Assembly (NCBI RefSeq): GCF_963921235.1
Contig: NC_086097.1
Location: forward strand, 91,948,001 to 92,012,000
Direction: 5' to 3'
Length of the DNA: 64,000 nucleotides
Source of the DNA: Mobula hypostoma
Taxonomy: Eukaryota
Shown piece after piece: positions 1-64,000 of the stretch (positions within the stretch are counted from its first letter, which is position 1; each line of letters begins with the position of its first letter). Under the pieces are notes generated by a model, which saw only the letters and a program-made list of their open reading frames with translations, was not told the origin of the DNA and did not search any database. Both the position numbers and the translations under genes were made by a program.

Positions 1-1045
1 TCATTATGACCTTGCACATTATTGTTTACCTGCACTTTACTTCCTATCTAACTGAAACACTGGATTTGGCATTCTGTTCTTGTACTACCTCAATGTAATG
101 AATTGATGTGCATGAACAGTTAGCAAGTCAAGCTTTTCATTATATCTTGGTACATATAACAATAACAGAGTAATTTACTGACTTACTTTACATATGTCAT
201 CTCTGTCTCTCCTTCCACATTTACTGCTCAGCCTGTAGAGAGTTATCCACTCTCGTTGAGGGTCACAGAAAGTGAGGCAGAGCACCTACAATAAAGTTGA
301 AAGCTATTGCCATGGTTTAAATGTAAGTAAGTCAGAACAGGAAGCTGAGAACCCCTATTGCTAGATTGTCACAAACGCTCACTCCCTCAGTCAGTGTGTG
401 ATCCAAGCTTGTCCCATTGCAAATCATTTTACCAAAGAAGAGAAAAGCTAAGAAAAGAGTGTTTAAAATAATTCTTTTCTACTTGTAGGGTTCAGAGGCA
501 GAAATGAATTCTTCACAATTGCAGATTAGTGAGGCTAAAGATACAGAGAAACAGATAACAGCAGATATGTAAGTACAGGTGATTCAAAGGGTTGGAGGTA
601 TTGAGTTCAAATGTTACATTTTATATCAATGTTGATGTATTGCTGGTCCCAAAGATCGTTTGATCATGTAGGTAAGGAGAAAATAGTTTCTCTAGCAGGA
701 GGGTTTGTAACTGAAAGATGTATTTAAAGTAATTGAGGGAAATAGTAGACAGTAAGGGAATTAGAAAGATCTGAAATTGTCTGCCTAAAAACAGATTCTA
801 TAGTATTTTTCAAATCAGAATTGGATAAATGCTTGAAAAGGAAAATCTGCAGAACTATGGAGAAACAAGAAAGCAGGAGCATTAGGATGGCACCTAAAAG
901 AAACCAAAATGCTTGCAAGCGTTTACATATGACTCATATGGACAGGTCGGCGTTCAGCTCATTTACTCGTCTCTGCGCTGGACTGAGGATGTGGGTGCAA
1001 CTACCGAGCGCCTGGAGCAGCCGCAATGATGACTGGATTCATGGC

Positions 1046-1270
1046 TGTGGGGACTCACTTTCATGAACTTCAGTTCTGAATGTTATTTGCTTACTTCTAT
1101 TCTTTGGACAATTGGTTTTTTTCCCTGCACGTTGGGAGTCTGACAGTCTTCTTTTTTTAAGGGGTTCGATTGAGTTTCTTTGTTTTGTGGCTGCCTGTGA
1201 GGAGATGGATCTTAAGGCTGTATATAGTATAGAAACTCCGATAATGAATGCACTTTGAACTTTGAACTTA
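1046..1270 (+). mobile_element. 3' UTR fragment of a Rex1/Babar-type LINE
   Basis: Ends in a (tttgaac)n-like tail; the same 3' end recurs inverted at ~5824, ~28413 and ~53970, and at the last it is attached to a Rex1/Babar RT. Confidence 0.5.
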
Positions 1271-2122
1271 TTTTCTCTACCTTGAAGGAACAGTCGCACA
1301 ATTTTCAAATTAGCTAAATACAGAAGGAGAAACAAGAAGATCCAAAAGAAAAGGAAAGTAAGTTTAATAGAATGGTGGGGAGGATGGTGAAAGTGGTTAC
1401 TGTGGTACTGTTAAGTTATTATGTTATATTTTATATTTCCCCTTGAACAACTCTGAGTACGGCTCTGAGAAGCCCAGTATCTCAGATTTCGCATTAAAGA
1501 AAGCAGCAGAGATGTCATGTCCCTCAGTAAAAAAAAATGTAATTAATGATAAGGATTAAAACTGTTACCAGTTTAAAGAAAACAGTTGTCAGAGCTGACT
1601 TCATAGTCAGGGAGATGGGCACCTGTCTCCGTAATCATCAATATTAGTCTTACATAGTGTATTGCTTCCCTAGTGCCAGATAAAAGACATAACGTGCTGC
1701 AAAAAAAAACTAAAAAGGGGAGCAATCTAATGTCTTCAAGGTACATTGAGACATAGCAAACTTAATCCAAAGAGGTTAAAGGTTTATTTGAAAGTTGATT
1801 ACAAGCTGAGCGTTAAGCCTTTGGTCCAAACTGGATGTCCATGTACTGTAATTGCAGCATTGTTTGAGAAGCAGGTACTGCACACAATTTTACTGTCCAA
1901 TACAATGTAATATAATAACCAGTACAGACACAGAGAAAGCAATTTGTTCCATATGTAAAAATTGCACCCTGCTTCCATTTTTAAAGCAAAAGTGAAATAC
2001 AGATAATTTGTTCATTCACACGATGAACAATGAGCAAAAATGCTAAGGTAATGTTGATTTTTAGATTCTCCCTGATCGTTTTACAGTGTTTAGTGTTCAG
2101 TAGTAGGATGGTGCTGGTAATA

Positions 2123-2280
2123 TACAGTCAGTGGCCACTTTATTAGGTATGCCTGTACACCTGCTCACTAATGCAAATATCTAATAATTTAGCAGCGAGT
2201 CAATGCATAAAAGCATGTAGATGTGGTCAAAAATTGATGTTCAGACCAAACATCAGAATGGGGAAGAAATGGGAAAGTCC
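2123..2280. mobile_element. Tc1-like non-autonomous DNA transposon fragment
   Basis: TA + cagtcagtggccactttattaggta terminus; a similar terminus recurs at ~2960. Confidence 0.4.
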
Positions 2281-3164
2281 CTAACCATGGACGTTTTACT
2301 CTCCTCCCATCCGGTAGGTGCTACAGAAGCCTCCGCTCCCGCACCAGCAGGCACAGGAAGAGCTTCTTCCCTGAGGCTGTGACCCTGCTGAACCTCACAT
2401 CACAGCGTTAAGCAGTACTGCACCCATATTGTGCTGTCTCAGTACTTTTATATTTGTGTGCTGTAGCACTTACTTTTTATTCACAGTTATTTTGTAAATA
2501 ACACTACACCAGCTAAAACCACCCAAAAGACTGAATCTTTAGAACTGTGAAGTTAGTTATGAACTATTATTGTGAAAGAATGTTTATCTGGAATGTAGGT
2601 TATGAAAGGGAAATTGAATGTTCTGTACATTTACAGTTTATGTTGCATTAATCTAAAATGGGAGGAGGTGTAACGTATGGATCTATTTCTTTCAGAGCAA
2701 TGACACCTCCCCCCTTAGCATTACCTGTTGATCGGTTGTCTACACATGAGCTTTGTTCTCTCTCCCACACTGCAATGAGAATACACCAGTTAAAACCAAC
2801 TCCCACATGCATGCTTGTATTTAATTGATATGTAGTTGTGCACAGACACAACACAAATAACCATGTGTTATAACAGTAGTGCGTAGAAGAGCATCTCTGA
2901 ATGCACAACTCGCTAAACCTTGAATTGGACGGTCTACAGCAGCAGGAAACATAAACATACATTCAATGGCCACTTTATTAGGTGCAGGAGGTTTTGTGGT
3001 CAACTCACAAAACTTCGAGACACACATCTTCCGAGGGAATATCACTGCAATCTACAGCTTGTAATTTCCCTTTGAGAAACATACTTTTCAGCCATCTAAA
3101 CGAACGAGAGATTTTACAATCTGCTAAAGGGCTCTTGGTGAACTTGACGCTCAGGAATGCAGGT

Positions 3165-3940
3165 ACAGCACCCTGAAGATGGACTGGACCATGTTCAAGC
3201 ACTCATCAGAGGACCTGAATGAACACGCCTCATTGGTCATGACTTTATAAAGACAGCCGTGGATGAGTGTATCCCCACAAAATCACTCTGAGCCTTCCCC
3301 AGTCAGACACCCTGGACAAACCAGGAGACCCGCAATCTGCCGAGGGCTTGGTTACTGGTGTTCAGGAATGGTGACCCAGGAAAGTACAATAAGTGCAGGT
3401 ATGGCCTCCAGAAAGCCACTTCATATACAAAAGTGGCAATTTCAGAACAGACTTGGATCAACAGCTGTAGCAGGGGTTGAGTGCCATCACCTCCTACAAA
3501 GCAAAACCAAGCAACATAAATGATAACAAGGTTTCTCTCCCAGATGAGCTCAATACCTTTTAAGCTCAGATTGACAGAATATGTAGGCATCTTCACGAAC
3601 TCTCACAGACCCCAATAACCCTGTGATTTCAGTCTCTGAAGCCAATGTGAGAGCATCCTTCAGGAAGGTAAACCCAGAAAAACTTTTGGCCCAAACGGTG
3701 TACCTAGCCAAGTACTGAAATCTGTGCTAATCAACCAGCTGAAACGTTCACTGAGATCTTCAACTCTCGCTTTGGCAGTCTGATGCATCCACCTGCTTCA
3801 GACAGGCTTCAATCATACTGGTGCCTATGAAGAACATGGTACCCTGCCCCAATGACTATCATCCAGTAGCATTTACATCCACTGTGATTAAGTACTTTGA
3901 GAGGCTGATCGTGAAGCTTATCAACTCCTGCCTGGGGAGT
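3165..3940 (+). mobile_element. Rex1/Babar LINE ORF2 fragment (pre-RT and RT start), degraded
   Basis: Broken translation DWTMFKHSSEDLNEH...IILVPMKNMVPCPNDYHPVAFTSTVIKYFERLI. Confidence 0.75.
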
Positions 3941-4499
3941 GACTTATGATGATGAAGATGATGATGATGATGGCTGGTTCTTCCGCAGCAGTCTCGGCAA
4001 AGCATCTATTATGCCCTTCAGCATGAAATTCCTGTAATAGGTTGAAAGTCATGTTAGACTAGAAGCACTGTCTAACATTGCATCCTGAATAGGTTATACT
4101 GTTTTGGATCTAAATTGGTTTACAGTGACTTATGATCTATTAACAGAAAAAAAGGCCTACCAAGAAAAATTTATGGAGCTTCTTGATTGCAACCATGTGC
4201 ATCTTTTTTCAATTTTTGAAAAGATTTGTATGCTGTTTTGTAATGATTGTAATGAAAATTATAGGCTTCTCTTTCACAGGAATGGAACCCATTGTCTGTA
4301 TTGATGATCAAGTACTGCTGACAATCTTTGTCAATGTTCAGTCATTTGTAAGCATGGGAGAGGTACAATTTTGTGGAGACCTATAATTGTGCTAACTTTG
4401 GATGCTAATCTTACAAAGTGTGTACCAGATATAGTTGTGCCTTTGTAATCTCTTTACCATGACATTATTATAGCCACCATTGGTGTTAACCATTCAATA

Positions 4500-5420
4500 T
4501 TTTCCAACTCTCAACTTGGCTGCTATATAGGATTAGTCTGTACATGTAGTAAACCAGCTTTGTATCTAGTCTTATGCAAATATGTGCATTGTATCTGCTA
4601 GTGCCTTTGAATAAATCGAAATACTGTATATTTTCAAAAATATATCAAGCTTCCACTTTAAAGCTCAATGCTATTTTTCCAGTCTAGTTTCAGTTCCAGC
4701 CATTCATTCCCCATTAAAGTTGATCTATTTTCACAATTTGCTATTCTTGTCGTTAGCTGTACTTGCCTGTTGCACAGCACCATACACCCCATTTGCACAA
4801 ATATCTATGAGTAGAACCACACTAGAACAGCTTTTCATTTTGATGGGGCTTTCTGGTATCTGGGTGAACCTGTCAAAGTAAATGTTTTGACTTACTACCA
4901 AAAAGCCTGTGGCAGCATCAATTTTCATGTCATTGCATTGGTTGCCAGTCAACAAGTTTTCTCTAAAATCTGTTAGAATTACTGCTTGCGACATTGATAT
5001 TCAGACCCTTCTCCTGGTCTGAAGTAAATACCGTTGAGGAACTTCCTTATACTGCAGTTACTTAGAATTGTCACTGAGATTTGTTTTGTTGCTGTTCTTA
5101 AGCTTGGTTGTGCAGGCTGACGAGTACTAAATCTTTCTTTTAGCAACTGAATGTGAATAATGATGTGTGACATTTTAACAATTAGCCGGTCTTCACAACA
5201 TATACTGCAACCAGTACTGAGGTCTTTGACTTTGCTACAGCAATTGTGGACTGCACTGCGTCATCTTCTTGTGGAGGACGACATTCTCTCGGCCTTTCTA
5301 GCTCTGGCCATTGGCACGACAATTTTATCTGTGCTTGAATGTCAGATTTTGCATACTCAACAGCTTACATTGAATTTGTTTATCCATGCATGCGAATCTA
5401 CCAGTCCACATGCAAATCTA
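4500..5420 (-). mobile_element. Ancient Gypsy gag-protease remnant
   Basis: Minus-strand MKIDAATGFLVVSQNIYFDRF resembles the retropepsin (I/L)DTGA motif; downstream TLMGNEWLELKLDWKNSI parallels GDWLRQLQLDWRSI of the Gypsy at ~50.3 kb. Confidence 0.55.
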
Positions 5421-5823
5421 TCTCATAAGGTACCAAAATTATAATGAAAGGGGAAGTTCTATAATGAACCAATAACTCACTTGTCTCATCTCATTCTGCT
5501 TCAGGTTCTTTATCCCAAAAGTATAACCTTCACCTACTTGTGACACCTCTGGGAAAAAATGTGAGCTAGTTGCTGAACAAAATATTTAAATATGACAACT
5601 TTCACCTCACATTGGTGAGAAGATTATCAGTGTATCATATTACTTTGGAGGTCTCAGGATGTCTTCTCCTTCAGCCTCTGAGATATTATTTGCTTTAAAG
5701 AACATGTTCATACATTTGATATATGATAAATTTAGTTGTACATGCTTACACTCCAAATATAAACAATCAGAGTCACCATAATTGTCCAACTTTAATTCAT
5801 CATTGGCATAGCTAAATCAGTGA

Positions 5824-6320
5824 GTTCAAAGATAAGTCAAAATTTAAAGTAAATTTATTATCAAAGTACATATCTGTCACCATATACAACCCTGAGATTT
5901 ATTTTCCTGTGGGCATACTCAATAAATCCATAATAGAAAAATAACCATGATAGAATCAATGAAAGACTGCACTAAATTGGCCGCTCAACCAGTGTGCAAT
6001 ATACAACAGACAGTACAACTTTTTTAAAGGAATATTAATAATAAACAAATAAACAATAATTATCAAGAACATTTGATGAACAGTCCTTGAAAGTGAGTTT
6101 ATTGGTTGTGGGGACATTTCGGTGATGAGGCAAGTGAAATTAAGTGAAGTTATCCCTTTTGTTCAATGGTTGAGAGACCTGAACCTGGTGGTGTGAGTCC
6201 TGAGGCTTCGGTACTTTCTTCCTGATGGCAGCTGTGAAAAGAGAGCATGTCCTGGGTAGTGGGGGTCTCTGATGATAGAGAGCATGACCTGGGTGGTAGG
6301 GGTTCCTGATATGAGCTGCA
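5824..6320 (-). mobile_element. Rex1/Babar-type LINE 3' end
   Basis: aaagtaaatttattatcaaagtacat terminus shared with ~53970; HPGHAL...TRFR-like C-terminal residues. Confidence 0.55.
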
Positions 6321-6329
6321 CAGCCTGTT

Positions 6330-7180
6330 ACGATTGAGGCTAATGCTACGAGAAGACTGTTAAGTAAATAATGGCTACATGGTCTTTGAAAACTACTTGA
6401 TAAATGGATGGTTAACAAATTGAGGTTGAGGCCAATGAAATGAAGGGTTCAGAAGTAACTTGAAAGGCAGAAAAGTGGAGTGGTAAGTGATTGTTTTCGG
6501 AATGAAGAATGGTAAGTAATGGTGTTCCCTGAGGTCAGTGGGACCATGCTTTTTTGATATATATTAGTGACTTAAAGATGACTGCACAAGGAAAAAATGA
6601 TGAGACAAAGCTTAGAAATGTGTTACTTAGCAAGAAGGATAAAAATAGATTCTAAGAAGACAGAGGTAGATTGGCAGCATGGGCAGTCAAGTGCAGATAA
6701 AACTTAATACAGAGACATGAGAAGTTTTACAGCTTGACAGGTAGATTAAGAGGATGATGTGGATCAAATGGCAAAGTTCTAAAAGATTTGTGGGAACAGA
6801 GGGATTGCATTGCACATGTGCGTTAAACCTTTTGGCAGTGTGTGAAGATTGTAGAAAAGGTCTGGAAAAATTGGAGGGGTTTCAGCTCCAACATGAGCCT
6901 GGAGAGGTGATGGTTTATCTTGTGAATCAAAGAAGGGTAAGAGAGGAATTGACAATAGTATACAGATCATGACTGGTTTATTTAATATAAATTGAAGGGC
7001 ACTACTGGCACTACTAGGCAAATTAAAGCTGTGAGGTGAATATTTAGAATTGTAGGGAAAAGGTCTGAAGGGAGATGAGGAAAATCTATTCTTTACAGAG
7101 AAAGCAGAAGGAGATTGGCACTCATTAAACTGTTCTACTGGGAACCCGTAAAGTTTGAATAGGCCAAGTGGTCTCCTTCA
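6330..7180 (+). mobile_element. Old, highly degraded CR1 RT fragment
   Basis: Remnants of GVP.GSV.G..LF.IYISDL and a CR1-like 3' end. Confidence 0.5.
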
Positions 7181-7189
7181 GTGTCTTAT

Positions 7190-9423
7190 ACTATAAGATC
7201 ATTAGACCATAAGGAATAGAAGCAGAATTAGGCCATTTGGCCCATTGAGTCTGCTCCACCATTTCATCATGGCTGATCCAATTTTCCTCTCAGCCCCAAT
7301 CTCCTCCTTTCTCCCGGTATCCCTTCATGCCCTGACCAATCAAGAATCTATCAACCTCTGCCTAAAATATATGGGAAGACTGGGCCTTCACGGCTGCCTG
7401 TGGCAAAGAATTCCACAGATTCACCACCCTCTGGCTAACTCCATTCTAAAAGGACACCCCTCTTGTCTGGGACTGTGTCCTCTGCTCTTAGACTCTCCCA
7501 CCATAGAAACATCCTCTCCACATCCACTCTATCAAGGCCTTTCACCATTCGATAGGTTTTGATGAGGTTACCCCTCATTCTTCTGAATTCAAGTGAATAC
7601 AGGCTCAGAGCCATCAGATGCTCTTCACATGACAAGCCATTCAATCCTGGAATCATTGTTGTGAAACTCCCTTGAACCCTCTTCAGTTTCAGCGCTTCCT
7701 TTCTGAGATAAGGGGCCCAAACTTGTTCACAGTACTCCAAGTGAGGCCTCACCAGTGCTTTATAAAATCTCAACATTACATCTTTGCTTTTATATTCTAG
7801 TCCTCTTGAAAGGAATGCTAACATCACATTTACCTTCCTCACCAAGACTCAGCCTGCAAATTAACCTTTAGGGAATCCTGCACGAGGACTCCCAAGTCCC
7901 TCTGTATCTCTGTTTTATGTATTTTCTCTCCAATTAGAAAACAGTTAACCCTTTCATTTCTTCTACCAAAGTGCATGATCATACTCTTCCCAGCACTCTA
8001 TTCCATCTGCCATTTCTTTGGCCATTCTCCTAATCTGTCTGTCCTTCTGTAGCCTCTGTACTTCTTCAAAACTACCTGCCCCTCCATGTATCTTCATATT
8101 GTCTGCAAACCCTGCAACAAAGCCATCAATTCCATCATCTGTCATTGACATATAACGTAAAAAGAATTGGTCCCAACAAACTAGTCACTGGCAACCAGTC
8201 AGGAAAGGCTCCCTTCATTCCCACTCTTTGCCTCCTGCCAATCAGCCACTGCTTTATCCATGCTAGAATCTTTCCTGTAATACCATGGGCTCGTGTGTAG
8301 CACCTTGTCAAAGAACTGAAAATTGAAGTACACAACATCAACTGATTCTCCCTTGTCTATCCTGCTTAGTACTTATTTTAAAAATTCCAACAGATTTGTC
8401 AGGCAAGATTTTCCTTTGAGGAAACCACGCTGACTATGGTTTATTTTATCATATGGCTCCAAGTACCCTGAGAATTCATCCTTAATAACTTCAACATCTT
8501 CCTGAGGTCAGACTAACTGGCTTATTGTTTCCTTTCTTCTGTCTTCTTGAAGAGTGGAGTCACATTTGCAATTTTTCAGTCTTCTGGAACCATTCCAGAA
8601 TCTAGTGATTCTTGAAAGATCATTATTATTGCCTCCATGATCTCTTCAGCTACCTCTTTCAGAACTCTGGGGTGTACAATATCTGATCCAGGTGACTTAT
8701 CTACCTTCAGACCTTTCATTTTCCCAAGAACCTTCTCTCTAGTTATGGTAACTTCACACATTTCATGCCCCCTGACACCTGGAACTTCCAAAAATACTGC
8801 TAGTGTCTTCCACAGTGAAGAACGATGCAAACTACTTCTTCCGTTCATCCGCTATTTCATTGTACTTCATTACTACCTCTCTAGCATCGTTTTCTAGCAG
8901 TCCGATATCCACTCTCACCTCTCTTTTACACTTTATGTATCTAAAGAAACTTCTGGTATCCTCTTTAATATTATTGACTAGCTTACTTTTGTATTCCATC
9001 TTTACCTTCTTAATGACTTTCTAGTTGCCTTCTGTTGGTTTTTAAAATCCTCCCAATCCTCTAACTTCCCACTAATCTTTTTCTCTCTTTGGGTTTTATG
9101 TTGACTTTGGTCTCTCTTGTTATCCATGGTTGTGTCATCTTTCCTTTAGAATACTTTTTCCTCTTTGGGATGTATATATCCTGTGCCTTCCAAACTGCTT
9201 TCAGAAATTCCAGCTGTTGCTGCTCTGCCATCATACCTGCCAGTGTTCTTTTCCAATCAGTTCTGACCAATTCCTCTTTCATGCCTCTGTAATTCCCTTT
9301 ACTCCACCGTAATACTGATACAACTGACTTTAGCTTCTCCTTCTCAAACATCAGGGCGGCTTCAATCATATTATGATCATTTTCCCTTAAGGGTTCTTTT
9401 ACCTTAAGCTCTCTTATCATTTC
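7190..9423 (-). mobile_element. CR1 LINE, 5'-truncated ORF2 (RT) with 3' tail
   Basis: Minus ORFs with KVDKSPGSDIVHPRVLKE, FVAGFADNMKI and YKALVRPHLEYC; short-repeat tail at ~7190-7213. Confidence 0.95.
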
Positions 9424-9899
9424 TGTGAATTCATATGCATATTTTAATTTACTAGAAACCCAATTGATGGTACAGTATTTTAGTAAATGTACAGATTATG
9501 AGAATGGATAGTAAGCTGGGTATTCTCTACAGAATTTGAATTAGAGTGTAGTCCCTTACTTACAAAGGAGTACTGGTTGAATGAAATTTAAAGATGATTC
9601 ATATTTCATAGCAGTGTGTAGAAATCTAAAGTGAATATAGCAGCATAGTGGTTAAGAAAAGAAAGTTGCTCACTGTTGTAATACTTATTGTTTTTTAATA
9701 AATATGTTCTCCGCATACGAAGTCTCGGTGTCCTTGTATTGATAAGTATAGAAGGATAGAGGTTTGCCCTCACATAAGTGCTGAAGTGTGTAATGCATCC
9801 ACTTCTAAAGTTCTGAAGTTCACTTAAGATGTGTTTCAGAGAATTTAAAAAATATTAGCCAGCCTTTTTCTTATATAGACAATTCACAGATCAAATCTT

Positions 9900-10450
9900 C
9901 AAAGACAAAATACTGGGGATGTTGGAAATCTGAACTGCAGGTGGAAAATATTCCAAATATTGGTAGTGTTTGTGGAGTGTTAACCTTTCAGTGAGTGATC
10001 CTTCATCAGAAATGGCAAGAGGTGGAGATTTAAATACAGAGAAAGGAAGGAAAAAGAGAAGGAAAAGGTCCCTGATAATGCAAAAGGGATTAAATGACAA
10101 AGATGGTGATAGTGAAAATTAACGGAAATCAAGATCAAGTGCAATTGCAAATAACTACCTGAAAATACTGGAGTGATGAACTAAAATTCCAGAAACTTTG
10201 ATTACTTGGAATTGATTAACTCCTTATTGAATCTAGGAGGCTCTAATATGTCCAGTCAGAAGGTGAGGTGTTATCCTCAAACTACCTTCAGCTTTATTAG
10301 GAGAAGTGTTAGAATCCAAAGACCAAGAGGTGAGAATATGAACGGGACAGAGAGGCAAGGTGACAGGCAACTGGAAACTCAGTGCCTAGCTTTCAGTCTG
10401 AACAGGGGTGCTCTGCAAATCCCTAACTGAATCTGCATTTAGCTTATGGA
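9900..10450 (-). mobile_element. Old Penelope-like element fragment
   Basis: Degenerate terminal motif (ISDEGSLTER on minus) with layout similar to the younger Penelope copies. Confidence 0.4.
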
Positions 10451-12077
10451 TGAGATCATTTATTGAGTAAAAAATGCTATCTGCTAAACTTCAGAAGGGG
10501 GTAAAAGGAAATATATTCTTTCATGAGAAATGGAGATTAAAGAGAGAACCAGTGTCCCAATAGATTTGATGGATGGGTGGGTGTTTGTAAGTGCCAAAGA
10601 TTAGTCTGCTGGTGACAGTACATTGAAAGTATCAGAAATTACTAAGGATAATAGTTGAATGAGGTAAAAAAAGTGAAAGAACAACAGGAAATTTCTCCTG
10701 GTTCTGGGGATGGAGAAGGTGAGACCAGAAGCATATATAATGAAATGAATCAACCTCATCAAATTTTCTATTGTTGTTGCCGCTGAACATTGTGGGCATG
10801 CTATGTTGGCGCCAGAATGAGTGGCATCACGTGCAGGCTGCCCCCGGCACATCCTTGGGTGTATTGATTTTTAACGCAAATGGCACATTTCGCTGTATGG
10901 TTTGATGTATCTGTGATAAATAAATCTGAAATAACGAGTAGGTAATAGAATAACCTCCTCTGTACTGTCTATTAAGTAGTTGTCCTCGATCATCTTCATT
11001 CCATTGTGAAAACCAGACATCACCTTTGTACTGTATCATCTACTAAAATCACTTTTGTTATCCTTGCTGGATAGGTATCCTGCTGGGGATGAAGATGCTG
11101 CCTGATATCTGCTGGATCCTGTGTTATGTCGGCCCAGTTAACAGCTGATCAACTATATGTCATTTGCTCTATACAGCAAGAACACTGTGGTTACTAATTT
11201 GCTTAAATTTATAACTAACTAGCTAAAGAATCATTCTAAAAAAGTGATATTGAAAACAATAAATCAAAAATGATACTTAAGAGGTTTAGTGTCTCTAACT
11301 GACTACTGTTCAAAACAGGGGCACAAATGCCTAATTGTTTACCATTTTATCATTCTGACAAAGGCTCTCAAATCTAGAACATTAACTCTGTTTCACTTTC
11401 CTCAGATGTCATCTGACCTGCTGAATGTTTCCAGTGTTTTCTGCTATTCTAGGTTTCCAGCATTTACCATTTTTGGTGTGCTAAACAGGTAGTGTGTGTA
11501 ATGCTGGGGCCCAAACAGGTGAGATCCAAACCTGCAAAAAATTAGGTAATTTGAGAGAAAAAAAATCTAGTACCAAAACCACCAGGGTAGCTTTTACCCA
11601 GCATACAGCAATAAAACATTTCCAGTGTGATTGCCAGTGTCAGTTACTTGCTAAGCTTGTAGTTGCTATGTCATTGCCGTGAACGACTACAGGCAAGTGA
11701 GTCGGATCTTAAAAAACTCTCACCATGGGAGTCACAAAACAAAAGCATAACTTGCTGCCATGGAGATGAGAGAAAATGGAAAGAGAGGATGAGAGAAAAT
11801 GAAACTTGGTTTTCTCCTATGTTGGGAAACCACACCCTCACCCAACCTTTAAAATGATCGCATTTAGTACAAATCTAGCATGCAACATACAGGTATATGC
11901 AATTTTTAGGCAATAGGGTATTTCATTACCAAGTAGGCACTGGTTAGCTGGTTAGTTGGTTGGCATCCATCAGTCCCGAAGGACAATGGGTGATGATTAT
12001 CACTATCACAAGCCTGGGTGGAAGGTATGGAGATCATGAGATGCCTTCTGGGCCACAGGAAAGCTTATGAAGCAATA

Positions 12078-15006
12078 CCATAAGACCAAACGACAGAGGA
12101 GCAGAATTAGGCCATCTGTCCCATCGAGTCTGCTCCACCATTCAATCATGGCTGATCCATTTTTTTTATCTCCCCCTGAACCCCAGTTCTTCGTCATCTC
12201 CCTATAACCTTTGATGCCATAACCAATCAAGAACCTATCAATCTCTGCCTTAAATACACCCAGTGACTTGGCCTCCACAGCTGCATGTGGCAATAAATTC
12301 CACAAGTTCACCACCCTTTGGCTAAAGAAATTTCTCTGCATCTCTGTTTTGAAAGGGCACCCCTCTATCCTGAGGCTGTGCCCTCTTGTACTAGACTCTG
12401 CCACCATTGAAAAACATCCTTTCTACATTTTCTCTGACTAGGCCTTTCAACATTTGAAATGTTTCAATGAGATGCCCCCTCATCCTTCTGAATTCCAGGG
12501 AGTACAGTCCCAGAGCCACCAAACATTCCTTGTATGATAACCCTTTCGTTCCTGGAATCATCTGTGTGAACCTCCTCTGGACCTCTCCAATGCCAGCACA
12601 TCTCTTCAAAGATGAGGAGCCAAAAAACTGTTCACAATACTCAAGGTGAGGCCTCTCCAGTGCCTTATAAAGCCACATCCTTGCTCTTGTATTCAAGACC
12701 TCTTGAAACGAATACTAACATGACATTTGCCTTCCTCACCACTGACTTGACTTGCAAGTTAACCTTCAGGGTGTTCTGCACAAGGACTCCGAAGTACCTT
12801 TGTATCTCAGGTTTTTGGATTTTCTCCACATTTAGAAAATAGTCTGCACATTTATTTCTACTACCAAAGTGCATGACCATGCATTTTCCAGCATTGTATG
12901 TCATTTGCCACGTTCTTGTCCATTCTCCTAATCTGGGTCCTTCTGCAGCCTACCTGCCCCTCCACCAATCTTCGTATCATCTGCAAACTTGGCAACAAAG
13001 CCAACTATTCCATCATCTAAAGCTACGTCCACACTAGACTGGAAAATTTTGAAAACGCCAGTTTCGTGTAAAAACGATAGGCGTCCACACCAGGCATTTT
13101 TGAAAATACCTCCATCCACATTAAAACGGGCACTTGGGTGAATCTCCTCCTACTGGGCATGAGCAGGACACATCTACAGAAAACAAGCGAAGAGGAAATG
13201 GTATACTTGGTGCGCATTTGTCCAGTTACAGACTAAAAAAACTTAAAAGGAAATTGCCAAACGACGGACAGCAGTTGGCTCTCGCGCAGGAGGACTTAAA
13301 ACTAAAAAAAAAATACTGGAGCGTACGGAAGCAAACGACAGGGGGATCACAGACAGTATGACCCGGCTGACGACGAACATTAAAAAACTGACTAACTCTA
13401 TTGCAGAGGGATTTGTAATGATGAGGAATATGATGGCTCCCCCCCCGTACTTTTCACCACCACAATACCAGCATCACAGCCACTACAATAGCTACACATA
13501 CGGACACACGGACCCCTGGGTGGTCCCACTCCCACAGAGGGGTCACCCTGGAAACATTTCCTACAGCCATAGTCTCTTCACCGATGAAAGGGACGACAGG
13601 TTTTTTAAAACCTCCGGTAGCCCTGTACACACTACAATGCCCAACCGACGCTTTCAGATTTAAACACTCTGGAGATCGTTTTAGAAGAGCTCTGTTCTTC
13701 AGGAGGAAAACGCCATTTCAGTGTGGACGGAGGGCCAAAACAAAGGAAGAAAGCTTCGGTTACAGATTTATCTGGTCTAGTGTGGACGTAGCCTAAATCA
13801 TTTATATATAGCATAAAAAGAAGCGGTCCCAACAACGCCCCCTACAGAACACCACTAGTCACTGGCAGTCAACCAGAAAAAGGATCCTTTTATTCCCATT
13901 CACTGCCTCCTACCAATCAGCCAATGCACTGACCATGTTAGTAACTTTCCTGTAATACCATGGTCTCTTAACATGGTAAGCAGCCTCGTGTGGCACCTAG
14001 TCAAAGGCCTTCTGAAAGTCCAAATATACAACATCGACTACATACCCTTTATCTATCCTACTTGTAATCTCCTCAAAGAATTCCACCAGGTTCGTCAGGC
14101 AGGATTTTCCCTGAAGGAAACCACGTTGACTTTATACTATCTTGTCCTGTGTCACCAAGTACTCCATCACCTCATCCTTAACAATTGACTAACATCTTCC
14201 CAACCACTGAGGTCAGGCTAACTGGTCTATAATTTCTTTTATGCTGCCTTCCTCCTTTCTTAAAGAGTGGAGTGACATTTGTAAAGTTCCAGCCCTCTGG
14301 CACCATGCCAGAGTCCAATGATTTTTGAAAGATAATTTCTAATGCCACCACAATCTTTAATGCTACCTCTTTCAGAACCCTAGGGTGCAGTTCATCTGGT
14401 CCAGGTGACTTATGTACCTTTAGGTCTCTCAGCTTTTTGAGCACCTTCTCTCTTGTAATAGTAACTGCACCCACTTTTCTTCCTTCACCCACTACAACAT
14501 CAGGCATACTGCTAGTGTCTTGCACAGTGAAGACTGACGCAAAATACTCATTTAGTTCATCAGCCATCTCCTTGTCCCCCATTATTATTTCTCCTGCCTC
14601 ATTTTCTAGCCTATATCCACTCTCATTGCTCTTTTATTTTTAACATACTTGAAAATACTTTTACTATCCACTTTAATATTATTTGCTAGCTTGCTTTCAT
14701 ATTTCATCTTTTCCCTTCTAATGATTTTTTTAGTTGCTCTCTGTAGATTTTTAAAAACTTCTCAATCCTCTATCTTCCCACTGATTTTTGCTTTGTTGTA
14801 TGCCCTTTCTTTTGTTTTTACATTAACTTTGACTTCCCTTGTCAGCCATGGTTCTACTACTTTACCATTTGAGTATGTCTTCATTTTTGGAATACACATG
14901 TCCTGCACCTTCCTCATGTTTCCCAGAAACACACACCATTGCTGCTCTGCTGACATCCCCGCCAGCAGCTCCTTCCGATTTACTTTGGTTAACTCCTCGC
15001 TCATAT
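12078..15006 (-). mobile_element. CR1 LINE, 5'-truncated ORF2, interrupted by a Harbinger element
   Basis: ORFs KSPGPDELHPRVLKE, NYRPVSLTSVVGK, AKFADDTKIGG and HLEYC; closely similar inverted copy at 24670-26858. Confidence 0.95.
13021..13793 (+). mobile_element. PIF/Harbinger non-autonomous DNA transposon with a probable Myb/SANT-ORF C-terminal remnant
   Basis: TIR (a/g)gctacgtccacactagac at both ends; 3-bp TAA TSD at 13018-13020 and 13794-13796; empty site ccatcatctaaatcattta visible (inverted) in the CR1 copy near 25880. Confidence 0.9.
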
Positions 15007-15747
15007 TACTCCCTTACTCCACACACACGCGCATACTAGACACATCACAACGACCATTTTGACTACACATTGAGTATACTACAGATTCAATTTTTTTGTT
15101 CAGATATTTAAACTGATTTAATAAAATAGCCATAATCTAACAATATTAACTTTTCTGTTAACAGAGGATAAATGTTAATATCAGAGACCTAAGTGCACAA
15201 ATATTAAATGGATATCATACATTCTCTCCTATTTTCATGGTAGATTTACCAAAAATATTTGTTCTCAGAAAACATGCAACGTTATAAACATCAATGTGGG
15301 AACAAAAATAAAAAAGCTGTCAAAATAACCTAAGGAGGAGCTTTAAACTCATCTGTTTTTTGTGCAATCTGATTAAGGGCTAGTTCATATCATTATTCTG
15401 CTCACAACTGGTCTTTCAGTGTTAGTTTCTCTACTGAATATCATTCCAGTACAATATCTGACATGAAAGTATTTGGATAGTTAAGAAAAAATAAGGATAC
15501 CTCAAGATGAGTTAACCAAGAAAATACATACGCAGAAATAATGTATTGCAAGCACTTATTTGCCCTTTACATGTTATAGATTATCTTGACTGAGTAGATG
15601 CCTCCATTTTCTGCATCTTGACTTATCACTATACCGACTTCAGATATTACCCAAAAGTCACAATTAATTGTTCCACTCTCCTTTCCTGTCATGTTCCTTC
15701 TTCTTTAGCCCGTTACTTTTCCACCTATCATCTCCCACCTATCACCT

Positions 15748-16352
15748 CACACAAAATGCTAGTGGAACGCAGCAGGCCAGGCAGCATCCATAGGAAGAAA
15801 CACAGTTGACGTTTCAGGCTGAGACCCTTCGTCAGGACTAACTGAAAGAAGAGCAAGTAAGAGATTTGAAAGTGGGAGGGGGAGGGGGAGATCCGAAATG
15901 ATAGGAGATGACAGGAGGGGGAGGGATAGAGCTAGGAGCTGGAAAGTTGATTGGCAAAAGGGATACGAGGCTGGAGAAGGGAGAGGATCATGGGACGGGA
16001 GGCCAAGGGAGAAAGAAAGGGGGAGGGGAGCGCCAGAAGAAGATGGAGAGCAGGCAAGGAGTAATTGTGAGAGGGACAGAGAAACAAAGAAAAGGGGGGG
16101 GGGGGAATAAATAAATAATAAATAATAAACAAACAAACAAACAAATAAATAAATAAGGGATGGGGTGAGAATGGAAGGAGGGGCATTAACAGAAGTTAGA
16201 GAAGTCAATGTTCATGCCATCAGGTTGGAGACTACCCAGACAGAATGTAAGGTGTTGTTCCTCCAACCTCAGTGTGGCTTCATCTTGACAGTAGAGGAGG
16301 CCGTGGATAGACATATCAGAATGGGAATGAGACATGGAATTAAAATGTGTGG
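15748..16352 (-). mobile_element. Penelope-like element 3' part (GIY-YIG C-terminus plus terminal hammerhead motif)
   Basis: Same family as 58802-59642; flanked by 13-bp direct repeat ccacctatcacct (15735-15747, 16353-16365). Confidence 0.85.
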
Positions 16353-16404
16353 CCACCTATCACCTGTCAGCTTTTTCTCCTCCCCCCCCCCACCCACATT
16401 CTTG

Positions 16405-16670
16405 TTTATTTATTGAGATACATCACTGAACTGGCCCGTTGAGCCACACTACCCAACAACCCCTGATTTAATCCTAACCCAATCTTGGGACAATGTACAA
16501 TGACCAATTAGTCTACCAACCAGTATGTCTTTGGACTGTGGGAGGAAACTGCAGCACACGGAGCAAACCCACACAGTCATGGGGAGAACGTAGCAACTCC
16601 AGACAGACAGACAGTGGGAATTGAACCTGGTATTGTAAAGCATTGTGCCAACCACTACACTACCATGCTG
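16405..16670 (-). mobile_element. tRNA-derived V-SINE (HE1-like)
   Basis: V-domain-like ggagttgctacgttctccccatgac...tttcctcccacagtccaaagac on minus; related copies at ~17395, 31880, 36923, 38870, 46850 and 62220. Confidence 0.7.
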
Positions 16671-18455
16671 CCTGGTTTTCTCCCCCTTCCTTTCTAGTCC
16701 TGATGAAAGGCCTTGGCTTGAAGCGTTCACTTTATTCCTCTGCATCAATGCTGCCTGACCTGCTGAGATCCTCCAGCATTTTGTATTTGCTAATTGTTCC
16801 AAATATATTTTTATATTAAAATATAAAACATATTTATATTTTATATTTTCTATAAGATTTCCTTAACTAGAGTTAATAAGGTGTTTTATAATCAATAATA
16901 AAATTTCTTCCATGGTTTTAAACATTTACCAAAGTTCGGCCTGTTTTAAAACAGTGCAATTGTGCCACAAGAGGGCCTCAGCTCAATTTAATTTTACTGT
17001 TTAGAATCACAGAAGAGCAGACAAAGCCTAGTCTCAAAAACTCACCATATAGGTTTAGTTTATGTGAACTTTGGCCTCCTTTGGTAAAATTGCTCAAAGA
17101 AACAAAATAGTTTCTTATGTTAGCAATATCCGAAACCTACAGCTTGCTGGCTGACATCAGTATAAAGCAGCAGAATTAAGTTATAGTGTCAAACTTATGT
17201 CATTTGTAACAGGGCACTTGGAAGTTAGTATGTTTCCCGCATCTAGGAATTGATTCATACTGAGCACCGCATCATATGAAGCCAAAATGAGTAGCATCAC
17301 ATAAGTAGAAATGTCAACATTTGCTACTTCCCAGTCACATTTGGTAACTCCAAATTGGTGTTCTACATTATATCAATGCCATCCTTCCACACAAGGGGTG
17401 GCATGATAGTGTAGTGGTTAGCACAGTGCCTTACCATATAGGAGACCCAGGTTCAATTTCCGGAGCTGACTGTAAGGAGTTTGTACATTCTCCCCATGAG
17501 CACATGGGTTTCCTCTCACACTCCAAAGACATATCCTTATGGTACCTTAATTGTAAGCTTGGGAGATTACTGGGCAGCATGGTCTTGAAGAGTCAGAAGG
17601 CCTATTGCACACTATATCTCAATCAACAAGTAAGTAAGTAAATAATGTGATAGGGGGTCAAAGGACATGAGATTTGTACAGAACAGTGGCCCTGAGGTAA
17701 ATGATGTAAATGAACGGTGCTGCAGCTGTGATGGGCTGAGAAGCCTATTTCTGTGTTTCTTAAGTTTCTGAATACTCTCCACTTGGTTCAACGCTTTGAA
17801 CAACAGCCGGAACGCTTGACCCTGTCCAGCACATTGCATCTCACCCTCTCTATCACATAAAACCTTCACTGAATCCTTCGTGAACCAGATACAAAAAGCA
17901 CTGCATCTACACATCCAAGTTACCCTTCCCGACAACACAAAGGGAGTACCTTCACCAGGGAAGCTGCAATGGTTTAGGTAAGTAGCTCACCACCTCCAAT
18001 GGACACTTTGACATGGGCTATAGACACTGGCTGAACAGCAAATCCCATTATCCATAAACAAATTGTTTTACATGTACAGAGCACAGATGGAAGCTTTCTC
18101 AGTAATTCAAGGGTTTTATTTGAAATTGAAATGAAAGCAGGAAGAGGGAGAGTTGGCAGTGGCTGAGAGGGAAATTGTCAGCACAGTAAAACTGCAAGAT
18201 TTTGCTCTGAAGTCTTGGATATATTTCATAGATCCTAGTGGATGATAAGATCTTGGGTCACTGATGTGAACCTGTGATTGAATTTAATGTTTAATGCTTT
18301 TGGCTAGAAAGGACAAAAGCTGATCAGAATCCAATTCCTTGAAAGCACAGTAAATAGATAATAGAGAGCAAATATGATAATCTCATAGTGACAGAACTAC
18401 CCAGCTCTGCAAGCATAGGTCATTCCAACCTGAGCTCCATGACATTTTGCTCTGC

Positions 18456-18860
18456 TGTGTGATGAACTGAGCATGAGGCTGTGGGCCTACTCTGGCTGCT
18501 GTGAGCTTCCAAGGGCAAGGGTTATGTTAGTTCGGTTCACTGCTCTGCAACATATGCTCCGCTCTTCCCTGCACTCAGGCAGAGGTATGGGCCTACTTTG
18601 GCTGCTCCGGGCTTCATGTCCATGAGCTCTGTAACGTTTTGCTCCCATTGTGTGATGAACTGAGGCTGAGGCTCTGGGCCTACCCCAGCTGTCTTGTGCT
18701 TCGCGTCTGTGAGCTCCGCAACATTTTCCTCCATTGTGTGACGAACTAAGACTGACACTGTGGGCCTGCTCTGGACTTCGTCTGTGAGCTCTGCAACAGT
18801 TTGCTCCATTGTGTGATGAACTGAGGCTGAGGCTCTGGGCCTACTCCAGCTGCCCTGGGC
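18456..18860 (+). repeat. Degenerate tandem array (tgtgatgaactgaggctgaggctctgggcctac core) upstream of a LINE 3' UTR
   Basis: Core recurs at ~18458, 18651, 18736 and 18811, with a partial copy at ~18580. Confidence 0.7.
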
Positions 18861-19111
18861 TTCATGTCATTGGACTCACTTTCACTCTGAACACTGTTGC
18901 TTACTTTTATTATTTGCACAATTTGTGTTTATCCCCCTCTCTCTGTGCATTGGGTGTTTGTTTTTCTTTAATGGGTTGCGTGGGTTTCTTGTTTCATGGC
19001 TGTTTGTAAAGAGACATATCTTAAGGTTGTATAATTTATACATATCTGTGAAGAGGGAAATACAATTGAGTGAACAAATTCCAAAAACAGAGTATACCTC
19101 AAATGATTATG

Positions 19112-19520
19112 TTGAATTGAATTGAATTGACTTTATTACCTACATCCTTCGTATATGTGAGGAGTAAAAATCTTTGTTACATCTCCATCTAAATGTGCAA
19201 TATGCAATTTATAGTGATTTAAAATAAATAGTATGTACAACAATATAACATAGAAATACAGTTGTGTCAGCATGAATTAATCAGTCTGATGGCCTAATGG
19301 AAGAAGCTGTCCTGGAGCCTGTTGGTCCTGGCTTTCATGCTGTGGTACTGTTTCCCGGATGGAAGTGGCTGGAACAGTTTGCGGTTGAAATGACTCGGGT
19401 CCCCAAAGATCCTCTTTACACACCTGTCACTGTAAATGGCCTGAATAGTGCGAAGTTAACATCTATAGATGCGCTGGGCTGTCTGCACCACTCTCTGCAG
19501 AGTCCTGCGATTCAGGGAAA
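19112..19520 (-). mobile_element. Rex1/Babar LINE 3' end with (attga)n tail
   Basis: gaattgaattgaattga tail; minus strand encodes TNRLQDSFFH*AIRL-type C-terminus. Confidence 0.65.
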
Positions 19521-20169
19521 TATCAGTGTTTGTAGCAGTAGATTATTTGCTTCACACTCTGTGGTTTCAATCATTTGAAAACTCCTACAAAAGGTGAAAG
19601 TACTTGGTTGAGCAACTAGATTTGAAGCTCTGTTCTAATGATACAAAGCACACTGTTACAAAAGCCACATATCACATGGTTAAGAGGTTACACAAGCAAA
19701 GAAAACTATTATTTTGAACCTAATATATCAATAACTCCAACTGTTTACTATTTCAGCAATATTAATTCCATGGGATGATAACAAGCTTCAACTTGGACTT
19801 GGAAGAATACTTTGATAAATATTATTAAAAGCCAAGTTGGAATTGAGAGAACCACATTACAACTAAAATTTTTAAAAAGGAGATTATTGAAGTGAATAAT
19901 TTAGTCAGACTTTAATTATTTTGTATGAATTATCTACATCCCCACTCTAAGACAAACACACATTGAAACTTTTGAGTATCTAAACTAGTCTGACCCATCT
20001 CTGCTCTTCAGAAACAATGCATTCAGAAATACTGTTCAATTCACAAGTTTGCTTTTACTGGTGTTGAAGAATACTATTTGAAGTAATTACGAAATCTCCA
20101 AAGTTTCCAGTTGGTATTTCTCACTCTAATGACCTACTATCAAGAAATAAATTAAGATATCACATGCAC

Positions 20170-21240
20170 ACAAGAGTTTCTGAAGGTGCCGAAAATCCAG
20201 AGTAACACCCAAAATGCTGGAATAACTCAGCAGGCCAGGCAGCATCTATGGAATTTAATAAACAGTCGACGTTACAGGTCGAGGCCCTTCATCAAAACTG
20301 GTAAGGAAGTGGGGAAGAAGACAGAATATGAAGGTAGCGGAGGGATGGGGAAGAAAACAAGCTAGAAGGTGATAGGAGAAGCTGGGTGGGTGTGGAAGGG
20401 TGGAGGAAGTAAGAAGCTGGGAAAAAAGTAAAGGGCTAGAGAAGAAGGAATCTGATAGAAGAAGAGAGTGGACCATGGGAGAAAGGGAAGGAAGACAGGC
20501 ACCAGGGGAAGGTGACAGGCAGTTGAGGAGAAAGGGAAGGGTGAGGGGAAAAATTACTGGAAGTTGGAGAAATCGAATTTCATGTCATTCAGTTGGAGGC
20601 GATCTAAATGAAAAATGAGGTGTTGCTCCTCCAACCTGGCCTCATTGTGTCAGCAGAGGAGGCCATAGACCACAATGTCAGAATGGGAATGGGGACTGGA
20701 ATTAAAATGGCTGGCCACCAGGAGTTCTGTGGGTGGAGTGAAGGGCTGAACAACACAGTTCCCCAATCCATGTCGAGTCTCACTAAAGTAAAGGAGGCTG
20801 CATCGGGAACACCAGATACAGTAGATGAGCCCAACAGATTTGCAGGTGAAGTGTTGCTCCATCTGGAAGACTGTTTGTGGCCCTGATTAGTGGTGAGGGA
20901 AGAGGTGAATGGCAGGTGTAGCATATCTTTTGCTTGCAAGGATAAGTGCCAGGAGGGAGATTAGTGGGGAGAAACAAACAGACAAGGAATCACGGAGCGT
21001 GCAATCCCTGCAGAAAGCAGAGAGTTGGTGAGGGGTTTGGGGGGAGGTCAAGATATGTTTGGTGGTGGGGTCCCACTGAATATGGCGGAGGCTGCGGAGA
21101 CTGATGTGCTGGATGCAGAGGCTCATGGGATGGTAGATGAAGACAAGAAGTACTCTATCTCCGATAAGGCAGCAGGAAGACAGGGTGACAGAGATGAACA
21201 GGAAACAGGAGATATAGATGCAGACAGCATCAATGGTGGT
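20170..21240 (-). mobile_element. Penelope-like element fragment (GIY-YIG endonuclease)
   Basis: ORFs FTCKSVGLIYCIWCSRCSLLYFSET and RVLLVFIYHPMSL. Confidence 0.85.
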
Positions 21241-22429
21241 ATCACATTGATGTAATATAACAAGATGTAATATAAGATATCTCATACCTGATTGCTTTTA
21301 GTTGTGGTCTATTGTCTTTGATCCATCGCAACAATATAGGCAGCCCCCATGTTACAGCAAATGGAATTTATATTCACCAAATTCACAAACCATACCCACA
21401 AATCCGAGATGCCTAATGAAATTTGCTCCCAGAACTTGTGTGTCAATTTTTCTTTTACTTTCAGCCCAAATTTCTTGGTGCATGAGCAAATGGCATTCCA
21501 TTGCATTTCAGAAAATTATGCCTGATCTGGTTTCCTGAGAACCCAATCCCCTTTTATTGCAGGGGTCACCTGTACTCCATTTCAAAACATGACATTGTAA
21601 AAATTTGTTTTAGCTACACATTTCTGAACAAGTGGAGATTCTGAATTTTCATGAGGGAAGATGCACTGAGGCTCTCAGTCTTCTTTACAAGCAGAGATAG
21701 GTGAGAGGATCAAAAAGTCGTTAGATTTGGACAGATTTGAGAGAAAAGCAGGAACTGGTAGAACAAAGCCTAAGTAAAGCTGGATCAACTCACACAAAAT
21801 TTCCAAGGAACTCATTGGGTCAGGCAGCATCCGTGGTGGAGAATGTAAAGTTGTTGCGTTGGGTTGCAACCCTGTTTCCTGATGTGAGAGAGAGAGAGAG
21901 AGAGAGAGAGAGTAGGCCAAAGGTAGACAAGTAAAGTGCAAGTTCCAGATTGAAGTAGACCGTGAGATCATTTTTCAGTATTTGAGACGTCTCATAACTG
22001 CAAGATTGAAGTTGTACTTCAGCCTGGTGGTATTGAGATGGTAAAGAGTTAATTTTGTCCTGCCGACGTAAGAAATTAGCCATAAGCTACTGGTTTCCTT
22101 GTCTCACTTGCAGGATGTAGTAACCTAATTACACTTTGTTCTCAATTATCTAATTGCGCATATTGTTTGGGGTGTCTGAACTTTACACTTCTGTTTGAGG
22201 TGATGAAGTGGCTTTTGTCTCGGACTATCACTGTTGCTGGGCATGTGACTGGGCATGTGTAGCTAAAGAATTGTTTTCTGCACACCTGACAAAGACGGTA
22301 TACAAACTCTGTATCTCTATGCTTCGGCACAGAGAACTCTGGCTGACTCTGTGAGAGTGCAGAAGGAGGATTCTCCCTCGTAGCTTGCTGCTAATAAAGG
22401 TGGAAAGGAAACAACTGTGGTACTTGTTT

Positions 22430-25400
22430 CATTACGTCGGGTTGATCACCGTTGACAGTATGTGTTCTCAAGCTTCTGTACCTTCTCTCTGGGAACGGCC
22501 TATCAGCGGCGTCAACAGAGATTTAGCAAGAGGGATTTCTCGCAGGTCGGCGGCATTTGTCCATTGTACGTGGCCTATCAGCAGCGTCAACAGAGCTCTA
22601 CGAACGAAATAAAAGTACAGAAGGGACAAGCGGAGCAGCCATTGTTGGGAGTAGGCCAGTGGTGAAAGTGGAAGCGACAGGCTCTGGCTCAAACCAGGCT
22701 TCAGCTCAGAGAAGGCGTCGGCTCTGTGTAAAGCGTCTGTTAAGGTTTCCTTTTAGATTTTTTCCCCCTCTTACTGTGCCATTTAAATAGCTGTGGTGTG
22801 CTCTTTGTGCCGGATGTTGGAGAACTGGGAGACCCAGAGTCTACCAGAGAGCATCCGGCTGCAGTTCCTTGAGGACCCTGTTAGGGATCTGCAACAGCAG
22901 CTGGATGACCTTGGGCTTGTACGGGACCGCAGGGATATAATTGATCAAAGTTACAGGGAAGTAGTCAGCCCGAAGCTGCAGGAGGCGAGTAGCTGGGTGA
23001 TTGTCAGGAGAAATGGAAATAGGCAGTTAGAGCAGAGCATCTCTGTGGCCATTCTCCTCAAAAAACAAGTATACCACTTTGGATATTTTTGTGGGGGATG
23101 ACCTCCCGGGTGAATGCCACGGTGACCGGGTTACAGGCACCGAGCCTGGGTCCGTGGTGCAGATGGGAAAGAGAGAGAAGAATGGAGCGGTAGTGATAGG
23201 GACTTGGCAACACTCACAACACACTGGAGGAACTCAGCAGGTCGGGCAGCATCCGTGGAAATGATCAGTCAACGTTTCAGCAGGAGTATTTTGTGTTAGT
23301 GATAGGGACTCGATAGTGAGGGGAAAAGACAGGAGATTCTGTGGACATGAATGGGACACCTGGATGGTATGTTACCTCCCAGGTGCCAGGGTCAGGGAGG
23401 TCTCAGATCGTGTCCACAATATTTTGGAGGTGGGGGGGAACAGCCAGGTGTCTTGGTACATATTGGTACCAATGACTTAGGAAGGAAAAGCAATGAGGAC
23501 CCGTAAAGAGAATTTAGAGAGCTAGGTAGAAAGCTGAGAAACAGGACCACCCGGAGCTGCCTGTGCCATGTGCCAGTTAGGGTAGAAACAGAATGATTTG
23601 GCAGATAAATGCGTGGCTGAGAAGCTGGTGCAGGGGGCAGGGCTTCAGGTTCTCGGATAGTTGGGATCTATTCTGGGGGAGGTATGACCTGTTCAAAAGT
23701 GACGGGTTGCAGCTGAACCTGAGGGGGACCAATATTCGTATGGGCCGGTTTGTTAGGGCTGTTGGGGAGGGTTTAAACTAATTTGGCAGGGGGGTGGGAA
23801 CGAAAAAGAAAGGATTCAGGATAGGACAGATGGTAAAAAATAAAGATAGCTTGCAGTCAGATTGTCAGGAAAGGCAGGCAGGTGATGGGACTTAATTGCA
23901 CCCAACAGGCTGAGTATTAAATCATTAGGGATGCAGAGTCAGAAAGCATAGCAAATACGGTACTCAAAGTGTTGTATCTAAATGCACGTAGTATAAGAAA
24001 TAAGGTAGATGATCTTGTTGCAATATTACAGATTACCAGGTATGATGTTGTGGCCATCACTGAATCGTTGCTGAAGGATGGTTGTAGTTGGGAGCTGAAC
24101 GTCCAAGGTTACGCGTTATATCAGAGGGATAGGAAGGTAGGCAGAGGGGCTGGTGTGGCTCTACTGGTAAAGAAGGGCATCAAATCAGTAGAAAGATGTG
24201 ACATAGGTTTGGAAGATGTTGAATCCTTGTGGCTTCAGTTAAGAAACTACAAGGGTAAAAGGATATTGATGGCAGTCATATACAGGCCTCCCAGCAGTGG
24301 CTGGGAGGTGGACCACAGGTTACAACAGGAAATAGAAAAGGTGAGTCAAAAGGGCAATGTTACGGTAGTTATGGGAGATTTAACATGCAGGTCGATTGGG
24401 AAAATCAAATTGGTAATCGATCTCAAGAGAGTGAGTTTGTTGAATGCCTAAGAGATAACTTTTTAGAGCAGTTTGGCATTGAGCCTACTAGGGGATCAAC
24501 TATATTGGATTGGGTGTTACGCAATGAACCAGAGGCAATTAGGGAGCTTAAGGTAAAAGAACACTTAGGAACCAGTGATCACAATATGATTATGTTCAAC
24601 TTGAAATTTGATAGGGAGAAAGTAAAGTCTGACGTAGCAGTATTTCAGTGGAGTAACGGAAATTACAGTGGTGTGAGAGAGGAGTTGGCCAAAGTAAATA
24701 GGAAGGAGCTCCTGGCAGGGACATCAGCAGAGCAGCAATGGTGTGTGTTTCTGAGAAAAATGAGGAAGGTGTAGGACATGCGTATTCCAAAAATGAATAA
24801 ATATTCAAATGGTAAAACAGTACAACCGTGGCTGACAAGGGAAGTCAAAGCTATTGTAAAAGCAAAAGAAAGGGCATATAACAAAGCAAAAATTCGTGGG
24901 AAGATAGAGGATCAGGAATTTTTAAAAACCTATAGAGAGCAACTAAAAATTCATTACAAAGGAAAAGATGAAATATGAAAGCAAGCTAGCAAATGATATC
25001 AAAGTGAAAGTAAAATTTTTTTCAAGTATGTTGAAAATAAAAGAGAAATGAGAGTGGATATAGGACTGCTAGAAAATGAGCCAGGAGAAATAATAACGGG
25101 GGACAAGGAGATGGCTGATGAACTAAATGAGTATTTTGTGTCAGCCTTCACTGTGGAAGACACTAGCAGTATGCCTGATGTTGTAGTGTGTGAAGGAAGA
25201 GAAGTGGGTGCAGTTACTATTACAAGAGAGAAGGTGCTCAAAAAGCTGAGAGACCTAAAGGTACATAAGTCACCTGGACCAGATGAACTGCACCCCAGGG
25301 TTCCAAAAAAGGTAGCGTTAGAGATCGTGATGGCATTAGAAATGATCTTTTAAAAATCATTGGACTCTGGCATAGTGCCAGAGGACTGGAAAATTGCAAA

Positions 25401-26858
25401 TGTTACTCCATTCTTTAAGAAAGGAGGAAGGCAACAGAAAGGAAATTATAGACCAGTTAGCCTGATCTCAGTGGTTGGGAAGATGTTAGAGTCAATTGTT
25501 AAGGATGAGGTGATGGAGACTTGATGATACAGGACAAGATAGTACAAAGTCAGCATGGTTTCCTTCAGAGAAAAACCTGCCTGGCGAACCTGGTGGAATT
25601 CTTTGAGGGGATTACAAGTAGGATAGATAAAGGGAATACAGTGGGTGTTGCATATTTGGACTTTCAGAAGGTCTTTGACAAGGTGCCACACATGAGGCTG
25701 CTTACCAAGTTAAGAGCCCACGGTATTACAGAAAAGTTACTAACATGGTTAGAACATTGGCTGATTGGTAGGAGGTAGCAAGTGTGAATAAAAGGGTCCT
25801 TTTCTGGTTGACTGCCAGTGACTAGTGGTGTTCTGTAGGGGTTGGTGTTGGGACCACTTCTTCTTATGCTATCTATAAATGATTTAGATGATGGAATAGA
25901 TGGCTTTGTTTCCAAGTTTGCAGATGACACAAAGATTGGTGGAAGGACAGTTAGTGCTGAGGAAACAGGTAAGATGCAGAAGGACTTAGACAGATTAGGA
26001 GAATGGGCAAGAAAGTGACAAATGAAATAAAATGTTGGAAAATGCATGGTCATGCACTTTGGTAGTTGAAATAAATGTGCGGACTATTTTCTAAACTGGG
26101 AGAAAATCCAAAAATCTGAGATACAAAAGTACTTCAGAGTCCTTGTACAGAACACACTAAAGGTTAACTTGCAAGTCAACTCAATGGTGAGGAAGGCAAA
26201 TGTCATGTTAGCATTCATTTCAAGAGGTCTAGAATACAAGAGCAAGGATGTGATGCTGTGGCTTTATAAGGCACTGGAGAGGCCTCACCTTGAGTATTGT
26301 GAACAGTTTTGGGCTCCTCATCTTTGAAGAGATGTGCTGGCGTTGGAGAGGTCCAGAGGAGGTTCATAAGGATGATTCCAGGAATGGAAGGGTTATCATA
26401 CAAGGAATGTTTGATGGTTCTGTGTCTGTACTTGCTGGAATTCAGAAGGATGAGGGGGGATCTCATTGAAACCTTCTGAATGTTGAAATTCCTAGACAGA
26501 GTAGATGTGGAAAGGATATTTCCCATGGTGGGAGAGTCTAGGACAAGAGGGCACAGCCTCAGGATAGAGGGGTGTCCTTTCAAAAGAGAGATGCAGAGGA
26601 ATTTCTTCAGCCAAACGGTGGTGAATTTGTGGAATTTGTTGCCACATGCAGCTGTGGAGGCCAGGTCGTTGGGTGTATATAAGATAGAGATTGATAGGTT
26701 GTTGATTGGACATGGCAACAAAAGGTTGCGGGGAGAAGGCTGGGAACTGGGGTTGAGGAGGAGATAGAAAAAAAGGATCAGACATGATTGAATGGCGGAG
26801 CAGACTCGATGGGCCAGATGGTCTAATTCTGCTCCTGTGTCTTATGGTCTTATGGTCT
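22430..26858 (+). mobile_element. Near full-length but defective CR1 LINE (5' UTR, ORF1 with esterase, ORF2 APE + RT, tail)
   Basis: ORF1 VCSLCRM, VVIG/DSIVRG and HIGTNDLG (SGNH esterase); ORF2 LYLNARSIRNK, AVIYRPP, YLDFQKVFDKVPH and FADDTK; (cttatggt)n tail at ~26840-26858; many stops and frameshifts; 5' boundary uncertain. Confidence 0.95.
23205..23296 (-). mobile_element. 92-bp Penelope-terminus insertion in CR1 ORF1
   Basis: 14-bp TSD tagtgatagggact at 23191-23204 and 23297-23310. Confidence 0.8.
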
Positions 26859-27350
26859 AAGAGAAATTGACCAAGGTGAAAGGGGTCCTTGTTGATCAAA
26901 AATATATAATAAAAGACCAACGAATCCAGGACGATAAATGCAGAAAATGCCAAGAAAAACCAGAAACAATCCAACACATTACAGGATCCTGTAGCAGTTC
27001 AACTCAATCTTATTACTTACACAGGCACAATCAAGTGGCAAACATCAGTCACCAAAATCTTGCTTCAAAATGCAAATTGATAAAAGACACCATACCTTAC
27101 TATAAATACAAGCCAGATCCATTTTTAGTGTCAGTGTCCTACAAATTATACTCTGACCGATCTATTATTACAGATAGGACAATCCAGAATAGCCGTCCGG
27201 GTATAATATTACGGGATAAACAATGAAGAACAGCTTACTTGATGGATATAACCATTCCAAAAACAGATAACATACAGAAATCAATTAAAAATACCAAAAA
27301 TATGCTTGAATTAAAAGAGGATTTGAAAGACTATGGAGCACGAACAGGTG
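26859..27350 (+). mobile_element. R4/Dong-clade non-LTR element, RLE-domain fragment
   Basis: CRKCQEKPETIQHITGSC...YLHRHNQVANI...SRPGIILRDKQ (CCHC knuckle plus restriction-like endonuclease). Confidence 0.85.
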
Positions 27351-27479
27351 CTGCCTGACCTGATGAATGTTTCCAGCAATTTTGTTTTTTTTTTGTTTCA
27401 GGTTCCCAGTATCTGCCTTTTCTATTTTCAGTAAATGCAGTGGTTTTGAGAACAGTGAGGCAGTGATTTAATAATGTGT

Positions 27480-29810
27480 TATGCTGGTGTTCACTGAGAT
27501 AAATATGCATATCTTCAATCTAATAATAATAAATAATGAACTTTGGACTATATAATTGCAGAACATTAGACATAAAGAAAAGTGAATAGAGTTATAAGTA
27601 AATAAAACAGAGCAGAAGGATACAACTCAACCGATGGATGAATATGAAACATAAATATCTTGGATATCAACAAGAAAGTTGATCATTATGCGATAAAGGG
27701 AAAACTTTTTGACAGAATTTACTTTAAAGCGTAAAAAATTCTGCCAAACAGAGCTCAATATAATAATATAACAAAATCAAGTGTTTAACACTTCTACTAT
27801 ACACATATTAACGTATTCTTTTGGCATAATATCTTGGTCTGAAGCCAATCTGTAAAACTTGCAAAGAAAAATAAGAACTGAAATGACAAATTTTAGAAGA
27901 CTCTATGTATACTTACACTACACTATCTAGCACAGAAGGAAAAAAATAAATAACAGACATAAAAATTTACACATCAGTCAGATAAAACTTCTAAAGGCAT
28001 ATTTCAATCCACAAAAACAGGATTCAGCATTCAACACAAGTATATGCAACTCTGATAAGAAGTGCACACCACTGAAGTTAAATGAGAGCACAACCCAGAA
28101 AGTTGAAGAAATTATCACTACAGAACAAAAAGCTAGCTGATGGAAGAGCATGACCCTCCATGGAAGTCATCCCTGTGATCTAAGAAGAATAGATATCAAC
28201 AAGGAAGCCTTGAATGCCTGGCTCAGAGTTGGAGATTTCTTCCCAGAAACAGAGGGATCCCTAGTTAACACAAAATGTTTTGAAAAATACAGAATAAAAG
28301 ACGAACAAATTCAAGATGTCAAGAGGACAAATGCAGAAAATGCCAAGAGAAACCAGAAACAATTCATCAGATTGCAGGATCCTGCAGCAGTTTAACTCAA
28401 TCTGTTTACTTAGTAAGTTCAAAGATGAAAGTTCAAACTAGATTTATTATCAAAGTACGTATCCTACATATACGTTTGAGATTTGTCTCCTTACAGGCAG
28501 CGACAGAACAAATAAACCCAACAGAACCCATGACAAAAAGGAAGACTGCCAAGCACCCAATGTGCAGGGAAAAAAAACCAAATTGGTCAAACAATAAAAG
28601 TAAGCAAATAGCATTCAGAACTGAAGCTCACAAAAGTGAGTCCGCAGACATGAAGCCAGCAGCCAGCTGATTCAGCAGCCTGTTAACTGCAGGCCACAGA
28701 CTTAGTTCAGCACAGAGACGAGTGGAGAAGTGAACTGACCCTGACAGTCCCTTTCTTTTAACCCCTACCTTTCCAATCAGGGTCCGTGCTTAAATTGATC
28801 AAACCTCGGATCTTTCCTCGCTCTTAAGCCCAGGTTCCACCTCAACTCTGCTTGTTTCGCCTCAGTTCTGCCGCATTGAAGTACCTCCAAGTCCGCTCCA
28901 GCCATGGCCAATCACTGACTCATTCCCTGCTCTTGTGTCCAGGCCAAGTTGCCTCGATTCGTCCCAGACACACCACGCTGCAACCGTCCTGCACCTTCGA
29001 GACTTCAGTTCACACCGCAACAGTGCCAGGCCGTGCAGGCGGTTCAAAAGCTCTACTCCGAAAGGGAAGTTACAGGCTACAGATTGCCGGGGTCATTCAC
29101 CGGAGAAAATGTGATTAATAAAGTAGTTAATAGCTTTCTTGGTTTCGTTTGCCACCAGCAAGTAGTTGCAGAGCATCACTAGCGCCATCTTAAAGAGAAA
29201 AGTACAATTAAGACACAGGCACAATCAAGTGGCAAACATCATTCACCAAAATCTTGCTTTAAACCACAAATTCTTAAAATACACCATATCTTACCTTTAA
29301 TACAATCCTGAGCCAGTTTTTGACACAGAGTCCAACAAATTATATTATGACCAATTCCTTATTACAGATAGGACAATCCATAATAACCAGCCAAGTCAGG
29401 CAGCATCTATGGAAAATAATAAACAGTTGACATTTCGGGCCTAGACCTTTCTTCAGGGCTGTTCACAGAAAGTCTGCAGATTATTCTCATGGTTGTGATC
29501 CATAATAACCCTCCAGATATAATATTACAGGGTAAACAAGTCAAGAACAACTTACATTATAGTTATAACCATTCCAAGCACACATAAATACAGAAACCAA
29601 TAAGTGAGACACACCAGCAACATGCTGAATTAAAAGAAGAAACTGAAAGACTATATAACATGAACAGTGCCCTAATAGCAACCATATACAACTGGTATCT
29701 TCCCGAAGTCACTACACAAAGGCATTAAACAATTACGCAGCAATATTTATGTAAACCTCCAAAAAGCCACTAAACTAGTCCAAATGTTCCTAGCAATTGA
29801 GAAATTGAGA
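27480..29810 (+). mobile_element. R4/Dong-clade non-LTR element 3' half, interrupted by later insertions (28413-29195 and ~29390-29490)
   Basis: MTLHG...INKEALNAWLRVGDFFPETEG; RHNQVANIIHQNLA resumes at ~29215. Confidence 0.8.
28413..29195 (-). mobile_element. Repeat with Rex1/Babar-type 3' terminus inserted in the R4 element
   Basis: aagttcaaa...tttattatcaaagtac terminus; reverse-complement similarity to 1046-1270. Confidence 0.5.
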
Positions 29811-29839
29811 AATGATTGTGCTTGGCTGTGCTTGTACCA

Positions 29840-30825
29840 GCTTGGGCTAAGAGAAAAAACAACTTTATTGATGGAGCACATTTCATACAGATGATGTAGT
29901 TCAAAGAGCTTTACAATGGGAGAAAAGTACAAACATGAAAATAAAATAAAAAATAAAGCTAAATATAAACATGAAGATAAAAGACAAAAAGATGTTAGTG
30001 AAAAGCAAGGTTAAATAAATCGGTTTTGAGCTGGTGTTTAAAAATGTCAACTGAGTCTGCATCCCTTATAGTTTCAGGTATTGAATTCCAGAGTTTAGGA
30101 GCTTAGTTCAAAACAGCTGACCTGCCAATTATCTTTTGGATTGTTTAAATTTTAGAGAGTGGTGAGAAAAGACTTGAGAGCTCGAGCAGGATTATAAAAT
30201 GAAAGTGATTCTGCGATGTACTCCCGTCCTAGACCATTCAGAGCCTTAAAAACAAGTAAGAGATTTTTTATTCAATTCTTAAAAAGATACAGGAAGCCAA
30301 TGCAGAGTACCTACTACAGGAGTAATATGGCATGAATATCAATTTCTCTTTCCATTAAAAATAATTCCTTCCCCCTCCCCTCTTCTTCTATTCCCCACTC
30401 TGGTCCCTTACCTCTTCTCTCCTGCCTATCAGCTCTCACTGGTGTCCCTCCTCTTTCCTTTTCTCCTGTGGTCCACTCTCCTCTCCTATCAGATTCTTTC
30501 TTCTCCAGTCCTTTACCTTCCTCACCCACCTGGATTCACCTAACACCTTCTAGCTATCCTCCTTCCTCTCTCCCCACCTTTTATTCGAGCGTCTTCCCCC
30601 TTCCTTTCCAGTCCTGATGAAGAGTCTTGGCCCAAAATGTTGACTGTTTGTTCACTTCCATGGATGCTGCCTGACCTGCTGAGTTCCTCCAGAATTCTGT
30701 GTGTTTTGCTTTGGACTTCCAGCATCTGCAGTATTTCTTGTGTACATGTTCCCTTGTCCTGGTTTTGGTTAAAAGTCTAGCAGTGGTGTTCTGAAAGATT
30801 TGAAGTCTGTCAATCGAGTGTTCTA
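29840..30825 (-). mobile_element. L2 LINE 3' end, split by a Penelope fragment (30330-30742, +)
   Basis: RLQIFQNTTARLLTKTRTREH, then LHWLPV...ISYLF/KALNGL-type L2 C-terminus on the other side of the insertion. Confidence 0.7.
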
Positions 30826-31261
30826 ATCTTTTCAACCAGATCCCTACGTGGTGACCTGTAGATCAAAAAGCTCTGCTGAATTAATCATGGTTATCATCCA
30901 ATTTGGTTGACTCATGCATTTTTTTTGCATTAAAATAGAGTGCAAATTGTGCAGCTGAGTAACTTCCTGCAATGAATAACAAGACTGCCTTTCTGCAGCT
31001 TTGAGAATTGTGTTAAATGCTGAAGAAGCACCAGCCCAAGATATTTCATCCACTTAACAAAAAATCTTTACTTTAGAGTCTTTGAAACTTTCAGAATCAG
31101 AATCAGGTTTCTGGTTCATCTGGGGATAAGTCCAATGGACCATGATGCACAAGACCTTGGACAACAGGGTTAAAATCGTATCCAATTCATGTATGGCTGC
31201 ACCAGGCTGTGCGTGGAACCAAGGAATGTGTCACTTTGTACTGAGTTTGTACCTGTCCCTG

Positions 31262-31545
31262 ATGCTGCGTGTGGCCAGGTGGTTAGGGCATTGGGCTCAC
31301 AATCTGAAGGTCGTGGGTTCGAGTCTCGGCCAAGGCAGCGTGTTGTGTCTTTGAGCAAGGCACTTAACCACACACTGCTCCAGTCCACCCAGCTGAAAAA
31401 TAGGTACTGGCAAATTCTGGGGGTTAATCTCGCAATAGACTGGCGTCCTATCCAGGGGGAAGTCTCGTACTCTCAGTCGCTTCATGCCACAGAAACTGGC
31501 ATGAGCACCGGCCTGATGGGCCACAAGGCTCGGGACTGACCTTAA
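31262..31545 (+). mobile_element. tRNA-derived SINE with Pol III A/B boxes
   Basis: A box tggccaggtgg, B box ggttcgagtc, followed by central domain ttgtgtctttgagcaaggcacttaacc. Confidence 0.75.
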
Positions 31546-33169
31546 CTTTAACTGATGGGTCTGCAAAGGATGGGTCTGACCCTTCTGGACATTGCCATAC
31601 CACCTGTCCTAGGTGGAAAAGTTCTTCCAGACCAACACCTTTGACCACAAGTCCACCAGGCCGTGGTCAGCATAGAATTTCCTGCAGATACTGCAGGAGA
31701 AGGACTCGATGGATAATGGGGATAGGTCCCTGAGCAGACAGTCCAAATCATTTGGCAAAATGTCTCACGCTTTAACTCACCAACAAGCAACACGGCCTCT
31801 GCTCTCTCCCCTGGATGACTGCAGTGAGGATGCAATGGTAGCTCACATCTTTGTTTATATTATTTATTTACTTCCTGAGAGAAAGCACGGAGTAGGCCAT
31901 TCCATCCCTTCGAGCCGCAGCGTCCAGCAACTCCCAATTTAAACCCCAGCCCACTCACAGGACAATTTACAATGACCAATTAACCTGCTAACCGGTACAT
32001 CTTTGGACTGTTGGAGGAAACCAGGGCACTCGGAGGAAATGCACGTGGTCACAGGGAGAACATGGTGCATGGAATGGGTTGCCGGCGACGGTGATGGAGT
32101 CGGATACTTTTAAGAGACTCCTGGATAGGTACATGGAGTTTAGAAAAATAGAGGGTAACTCGAGGTAATTTCTAAGCTAAGGACATGTTCGGCGCAGCTT
32201 TGTGGGCCGAAGGGCCTGTATTGTGCTGTAGGTGTTCTATGTTTCTAACATACAAACTCCTTACAGGCAGTGACAGGAATGAAGAGAGTGTGAAGAAAGA
32301 TGTGAGGACCCCTGTCACAGTTCATCCACAGCAGCTGAGTAAACAAGGACTCTCTGATCTATGGGTGGTCATCAGGGGCATTCATCAAGATAGATATAAA
32401 GACCTCTAGATGGTCATCAATTCAGTGAAAGATGCTCTCTCGTCTGACCAAAACATGTTGGTCTTCCAATGAGATGTTTGTAAGGGAATATTCTGAATGG
32501 CTCATTCCAGGCTGGAGGAGTAGATGCTGTGGGATGAACTAAAGCTTGGTGCAGCCAACACAAGGGCTCAGTGGGGAAGAACCACAGGCTATTGTTCATC
32601 TTCTACTGGACACGGATGAGTGGTGAAGCCCATATATCATCTCAATTAATGTATCACCCTAGGGGCCCACACGAGTGGTTATGATTCTGTGGATTAAAAA
32701 AAATTAGTTCGCATTACTTAATTTATTGACCATGAATGTTAACATTTGGCCCTGTTTAGTCTTCTGTATGTTTTTTATTATGATAATATATTTCTGAAAT
32801 ATAAAGACAATTAAGTTGTATAGAACAACTATCTGACCTGTAAGACTTACTTCCAAATTTCAACTGAAGACAGTAATAAGTTCCATTTCAACAAAGTATA
32901 GGTAGTACCAGGTTATTTACAAGTCCTATTCCTCAGAATTACCTGTAAGCTGATGTCTCTGTAAATCAGAAATGTCCATTTCCTACAGTAGCCTGCAGTA
33001 TGTTGTATCCCTCTACATACAGTACACTTGCTATTATTATTTCATTTTATTGAGCCCTAACTCTATGGATAATTAAAGTAATCCTGTATCCAGTCATTAA
33101 TGAATACTGCAAAACAGCTTCATTATTATTGTATTTTTAGTATTTCTCAGCTCAAGCTGGTAAAACTTG

Positions 33170-34690
33170 AGGTATGGGCATAGCCAAGCACACTCATTTC
33201 TCAATTGCTAGGAACTTTTGGACTAGTCTAGTGGAGTTTAGTATCGTAACTTTCTGAAGATTTACATAAATATTGCTGTGTAGTCCTAATTGTTTAATGT
33301 TACTTGTAGTGACTTTGGGATGATACCAGTTGTAGATATTATGCGTGGGACAATATTTATCCTGTTCATGTTCCATAGTCTTTCAAATTCCTCTTTTTTC
33401 AGCATATTTCTGGTGTTTTTCACAGATTTCTGTCTGTTGTGTGTGTTTCGAATAACTATATCATTAAATAAGTTGTTCTTGCTTGTTTATCCTGTAATAT
33501 TATATCCAGATGGTTATTACGGATTGTCCTATCTGCAATAATAGATCAGTCATTACATAATTTATAGGACTCTGACTCTAAAATTGGATTAGGCTTGTAT
33601 TTAGAGTGACGTATGGTTTCTTTTATGAGTTTGTATTTTAAAGCAGGATTTTGATGAATGATGTTTGCCACTTGATTGTGCCTGTGTAAGTAATTAGATT
33701 GTGTTAAAATGCTGCAGAATCTTGTAATGTATTTGATTGCTTCTGGTTTCTCTTGGCATTTTCTCAATTCATTGCCTTGAATTTGTTGCATCTTTTATTA
33801 TGTATTTTTGATAATCAAGGACCCCTTTCACCCTGGTCAATTTCTCTTCTTCCCCTTTCCCAGAGAGAAGATACTAAAGTTTGACAGTACATACCACCAG
33901 GCTCAAGAACGGTTATACCCATGGTTATACCTGGTCCTGTATTGCCACAAGCAGCTCCACTGTTTCTGGGGAGAGCTCCCCATCTCTGCATCCTTGTTGA
34001 CATCTAGCCTGCTCAGACATGCGAATGTCTTCCCTGAAGGTCATACTCTTCCATTGGTTAACCTTTTCTTCTGTAGTGATAACCTTTTCATTTGTTCTGG
34101 GTTGTGCTTTTACTTAAGTTTTGGATTATGTACTTCTGATCAGAATTGCATATACTTGTGTTGAATGCTGAATCCTGTTTTTGTGTATGAAAGTATATCT
34201 TTGGAAGTTTTATTTGACGGTTGTGTAAACCTTTAATATCTGTTATTCCCTTTCTCCTTCTGTCCTAGGTAGTGTTAGTCTAACTGTACATAGTGTTTTC
34301 TGAAATTTGTCATTTCAGTTCTTATTTTTCTTAGTAAATTTTCCAGATTGGTTATGAACCAACAGTGGAAGTGTTTATTCCCTTTGCTATAGTTTTACTA
34401 TGAGCTCTATTTGGCAGATTTTTTTTTAAGCCTTGAAGTAAATACGGTCTAAAGTTTCACTTTTATTGCACTATGATCTGTTTTCTTTATTTGTTGATAT
34501 CCAGGATACTTAAATGTTTCATGTTCATCCATCGGATGAGTTGTATCCTCCTGCTCTGTTTTATTTTGAGTAGATCTATTGCACCTTTCCTTATGTTTAA
34601 TTTTTGCAATTATCTAGTCCAAAGTTCATCATTATTACTATTAGCTTTAAGATATGTTTTACAAAATGTATGGAATAATTTGTGAATAAG
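33170..34690 (-). mobile_element. R4/Dong-clade non-LTR element 3' half, with a ~110-bp Rex1/Babar fragment at ~33812-33920
   Basis: RKCQEKPEAIKYITRFC...YLHRHNQVANIIHQ and NLQKVTILNSTRLVQKFL; inverted relative of 27480-29810. Confidence 0.85.
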
Positions 34691-35581
34691 TCAGTTTATT
34701 TGTAACCCGGAGATCCCCTGTAGAAAAAATAATACAGTCAGTAAGCTACATCACACTGCAATCACTACTGAGTTGGTCGTGCCTTTACTTTCTGAGTCAG
34801 ACTCTTAGATTTGGACACATTACACAGGCTGATTCACCTGCAGTCGGGAGGAGTGCCACGCAGTCAAAGGAACAAGCTGTGACATTGTCTATCTTTGCAC
34901 AACTGTTTCCTGAGCAATATTTGTCTCTGTGAACACACCATAATAAATTATTAAACATTGACTCACTAATCTCAAAACCACTGTATTTACTGAAAGTCAG
35001 ATGCTGGGAATCTGAAAAAAACTCAGAATTGCTGGAAACACTCATCAGGTCAGGTGGCACCTATTGTGAAAGAAGGAAAACAAGGTGGTTTGATGATGCA
35101 GAAAGAATGGAGGAGAAGAGAACGTTGCAAAGGATATATATACACAGTATATCTAAAAATTCCATTAACCTGCTGTTGGGCTTTTCAGTGATCCATGTCG
35201 TTTGAATCTGGCTCACCGAGTTATGTAAGCAATCCCCATTCTCAGTGTTTTAGGAATGGCTTCTTCCCCTTCATCATCAGATTTTGGAAAGGTTCATGGA
35301 CACTAGCTCTCTAATCCCCCTTTGCACTATGTATGTAAGTATATACCTTACAGAAATTTTTATGATTTGCACTGGGCATGCCACCAACATCTCCATGTCA
35401 CATACAGCACCCTGTCTACATTACTGCCCCATATAATCCATTTGACTGCACAACATGTCGTGGAGTCATCCCGTCAGATAGATTGATCTTTCTGGTTGAC
35501 TGCCAATGACTTGTGCTGTTCTGCAGGGGCCGGTGTTGGAACTACTTTTTTCATGTTATATGTCAATAATTTAGATGATTA

Positions 35582-36366
35582 TGTCATGGTCCGGTCCATG
35601 AAGTCCGCATTCCGGTTCATAGTCTGGTCCGTGGATTCCGTACTCCAGTTATTGCATCTTTCCCTTGTTCCGTCAGGGGCCTTAATTGAGGCACGTGATT
35701 CTTGTCTCAGGCTGGCAACATACAATAGCTCTGGGGTCCAGTGATATTTGCTGGACCGTTCTTGTCAGAACCCCGTAAGTTACCTCATCTGTAACTTTCG
35801 TCAGCGACCTCGTCAGAATCCCCGTCAAGTTAACCTGCCGGAGTGAGACTGGAGCCTTGTCGCATCAAGATAAGGAACAGTCTATCATTGTGTGGTCTTG
35901 TCTCTTCGTGTCCTTGCCTTCACTAGGTAGGTCCGGCTGTTTGCCACTACCTTGAGTGGAGATCTGTCGCTTCGTGTTCGGTGTTCTGCTTATAAAAAGA
36001 GTCCCGGCCCTATGTCCTGTACCCAAGGAGGGGTCCTGACTCTGTGTTCCGTGTCTAAGAGGAGTCCCGGCCCCATGTCCTGTATCCAAAGAGGGCTCTG
36101 TGTTTCGTGTTCCAGTCCAGTCCGAGTTAAGTCTTTGTGTTCCAGTCCAGTCCGAGTCAAGGCTTCGTGTTCCAGTATTGTCCAGTGCTTGTGTCTGTGT
36201 CCAGCTATGCTTCTTCCTGCTCTGCTTTGCTCTCTCCTGGATTACCCCCTGATCAATCCTTTCTTCGTGACTTCCCTTGCTTTCTTGATAAACTCATTGC
36301 CCAGTTCCTAGTACTTCGGTGTCTGTGTCTTGCATTTGGGTCCACTATCAGTGCCCCCTTGCAACA
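35582..36366 (+). mobile_element. Solo LTR (Gypsy-type)
   Basis: TG...CA termini (tgtcatgg...ttgcaaca); flanks gatta/gattc (5-bp TSD, one mismatch); internal 30-bp and ~65-bp tandem repeats; no coding remnant. Confidence 0.8.
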
Positions 36367-36922
36367 GATTCTTTCATTCCCGGAATCATTCTCATGAACC
36401 TCCTCTGGACCATCCCCAAGGCTAACAAATCTTTTCTTAGATAAGGGGCCCAAAACTGCTTGCAATGCTCCAAGAGCAGTCCAACCAATGCCTTATAAAG
36501 CCTTAGCATTATATCCTTGCTCTTATACTGGGACAGTACACATAGTGGTTAACACAACGCTTTGCTGTACCAGCAACGTGGGTTCAGTGGGCCTTGCGGC
36601 CAAGTTTGCTTTTGACACAAAGATAGGTGGAGGGTCAGATAGTGTTGAGGAAGCAGGGAGTCTGCTAAAGGACTTTGACAAATTTAGAGAATGGGCGAAG
36701 AACTAGCAGATGGATATGGTGTCAGGAAGTGTACATTTATGCACTTTGGTAGAAGAAATAAGGGCGTAAACTATTTTCCAAACGGGGAGGAAATTCAAAA
36801 ATCAAGGTGCAAAGGGACTTGGGAGTCCTTGTGCAGGATTCCCTGAAGGTTAACTTGCAGATTGAGTCAGTGGTATGGAAGGCAAATGCAATGTTAGCAT
36901 TCGGTTCAAGAGGACCAGAATA

Positions 36923-37190
36923 GTTATTTATTTATTTACTGAGATACAACATGGAATAGGCCTTTCCGGCCCTTCATGTCATGTTGCCCAGCAATCCCCT
37001 GATTTAATTCCATAGGGCAATTTACGATGACCAATTAATCTACCAAATGGTATGTTTTTGGACTGTGGGAGGAAACCGGAGCACCCAGAGGAAACCCGTG
37101 CAATCCCCGAACAGGCAGCGGTGCAAACTGAACCCGGGCTGTCGGTACTGCAAAGCGTTGTGCTAACCACTACGCTACTGTACCGCCCCA
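36923..37190 (-). mobile_element. V-SINE inserted in CR1
   Basis: (ttta)n tail at left, V-domain, tRNA-like head at right; flanks ccagaata/ccagtata. Confidence 0.8.
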
Positions 37191-37879
37191 GTATAAGAGC
37201 AAGGATATAATGCTGAGGCTTTATAAGGCATTGGTTCAAATGCACTTGGAGCATTACGAGCTGTTTTGGGCCCCTTATCTAAGAAAAGCTTTGCTAGCCT
37301 TGGAGATGGTCCAGAGGAGGTTCATGAGCATGATTCTGGGAATGAAAGAGTCAATGTATAAGGAGCCCTAGACCTGTAATCCTGGAGTTCAGAAGAATGA
37401 GGGGGTATTTCATTGAAACCTATCACATATTGAAAGACCGCAATAGAACAGATACCGAGAGGATGTCTCCTATAGTGAGTGAATCTTGGACCAGAGGGCA
37501 CAGCCTCAAATTACAGGTATGGTCATTTAGAAAAGAGATGAAGAGGAATTTCTTTAGGCAGAGAGTGGTGAATCTGTAGAATTCACTGCCACCGATGACT
37601 GTGGAGGTCAAGCCATTGGGTATATTTAAGTTGGAGGTTAAGTTCTTGATTAGTTAGGGCATCAAAGGCTGCAAGAAGACAGGAGAATGGGGTTGAGAGG
37701 GAAAATGGATCATCCATGATGAAATGGGAGAGCAGACTTGATGGATCGAATGGCCTTACTCTGCCCCTTTCTCCAGGGTAAGGAAGTACAAACAAACTTT
37801 GGTCATGATAGTATTATTCACATTCTTGGAATTGTCTGCACAAACATCATTGAACAGTTCCCGGTTATTCTCTTGATTT

Positions 37880-38159
37880 GGTTTACGCGAGATTGCAATT
37901 TACACACACTTGTGGTTGCATTGTCATACGTTACACAAATACCGCCCAGAATCGAGCCTCCAATTGTCTTGTTTGCAGAAGGAGGGGTATTCGATCTTTA
38001 AGTCAGACGTTTGAGCTGCGCTGCTGAATAGAGAGAGTTTGATCACCCCGTCTCGCTACAGAGGTCTGATACTGAACTTCCGCTTTTGGCACAGTTTGCA
38101 GTCAGAGGAGAGAGAGAGAGTCAGACAGGTAACAAAGTGGATTGCAGAGCAAGGTATTC
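37880..38159 (+). promoter_or_regulatory. Probable promoter/5' UTR of ITPKA (CpG-retaining unique sequence with GA repeat)
   Basis: Local rise in CpG relative to flanks; (ga)n at ~38108-38120; immediately upstream of the coding exon. Confidence 0.4.
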
Positions 38160-38633
38160 ATGCAGGTTGGAACCACGCAGGTTCCCCTTGAGAAGCATCG
38201 TGCGATGCTCCATCGAAAGTCCTACACGATCAACGAGACGTCCAGGAGCAAAAGGAACTGCAGCCCTGCATCGCAAGCGAAATTCACCATGGTGGATCTG
38301 AGCGCTGCGAACACTTCCGCCGGTCCCACCAGCCAAGAGGGAGACAACTCCGTCTGCAGGCTGCAATCGGCCAGCTGGGACGAGGGGAGGACCGAGCTGG
38401 AACCTCGGCAGCGCCATCGACCCCCGGTCCCACAACTCACCATCACCTCGGACGAAGGGACGACGCAGGAAAGCCTGGAGCTGGAGCTGGACTCCGACAT
38501 CAGAGTGTGCCGCAAGCTCTCCAACTCCTCGCTCTCCTCCACAGGCTCCTCTCTCCTCGAGGAGTCCGAGGATGACCTGCTGGAAGGTCAGGCGCAAGAC
38601 CAGGGCGCCGAGGATCACCAGGGCTTCGGTCTG
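38160..38633 (+). CDS. ITPKA: Inositol-trisphosphate 3-kinase A, first coding exon (N-terminal regulatory region)
   Basis: Open GC-rich frame; PPVPQLTITSDE and RKLSNSSLSSTGSSLLEESEDDLL match mammalian ITPKA as I recall it (PPVPQLTVTAEE; RRLSTSSVSSTGSSSLLEDSEDDLL); canonical phase-0 donor CTG|GTGAGT at 38633/38634; start ATG uncertain (38160 or a downstream Met). Confidence 0.88.
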
Positions 38634-39080
38634 GTGAGTGCTTGATCTGAACTCTAGCTTCATTGCCACCTTTTAGAGAGTGTAGAGGGAGATTTCCAAC
38701 AATGATAAGGAACTCCAGAGTGTTGTGGACTGGAGATGAGATGAGCTGAGCTGGTACCATCAAATGGTCCCTTCAAACGCTAGGTGTTTTGAGCAGAACA
38801 ATCGGCGGCAAGGTCGCTAACAGAGGGCACAAATATGACGTAATTGGCAGAAGAAAATTGTTTGTTTTGGAGTGGCACAGGGGGTGCAGCTGTTGTCTCA
38901 GCTCCAGCAACCGGGGTTCACTCCTGACCTCCTGCAGTTATGTGTGTGGAGTTCTCTGGTTCTTCCCGTGACCATGTGGGGTTCACGGGTGCTCCAGTTT
39001 CTTACCGCACCCCAAAGGCTGCCATGTGAGTGGGAGAGTCTGGGGGGAGGGGACCGTGGCGACAATGAAATGGCAATTGT

Positions 39081-39214
39081 ACTGACGAAGGGTCTCGGCC
39101 TGAAACGTCGACTGTACCTCTTCCTAGAGATGCTGCCTGGCCTGCTGCGTTCACCAGCAACTTTGATGTGTGTTGCTTGAATTTCCAGCATCTGCAGAAT
39201 TCCTGTTGTTTGGG
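39081..39214 (+). mobile_element. Short Penelope terminal fragment
   Basis: 6-bp TSD aattgt (39075-39080, 39215-39220); near-identical to the 3' end of 58802-59642. Confidence 0.85.
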
Positions 39215-40329
39215 AATTGTGTAGATGGCTGTTTTTTGGTTGGTGTAGATGTAGTGGATCAGTGTTTCTGTGTTGTATGAGCTCTCTAAGTGTGTAAGTG
39301 AATGGCAGAATTTCAAAGTCAAAGTTGATTGTCATATGCACAAGTACATAATGCTAAGGTTCAATGGAAAACTTAATTGCATAGCAGCAGATACAGAACA
39401 TTATTGCAAAAAAAAAACAAATTAGGCATAAATCATGCACAATTAGAACAAAAACAAACTCTTGTTATACTGTAAAGTGGCCATACTGTTGCTACACTGA
39501 GGTAGTGAGTAGGATTGTGCAGGTTGGTGTTGGAGCCTAATGATTAAAGGGGAGTAGCTGCCCTTAAATCTGGTGGTGGTGGATTTAATAATCTTGAGGC
39601 AAATTAACGGGAATATGGGGAAAACAGATTCCAGGGAAAATTAGTGGGAGAATGTGATCGCTGGTGTGGACGTGATGGGTCAAATGGCCTTCTGAATAGG
39701 AAAGATCTATCAAAACAGAAACTTAAAATATAAAAAGCAGCAGGAGAGACAACATTTGTGGAGAGGAAACCATTCACCGTGATGGCATTTGACTGGATGC
39801 TGTCTGCTGTTGTGATCTGGAATGCACTGGCTTGGAGGATGCCTGGGGAAGGTTCAACTGCAACTAGCAAATAGGAACCAGTACAGTAGCTGTTAAAAAG
39901 AATATTTCGGAGCTCTTAGTTAAGGAACAGGTGTAAGGAGAAGGGGTGCCAGGGCCAAATTGTCTCCTCCCATGTGGTGGGCTTCCATGTGCAAATCAGA
40001 AAATGCCCAAGTCCCTGGAAGCATGGAGCCTCTGGGACAACTTTATGATCACAGATTTGAACCTACTGGGCTCTCCATTGATGCTGCTCAGCACCATAAT
40101 TTCCGTTCTTGTTTTGTTCACGGAACAGCAAGCTGTGGCCCTAAAGTTTATCATGTCCACCCATGCCGGGAGAAGTGCTCTTGTCTTGCTTGGTGCAGTA
40201 TGAGATAAGTTACAAGAAATTGTTCCAAAAACTAGCAGCAGTAGGCGTGAGTAGTTCTTTTGTTATGTAGTTTCGCAGGCAGACAGGGACTGCATTGTTT
40301 ACAGGTGGTGGAACAAAACTACTTCAATG

Positions 40330-40330
40330 T

Positions 40331-40379
<49 letters not shown>

Positions 40380-40874
40380 GTGTACAGACTCAGTCCCACG
40401 TACACAAAAATGTACATTTATATGCATACACACAATCACAATGACATACATAAAGTATTGTGCAAGAGTCTTAGACACAGGTAAAAAAATATGTAAAGTG
40501 AAGATGCTTTCAAGAATAATGAAATGAGAAATTGCTAAATATCAAAAAATTTGCTATAAAGAACAGTAAAGAGTAAAAAAAAGTTTGGTGTGACCACACT
40601 TTGCCTTTAAAACTGAGTCATTTCTCTTAGGTACACTGTTGTGCAGTTTATAAGAAAATCAGCAAGTAGGTTGTTCCAAGCATCTCGGAGAACTTGTCAC
40701 AGTTCTTCTTCAGTCTTTGGCTGTCCTGCTTGCTTCTGCCTCTCCAGGTAATCCCAGACAGCCTTGATAATGTTGAGATTAGGGGTTTTTGGAGATCATA
40801 CTATCTGAAACCAAAAATCTAGGGTGCCTAAGACTACATACAGAAAGGTAGTCAATACACTCAGGCAAACACTT

Positions 40875-40920
<46 letters not shown>

Positions 40921-40925
40921 ACACA
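40330..40925. repeat. Two (CA)n microsatellites flanking a Tc1-like fragment (~40449-40840)
   Basis: (ca)n at ~40345-40377 and ~40879-40925; gtattgtgcaagagtcttagacac and inverted ggtgcctaagact. Confidence 0.6.
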
Positions 40926-43798
40926 GGCAAACACAACTGCCCTTATACAAAAATACACATGCAAGCACACACTCATAATGCAGGAGATGTAATGAAAGTT
41001 GGAACTTGAAGTGAAACCAATAAAAAATGTCCATAAATGTTGCTGAGTCAATGGTTTAGTATAGACGGAGGGAGATGGCTTTGAAATACATAATTACATT
41101 GAATTGCTAATCGTGGTAGGAATTTCTTCACAACAGGCAGGTCTAATTATCATTTTATCTTCATATTGCTCCATCATGTCCATTTCAAGCATTCCTAAGG
41201 ATTCAGTGGCATATTTGCAGAAATGCATAAATAAAGTTTGTAGGTACTCTCAGAAACTCATCTGTTTCTGAAGGAACAGCATTTGCCATTTGACTTTGGA
41301 CCCAGTGCATTCAAATATTCTTGAGTTATGTATTAATTCTGTAAGATACAGTTCAGACTTAGGAGCCTCAAAGTTTACAAAATAATACTTTTATTGTCTA
41401 TATACAGTGATTCCAAGAGGAAAATTTATATAGGTCATTTTTAAACATTTTGAAAACGTTTATTCTTATATAAATAATACAGAATAATATTTAAGAAGCA
41501 CTTGGATAGGTGCGTGGAGGTGTGGGGCATAGAAGGATATGCGCTGAACGCGGGGTGGGCACCATGGTTGCATGGACTTGATGGGCCGAAAGGTCTGTAT
41601 TAATGCTGTATTGCTCTGACTCTACAGTATGTATCTATTTTATAGTTAGTGCAATTTCTTTCTGATGTAATTTATATCAGACAGAGTATTGAGCATATAA
41701 TGTAGTTGATGGTAGTCTGTATGCATTTTGGGTAGGCCTTTGCCTAGGTCCTACATGGAAAACATGCCTAAAAGGTTAGAACCTATAGGATCCTAGACAA
41801 ATTGGACCCAAGATCAGCTTGGTAGAAAAGGGGAGAGGGTGATGACATCACCATCATTATGTGCCATGGACAACCATGGTCTTTCACCATGATTGTTCTT
41901 GGCAAATTTTTCTGCTGAAGTGGTTTGCCATTGCCTTCTGGACAGTGCCTTTACAAGACGGGTGACCCCAGCCATTAGCAATTCTCTTCAGATATGGTCT
42001 GCCTGGTGTCAGTGGTTGCATAACCAGGACTTGTGATATGCACCAGCTGAAATGCAACCATCCACCACCTGCTCCCATGGTTTCACGTGACCCTGTTTGT
42101 GGGGGGGGGGAACAGGGAGGGGCTAAGCAGGTGCTCCAACTCACCCAAGGGTGACCTTCAGGCTAGTGGAGGGAAGGAGCACCCTTTGGTGGAGATGTAC
42201 CTCCACCCCACCACCCAAAGGATTGTTTTTATGACTAGAAGCCTGTGACCAGTGGTGCTGTTTGATATGTACATTAATGATCTGGAGATGAATGCAGGAG
42301 GTATGGTTAGTAGCACTCACAACACGCTGGAGGAACTCAGCAGGTCGGGCAGCATCTGTGGAAACCATCAGTCAACGTTTTGGGCCGGAACCCTTCGTCA
42401 GGACTGAAGGGGGAAGGGGCAGAGGCCCTATAAAGAAGGTGGGGGGGAGGGTGGGAAGGCAAAGGCTGGTAGGTGCCAGGTGAAAAACCAGTAAGGGGAA
42501 AGTTCAAGGTTAGTAAATTTGCAGATGACAAGAATATTGATGGTGTTCTTATTAGTGAAGAGAATAACCATAGACTACAGGGTGATAATGATCATTTGGT
42601 AAGATGGGCAGAGCAAATGCCGACGGATAATAAATGTGAGGAATAATAGGGGTAGGATGTAAACCAGAAATGGCTCTGGGGAGTTTGGAGGAACAGAGGA
42701 ACCTTTTTATACAAATCCAAAGGTTTCTGAAGGTGGCAACATGGAGAGATGAGATGATGGAAGAAGGCACATGGGGTAATTTCAATCATTAGTCAGGGCA
42801 CAACATATACTTTATACTTTATACTTTATTGTCGCCAAACAATTGATACTAGAACGTACAATCATCTCAGTGATATTTGATTCTGCACTTCCCGCTCCCT
42901 GGATTACAAATCAATAGTAGATACTAAAAATTTAAATTATAAATCATAAATAGAAAATAGAAAAATGGAAAGTAAGGTAGTGCAAAAAAAAACTGAGAGG
43001 CAGGTCGGGATATAACAGCTAGGGCATTATTGTACATCTTTATAAAACACGCATGTAACAGTAACCTTGAATTGGACTATGTCCACCACCCTTTCAGGCA
43101 GTGCAGTCTAGATTCAATAAGTGCTGTCTGGGCCCAGGACAGGTTATCCAGTATGTTAACAGCCAGGAATTTAAAGCACCACTGATCCCAATCTGTGTTC
43201 ACGCTCTTTCAACTTCCTGAAGTCAGCAATCAGTTCTGTAGTTTTACTGATGCAGAGTGAGAGTCTGTTTTTGAGGCACCACTCAACCAGTTGTCCTCTC
43301 ACTCCTGTACACTGACTCATCACCATCTGCGATTCATGCAATATTGTTGGCGTATTTGTGTATGGCATTGGAGCTGAGCTTGCTGAGCAGGTAGGGAGTA
43401 GGTACCTATTCAATAATTGAGAAATCTTTAAATGAGCATTCAAGTTGCCTAAGCATAAAAATCGATGGACAAAGAGCTGGTGAATGGGTTAGTGTAGGAA
43501 GAGACATGATGGTTGGCATGGACACAGAAGGTCAAAGGGCCTTCTGCTGCGCTGTGTGTCTTTTTGACTTTACAGTGTAGGTTGGCATTCCTGCATGATG
43601 CCAAGGGAATATTGCATTGTTGGTGAAGAGGATAAATAGAGGCTCACTCAAGTGTATTTGTAGCAAACCATTGTGATATTTTGAAGAAATCCTGAGGCTT
43701 TCTCCATGATGAACTGGTCCATGTCAATCCTTTAGCCAATGACACCACAAAATAGACTATTATTTCAACAATAAACTTCATTCATCATAAAAAATATA

Positions 43799-44633
43799 CA
43801 GTGGATTCCAGTTAATTGGGACACATTGGAACATTTTGGCTAAATTAAGAGGCTTCACCAATCAGCCGAAGTTAAATAGTAGTTTGTCTTCTTTATAAAT
43901 CATTCACATATAAAAAAAAGACAAACTATTATTTAACTGAGTAAGAAATTATGTATTTAAATGAAATATACAGGACAAACTAAAACACTAACAATACTAC
44001 TACAGTACTAAAAAGCTGTAGTTTCTAATAATCGACGGAGGTATTTATCCAGTGTACACTGCTGCGTTTTTTTGATTGACTGTAAATGAACATCACAGAC
44101 ACCTAGTGTAGATAATGGACTGGCTTCGTACAATGCTTTTGCGATTGCATCTTCTATATCTTCATTTTCATTGTAACATTACAGATGATTGTTGATACCT
44201 TCAAGTTCTTCGGAGTTCCTAACTTGTTGAAGTAGCGAAAAAATTTCATTTTCACTCCAAGCTGTTTCTGGCATCTCCAAGCCTGAATGCTTGAAACCGC
44301 AGTGAGCAAAACGGTTCTGAGTTGTCTTACTGCTTATTTCTCGCCAACTATCAGTGACAAAAATCACTGATCTTTGAACACAAACACATGCAATTGATGC
44401 TGTTTAAAAACTGTTTGCTCTAAGCACGGTATGGTGCCTAACGGCCACACAAATGCACGTGATGCTAGTTAGAAACTGTTTGGCAACAGTCTCTTGTCCT
44501 ATTTAAGCGGCCTAGTGCCCAAATAAATGAAGGGAAACCCAACTATTTTCTTGAATATTTTTGTTTTTTAAGAGTTGTCAGAAATAAGCGGCAGCACCAA
44601 TTAACTGATGGCCCAATTAACTGGAATCCACAG
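43799..44633 (-). mobile_element. Tigger/pogo non-autonomous DNA transposon
   Basis: TIR cagtggattccagttaattggg / cccaattaactggaatccacag; TA TSD; transposase remnant DSWREISSKTTQNRFAHCGF. Confidence 0.9.
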
Positions 44634-47600
44634 TATATCCAGAAGAATGTTTACTGCAAAATGCTTGCATTCATGGTCAATACAATCAATAGTGTTAACT
44701 TCTGTTTTAACTCTGGCATGCCACTCATGTGGCCCTCTGAGGGTGATATGCCCACACTTACTATAATTCCTGTAATGGCTGTGGAGAACAGGGAGTCATG
44801 CAGCCTAGAGTCTAACCAGGTCTATACCAACTGTATTGCCCAATGAACTAGTCCCATCTGATCTGTAATCCTCTAACCTCTTCTATCCATTTTCTTACTG
44901 AGCTAGCTTGTAAGTGCTGCTAATATGCCACCTCAACCACTATTTCTGGCAGCTCATTCCAATTATGCACGAAGAAGCTGTCCTTAATGTCCCTTTTAAA
45001 TCTCTCATATCTGATTTTACACCTGCGCCCTCTTGTACTGGACTACTAAAGTGCTCCAGTAAATGTGATAACCTGCTTTGGAGTTTGTGGGGCCTTATAT
45101 TCCTGTGTCATCATTAATTTGGTAAAACATCCCAAGCTGTTTGGGATAGCTTGGTGCCATACAAATACAACTGCTTTCCTCCTCCTGTCCATCCTTTCCA
45201 TGCGTGTAGGATTTTGGAAATAATCTCAGTTACGGTATTGCTGGTATATACTCCTCCTCAATTTCACTCCCAGCCAAGATTTTCACCAACAACATTGACA
45301 GAACTATTATTAGTTCTTGTGTCAGAGGGTTCTCCTGTATGGAAAGGTAAATGAAATACCCAAATTAAACATGTAGCTTTGTGTTTGTTGTAAAAGGTGT
45401 ATCAGGCTGCACTCACTGGTTCCTATTTGCTAATGGTGTTGCCTTGACCGTCACACACAAGTCAAATAATTGTAATTCCAGTGATTCAACCAGGATCTAT
45501 GATGTGGCCTACAGCTGATGTTAAACTTGAAATGCCTTGAAACCGTTCTTGTTGAATAATGGTTAAAATAATTAGTAGATAGCTGTGAGTACAGGAAGGT
45601 GCTTGTGTTTTTTTCCCATTGTGATTATTTTGAGCTGGTTCATGGTTTCAGCCCTTTGCACAGCTGCTCTTGATTCAGTCTGTCTCAGGCTTTCAGGGAA
45701 AATATCAGTCCCACAATATTTCAGTGCTTTCCTGTATTCCTACACTTTCCATGAGATAACATCCCACTTAAAACGGTCTCATCTTTTACCCAGTCTAGGA
45801 GTAAACAATCACCTGATCCAGTAGAATCTTAGTTCCATTCTCTCTGGAGACCAAGTTAATTCCAGTTAATCATTGCCCTTTACACATTGGGTAATTCTAT
45901 TCTCTGTATCTAAACCCACCCTCCCATTCCTTCTGAGGGTAAACTAACCCTCATGCTGCCCTGGGTGAGTTTCCCTCTCTGTTGGGCTACACCCATTGTC
46001 TCACACTCTCTGGCTCCGGGCTCCCTATCTCTGGGGGTGCATATCTCTTCCCCCCACCCCAACTCTGTCCTGGACTGATTTTATGTTCTAGGAATACACA
46101 CAGCTCCATACATCATCTGAGGCTGCAGGCACTATCTCTGTACACATAAAAGCTATCTCAAACTTGGCTGCTGATGCGGCAGTACTCCTAAAGAGCCTCC
46201 CTACCACGCTGTGCAGTTCTTTGCCATTTAAGTAGCACTAGTATCCACCCCTCCCCTACCCCTCACACCTTTTCCTGTTCCACCCTTCCTGTGCACTCTT
46301 GTATCAGTCCAAGAACCGCGTGTTACTATACTTCATCCTGACTTGGTAGCATGCCCTATGTGTGCAGATTGTGAAAGGCCAGCCACCCCCTCCTCGTATT
46401 TGTTTATATGTGAATACTTGCGCTGTTTTGAGAGGTTTAATTAGTCATAGAAAGAGTCGTAGAAAAATACAGCACAGAAACAGACACTTTGGTCCATCTA
46501 GTCTGTGCCAAACCATTTGAACTGCCTAGCCCCATCAACCTGCACCTGGGCCATAACCCTCCATACCCCTACCATCCATATACCTATGAAATAAGTCCTG
46601 GAAATCCCAATTAAGCACACTGTCCGGAGCTTCTATTCCTGGTGTTGTGATACTGCAGCAAATCTAGGTTATCAGAACGTCCTGTTACATTTTTGCTGCT
46701 CAATTACTTAATCGTTTCATGTTTGCTTCTGGGGGTGAAGGAGGTTGAATCTGTGCCAAAGCCAAGAGCTATCTCATAAATCCCACTGCCTTACTTGTTT
46801 TTCCACCACCCTGATTCTCTTGCCACCCACCCACGCTCAGGAGAGGGGACTTCACAGCAGCCTTTGGGGTGTAGGAGGAGACTGGAGCCCTCAGAAGCAA
46901 CCTGCACAATCACAGGGAGAACATGTAGACTCCACGCAGACAGCGTCACGAGTCAGGATTACTCGAGCTGCTTGGCAGCGACACTGACTGCTGTGTCTCT
47001 GCCGCTCCCTGTCCTCAATTACAGAACTATGCACATTTTAGCTACATGACCTCCATCTCAGTGACTTCCCCTGCTCATATACTGATCAGCAGCCACTGGT
47101 TGGTAAAACTCGCGGTTACAGTTCAGAGCAAAAAAAAAGATGGAACTACAGAGCGGGTCAGGCTGCAGAGGTGGAAAGAGAAATAGTGTCAATGTTTTAG
47201 GTTAGAGCTGCTTCAGGGGAAAGAAAAATGTTTTGGGATTGACATGATTGTGATTTAGCTGGGTTGATATTAGAAGCATCCACGAGTAGTAGTCAGTAGT
47301 TGAAGGCATCCAACAAAGCTCAATATACTCTGCAGATGTGGGGGTCAAAGCAACACTCACAACACGTTGGAGGAACTCAGCAGGTCAGCAGCATCTGTGG
47401 AAACGATGACTCAACGTTTCGGGCCGGAACCCTTCGTCAGGACTGTAGAGGGAAGGGGCAGAGGCCCTATAAAGAAGGTGGGGGGAGGGTGGGAAGGAGA
47501 AGGCTGGTAGGTTCCAGGTGAAAAACCAGTAAGGGGAAAGATAAAGGGGTGGGGGCTGTTACCTAAAAAGGTACCTAAAAAGGCACTTAACAAAAGCTGT

Positions 47601-48752
47601 CACCTAATTTGTAGCTCATAGAATTGAGAGATTGTGGGATGAATGTTCATGCTGTAAGAGAGAGCAGGGTTAATGGGCCCGTACTTGAACTGAAGGTGAA
47701 AAGACACTAATATTAAACCTAACAACCTGAGTTAGGGTCTCAACTATTGACTAGATCAGTGGTGCTCAACAGGGGCCATGCCAGATTTCATAGGGGCCAC
47801 AAGTTAAAAAACTGGAGTTTCTGAATGGGCCGTGATAAGTTTTACTATTTTAATGAAATATTGCTAAAATATCTAAATAAAAAAAAAATGAATATATGTA
47901 ACTTAATTGGATCCCTGAATGAAATGAATGGGAAAATATGCTAGATGATGCAAATGAGGCAGCAAAACAGCTTGACTATGTGCAAGTCACCATTCATTGG
48001 TGATGTGGAGGCCCCACTCCACATCCACCCCCAAATCACAAACTGCAGATTCCGACGGGGTTTTCTGCAGCAAGTCCAGTCAGCATGAGGCTGGTTCCAC
48101 CGACCCTCGTGTACTATAATATTTATAAAATGTGACGAGGAGGGTGCAGTTACTGCAGTGAGGTCACCTGTCACTAATGGCTAAACTGCAGAGCGGTGAG
48201 AACACGTGAAGGCTACCACTACGTCCCCATCTACCAGCACAACTTCCATTAAATCTCTGATACTTAACACATTTTGAAAGGAAGGTCAATTCACTTTTCT
48301 TGGTGAGAACACACTCGTTATTGCTACATAGAATTTGCATGTATAATAACACTTAAAAATATATGCCTGAAAAATTAAATTATTTAAAAAATACTCCCTG
48401 AAAAGCTAGTTTTATTTTTACATGTATATTCAATACTGAAACTAATACGTGAGATTATATTTATTATAATTTTTAGGCGTTTTCTAATTTTCTGTAGAAC
48501 CTACTCACACAATTTTGTTGGTACTGTGTGTACATGCGCGTACACACGCGCACACACAGAGATCAGGTCAGTGAGGAAATGCCTCTTGCTTAAGAGCTTA
48601 AGACAGATACTGAATGTGAAACTATTTTTGAAGAAGTCAAGAGCTATATCTTTGAAAGTAATATCCTGCTGGAAAATGTAATGGCTCGTGCAACTGATGG
48701 TGCTGTTTCCATGGTAGGAAGATGCATTGCTCATTTAAAAAATGCTGTGCCT

Positions 48753-48971
48753 TGTGTATTTAATATTTGAGTAGCATTTGAGTAATATTGTAAATATATT
48801 GTTTGATTAATTATTCTTGTTTGTTTAGTAATTCATTACATATGTGAACTGCATACATCATGATAAATACATGCCTTGTCTTAAGTAAAAACAAATGTAC
48901 ATGAGTTATGACCTGGCTCTGTTGTCTTCCTTTCAATTAGTTTTGTGTTTTGGTGTTACAAAGCATTAACA
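48753..48971 (+). repeat. 5' LTR of the Gypsy element
   Basis: Direct repeat of 51460-51698; ends in aaca, followed by the PBS. Confidence 0.88.
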
Positions 48972-50454
48972 GTGGTGATGAGTGAGGTTTAAATGAGTCC
49001 AAGATGACTTGAGGTGCAGTGAGATGTTCAAGTTAGAAAAAGTGTAGCAAGAAATGATCGAATTAAATAAAATCACAGCACTCTTTTTCTGATAACTGGC
49101 TCATGTATACTAAGTGAATTGAACAGTATTTTGAAGTAAATGGATTAGCCAATGAAAAGCGAGTTGGATTGGATTTAAAGGCACACTCTTTGCTTAGAAG
49201 TTTAACTTATAGAGTACATATAAAACTTATAAAGTATATACATGTCTTCACATACAACCCTGCCTGCAAGAAAATAAATCTCAGGGTTTTATATGTGACA
49301 TAGATGTATTTTGAAAATAAAATTACTTCGAAATTTGAACTTCCGACTGCTCTATTCAAATCTGCCGAAATGAGCTGTGCTGTTATGAAAATAATGCAGG
49401 AACATTTATAACTGAAATCATTGTTGATTGCAGAGTGCTTTGGGTTTTATAAGTGGAATCAAAAGGGAGTCCATTTTAGTTCAGATGGCTGAATTGAATA
49501 GATTGTCTGAACATTATCAGTTCAATGATAGGCTTAATGATGCACTGAGAAGTTTAGTTTGTGGAATCTTACAAGAAATCATGCAAAAATGGCTCCTAAC
49601 TGAAGTACAACTTATGTTTAAAAGAGCAGTTGAAATATCTATATCAATGAAAACAGCAGAGAGAGACACAACTGAATTGCAGTCAGGAATGGAAGTAAGC
49701 AAAAACAAAATTGCAATATCTAAACAGAAACTGATCTGGTCAAAAAAATTGTGTTACTGTTGTGGCAGGGGCTCACATACACCAGACCAATGCTGGTTTA
49801 AGGGCAAAACTTGCAGAAAGTGCAAGAAAGTAGGACACATAGAGAGATCATGTTGGGCAGACAAAAGTAAATGGATTGCATGGGGAAGAGTAAAAGATAA
49901 AAAGTCAAATTGTAGTTTCCTAAAGAGCACTATTCTGTATGCTGTTGATAAAAAAAATCTGATAATGATGAGAGTGACACAGGACTGGCTAGCCTTGAGC
50001 TTTACAGTGAGAAAATTAACAGTAGGCACCCCAATATGGCTTACACCAGGAGTGAATGGCAAATTAATTAAAATGTAATTGGACACTGGTTCGGCTGTTT
50101 CAGTCATTCCACAAAATGTGTTTGAATGGCATTTCAAAGACACTAAACTGAAGCCTGCAGATATTTGTTAAGAACTTACACTTTAGAAAATAACATTCCT
50201 GTGTGAGTGACAATTGTAACAATGAGATACACAACCAACAAGCCACATTGGGCTTGTATGTGGTAAAGACAGGAGGGGCAGCATTTTGGGGAGGTGATTG
50301 GCTGAGACAACTACAACTTGATTGGAGATCCATCAACTATTTGCATGTCACATTTCCTGTAATAGATTTAACTGAAAGTGGATTAAGAAAGATTGTTGCC
50401 ACAACTGTCTCCCTGCTGTACACCATGAACCATTGCCCAACATAGGGCAGATAC

Positions 50455-51125
50455 GTGTTGATGCCAACCTCTGTGACTCTGTTTGGAAAGCTTATTGGAC
50501 CAAGGAAGGACCATGCTACTCAGAGGAATCATGAAAGTGATCAAAGTAGTGGTCCAACTACAACATTTTTTGTGGGTAACATATCTGAGAAAGGTTCTGA
50601 TATATTAATCAGCAGTTACTTGCAAAACGTGGCTTGGTTTTAAGCTAGAAGCGAGTTTAAGGAGGTACAGGAAAGTTGAAAGCCTTTGGCTTTTGTGAGT
50701 ATAAAGATTCAGAACCTACGATGTGTGATTAAAGGTTATTGCGTGAACTTCAAGTGGAAGACAAAAAGTTGCTTGTAAAAACAGATGCAGAGACCAAAAC
50801 CCAGCTGGATGAATGGAAGGCCAAAAAGAATGGAGACACAAAAACACAGGATTCGTCAGATGATGTTGTGGATGAGGAAACCAAAAGGAGAGATCAGATC
50901 GAAAAGGGATCAATAGTAGGATTAATAAGAGAATGTTCTGGTGAACTGAATGCACCTTCCCAAAATAGAGATGCCATCCAAGAAAGAAGAAAAAGGAAAA
51001 GAAAGAGGAGGATGACATATGGAAATGGAAGAAGATAAATGAGACCTAATTTCTCGAGAAATTAGCAAATTCTGAGATAGAAGAAACAAAAAGGAGAGAA
51101 AGAAGCTGGGACTGAGAAAGAAGTA
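50455..51125 (+). pseudogene. RBM25: Processed, internal fragment of RNA-binding protein 25 mRNA (RRM and following charged region)
   Basis: Contiguous GPTTTFFVGNISEKGSDILI / QLLAKRGLVLS*KRV*GGTGKLKAFGFCEYK / KKLLVKTDAETKTQLDEWKAKK / DEETKRRDQ / LIRECSGELNAPSQ / EMEEDK*DLISREISKF*D matches vertebrate RBM25 as I recall it; no introns; several stops and frameshifts. Confidence 0.93.
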
Positions 51126-51459
51126 AGGATCAAGGTAGATCCCAGAGCTGTCAGAACCACTTCCTGCAGTCTCAGAGCCAACTCCTACAACCACCATGGA
51201 GGTGGCCCCAGAACCTGAGATTGTTTTCACAGGCACGATTCTTACCTGCCAAACGAATTGACCGACACCCCCACCCCTATCCTTTCAGATAAAACATTAT
51301 TTCCCAAGAGTAAGAAAACCTGCTTAGTGACTAAATCTTTTGGCCAGAATGGAACAATTTAAAATTTGCTATGCTGTGGATGTCTGTATATAGTAGTTGT
51401 ATAATATAGTTGAGATGCATTCTATATTGAGTTGAAGTTTATAGCTAAGGAGGGAGGAG

Positions 51460-51698
51460 TGTTGTGTATTTAATATTTCAGTAATATTGTAAATATATTG
51501 TTTGATCAAGCATCCTTGTTTATTTAAATAATTCATTACGAGTTAAATGTAAAAATAAGTGATTTGCATGCGTCATGACGCTACAATGTCATACGTGCAT
51601 GCCTCGCCTTAAGTAAAAATGAACATACACGAGTTACCTCCTGGCTCCCTTGTTTTCCTTTCAATTAGTTTTATGTTTTGGGGTTATAAAGCAACACA
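51460..51698 (+). repeat. 3' LTR of the Gypsy element
   Basis: tgttgtg...aacaca, preceded by a polypurine tract. Confidence 0.9.
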
Positions 51699-52426
51699 TG
51701 CCTGACATTTTTTTGCATATACTGTGTCATACATGTCAGTATTTGATTGTGTGACATCCATAATAAAGGCTGTCAACTTCATCAAATCAAATGCAGTTCA
51801 AGATCAATTGTTTTGACAACTTTGTGGAAAACGAAGAAGATTTTGAATAGCCACTATTGCATACAGAGGTCTGAAGCTTATCAAAAAGGAATTGTCTTTG
51901 TTGCTTTAATGTACTTTGGAATAGTAATGTAGCATTTCAAAGTTATTGTTGCCGCAAAGTCCAAGGTAGTAGATATCATTTAATCTTGTATCATGCAAAG
52001 AGGCTATTACCACTTTCCTTTGAAAACTCAAACTTTTCAGCCGCAATATTGAACATCATGAGTTTATGCAATTTCCTTCACTGGTCACTCTCAAATAGAA
52101 ATGCAAGATGATGATCTGATTGTGTATCTTGATCATTTGAAACAACTGCACATTGATGGAGAATTTCCATTCAGAGACCTGCTGGAGATGCATATTCCAG
52201 CTTGGGTGGTGGATCCATTTGGGGTGAATGTGAATGATGTTGACACCACATTGCAAGAATGTCTTATTGAGCTGCAGAGTGATACAACAGCTCAGCAAAA
52301 TTCAAATACAGCAAGTGAAATTTCTGGATAACTAGTGATAATCAAAATAAGTTTCCACAGATCTGGAAGAAAGCAAAGTTGTTCCTAATTGGATTTCCCA
52401 CCACATATCTAGTTGAATGTGGTTTT

Positions 52427-52816
52427 CATAGTCATAGTCATAGTCATACTTTATTGATCCGGGGGAAATTGGTTTTCGTTATAGTTGCACCATAAATAAT
52501 AAATAGTAATAGAACCATTAATAGTTAAATAGTAATATGTAAATTATGCCAGTGAATTATGAAATAAGTCCAGGACCAGCCTATCGGCTCAGGGTGTCCA
52601 ACCCTCCAAGGGAGGAGTTGTGAAGTTTGATGGTACACTTGATGCTCTGTCAGACACACAGTGTTGCAAGCACATGTACTGTGGTCTGCCAGTCAGGTAG
52701 TCAAGAATCCATGATACCAGGGAAACATCCACCTGCATTGGTGTCAGCTTCTCCCCCAGCAGAGCAGGGCGGATGGTGTTGAATGCACTGGAGAAGTCAA
52801 AAAACATGACCCTCAC
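52427..52816 (-). mobile_element. Rex1/Babar fragment with (catagt)n tail, internally deleted, inserted in the hAT transposase
   Basis: RVMFFDFSSAFNTIRP...WILDYLTGRPQY; splits ECGF from the transposase C-terminus. Confidence 0.8.
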
Positions 52817-52984
52817 AGTTTTAGCACTTCACCTGTGATCAAAAGCTCATAACTGCCTTGACGTTGTGAAAAGAGGTGATCTTCAATGATCTTCAATCAA
52901 GTTGCAACCAGATATTCAAAAACCTGCTCATTTGCATCAGTCACAAGTCTCTCACTAAATACCCAAAGTAGCAATAATAAGTGG

Positions 52985-53960
52985 TTTTTCGAACTTCTGG
53001 TAATGCCACCCCACCTTCACCATTCCCCATCCCCTTTTCCCTCTCTCACCTTATCTCCTTGCCTTCCCATCGCCTCCCTCTGGTGCTCCTCCCCCCCCTT
53101 TCTTTCTTCCATGGCCTTCTGTTCTCTTCTATTGGACTCCCCTTCTCCAGCCCTGTATCCCTTTCACCAATCAACCTCCCAGATCTTTACTTCATTCCTC
53201 CCCCTCCTGGTTTCACCTATCACCTTGTGTTTCTCTCTCCCCTCCACCCACATTTTAAATCTATTCCTCATCTTTTTTTTCTCCAGTTCAGCCGAAGGGT
53301 CTTAATCTGAAAGGTCGACTGTACATTTTCCATCAATGCTGCCTGGCCTGCTGAGTTCCTCCAGCAATTTTGTTTGGATAGATTTAGAATACACATTATT
53401 AGTCACCATCTCTTTTATCAGAGGAGTGAGTAAAAAGGCTTGTTCTTAACTTGCTTTGTGTCAGATGTCTGGTCTGATTGTGTTTGTTGACAGGGTGAGG
53501 GACCAAAGACTGCTTTAATATCTGTGTCCTTCCAATCAACAGGCACAGTGTGGGATTGGTTTTGACAGTGTGGGATTGGTTTTGATTTCCTCACTACAAA
53601 AAGCAGTGAGAGGACTAAAACTCAAGAGATTCTGCAGGTGCTGGAAATCCTGAGTAACACACACACAAAATGCTGGAGGCACTCAGCAGGTCAAGCAGCA
53701 TCCATGGGAAGGAATAAACAGTCGACATTTCGGGCCAAGATCTTTCATCAGGATTGGAAAGGAAGGAGGAAGGAGCTAGAATAAGAAAGTTGGGGAGGGG
53801 GAGGAGGTGATAGGTTTTTTTTGGCTGACTGTCTGGTGTGACACGATTAAAAGAAAAGGTGATAGGTGAAGCCAGCTGGGTGGAGGAGGGGGTTTGAAAG
53901 AGAAGCTGGAAGAGGTAAAGGGCTGAAGAAGAAGGAACCTGATAGGAGAAGAGTATGGAC
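52985..53960. mobile_element. Two Penelope terminal fragments in opposite orientation (~52985-53380 +; ~53620-53960 -)
   Basis: Pyrimidine/purine tracts, degenerate hammerhead motifs and the gctgcctggcctgctgagttcctccagc motif. Confidence 0.7.
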
Positions 53961-53969
53961 TGTGGGAGA

Positions 53970-55058
53970 AATGTTCAAAGTAAATATATTATCAAAGTAC
54001 ATATGTGTCATCATATACAACCTTGAGATTCATTTTCTTGCTGGCGTACTCAATAAATACAATAACCATAATAGAATCAATGAAAGACCACGCTAGCAGG
54101 TTGGACAACCAATGTGCAAAAGACAAAAAACCTGTGCAAATACAAATAATCAGTGATAATAATAATAATAAATAATAAATATTGAGAACACGAGAGGAGT
54201 CCCTGAAATTTCATCCGTAGACTGTGGGAACTATTAAGTGCTGGGGCAAGTGAAGTTGAGTGAAGTTATCCTCTCTGTTTCAGGAGCCTGATGGTGTGAG
54301 TCCTGAGGCTCCTGTACCTTCCTGATGGCAACAGTGAGAAGAAAGCATGACCTGGTGGTGGGGGTCCCTGATGATGGATGCTGCTTTCCTGCAACAACGT
54401 TCCATGTAGATGTGGTCAGTGGTAGGGAGGGCTTTACCTGTGAAGGACTGGGCTGTATCCAGTACTTTTTGTAGGATTTTCCATTCAAGTTTATAAGTGA
54501 TTGTGGTGCAGCCGGTCAATATATTCTCCACGACAGATCCATAGAAGTTAGTCAAAGTTATAGACGTCATGGCGAACCTTCACGAACTAAGGAAGTGGAG
54601 GTGCTGCTGTGCTTTCTTCATAATTGCACTTACATACTGTACTCGGGTCCTCTGATCCCCTGCTGAGGGCTGGCTCCAGTTTCCTCCTCCTGAAGTCAAT
54701 AATCAGTTCCTTGTTCTTGCTGACATTAAGTAAAGGGTTATTGTTGTGGCACCATTCAACCAGATTTCCAATCACCTGCCTACATGCTGATTCGTCACCA
54801 CCTTTGATTCGACCTACGACAGTGATGTCATCCGCAAACTTTAGAGCTGTGCTTAGCCACACAGTCATAAGTGTAAAGCAAGCAGAGCAGGGGACTAAGC
54901 ACACAGCCTAGTTGTGCACTTGTGCTGATGGTGATTGTGGAGGACATGTTGTTGCCAGTCCCACTGCGGTGGGTCTGTAAGTGAGGAAGTCGAGTATCCA
55001 GTTGCACAAGGAGGTATTGAGGCCAAGTCTTGAAGCTTATTAATTGGTTGACAAGCAT
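53970..55058 (-). mobile_element. Rex1/Babar LINE RT and 3' end
   Basis: GCVLSPLLCLLYTYDC, LKFADDITVVGRI, LNVSKNKELIIDFRR and FYGSVVENILT. Confidence 0.88.
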
Positions 55059-55059
55059 C

Positions 55060-55600
55060 GGGGGGGAGGTGATAGGCAGGAAAGGAGAAGTGAAGAGGTA
55101 AGAGGGGATTCAGAGTAGGAATGGAAGAAGAAGGAAGGGGAAGTGAGAGAAATCAATATTCATGCCTTCAGGTTGGAGTCTACTGGACGACATATGGGTT
55201 GTCGCTGTAGAGGAGGCCATGAATCGACCTGTTGGAATGGGAGTGGAGATTGGAATTAAAATGGCTGGCCAACGGGAAATCCTGGTTTTTGTGGATGGAG
55301 CAAAGATGCTCGACAAAGCGGTCCCCTAATCCACGGGTCTCACCAATGTGAAGGAGGCTGCATCGGGAGCACCAGACACAGTAGACAACCCCAATAGATC
55401 TACAGGTGAAGTGTTGCCTCACCAGGAAGGACTATTTGGGGCCCTTAATAGAGGCGAGGGAGGAGGTGAATGGGCAGGTGTAGTACTTCTTACGCTTGCA
55501 GGGATAAGTGCCAGGAGGGGATTAGTGGGGATGGACAAATGGACAAGGGAATCACAGTGAGGATGGTCCCTACGGAAAGCAGAGAGTTGGAGGGGTGGTC
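55060..55600 (-). mobile_element. Penelope-like GIY-YIG fragment
   Basis: FTCRSIGVVYCVWCSRCSLLHIGETRGLGDRFVEHL. Confidence 0.85.
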
Positions 55601-57421
55601 ATTAAAATAAAGATGGTGTTTGGCGGTACGACAGTTTCCTTAACATTGTTATAGCCGGGGGTGGTAGTGGGGATAAGCTGTCACTACCTATTAAATGCTC
55701 CCAATGGCATGCGTCTCAAATCGAGTCCAGCTCCTGGCCTTCACGTGTGGCTTGGCATCTAATCCTGGTGGAACCGTTTGTACTGACAGGAGAAGGGGCA
55801 AAGGCGGGTTACTGGCACCTTAGAAATAGTCACTTCGGGCAGATGGGACTCATCAGCTGTGGCTGGGAGCTCATCTAGAAGAAGAAAAACCCTGAGCTTA
55901 AACCTCTTTTGCTTTGTGGCTGTACCCACTTGTGGAGAAGGCCTTGGGAGTAAACCCTGAGGAAAATTCCAGTTCTGGGGTCCCAAAGAAAGTCCTACAT
56001 TGAGTTCAACCCTGACTGACAACTCTGTGATGCTGCTAGTGCCAAACTGGATCGGTCTTTGCCATTCCTTTGGATTCCTCAGCTGCGTTGGGGGGGGGGG
56101 GTGCGGGGGAGCCTGCTGCATGCATCTCCATATTGTACTGCCCAGGCTTGCGTACTTGTGTGCTGGTTTGCATATCATGTAGACAGCTGGGTGACAGCAT
56201 GCATGGTTGACCCCAAGAGAGGGTCTCATTTGGTGGTAGGATCCCCATGAAAATGGCTGAGGTTGCAGAGAATGGTTTGCTGGATGCGGAAGCGCAGCGG
56301 GTGATCGGAACTGAGGGAGGACAATGTGATTGCTGTCTTCCTGATTTTAGTTCTTTCAAGGCTGATCCTTGCATTCCCTTCCTGGTAGGGATGGCAACTG
56401 ACTAGGGATCAGACTGGGAAAATTCCTTCAGGCTCGGCATTCTCACACCAATCCACCGAGGCAGTGTTAACTGTGAAGTTATTAAATCACAACCACAGAA
56501 GCCACTTAATATATTCCATTGCAGTTTGTCTGATTGATGCCTCAAGTCTGGGACCAGTGTAATGTAGTGTTCCCGGCCTTGTATCGCTATGTAAGGGAGA
56601 GCTTGTGGCTGGGGCATCTTGTGGGGGTGAGCTTGTGGGTGGAGCGTGCTGTGCATGGGGCTTGCATGTGAGACTTAAGGGGGGGGCTTGTGGATAAGCT
56701 TCTGGGTGGGACTTGATGGGGATGGGGCTTATTATGGGTGGGGCTCCTTAGAGCCATGGGCAGTGGCTAGTTGTGGGTTGTGAGTGCGTCTAGTGGGTGA
56801 GGACCATTGGGACAGCTTTTACTTTGGGCAGGGGCTTGTTGTGGATGGTGCTTATTCTGGGTGGGTTTCATTGTGGTCGATGCTTGTTGCAGCCATGGTA
56901 GTGGCTAGTTGTGGGTTGTGAGTGTGTTTTGTTGTGGGTGAGGCTGATTGGGATAGGTTTGATTATTATAGCTTACCCTCCCTGTAACAAGTTGGGGAGT
57001 GGAGATCCATCCAACCTCTTGATGCCTAGTGGTGTCCAGGAGCAGAGGTTGAGGGAGGTCTTTTTGCTTGTGCACGGGCTGTTTCCTGGTAGCCCTGGGC
57101 AACATTGGATGGGAGGAAGACCGAGCCTTGGGTTGAAACTGAGCTTGGACTTTTCATGGGTCTAGACACCAAGGGGAGTCAAGTCCTATAGTTAGTTGCC
57201 ACCATAGCCTCCACAAGGCTCCTCGCCTCCTTCTCAGAGTAAACAGAGTGATAACATCAGTGGTTCTCTTTTTATGGAGTTATATCTATTCTGGGCTTTA
57301 TTGTTGGTTTTACAGAAAAATTGGTTTCTTTTATTAATGTTATATGAAACGGGCAAGTTTCCTTTTCGACAAGGAAGTTCCATTTAGTAAAGGACTATTT
57401 GCAACCTCAGCTAAGCAACAT

Positions 57422-58350
57422 TCATAGTCATGGAAAAATACAGCACAGAAATAGGCCCTTCAGCCCATCTAGTCCATGCTGAACCATTTAAACTGCCTAC
57501 TCCCATCAACCTGCACCAGGACCATAGCCCTCTATACACCTACCATCCATGTACCTATCCAAACTGCTCTTAAACATTGAATCGAGCTTGCATGCACCGC
57601 TTGCACTGTCAGCTTATTCCTCACTCTCACAGCCCTCCGAGTGAAGAAGCTTCCCCTCATGCTCCCCTTAAACTTTTCACCTTAATCCATGACCTCTAGA
57701 TGTAGTCCCACACAACCTCAGTGGAAAAAGCCTGCTCATATTTACCCTATCTATACCCCTCATAATTTTGTATGTCCCTATCAAAAGTCCCCTCAATCTT
57801 TTACATTCCAAAGAATAACGGCCTAACCTATTCAACCTTTCCTCATAACTCAGGTCCTCCAGTCCTGGCAACATCCTTGTGAATTTTCTCTGTACTCTTT
57901 CAATCTTATTTATATTTTTCCTGTAGGTAAATGATCAAAACTGCACACGATACAACAAATTAGGTCTCACCAATGTCTTATAGAAGTTCACCGTAACATC
58001 CCATCTCTTGGAACTGAATATTTTGAATTATGAAGGCCAAAGTGGCAAAAGTTTTCTTTACAAGCCTGTCTACCTGTGCTGTCACTTTCAGTGAGTTATG
58101 GATCTGTATTGCCAGATCCCTCTGCTCTACCACACTCCCCTGTGCCCTACCACTCACCATGTAAGACCTACCCTGGTTGGTCATCCCAATGCGCAACACT
58201 TCACATTTGTCTGCATTAAATTCCACCTGCCATTTTTCACTTTCCAGCTGGTCTAGATCCCCACTGCAAGCTCTGATAATCTTCCTCACTGTCCACTACA
58301 CCCCCAATCTTGGTGTCATCTGCAAACTTGCTGATCCAGTTAACCACATT
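57422..58350 (-). mobile_element. CR1 LINE 3' part
   Basis: KWQVEFNADKCEVL and MLPGLEDLSYEERLNRLG; the same 3' end occurs at ~46445-46585. Confidence 0.9.
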
Positions 58351-59375
58351 ATCATCCAGTCCTGGAATATGACACAAGTCGAACTCAAGTTAATGATTCC
58401 AAGATGTCCCACGCAGTTGCCTTGGCAAAACATGCAGTCAATTCTCTCATAACATGTCATTATACACTACCATGGAGCTGCCAGTTAAAGAGATCGATCA
58501 TAATCTGTTTCGGTGACTCCAAACACACACTGTGAACTTTTTAAAGTAGATCAGGCTGAAACACATTGTGCAAGATCGAAGTCTCCGTGTTGTTTCCACA
58601 CCTGGGGGTAAATTTGTTAGCTGTCAGTTGAAATGCTAATTCAAAAGGAACACGCGTCAAATCTACTTCAATGGAAATCATGTTTATGCATGGAAATAAA
58701 TAAATTGCACTTATTGCACTTGCATCTGTGTGGACCTCAAGTGTAATTACCATTGTTAGGTAGAAATTAAGTGTGCTCACCAGTTTAAAAAAGGTAGCCA
58801 ACCGGTGCTCCCGATGTGGCCTTTTATATATTGGTGAGACCCGACGCAGACTGGGAGACCGCTTTGCTGAACATCTACACTCTGTCCGCCAGAGAAAGCA
58901 GGATCTCCCAGTGGCCACACATTTTAATTCCACATCCCATTCCCATTCTGACATGTCTATCCACGGCCTCCTCTACTGTAAAGATGAAGCCACACTCAGG
59001 TTGGAGGAACAACACCTTATATTCCGTCTGGGTAGCCTCCAACCTGATGGCATGAACATTGACTTCTCTAACTTCCGCTAGGCCCCACCTCCCCCTCGTA
59101 CCCCAGCTGTTACTCATTTTTATGCACACATTCTTTCTCTCACTCTCCTTTTTCTCCCTCTGTCCCTCTGAATATACCTCTTGCCCATCCTCTGGGTCAC
59201 CCCCCCCCCCGTCTTTCTTCCCGGACCTCCTGTCCCATGATCCTCTCGTATCCCCTTTTGCCTATCACCTGTCCAGCTCTCGGTTCTATCCCTCCCCCTC
59301 CTGTCTTCTCCTATCATTTTGCATCTCCCCCTCCCCCTCCAGCTTTCAAATCCCTTACTCACTCTTCCTTCAGTT

Positions 59376-59411
59376 AGTCCTGACGAAGGGTCTCGGCCTG
59401 AAACGTCGACT
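59376..59411 (+). ncRNA. Minimal type I hammerhead ribozyme motif (copy 1)
   Basis: agtc-CTGACGA-agg(gtctcgg)cct-GAAAC-GTC-gact: intact core, stem I agtc/gact, stem II agg/cct, palindromic ACGT stem III. Confidence 0.75.
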
Positions 59412-59505
59412 GCGCCTCTTCCTATAGATGCTGCTTGGCCTGCTGCGTTCACCAGCAACTTTGATGTATGTTGCTTCAAATCCCTTACTCACTCTTCCTT
59501 CAGTT

Positions 59506-59541
59506 AGTCCTGACGAAGGGTCTCGGCCTGAAACGTCGACT
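59506..59541 (+). ncRNA. Minimal type I hammerhead ribozyme motif (copy 2)
   Basis: Identical to copy 1, 130 bp downstream. Confidence 0.75.
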
Positions 59542-61816
59542 GCGCCTCTTCCTATAGATGCTGCTTGGCCTGCTGCGTTCACCAGCAACTTTGATGTATG
59601 TTGCTTGAATTTCCAGCATCTGCAGAATTCCTGTTGTTTGCGAGCCAATTTAGATGCATGATAGTCTCACAATCAGCAATGTGATAATGACCAGGATATT
59701 TGGTTTAGTGATGTTGATTGATAGATATTGGTCAGAACATCAGGAAGCTCAGTTAGGCCACTTGGCTAGCATGGAAATGTTGGGCCAAATAGCCTGTTTT
59801 CCTTGCCGTATAGCTCTGTGACTAACAATCTGACCTATTTTGCCAGTATCACTGGGTCTTTCTCATTAAACTCAGAATTTATCTGAAGTCTTATTTGCAA
59901 GTTGCCCCTTCTGACAATACAGCTTGCTCTGTATGGCTTTTGCTTTGATTACATGCTCAGGCCTCTGGTGCAGTTCTTAAACACAGAACCTTCTGAACAA
60001 AGGCAACAGTATCTAAATAATTATACCAAATTACTGAAGTAGTGAGTTGAATGCTGTGGAGAGGTTAGCAGTGGGTGAAGGAGTGCAGAGAGTGCTCTTG
60101 TTTGTTCTTGTCATGGGCAGTGGAAGATTGGTATTGGAATTGGAAGGACCACCTTTCATCAGTCACCATCTGTGCTCCATCCACCTCACCCTATCATTGC
60201 GCAAAGCAAAGAGGATAATTCTGCGAACTCCTGCAGCACCTGCAACTGGAATGATAACACATATGCACTTTCACATGCGTTTATTGTCAACAGGCGTATA
60301 TACTCAGGGTATCAATTCCATGAAAGTCAGCATTTTGCAGACCAGGTGACCTCAAGTGAAGTTTGAATTTATTCTTGTGGGCACACATGCCCACGGTGTA
60401 AATACAGCGCCAGCACAGTACATTACAAACATCAGTTAACATAGACTTAAATTAATGTAAATTATACTTAACCTACCAGGCAAAATAAACTAAAAGAAAC
60501 TTTATGCATTAATGCAAGTTGAGAGAGGGAAAAAGTAGATTTGGTTTTGAGGTAGTTTTAGGGGTTTTCAGGTCAATTCAAGAACCTATAGTGGGGAAGA
60601 AGCTGTTGTTGATCCTTGAAGTGTGGATTGCCAGGCTCCTGTACCTCCTGCCTGGTGGCAGCATCGAGAAGAGGGCCTGGCTCAGGTGGTGGGGGCCCCA
60701 CCTTTCCGAGACATTGCCTCTTGCAGACATCGTCAATGGTGGGGAGAACCTGTGATGGAACTGGCTGAATCCACCACTCTTTGTAGCCTCTTGTGTTCCT
60801 ATGCATCAGAGCTTCAACATAATTGCTTGAATTTCCAGCATCTGCAGAATTCCTCGTGTTTACGTTGAGCATTTTCTTGGTGAATTACATTCTTGCTTGT
60901 TACTGAATAACTAACTAGCAACAATGAATTTGGGTTCCCACATTCAACAAGCTGTTAATAAGTAACTCTGAGAATGGATGTGCCCTTTGCAATGATTGAG
61001 TCAGTGCAGGGTGTATGAATCAGATAAAGATTGGTCAAAGCAATCTTGAGTGCAATTAAGTTAATTACAAATACCAGAAGTTCTATCTGCTGCTGGCATT
61101 TTAGATTTACAGTACATAGATTAGTTAATTCAGAAATGTTATTGTCATGATTACTCTACAGTCTGTTTGAACATTATGGTACAAGGCTCCGGATTTCCGG
61201 CATATGTCCTTAGGGAATGCTACTGCACATAGCAGCTGGTGTTAATGCATTCAGGCGCCTCCTTGTCAGCTACTAATGCTGTTTTACTCAAGTAATGAAG
61301 TGACGTGTTACATTGCACCCTTCCACTCGCCTTCCAGCTGGTGGTGTAGAGCATCTTGTACAGACTTTCAAAGCCATTTCTCCACAAGGACATCAAATCA
61401 CAAAGATCTCACAGACCTATGGTTCAGGATGATGTTTATGTTCCTTTACTCTATCTCATCGTGTCAACATAACCTCTGTTTTTTCCTTCTTCACATTTAG
61501 CTGACCTTTAAATCCATCTATGTTTTTCATCTCAATTACTCTTTGTGTCAGAGCTTGCGCCTGTGAGCTGCATTTTATTAGCATCTTCATGTTTTCTTCT
61601 AAAGGAGAGGGAGGATTAAACTGATGAGCATTCAGGAAAAGGTGCTGGGTATCGGATGTGTACTATAACTGGTTTCTTAGCTAGACTCAGTACAAGAGCT
61701 TGCACTGTGAGTGTCCAAACCCTATAGAATAATGTTCCAGTGGAAATCTTCAGTATAGAAATGCACTTTTATTTTTGTCCTAAGCATACTAGTGGCACTT
61801 TACAACTGATGCAGTA

Positions 61817-62132
61817 CAAGGGGTGATTGGTAAGTTCATGGCCTAAGGTAGAAGGAGTCAATTTTAGAAAACCTAGCACATTTATTTTTCAACATAGTCC
61901 CCCCCTACATTTACACACTTAGTCCAGTGGTCATGGAGCATACGGATCCCTTCTTTGTAGAAGTTGGCATCTTGGACTTCTAGAAAGTGGTCCACAGTGT
62001 AGAAGGAGATGAGTTATTAACTTCAAGCTTTCTGCATAATCACTCAAAGAGTTGAACTGCACGTGCATGTAACGAGAGCTGTATAACTCATCTCCTTCTA
62101 CCATAGGCCACGAGCTTATCAATCATCCCTCG
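61817..62132. mobile_element. Mariner-type MITE
   Basis: ~40-bp imperfect TIR caaggggtgattggtaagttcatggcctaaggtagaaggag / ctccttctaccataggccacgagcttatcaatcatccctcg; TA TSD. Confidence 0.88.
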
Positions 62133-62394
62133 TACTTCTGTGTTTGACAAAGTTCTCAAAGAACTTTCTAGAGGACATAGCTTGCTGGAGTTTTGGACAT
62201 TAAGGAACTTGTGTGCAGTAGTGTTGTCTGTGTAGAGTTCTTCCTGTGGCTGTGTGGGTTTTCTCCAGATTCTCTGATTTTGTTCCACATCCCAAAAACA
62301 TGATACTGGTGGGGTAAGTAGCCACTGCAAATTGCCCCTGTTGTAGGCGAGGTGGTAGATCAAGGGGAAAATTGATGAGAATGTAGGTTAAGTG

Positions 62395-63755
62395 CAAGAA
62401 TGATGTTATTCCATTATTCAAGAAGTGAAATAGGAATAATCTTGTAAATTATAGGCCAGTGTCTCATGCCAGTGGTAGGGAAATTGTTGGAGAGGATTTT
62501 TAGGGATAGGTTTTATGAGCACTTGGAAAACTGTACCTTAATAAGAACAGTCAGCATAGCTTTGTGTGGGGCAAGTCATGTCTTGCTAACCTGACTGAGT
62601 TTTTTCCAGGAGCTATGGATGTTGAAAAGGTCCCTCTTGGATGGCTCTTACAGAAAATTAGGATGGATGGGATTCACAGTAAATGGACTGTTTTGATTCC
62701 GAATTGGCTTGCCTGTAGAAAACTGAGGATAGCAGTTGATGGGGCTTCTTCTGGCTGGATGTCTGTACCTAGTGGTGTTCTGCATAGATCTGCACTGGAC
62801 CTCTGGTGATTGTGATATATGTATGACTTGGATGAAAATGTAGATGGGTAGTCAGTACGTGTGCAGATGATCTGAAGATTGGGGGTGTTGTGGATAGTGT
62901 CAAAGACTGTCAAATGATTCAGTGGGATATAGATCAGTTGCAGGTATGGGTAGATAAATAGCAGATGGAGTTTAACCTGGCTAAGTGCAAAGTGTGGCAG
63001 TTTGGGAGATGAAATATAAATGGACAGTACACTATTAATGGCAAGACCCTTAAGAGCATTGATGGATGGGCAGAGGGATCCTGGGGTCCAAGTCCATAGC
63101 TCCTAGATAGTGGCTACATAGTTTGATAGGGTGATAAGAAGGCATGTAGCATGCTTACTTTTATTAGTCAAGAGTCAGGAAGTTATGTGGCAGCTTTATA
63201 AAACTCTGGCTAGGCCAGATCTGGAATACTGCATTTAATTCTTCTTGTCCCAACACAGGAACGCTGGAGAGGCTGCAGAAAAGGCTTACTGGGATGCTGT
63301 CTGGATTGGAGGGCATTGCTAAAAGGAGAGGTTGAACAAACCTGGGTTTTTTCTCTGAGGCAGCAGAGGCTGAGGGGAGAAATGACAGAAGATTATGAGA
63401 GGCATAGATAGAGCATGCAGCCAGTATCTTTTTCCCAAGGTTGAAATGTCTAATGCCAGAGGGTATACATTTAAGGTGAGAGGGATTAAGTTCAATAGAG
63501 ATGTACTGGCAAAGTTTTTATACACAGAATGGAGGATGCTTGGAATGCACTGCCTGTGATGTTGTGGAGACAAATATAATGGAAGCCTTTAAGAAACTTT
63601 TAGATCGGCACATGAATGTGCAGGAAATGGAAGGATATAGATATAATGTAGGCAGAAGCGATTAGTTCAATTGGGCATTTGATTACTAATTTAATTGGCT
63701 CAGGACAACATTGTGAGCCAAAGGGTCTGTTCCTGTACTGTACCTATGTTCTGTT
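62395..63755 (+). mobile_element. Degraded CR1 RT and 3' end
   Basis: GKSCLANLTEFF, SGWMSVPSGV and LYKTLARPDLEYC remnants; ctatgttct tail. Confidence 0.85.
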
Positions 63756-64000
63756 AGTATAATAATTAACAGTGACTCAATGGGCAAATGTTTCCACTCC
63801 TTATCAGTTCTTTGACAAAGAGGATCATGAAGGGTTTTATGAGAGTGAATAAACAAAACAATTTCTGGTTGATGACCAGAGGAGATTGACGAGAGTGGAA
63901 AAAGACCAGAAGGAAATAAAAACGAAGCAGCTATTTATGGTAATGCCTACATTACCATTGTGAGGACATTTCAAAGTACTTAATTAATCGTTGAGCACTT

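Follow-up and report, generated by a model that had tools for sequence, protein, structure and literature searches.

A Gypsy LTR retrotransposon family of a cartilaginous fish carries a spliced RBM25 mRNA segment in place of RT, RNase H and integrase

We identified, within the 64-kb stretch of DNA analysed here (the window), a Gypsy LTR element at positions 48753-51698, an old and decayed member of a multi-copy family that carries a spliced segment of RBM25. Its parts follow the order LTR, PBS, gag, protease, RBM25, pol tail, polypurine tract and 3' LTR inside one target-site duplication (TSD), TGCCT (Table 1). This structure had been proposed in a sequence-only reading and was confirmed here, the TSD being verified against empty sites. 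Very probably, pol was exchanged for RBM25 when reverse transcription switched templates twice, guided by microhomology, on a co-packaged mRNA, and the chimera then spread passively as a non-autonomous element. The sequence-only reading had likewise favored capture by template switching, which is supported by the spliced joins, the microhomologies and the shared 5' junction described below.

Table 1. Features of the RBM25-carrying Gypsy element in the window
Feature	Position	Strand	Basis
Left target-site duplication TGCCT	48748..48752	+	sequence; empty-site overlap of 5 nt in 7/11 flanking-repeat relatives
5' LTR	48753..48971	+	LTR-LTR alignment; start 3 nt shorter than that of the 3' LTR
PBS-like motif	48973..48982	+	directly after the 5' LTR; also in sister copies
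Decayed gag with zinc knuckles	49394..50040	+	tblastn to P0121 aa 1-222; zf-CCHC E 0.011, below cut-off
Decayed aspartic protease and linker to RT start	50041..50396	+	P0121 aa 223-339; RVP = P0121 aa 223-313
5' switch point, 7-nt microhomology TGCCACA (Gypsy/RBM25 exon 3)	50397..50403	+	codon phase equal in both; exact in 9/15 full-pol sisters
48-nt in-frame RBM25 exon	50407..50454	+	parent G000:C1:99832633-99832586 (-), AG/GT borders
Spliced RBM25 exons 4-8, entire RRM region included	50455..51083	+	parent exon match; RRM_1 on shark homologue P0001
RBM25 exon 9 remnant (Arg/Glu-rich)	51084..51147	+	shortened by later deletions; overlaps tail at CCAGAG
Gypsy pol 3' tail	51142..51330	+	position downstream of integrase in full sisters
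Polypurine tract	51447..51459	+	sequence; equal placement in sister copies
3' LTR	51460..51698	+	LTR-LTR alignment
Right target-site duplication TGCCT	51699..51703	+	sequence; empty sites

The two LTRs of the window element differ by a K2P distance of 0.19 over 210 sites. The element was inserted inside an older dispersed repeat (window 48560-48752 and 51699-52420), for which 104 candidates were found and 40 scored, and 11 uninterrupted relatives were fetched. The window TSD is real, because the flanks join with a short overlap in these empty-site relatives; besides the 5-nt cases in Table 1, the overlap was 4 nt in 1/11 and could not be placed in 3/11. Pfam gave no match for the flanking repeat, whose translation resembles, by its motifs, a hAT-type transposase. 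Elsewhere in the window, three decayed copies of a LINE-like repeat, 70-90% alike, were located at 7196-9417, 12077-15003 and 24538-26858, with an endonuclease-like reading frame at 23921-24771. ARAGORN detected no tRNA within the 64 kb, and no Gypsy match other than the element itself was present there.

The family is a Ty3/Gypsy LTR retrotransposon as assigned by its predicted domain order and by similarity to a full-length Gypsy polyprotein of sturgeon (P0121), in which knuckle, protease, RT, RNase H and integrase follow one another. The left interior of the window element matched residues 1-339 of this protein (E 5e-67). A protein match of the pol tail alone was not significant (E 0.48); in full-pol sisters this tail follows directly after integrase. 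Pfam reported nothing above cut-off on the broken pieces of the window element. Paired LTRs, a PBS, a polypurine tract and a short TSD, all features of Ty3/Gypsy elements, are present in the RBM25-carrying family. When the protease-RT linker was used as a query, 15/30 loci belonged to the same Gypsy family and ran on into RT. In all five sisters that share gag, tail and LTR, pol is collinear, and the interval between the two switch points contains RT, RNase H and integrase over 2.0-2.8 kb. By this comparison, the RBM25 cargo substitutes for the internal ORF and does not interrupt it, as the sequence-only reading had maintained.

RBM25 was recognized at the protein level in the open piece 50733-51029, which had 120 matches at E<=0.001, to RBM25 or to RRM or unnamed proteins, the best being a shark protein (81%). 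The cargo is 83-94% identical to the host's own RBM25 exons, which lie on the contig of the window (G000:C1, minus strand, approximately 99.79-99.84 Mb) and have AG/GT at all nine exon borders checked. The shark protein and these parent exons agree at 87-100%, in support of a cartilaginous fish as the host. A PWI-domain search for the parent yielded three other loci, none of which matched RBM25, and the gene was found via the C-terminal protein. Two LTRs of the RBM25-carrying family are situated near the parent (G000:C1, approximately 99.876-99.907 Mb), 36 and 66 kb upstream of its first coding exon and on the strand opposite to the gene.

Protein and parent-exon matches bore out the earlier identification of the cargo as RBM25, but its borders had been misplaced: they were given as 50455-51125 and are in fact 50397 to approximately 51147, the proposed start having missed the final 10 nt of exon 3 as well as the 48-nt exon. 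The window cargo comprises these two pieces, exons 4-8 and an exon 9 remnant, and long sister copies continue approximately 28 nt into exon 10 before joining pol. Across the family, the cargo thus spans the end of exon 3 to the start of exon 10 with every intron absent, so that approximately 29 kb of the parent, introns included, is collapsed to at most approximately 1.07 kb. Clean exon-exon joins, six in the window copy and eight in long copies, were demonstrated against the parent gene, as expected from the intron-less piece reported earlier. The frame of the window copy is indeed dead, being broken by six stops and several frameshifts, including both of the Arg-to-stop changes that had been named. 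Later deletions have cost this copy the exon-10 stub, lost between two copies of CCAGAG, and the greater part of exon 9, so that its 3' join is secondary.

The peptide of the 48-nt exon is identical to the shark protein at 14/14 residues, and the exon was present in 1/120 homologues. A pattern for the junction without this exon had no match in the genome, in a test that would miss small families. This is possibly an alternative exon of cartilaginous fishes that was fixed in the captured isoform. The shark "RBM25-like" protein (P0001, 220 aa) was considered as a copy of the element in shark and rejected: the 48-nt exon supplies its N-terminus, its ends correspond to intron-like sequence in the parent gene, and it is probably a partial gene model.

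Microhomology, which the sequence-only reading had pointed to as a mark to look for at the junctions, occurred at both switch points. The 7-nt run at the 5' point is accompanied at the 3' point by a 9-nt run, GAGAAGAAA, which is common to Gypsy and RBM25 and exact in 3/5 sisters whose pol runs into the tail. The chance of such runs at random switch points was 0.0006 (5') and 0.00007 (3'), the latter value being understated owing to the purine-rich composition of both sequences at that point. The 5' join is in frame, and 46 of the 91 scorable copies still are. The cargo does not have an intact RBM25 3' end, and neither a poly(A) nor a TSD of its own was found around it, in agreement with the earlier description of a doubly truncated piece. 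In one chimeric copy (L216:2746-3560, minus strand), RBM25 joins pol at a position approximately 200 nt upstream of where the 3' join usually lies, which suggests later switching or recombination with pol-bearing RNA; another locus (L026) has a tandem triplication of the 5' junction region.

The chimera is widely dispersed. Searched with the RBM25 segment, the genome yielded 2,824 first-look candidates, and the 40 that were scored all matched at 77-83%, apart from the self match; both sides of the 5' junction were present in 28/29 fetched loci. A 20-nt pattern across the chimeric junction had 208 exact matches in the genome (control, 0; non-chimeric version, 509), and 40/40 of the junction-pattern loci run on into RBM25. 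As the exact pattern occurred in only 4 of the 67 chimeric loci that were sampled independently (three being duplicates), we estimated approximately 3,500 chimeric copies (95% range 1,400-12,600), and the family likely has thousands of members. Both outer LTR ends could be placed in 17 of the 40 junction-pattern loci (two were shifted 2 nt by eye and one was dropped). A 5-nt TSD matching at 4/5 positions or more was found at 5/17 of these versus 2/272 cross pairs, and at 9/17 versus 26/272 when a 1-nt shift was allowed, each TSD being different; the other 8/17 had no clear TSD even with this shift. Judged from its dispersed copies of one structure, distinct TSDs and contemporary full-pol partners, the RBM25 chimera is a non-autonomous LTR family. 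The sequence-only reading had raised the possibility of such a family: the family itself was borne out by recurrence of the same junction with distinct TSDs, its scale had been under-called, and its mobilization in trans is something we likewise infer.

Cargo length varies among copies. A short form of 589-636 nt, without exon 8 and most of exon 9, accounted for 36/84 copies, longer forms of 687-1,069 nt for 42/84, and 6/84 were outside both ranges. In a sample not chosen for RBM25 (the first 30 of 491 matches to a tail pattern), seven loci carried RBM25, 17 had pol running into the tail and six were a cargo-free deletion form; a similarity-based tail sample had RBM25 in 16/29. The cargo-free family, which belongs to the same Gypsy (L219, L220, L221, L226, L238 and L241), rejoins the identical purine-rich tail site from the zinc-finger region of integrase, and this site is likely a switch-back hotspot. 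The same pol deletion without RBM25, which had been named as a case against the capture, was looked for with a pattern that would miss small families and had no match.

Additional Gypsy relics were observed outside this family. In a different Gypsy family, SUDS3 follows immediately on protease (L259:3270-3827, minus strand, and L264:3173-4330, plus strand), and in L259 a single open frame extends from protease into Sds3 (Pfam E 7e-6). L260 and L262 are Gypsy gag-protease relics without RT that also belong to families other than the RBM25 carrier. The idea that one promiscuous family produced all four was rejected, as they had no DNA match to the LTR or internal region of the RBM25 family.

Copies of the RBM25 family are old and decayed. 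Divergence between paired LTRs had a median of 0.25 (range 0.17-0.50; 15 pairs including the window, two of them with a poorly placed inner end). A tree of the 430 nt of gag-protease before the junction, built from 36 of 78 chimeric copies taken at random and 15 pol copies, was star-like, with equal end branches (median 0.11) and with chimeric and pol copies intermixed, consistent with one old burst in which full-pol helpers would be of equal age. Chimeric copies formed no single clade (10 label changes versus a shuffled mean of 13.1), and 1/48 inner branches was well supported; since the tree does not unite the chimeras, the case for a single origin comes from the junction and the alleles that they share. 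Among 129 loci, 112 distinct copies differed from parent RBM25 by a median of 13% and had a median of 3 frameshifting indels. Over 91 copies, the mean number of non-CpG changes per copy was 12.4 for synonymous changes, 34.8 for non-synonymous ones and 2.1 for stops, which is close to the site ratio, and decay after insertion was therefore neutral.

Differences from the parent that are family-wide show another pattern. At a frequency of 0.75 or more, 19 were synonymous and one was non-synonymous, the latter being the shark residue, and the spreading element would have carried an essentially unchanged RBM25 peptide with the residues of its own lineage. Synonymous differences at 45% or more numbered 22, or 18 without CpG-forming columns, modestly above the 12.4 expected for one lineage; this unpolarized excess is no proof of selection. 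Non-synonymous changes at the level of subsets were L56P, Y57N and G66D. No conserved copy stood out among 150 scored of 5,555 protein-search candidates (the best near-full-length copy had 80% amino-acid identity), and a conserved open frame, purifying selection or a fixed locus, the features of a functional retrogene or domesticated chimera, was not found among those scored. All copies examined are dead, and they provided no evidence of a host function.

We also checked the occurrence of the window copy in other organisms, and part of its words was present in 20 of 24 listed runs (organisms A-H), four of which (organisms B, D, E and G) were examined in detail. The left edge between element and flank was bridged by contigs from D and G (9 other letters in approximately 200), the right edge by contigs from E (37 in 390) and B (1 in 149), and the 5' chimeric junction by contigs from D (9 in 198) and E (8 in 204). 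These contigs are far closer to the window copy than its paralogues are, and summed depth over the RBM25 part was hundreds of times that of single bridging contigs. Because the same edges and junction are bridged in four other organisms, both the window insertion and the family are older than the split of five organisms or more.

In the scenario that we prefer, a spliced RBM25 mRNA would have been co-packaged into a Gypsy particle. While synthesizing the minus strand, RT would have exited the element RNA at the 9-nt match, which is purine-rich, copied RBM25 from exon 10 to exon 3 and re-entered the element RNA at the 7-nt match, as the anatomy and the model in PMC5131818 suggest. A chimera that retained LTRs, PBS, gag, protease and polypurine tract could then have been packaged and copied by the enzymes of full sisters, with RT and integrase acting in trans, and nested deletions in the purine-rich 3' part may have followed this single capture. 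RBM25 is best viewed as a passenger whose presence was not needed for success, because the cargo-free deletion form spread about as well (6/30 versus 7/30). A purely passive and immediate burst does not fully explain the family-wide synonymous excess, and a Gag-protease-RBM25 frame might instead have been selected while the element was active, either because the RRM peptide was helpful or because an unbroken frame stabilized or packaged the RNA. The in-frame 5' join, kept by about half of scorable copies, the near absence of family-wide amino-acid change and a junction-to-tail length that is a multiple of 3 in 42/84 copies, short and long forms alike, point in this direction, as does the SUDS3 capture with its similar single frame in a different Gypsy family. 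However, the synonymous differences are those that a conserved parent would also gather, and the surplus above 12.4 is weak (Poisson P 0.047 for 19 or more, and weaker for 18). Arg/Glu repeats delete in threes without selection, and the copies are not independent events. Moreover, the short form lacks exon 8 and the bulk of exon 9 and reads its final codons in a different frame, the subset-level replacements exist, and the cargo-free deletion family is about equally common. We consider such selection quite unlikely.

A route through DNA, in which a LINE-made RBM25 processed pseudogene was inserted into, or recombined with, an already deleted Gypsy element and the hybrid was then amplified, would draw on the LINE relics that are abundant in the window and on the deleted Gypsy forms (6/30) that rejoin the identical tail site. 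These cargo-free forms, however, begin their deletion in integrase and not at the 5' switch point, and no empty-deletion match was found. The absence of poly(A) and of an own TSD, a 3' end inside exon 10 and microhomology at both ends also argue against this route, which is extremely improbable and already largely refuted.

A broader possibility, likewise unlikely, is that several Gypsy families in this lineage of cartilaginous fishes repeatedly exchanged RT-RNase H-integrase for in-frame host mRNA after protease, with the frame selected during spread. Like transducing retroviruses, these elements would have produced fusions, here a Gag-protease-RBM25 RRM polyprotein, and such events would explain the odd top retrocopy parents that have been reported in cartilaginous fishes and are now attributed to LINEs.

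Tan et al. (2016, PMC5131818) described LTR-mediated retrocopies of animals with all the defining features, among them re-mobilization and a preferred site for switching back. The RBM25 chimera resembles the retrocopies reported there in the partial replacement of element ORFs by a doubly truncated, spliced mRNA in sense orientation between both LTRs, in microsimilarity at the switch points (median 6 bp there versus 7 and 9 nt here), in the absence of poly(A) and inner TSD, and in re-mobilization and a preferred switch-back site. In contrast to the cases in that account, the RBM25 family is old and common to several species; its copies, of which there are at least 208 and likely thousands, fall into nested deletion subfamilies. 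A HERV-K capture of FAM8A1 (cited in PMC5131818) also involved a vertebrate LTR element, a captured mRNA and junction microsimilarity, but is given as a single pseudogene locus and is retroviral, not Gypsy. Maize Bs1 (PMC13317346) is similarly an LTR element in which segments of host genes take the place of normal coding parts; as described, it joins pieces of three genes in a transcribed and translated chimeric gene, whereas the RBM25 family has one gene and its examined copies are all decayed. Retroduplicated NLRs of pepper (PMC5664825) likewise represent host coding sequence amplified in mostly non-autonomous LTR elements, with enzymes in trans, as we infer here. The reported numbers are 86-123 NLRs per genome under purifying selection, in contrast to one fragment, an order of magnitude more copies and neutral decay in the present case. 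The mechanism, including re-mobilization, is therefore already published, and the scale is the unusual part. A literature search found no paper on an RBM25-carrying Gypsy family, and RBM25 does not occur in the main text of two 2026 vertebrate retrocopy preprints, whose supplementary tables may list it. A 2026 preprint ties retrocopy abundance to non-LTR elements and names SUDS3 among the top parents in cartilaginous fishes.

Published animal cases of LTR-mediated gene capture are low-copy, and the family described here is such a capture amplified to likely thousands of copies in a vertebrate. It offers a large and dated sample in which a single capture and the deletions that followed can be studied, and it preserves an old RBM25 isoform with the 48-nt exon. 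Its many shared insertions are usable as phylogenetic markers. In addition, LTR families can inflate the number of retrocopies counted in cartilaginous fishes, as with SUDS3, which is found here inside a Gypsy element.
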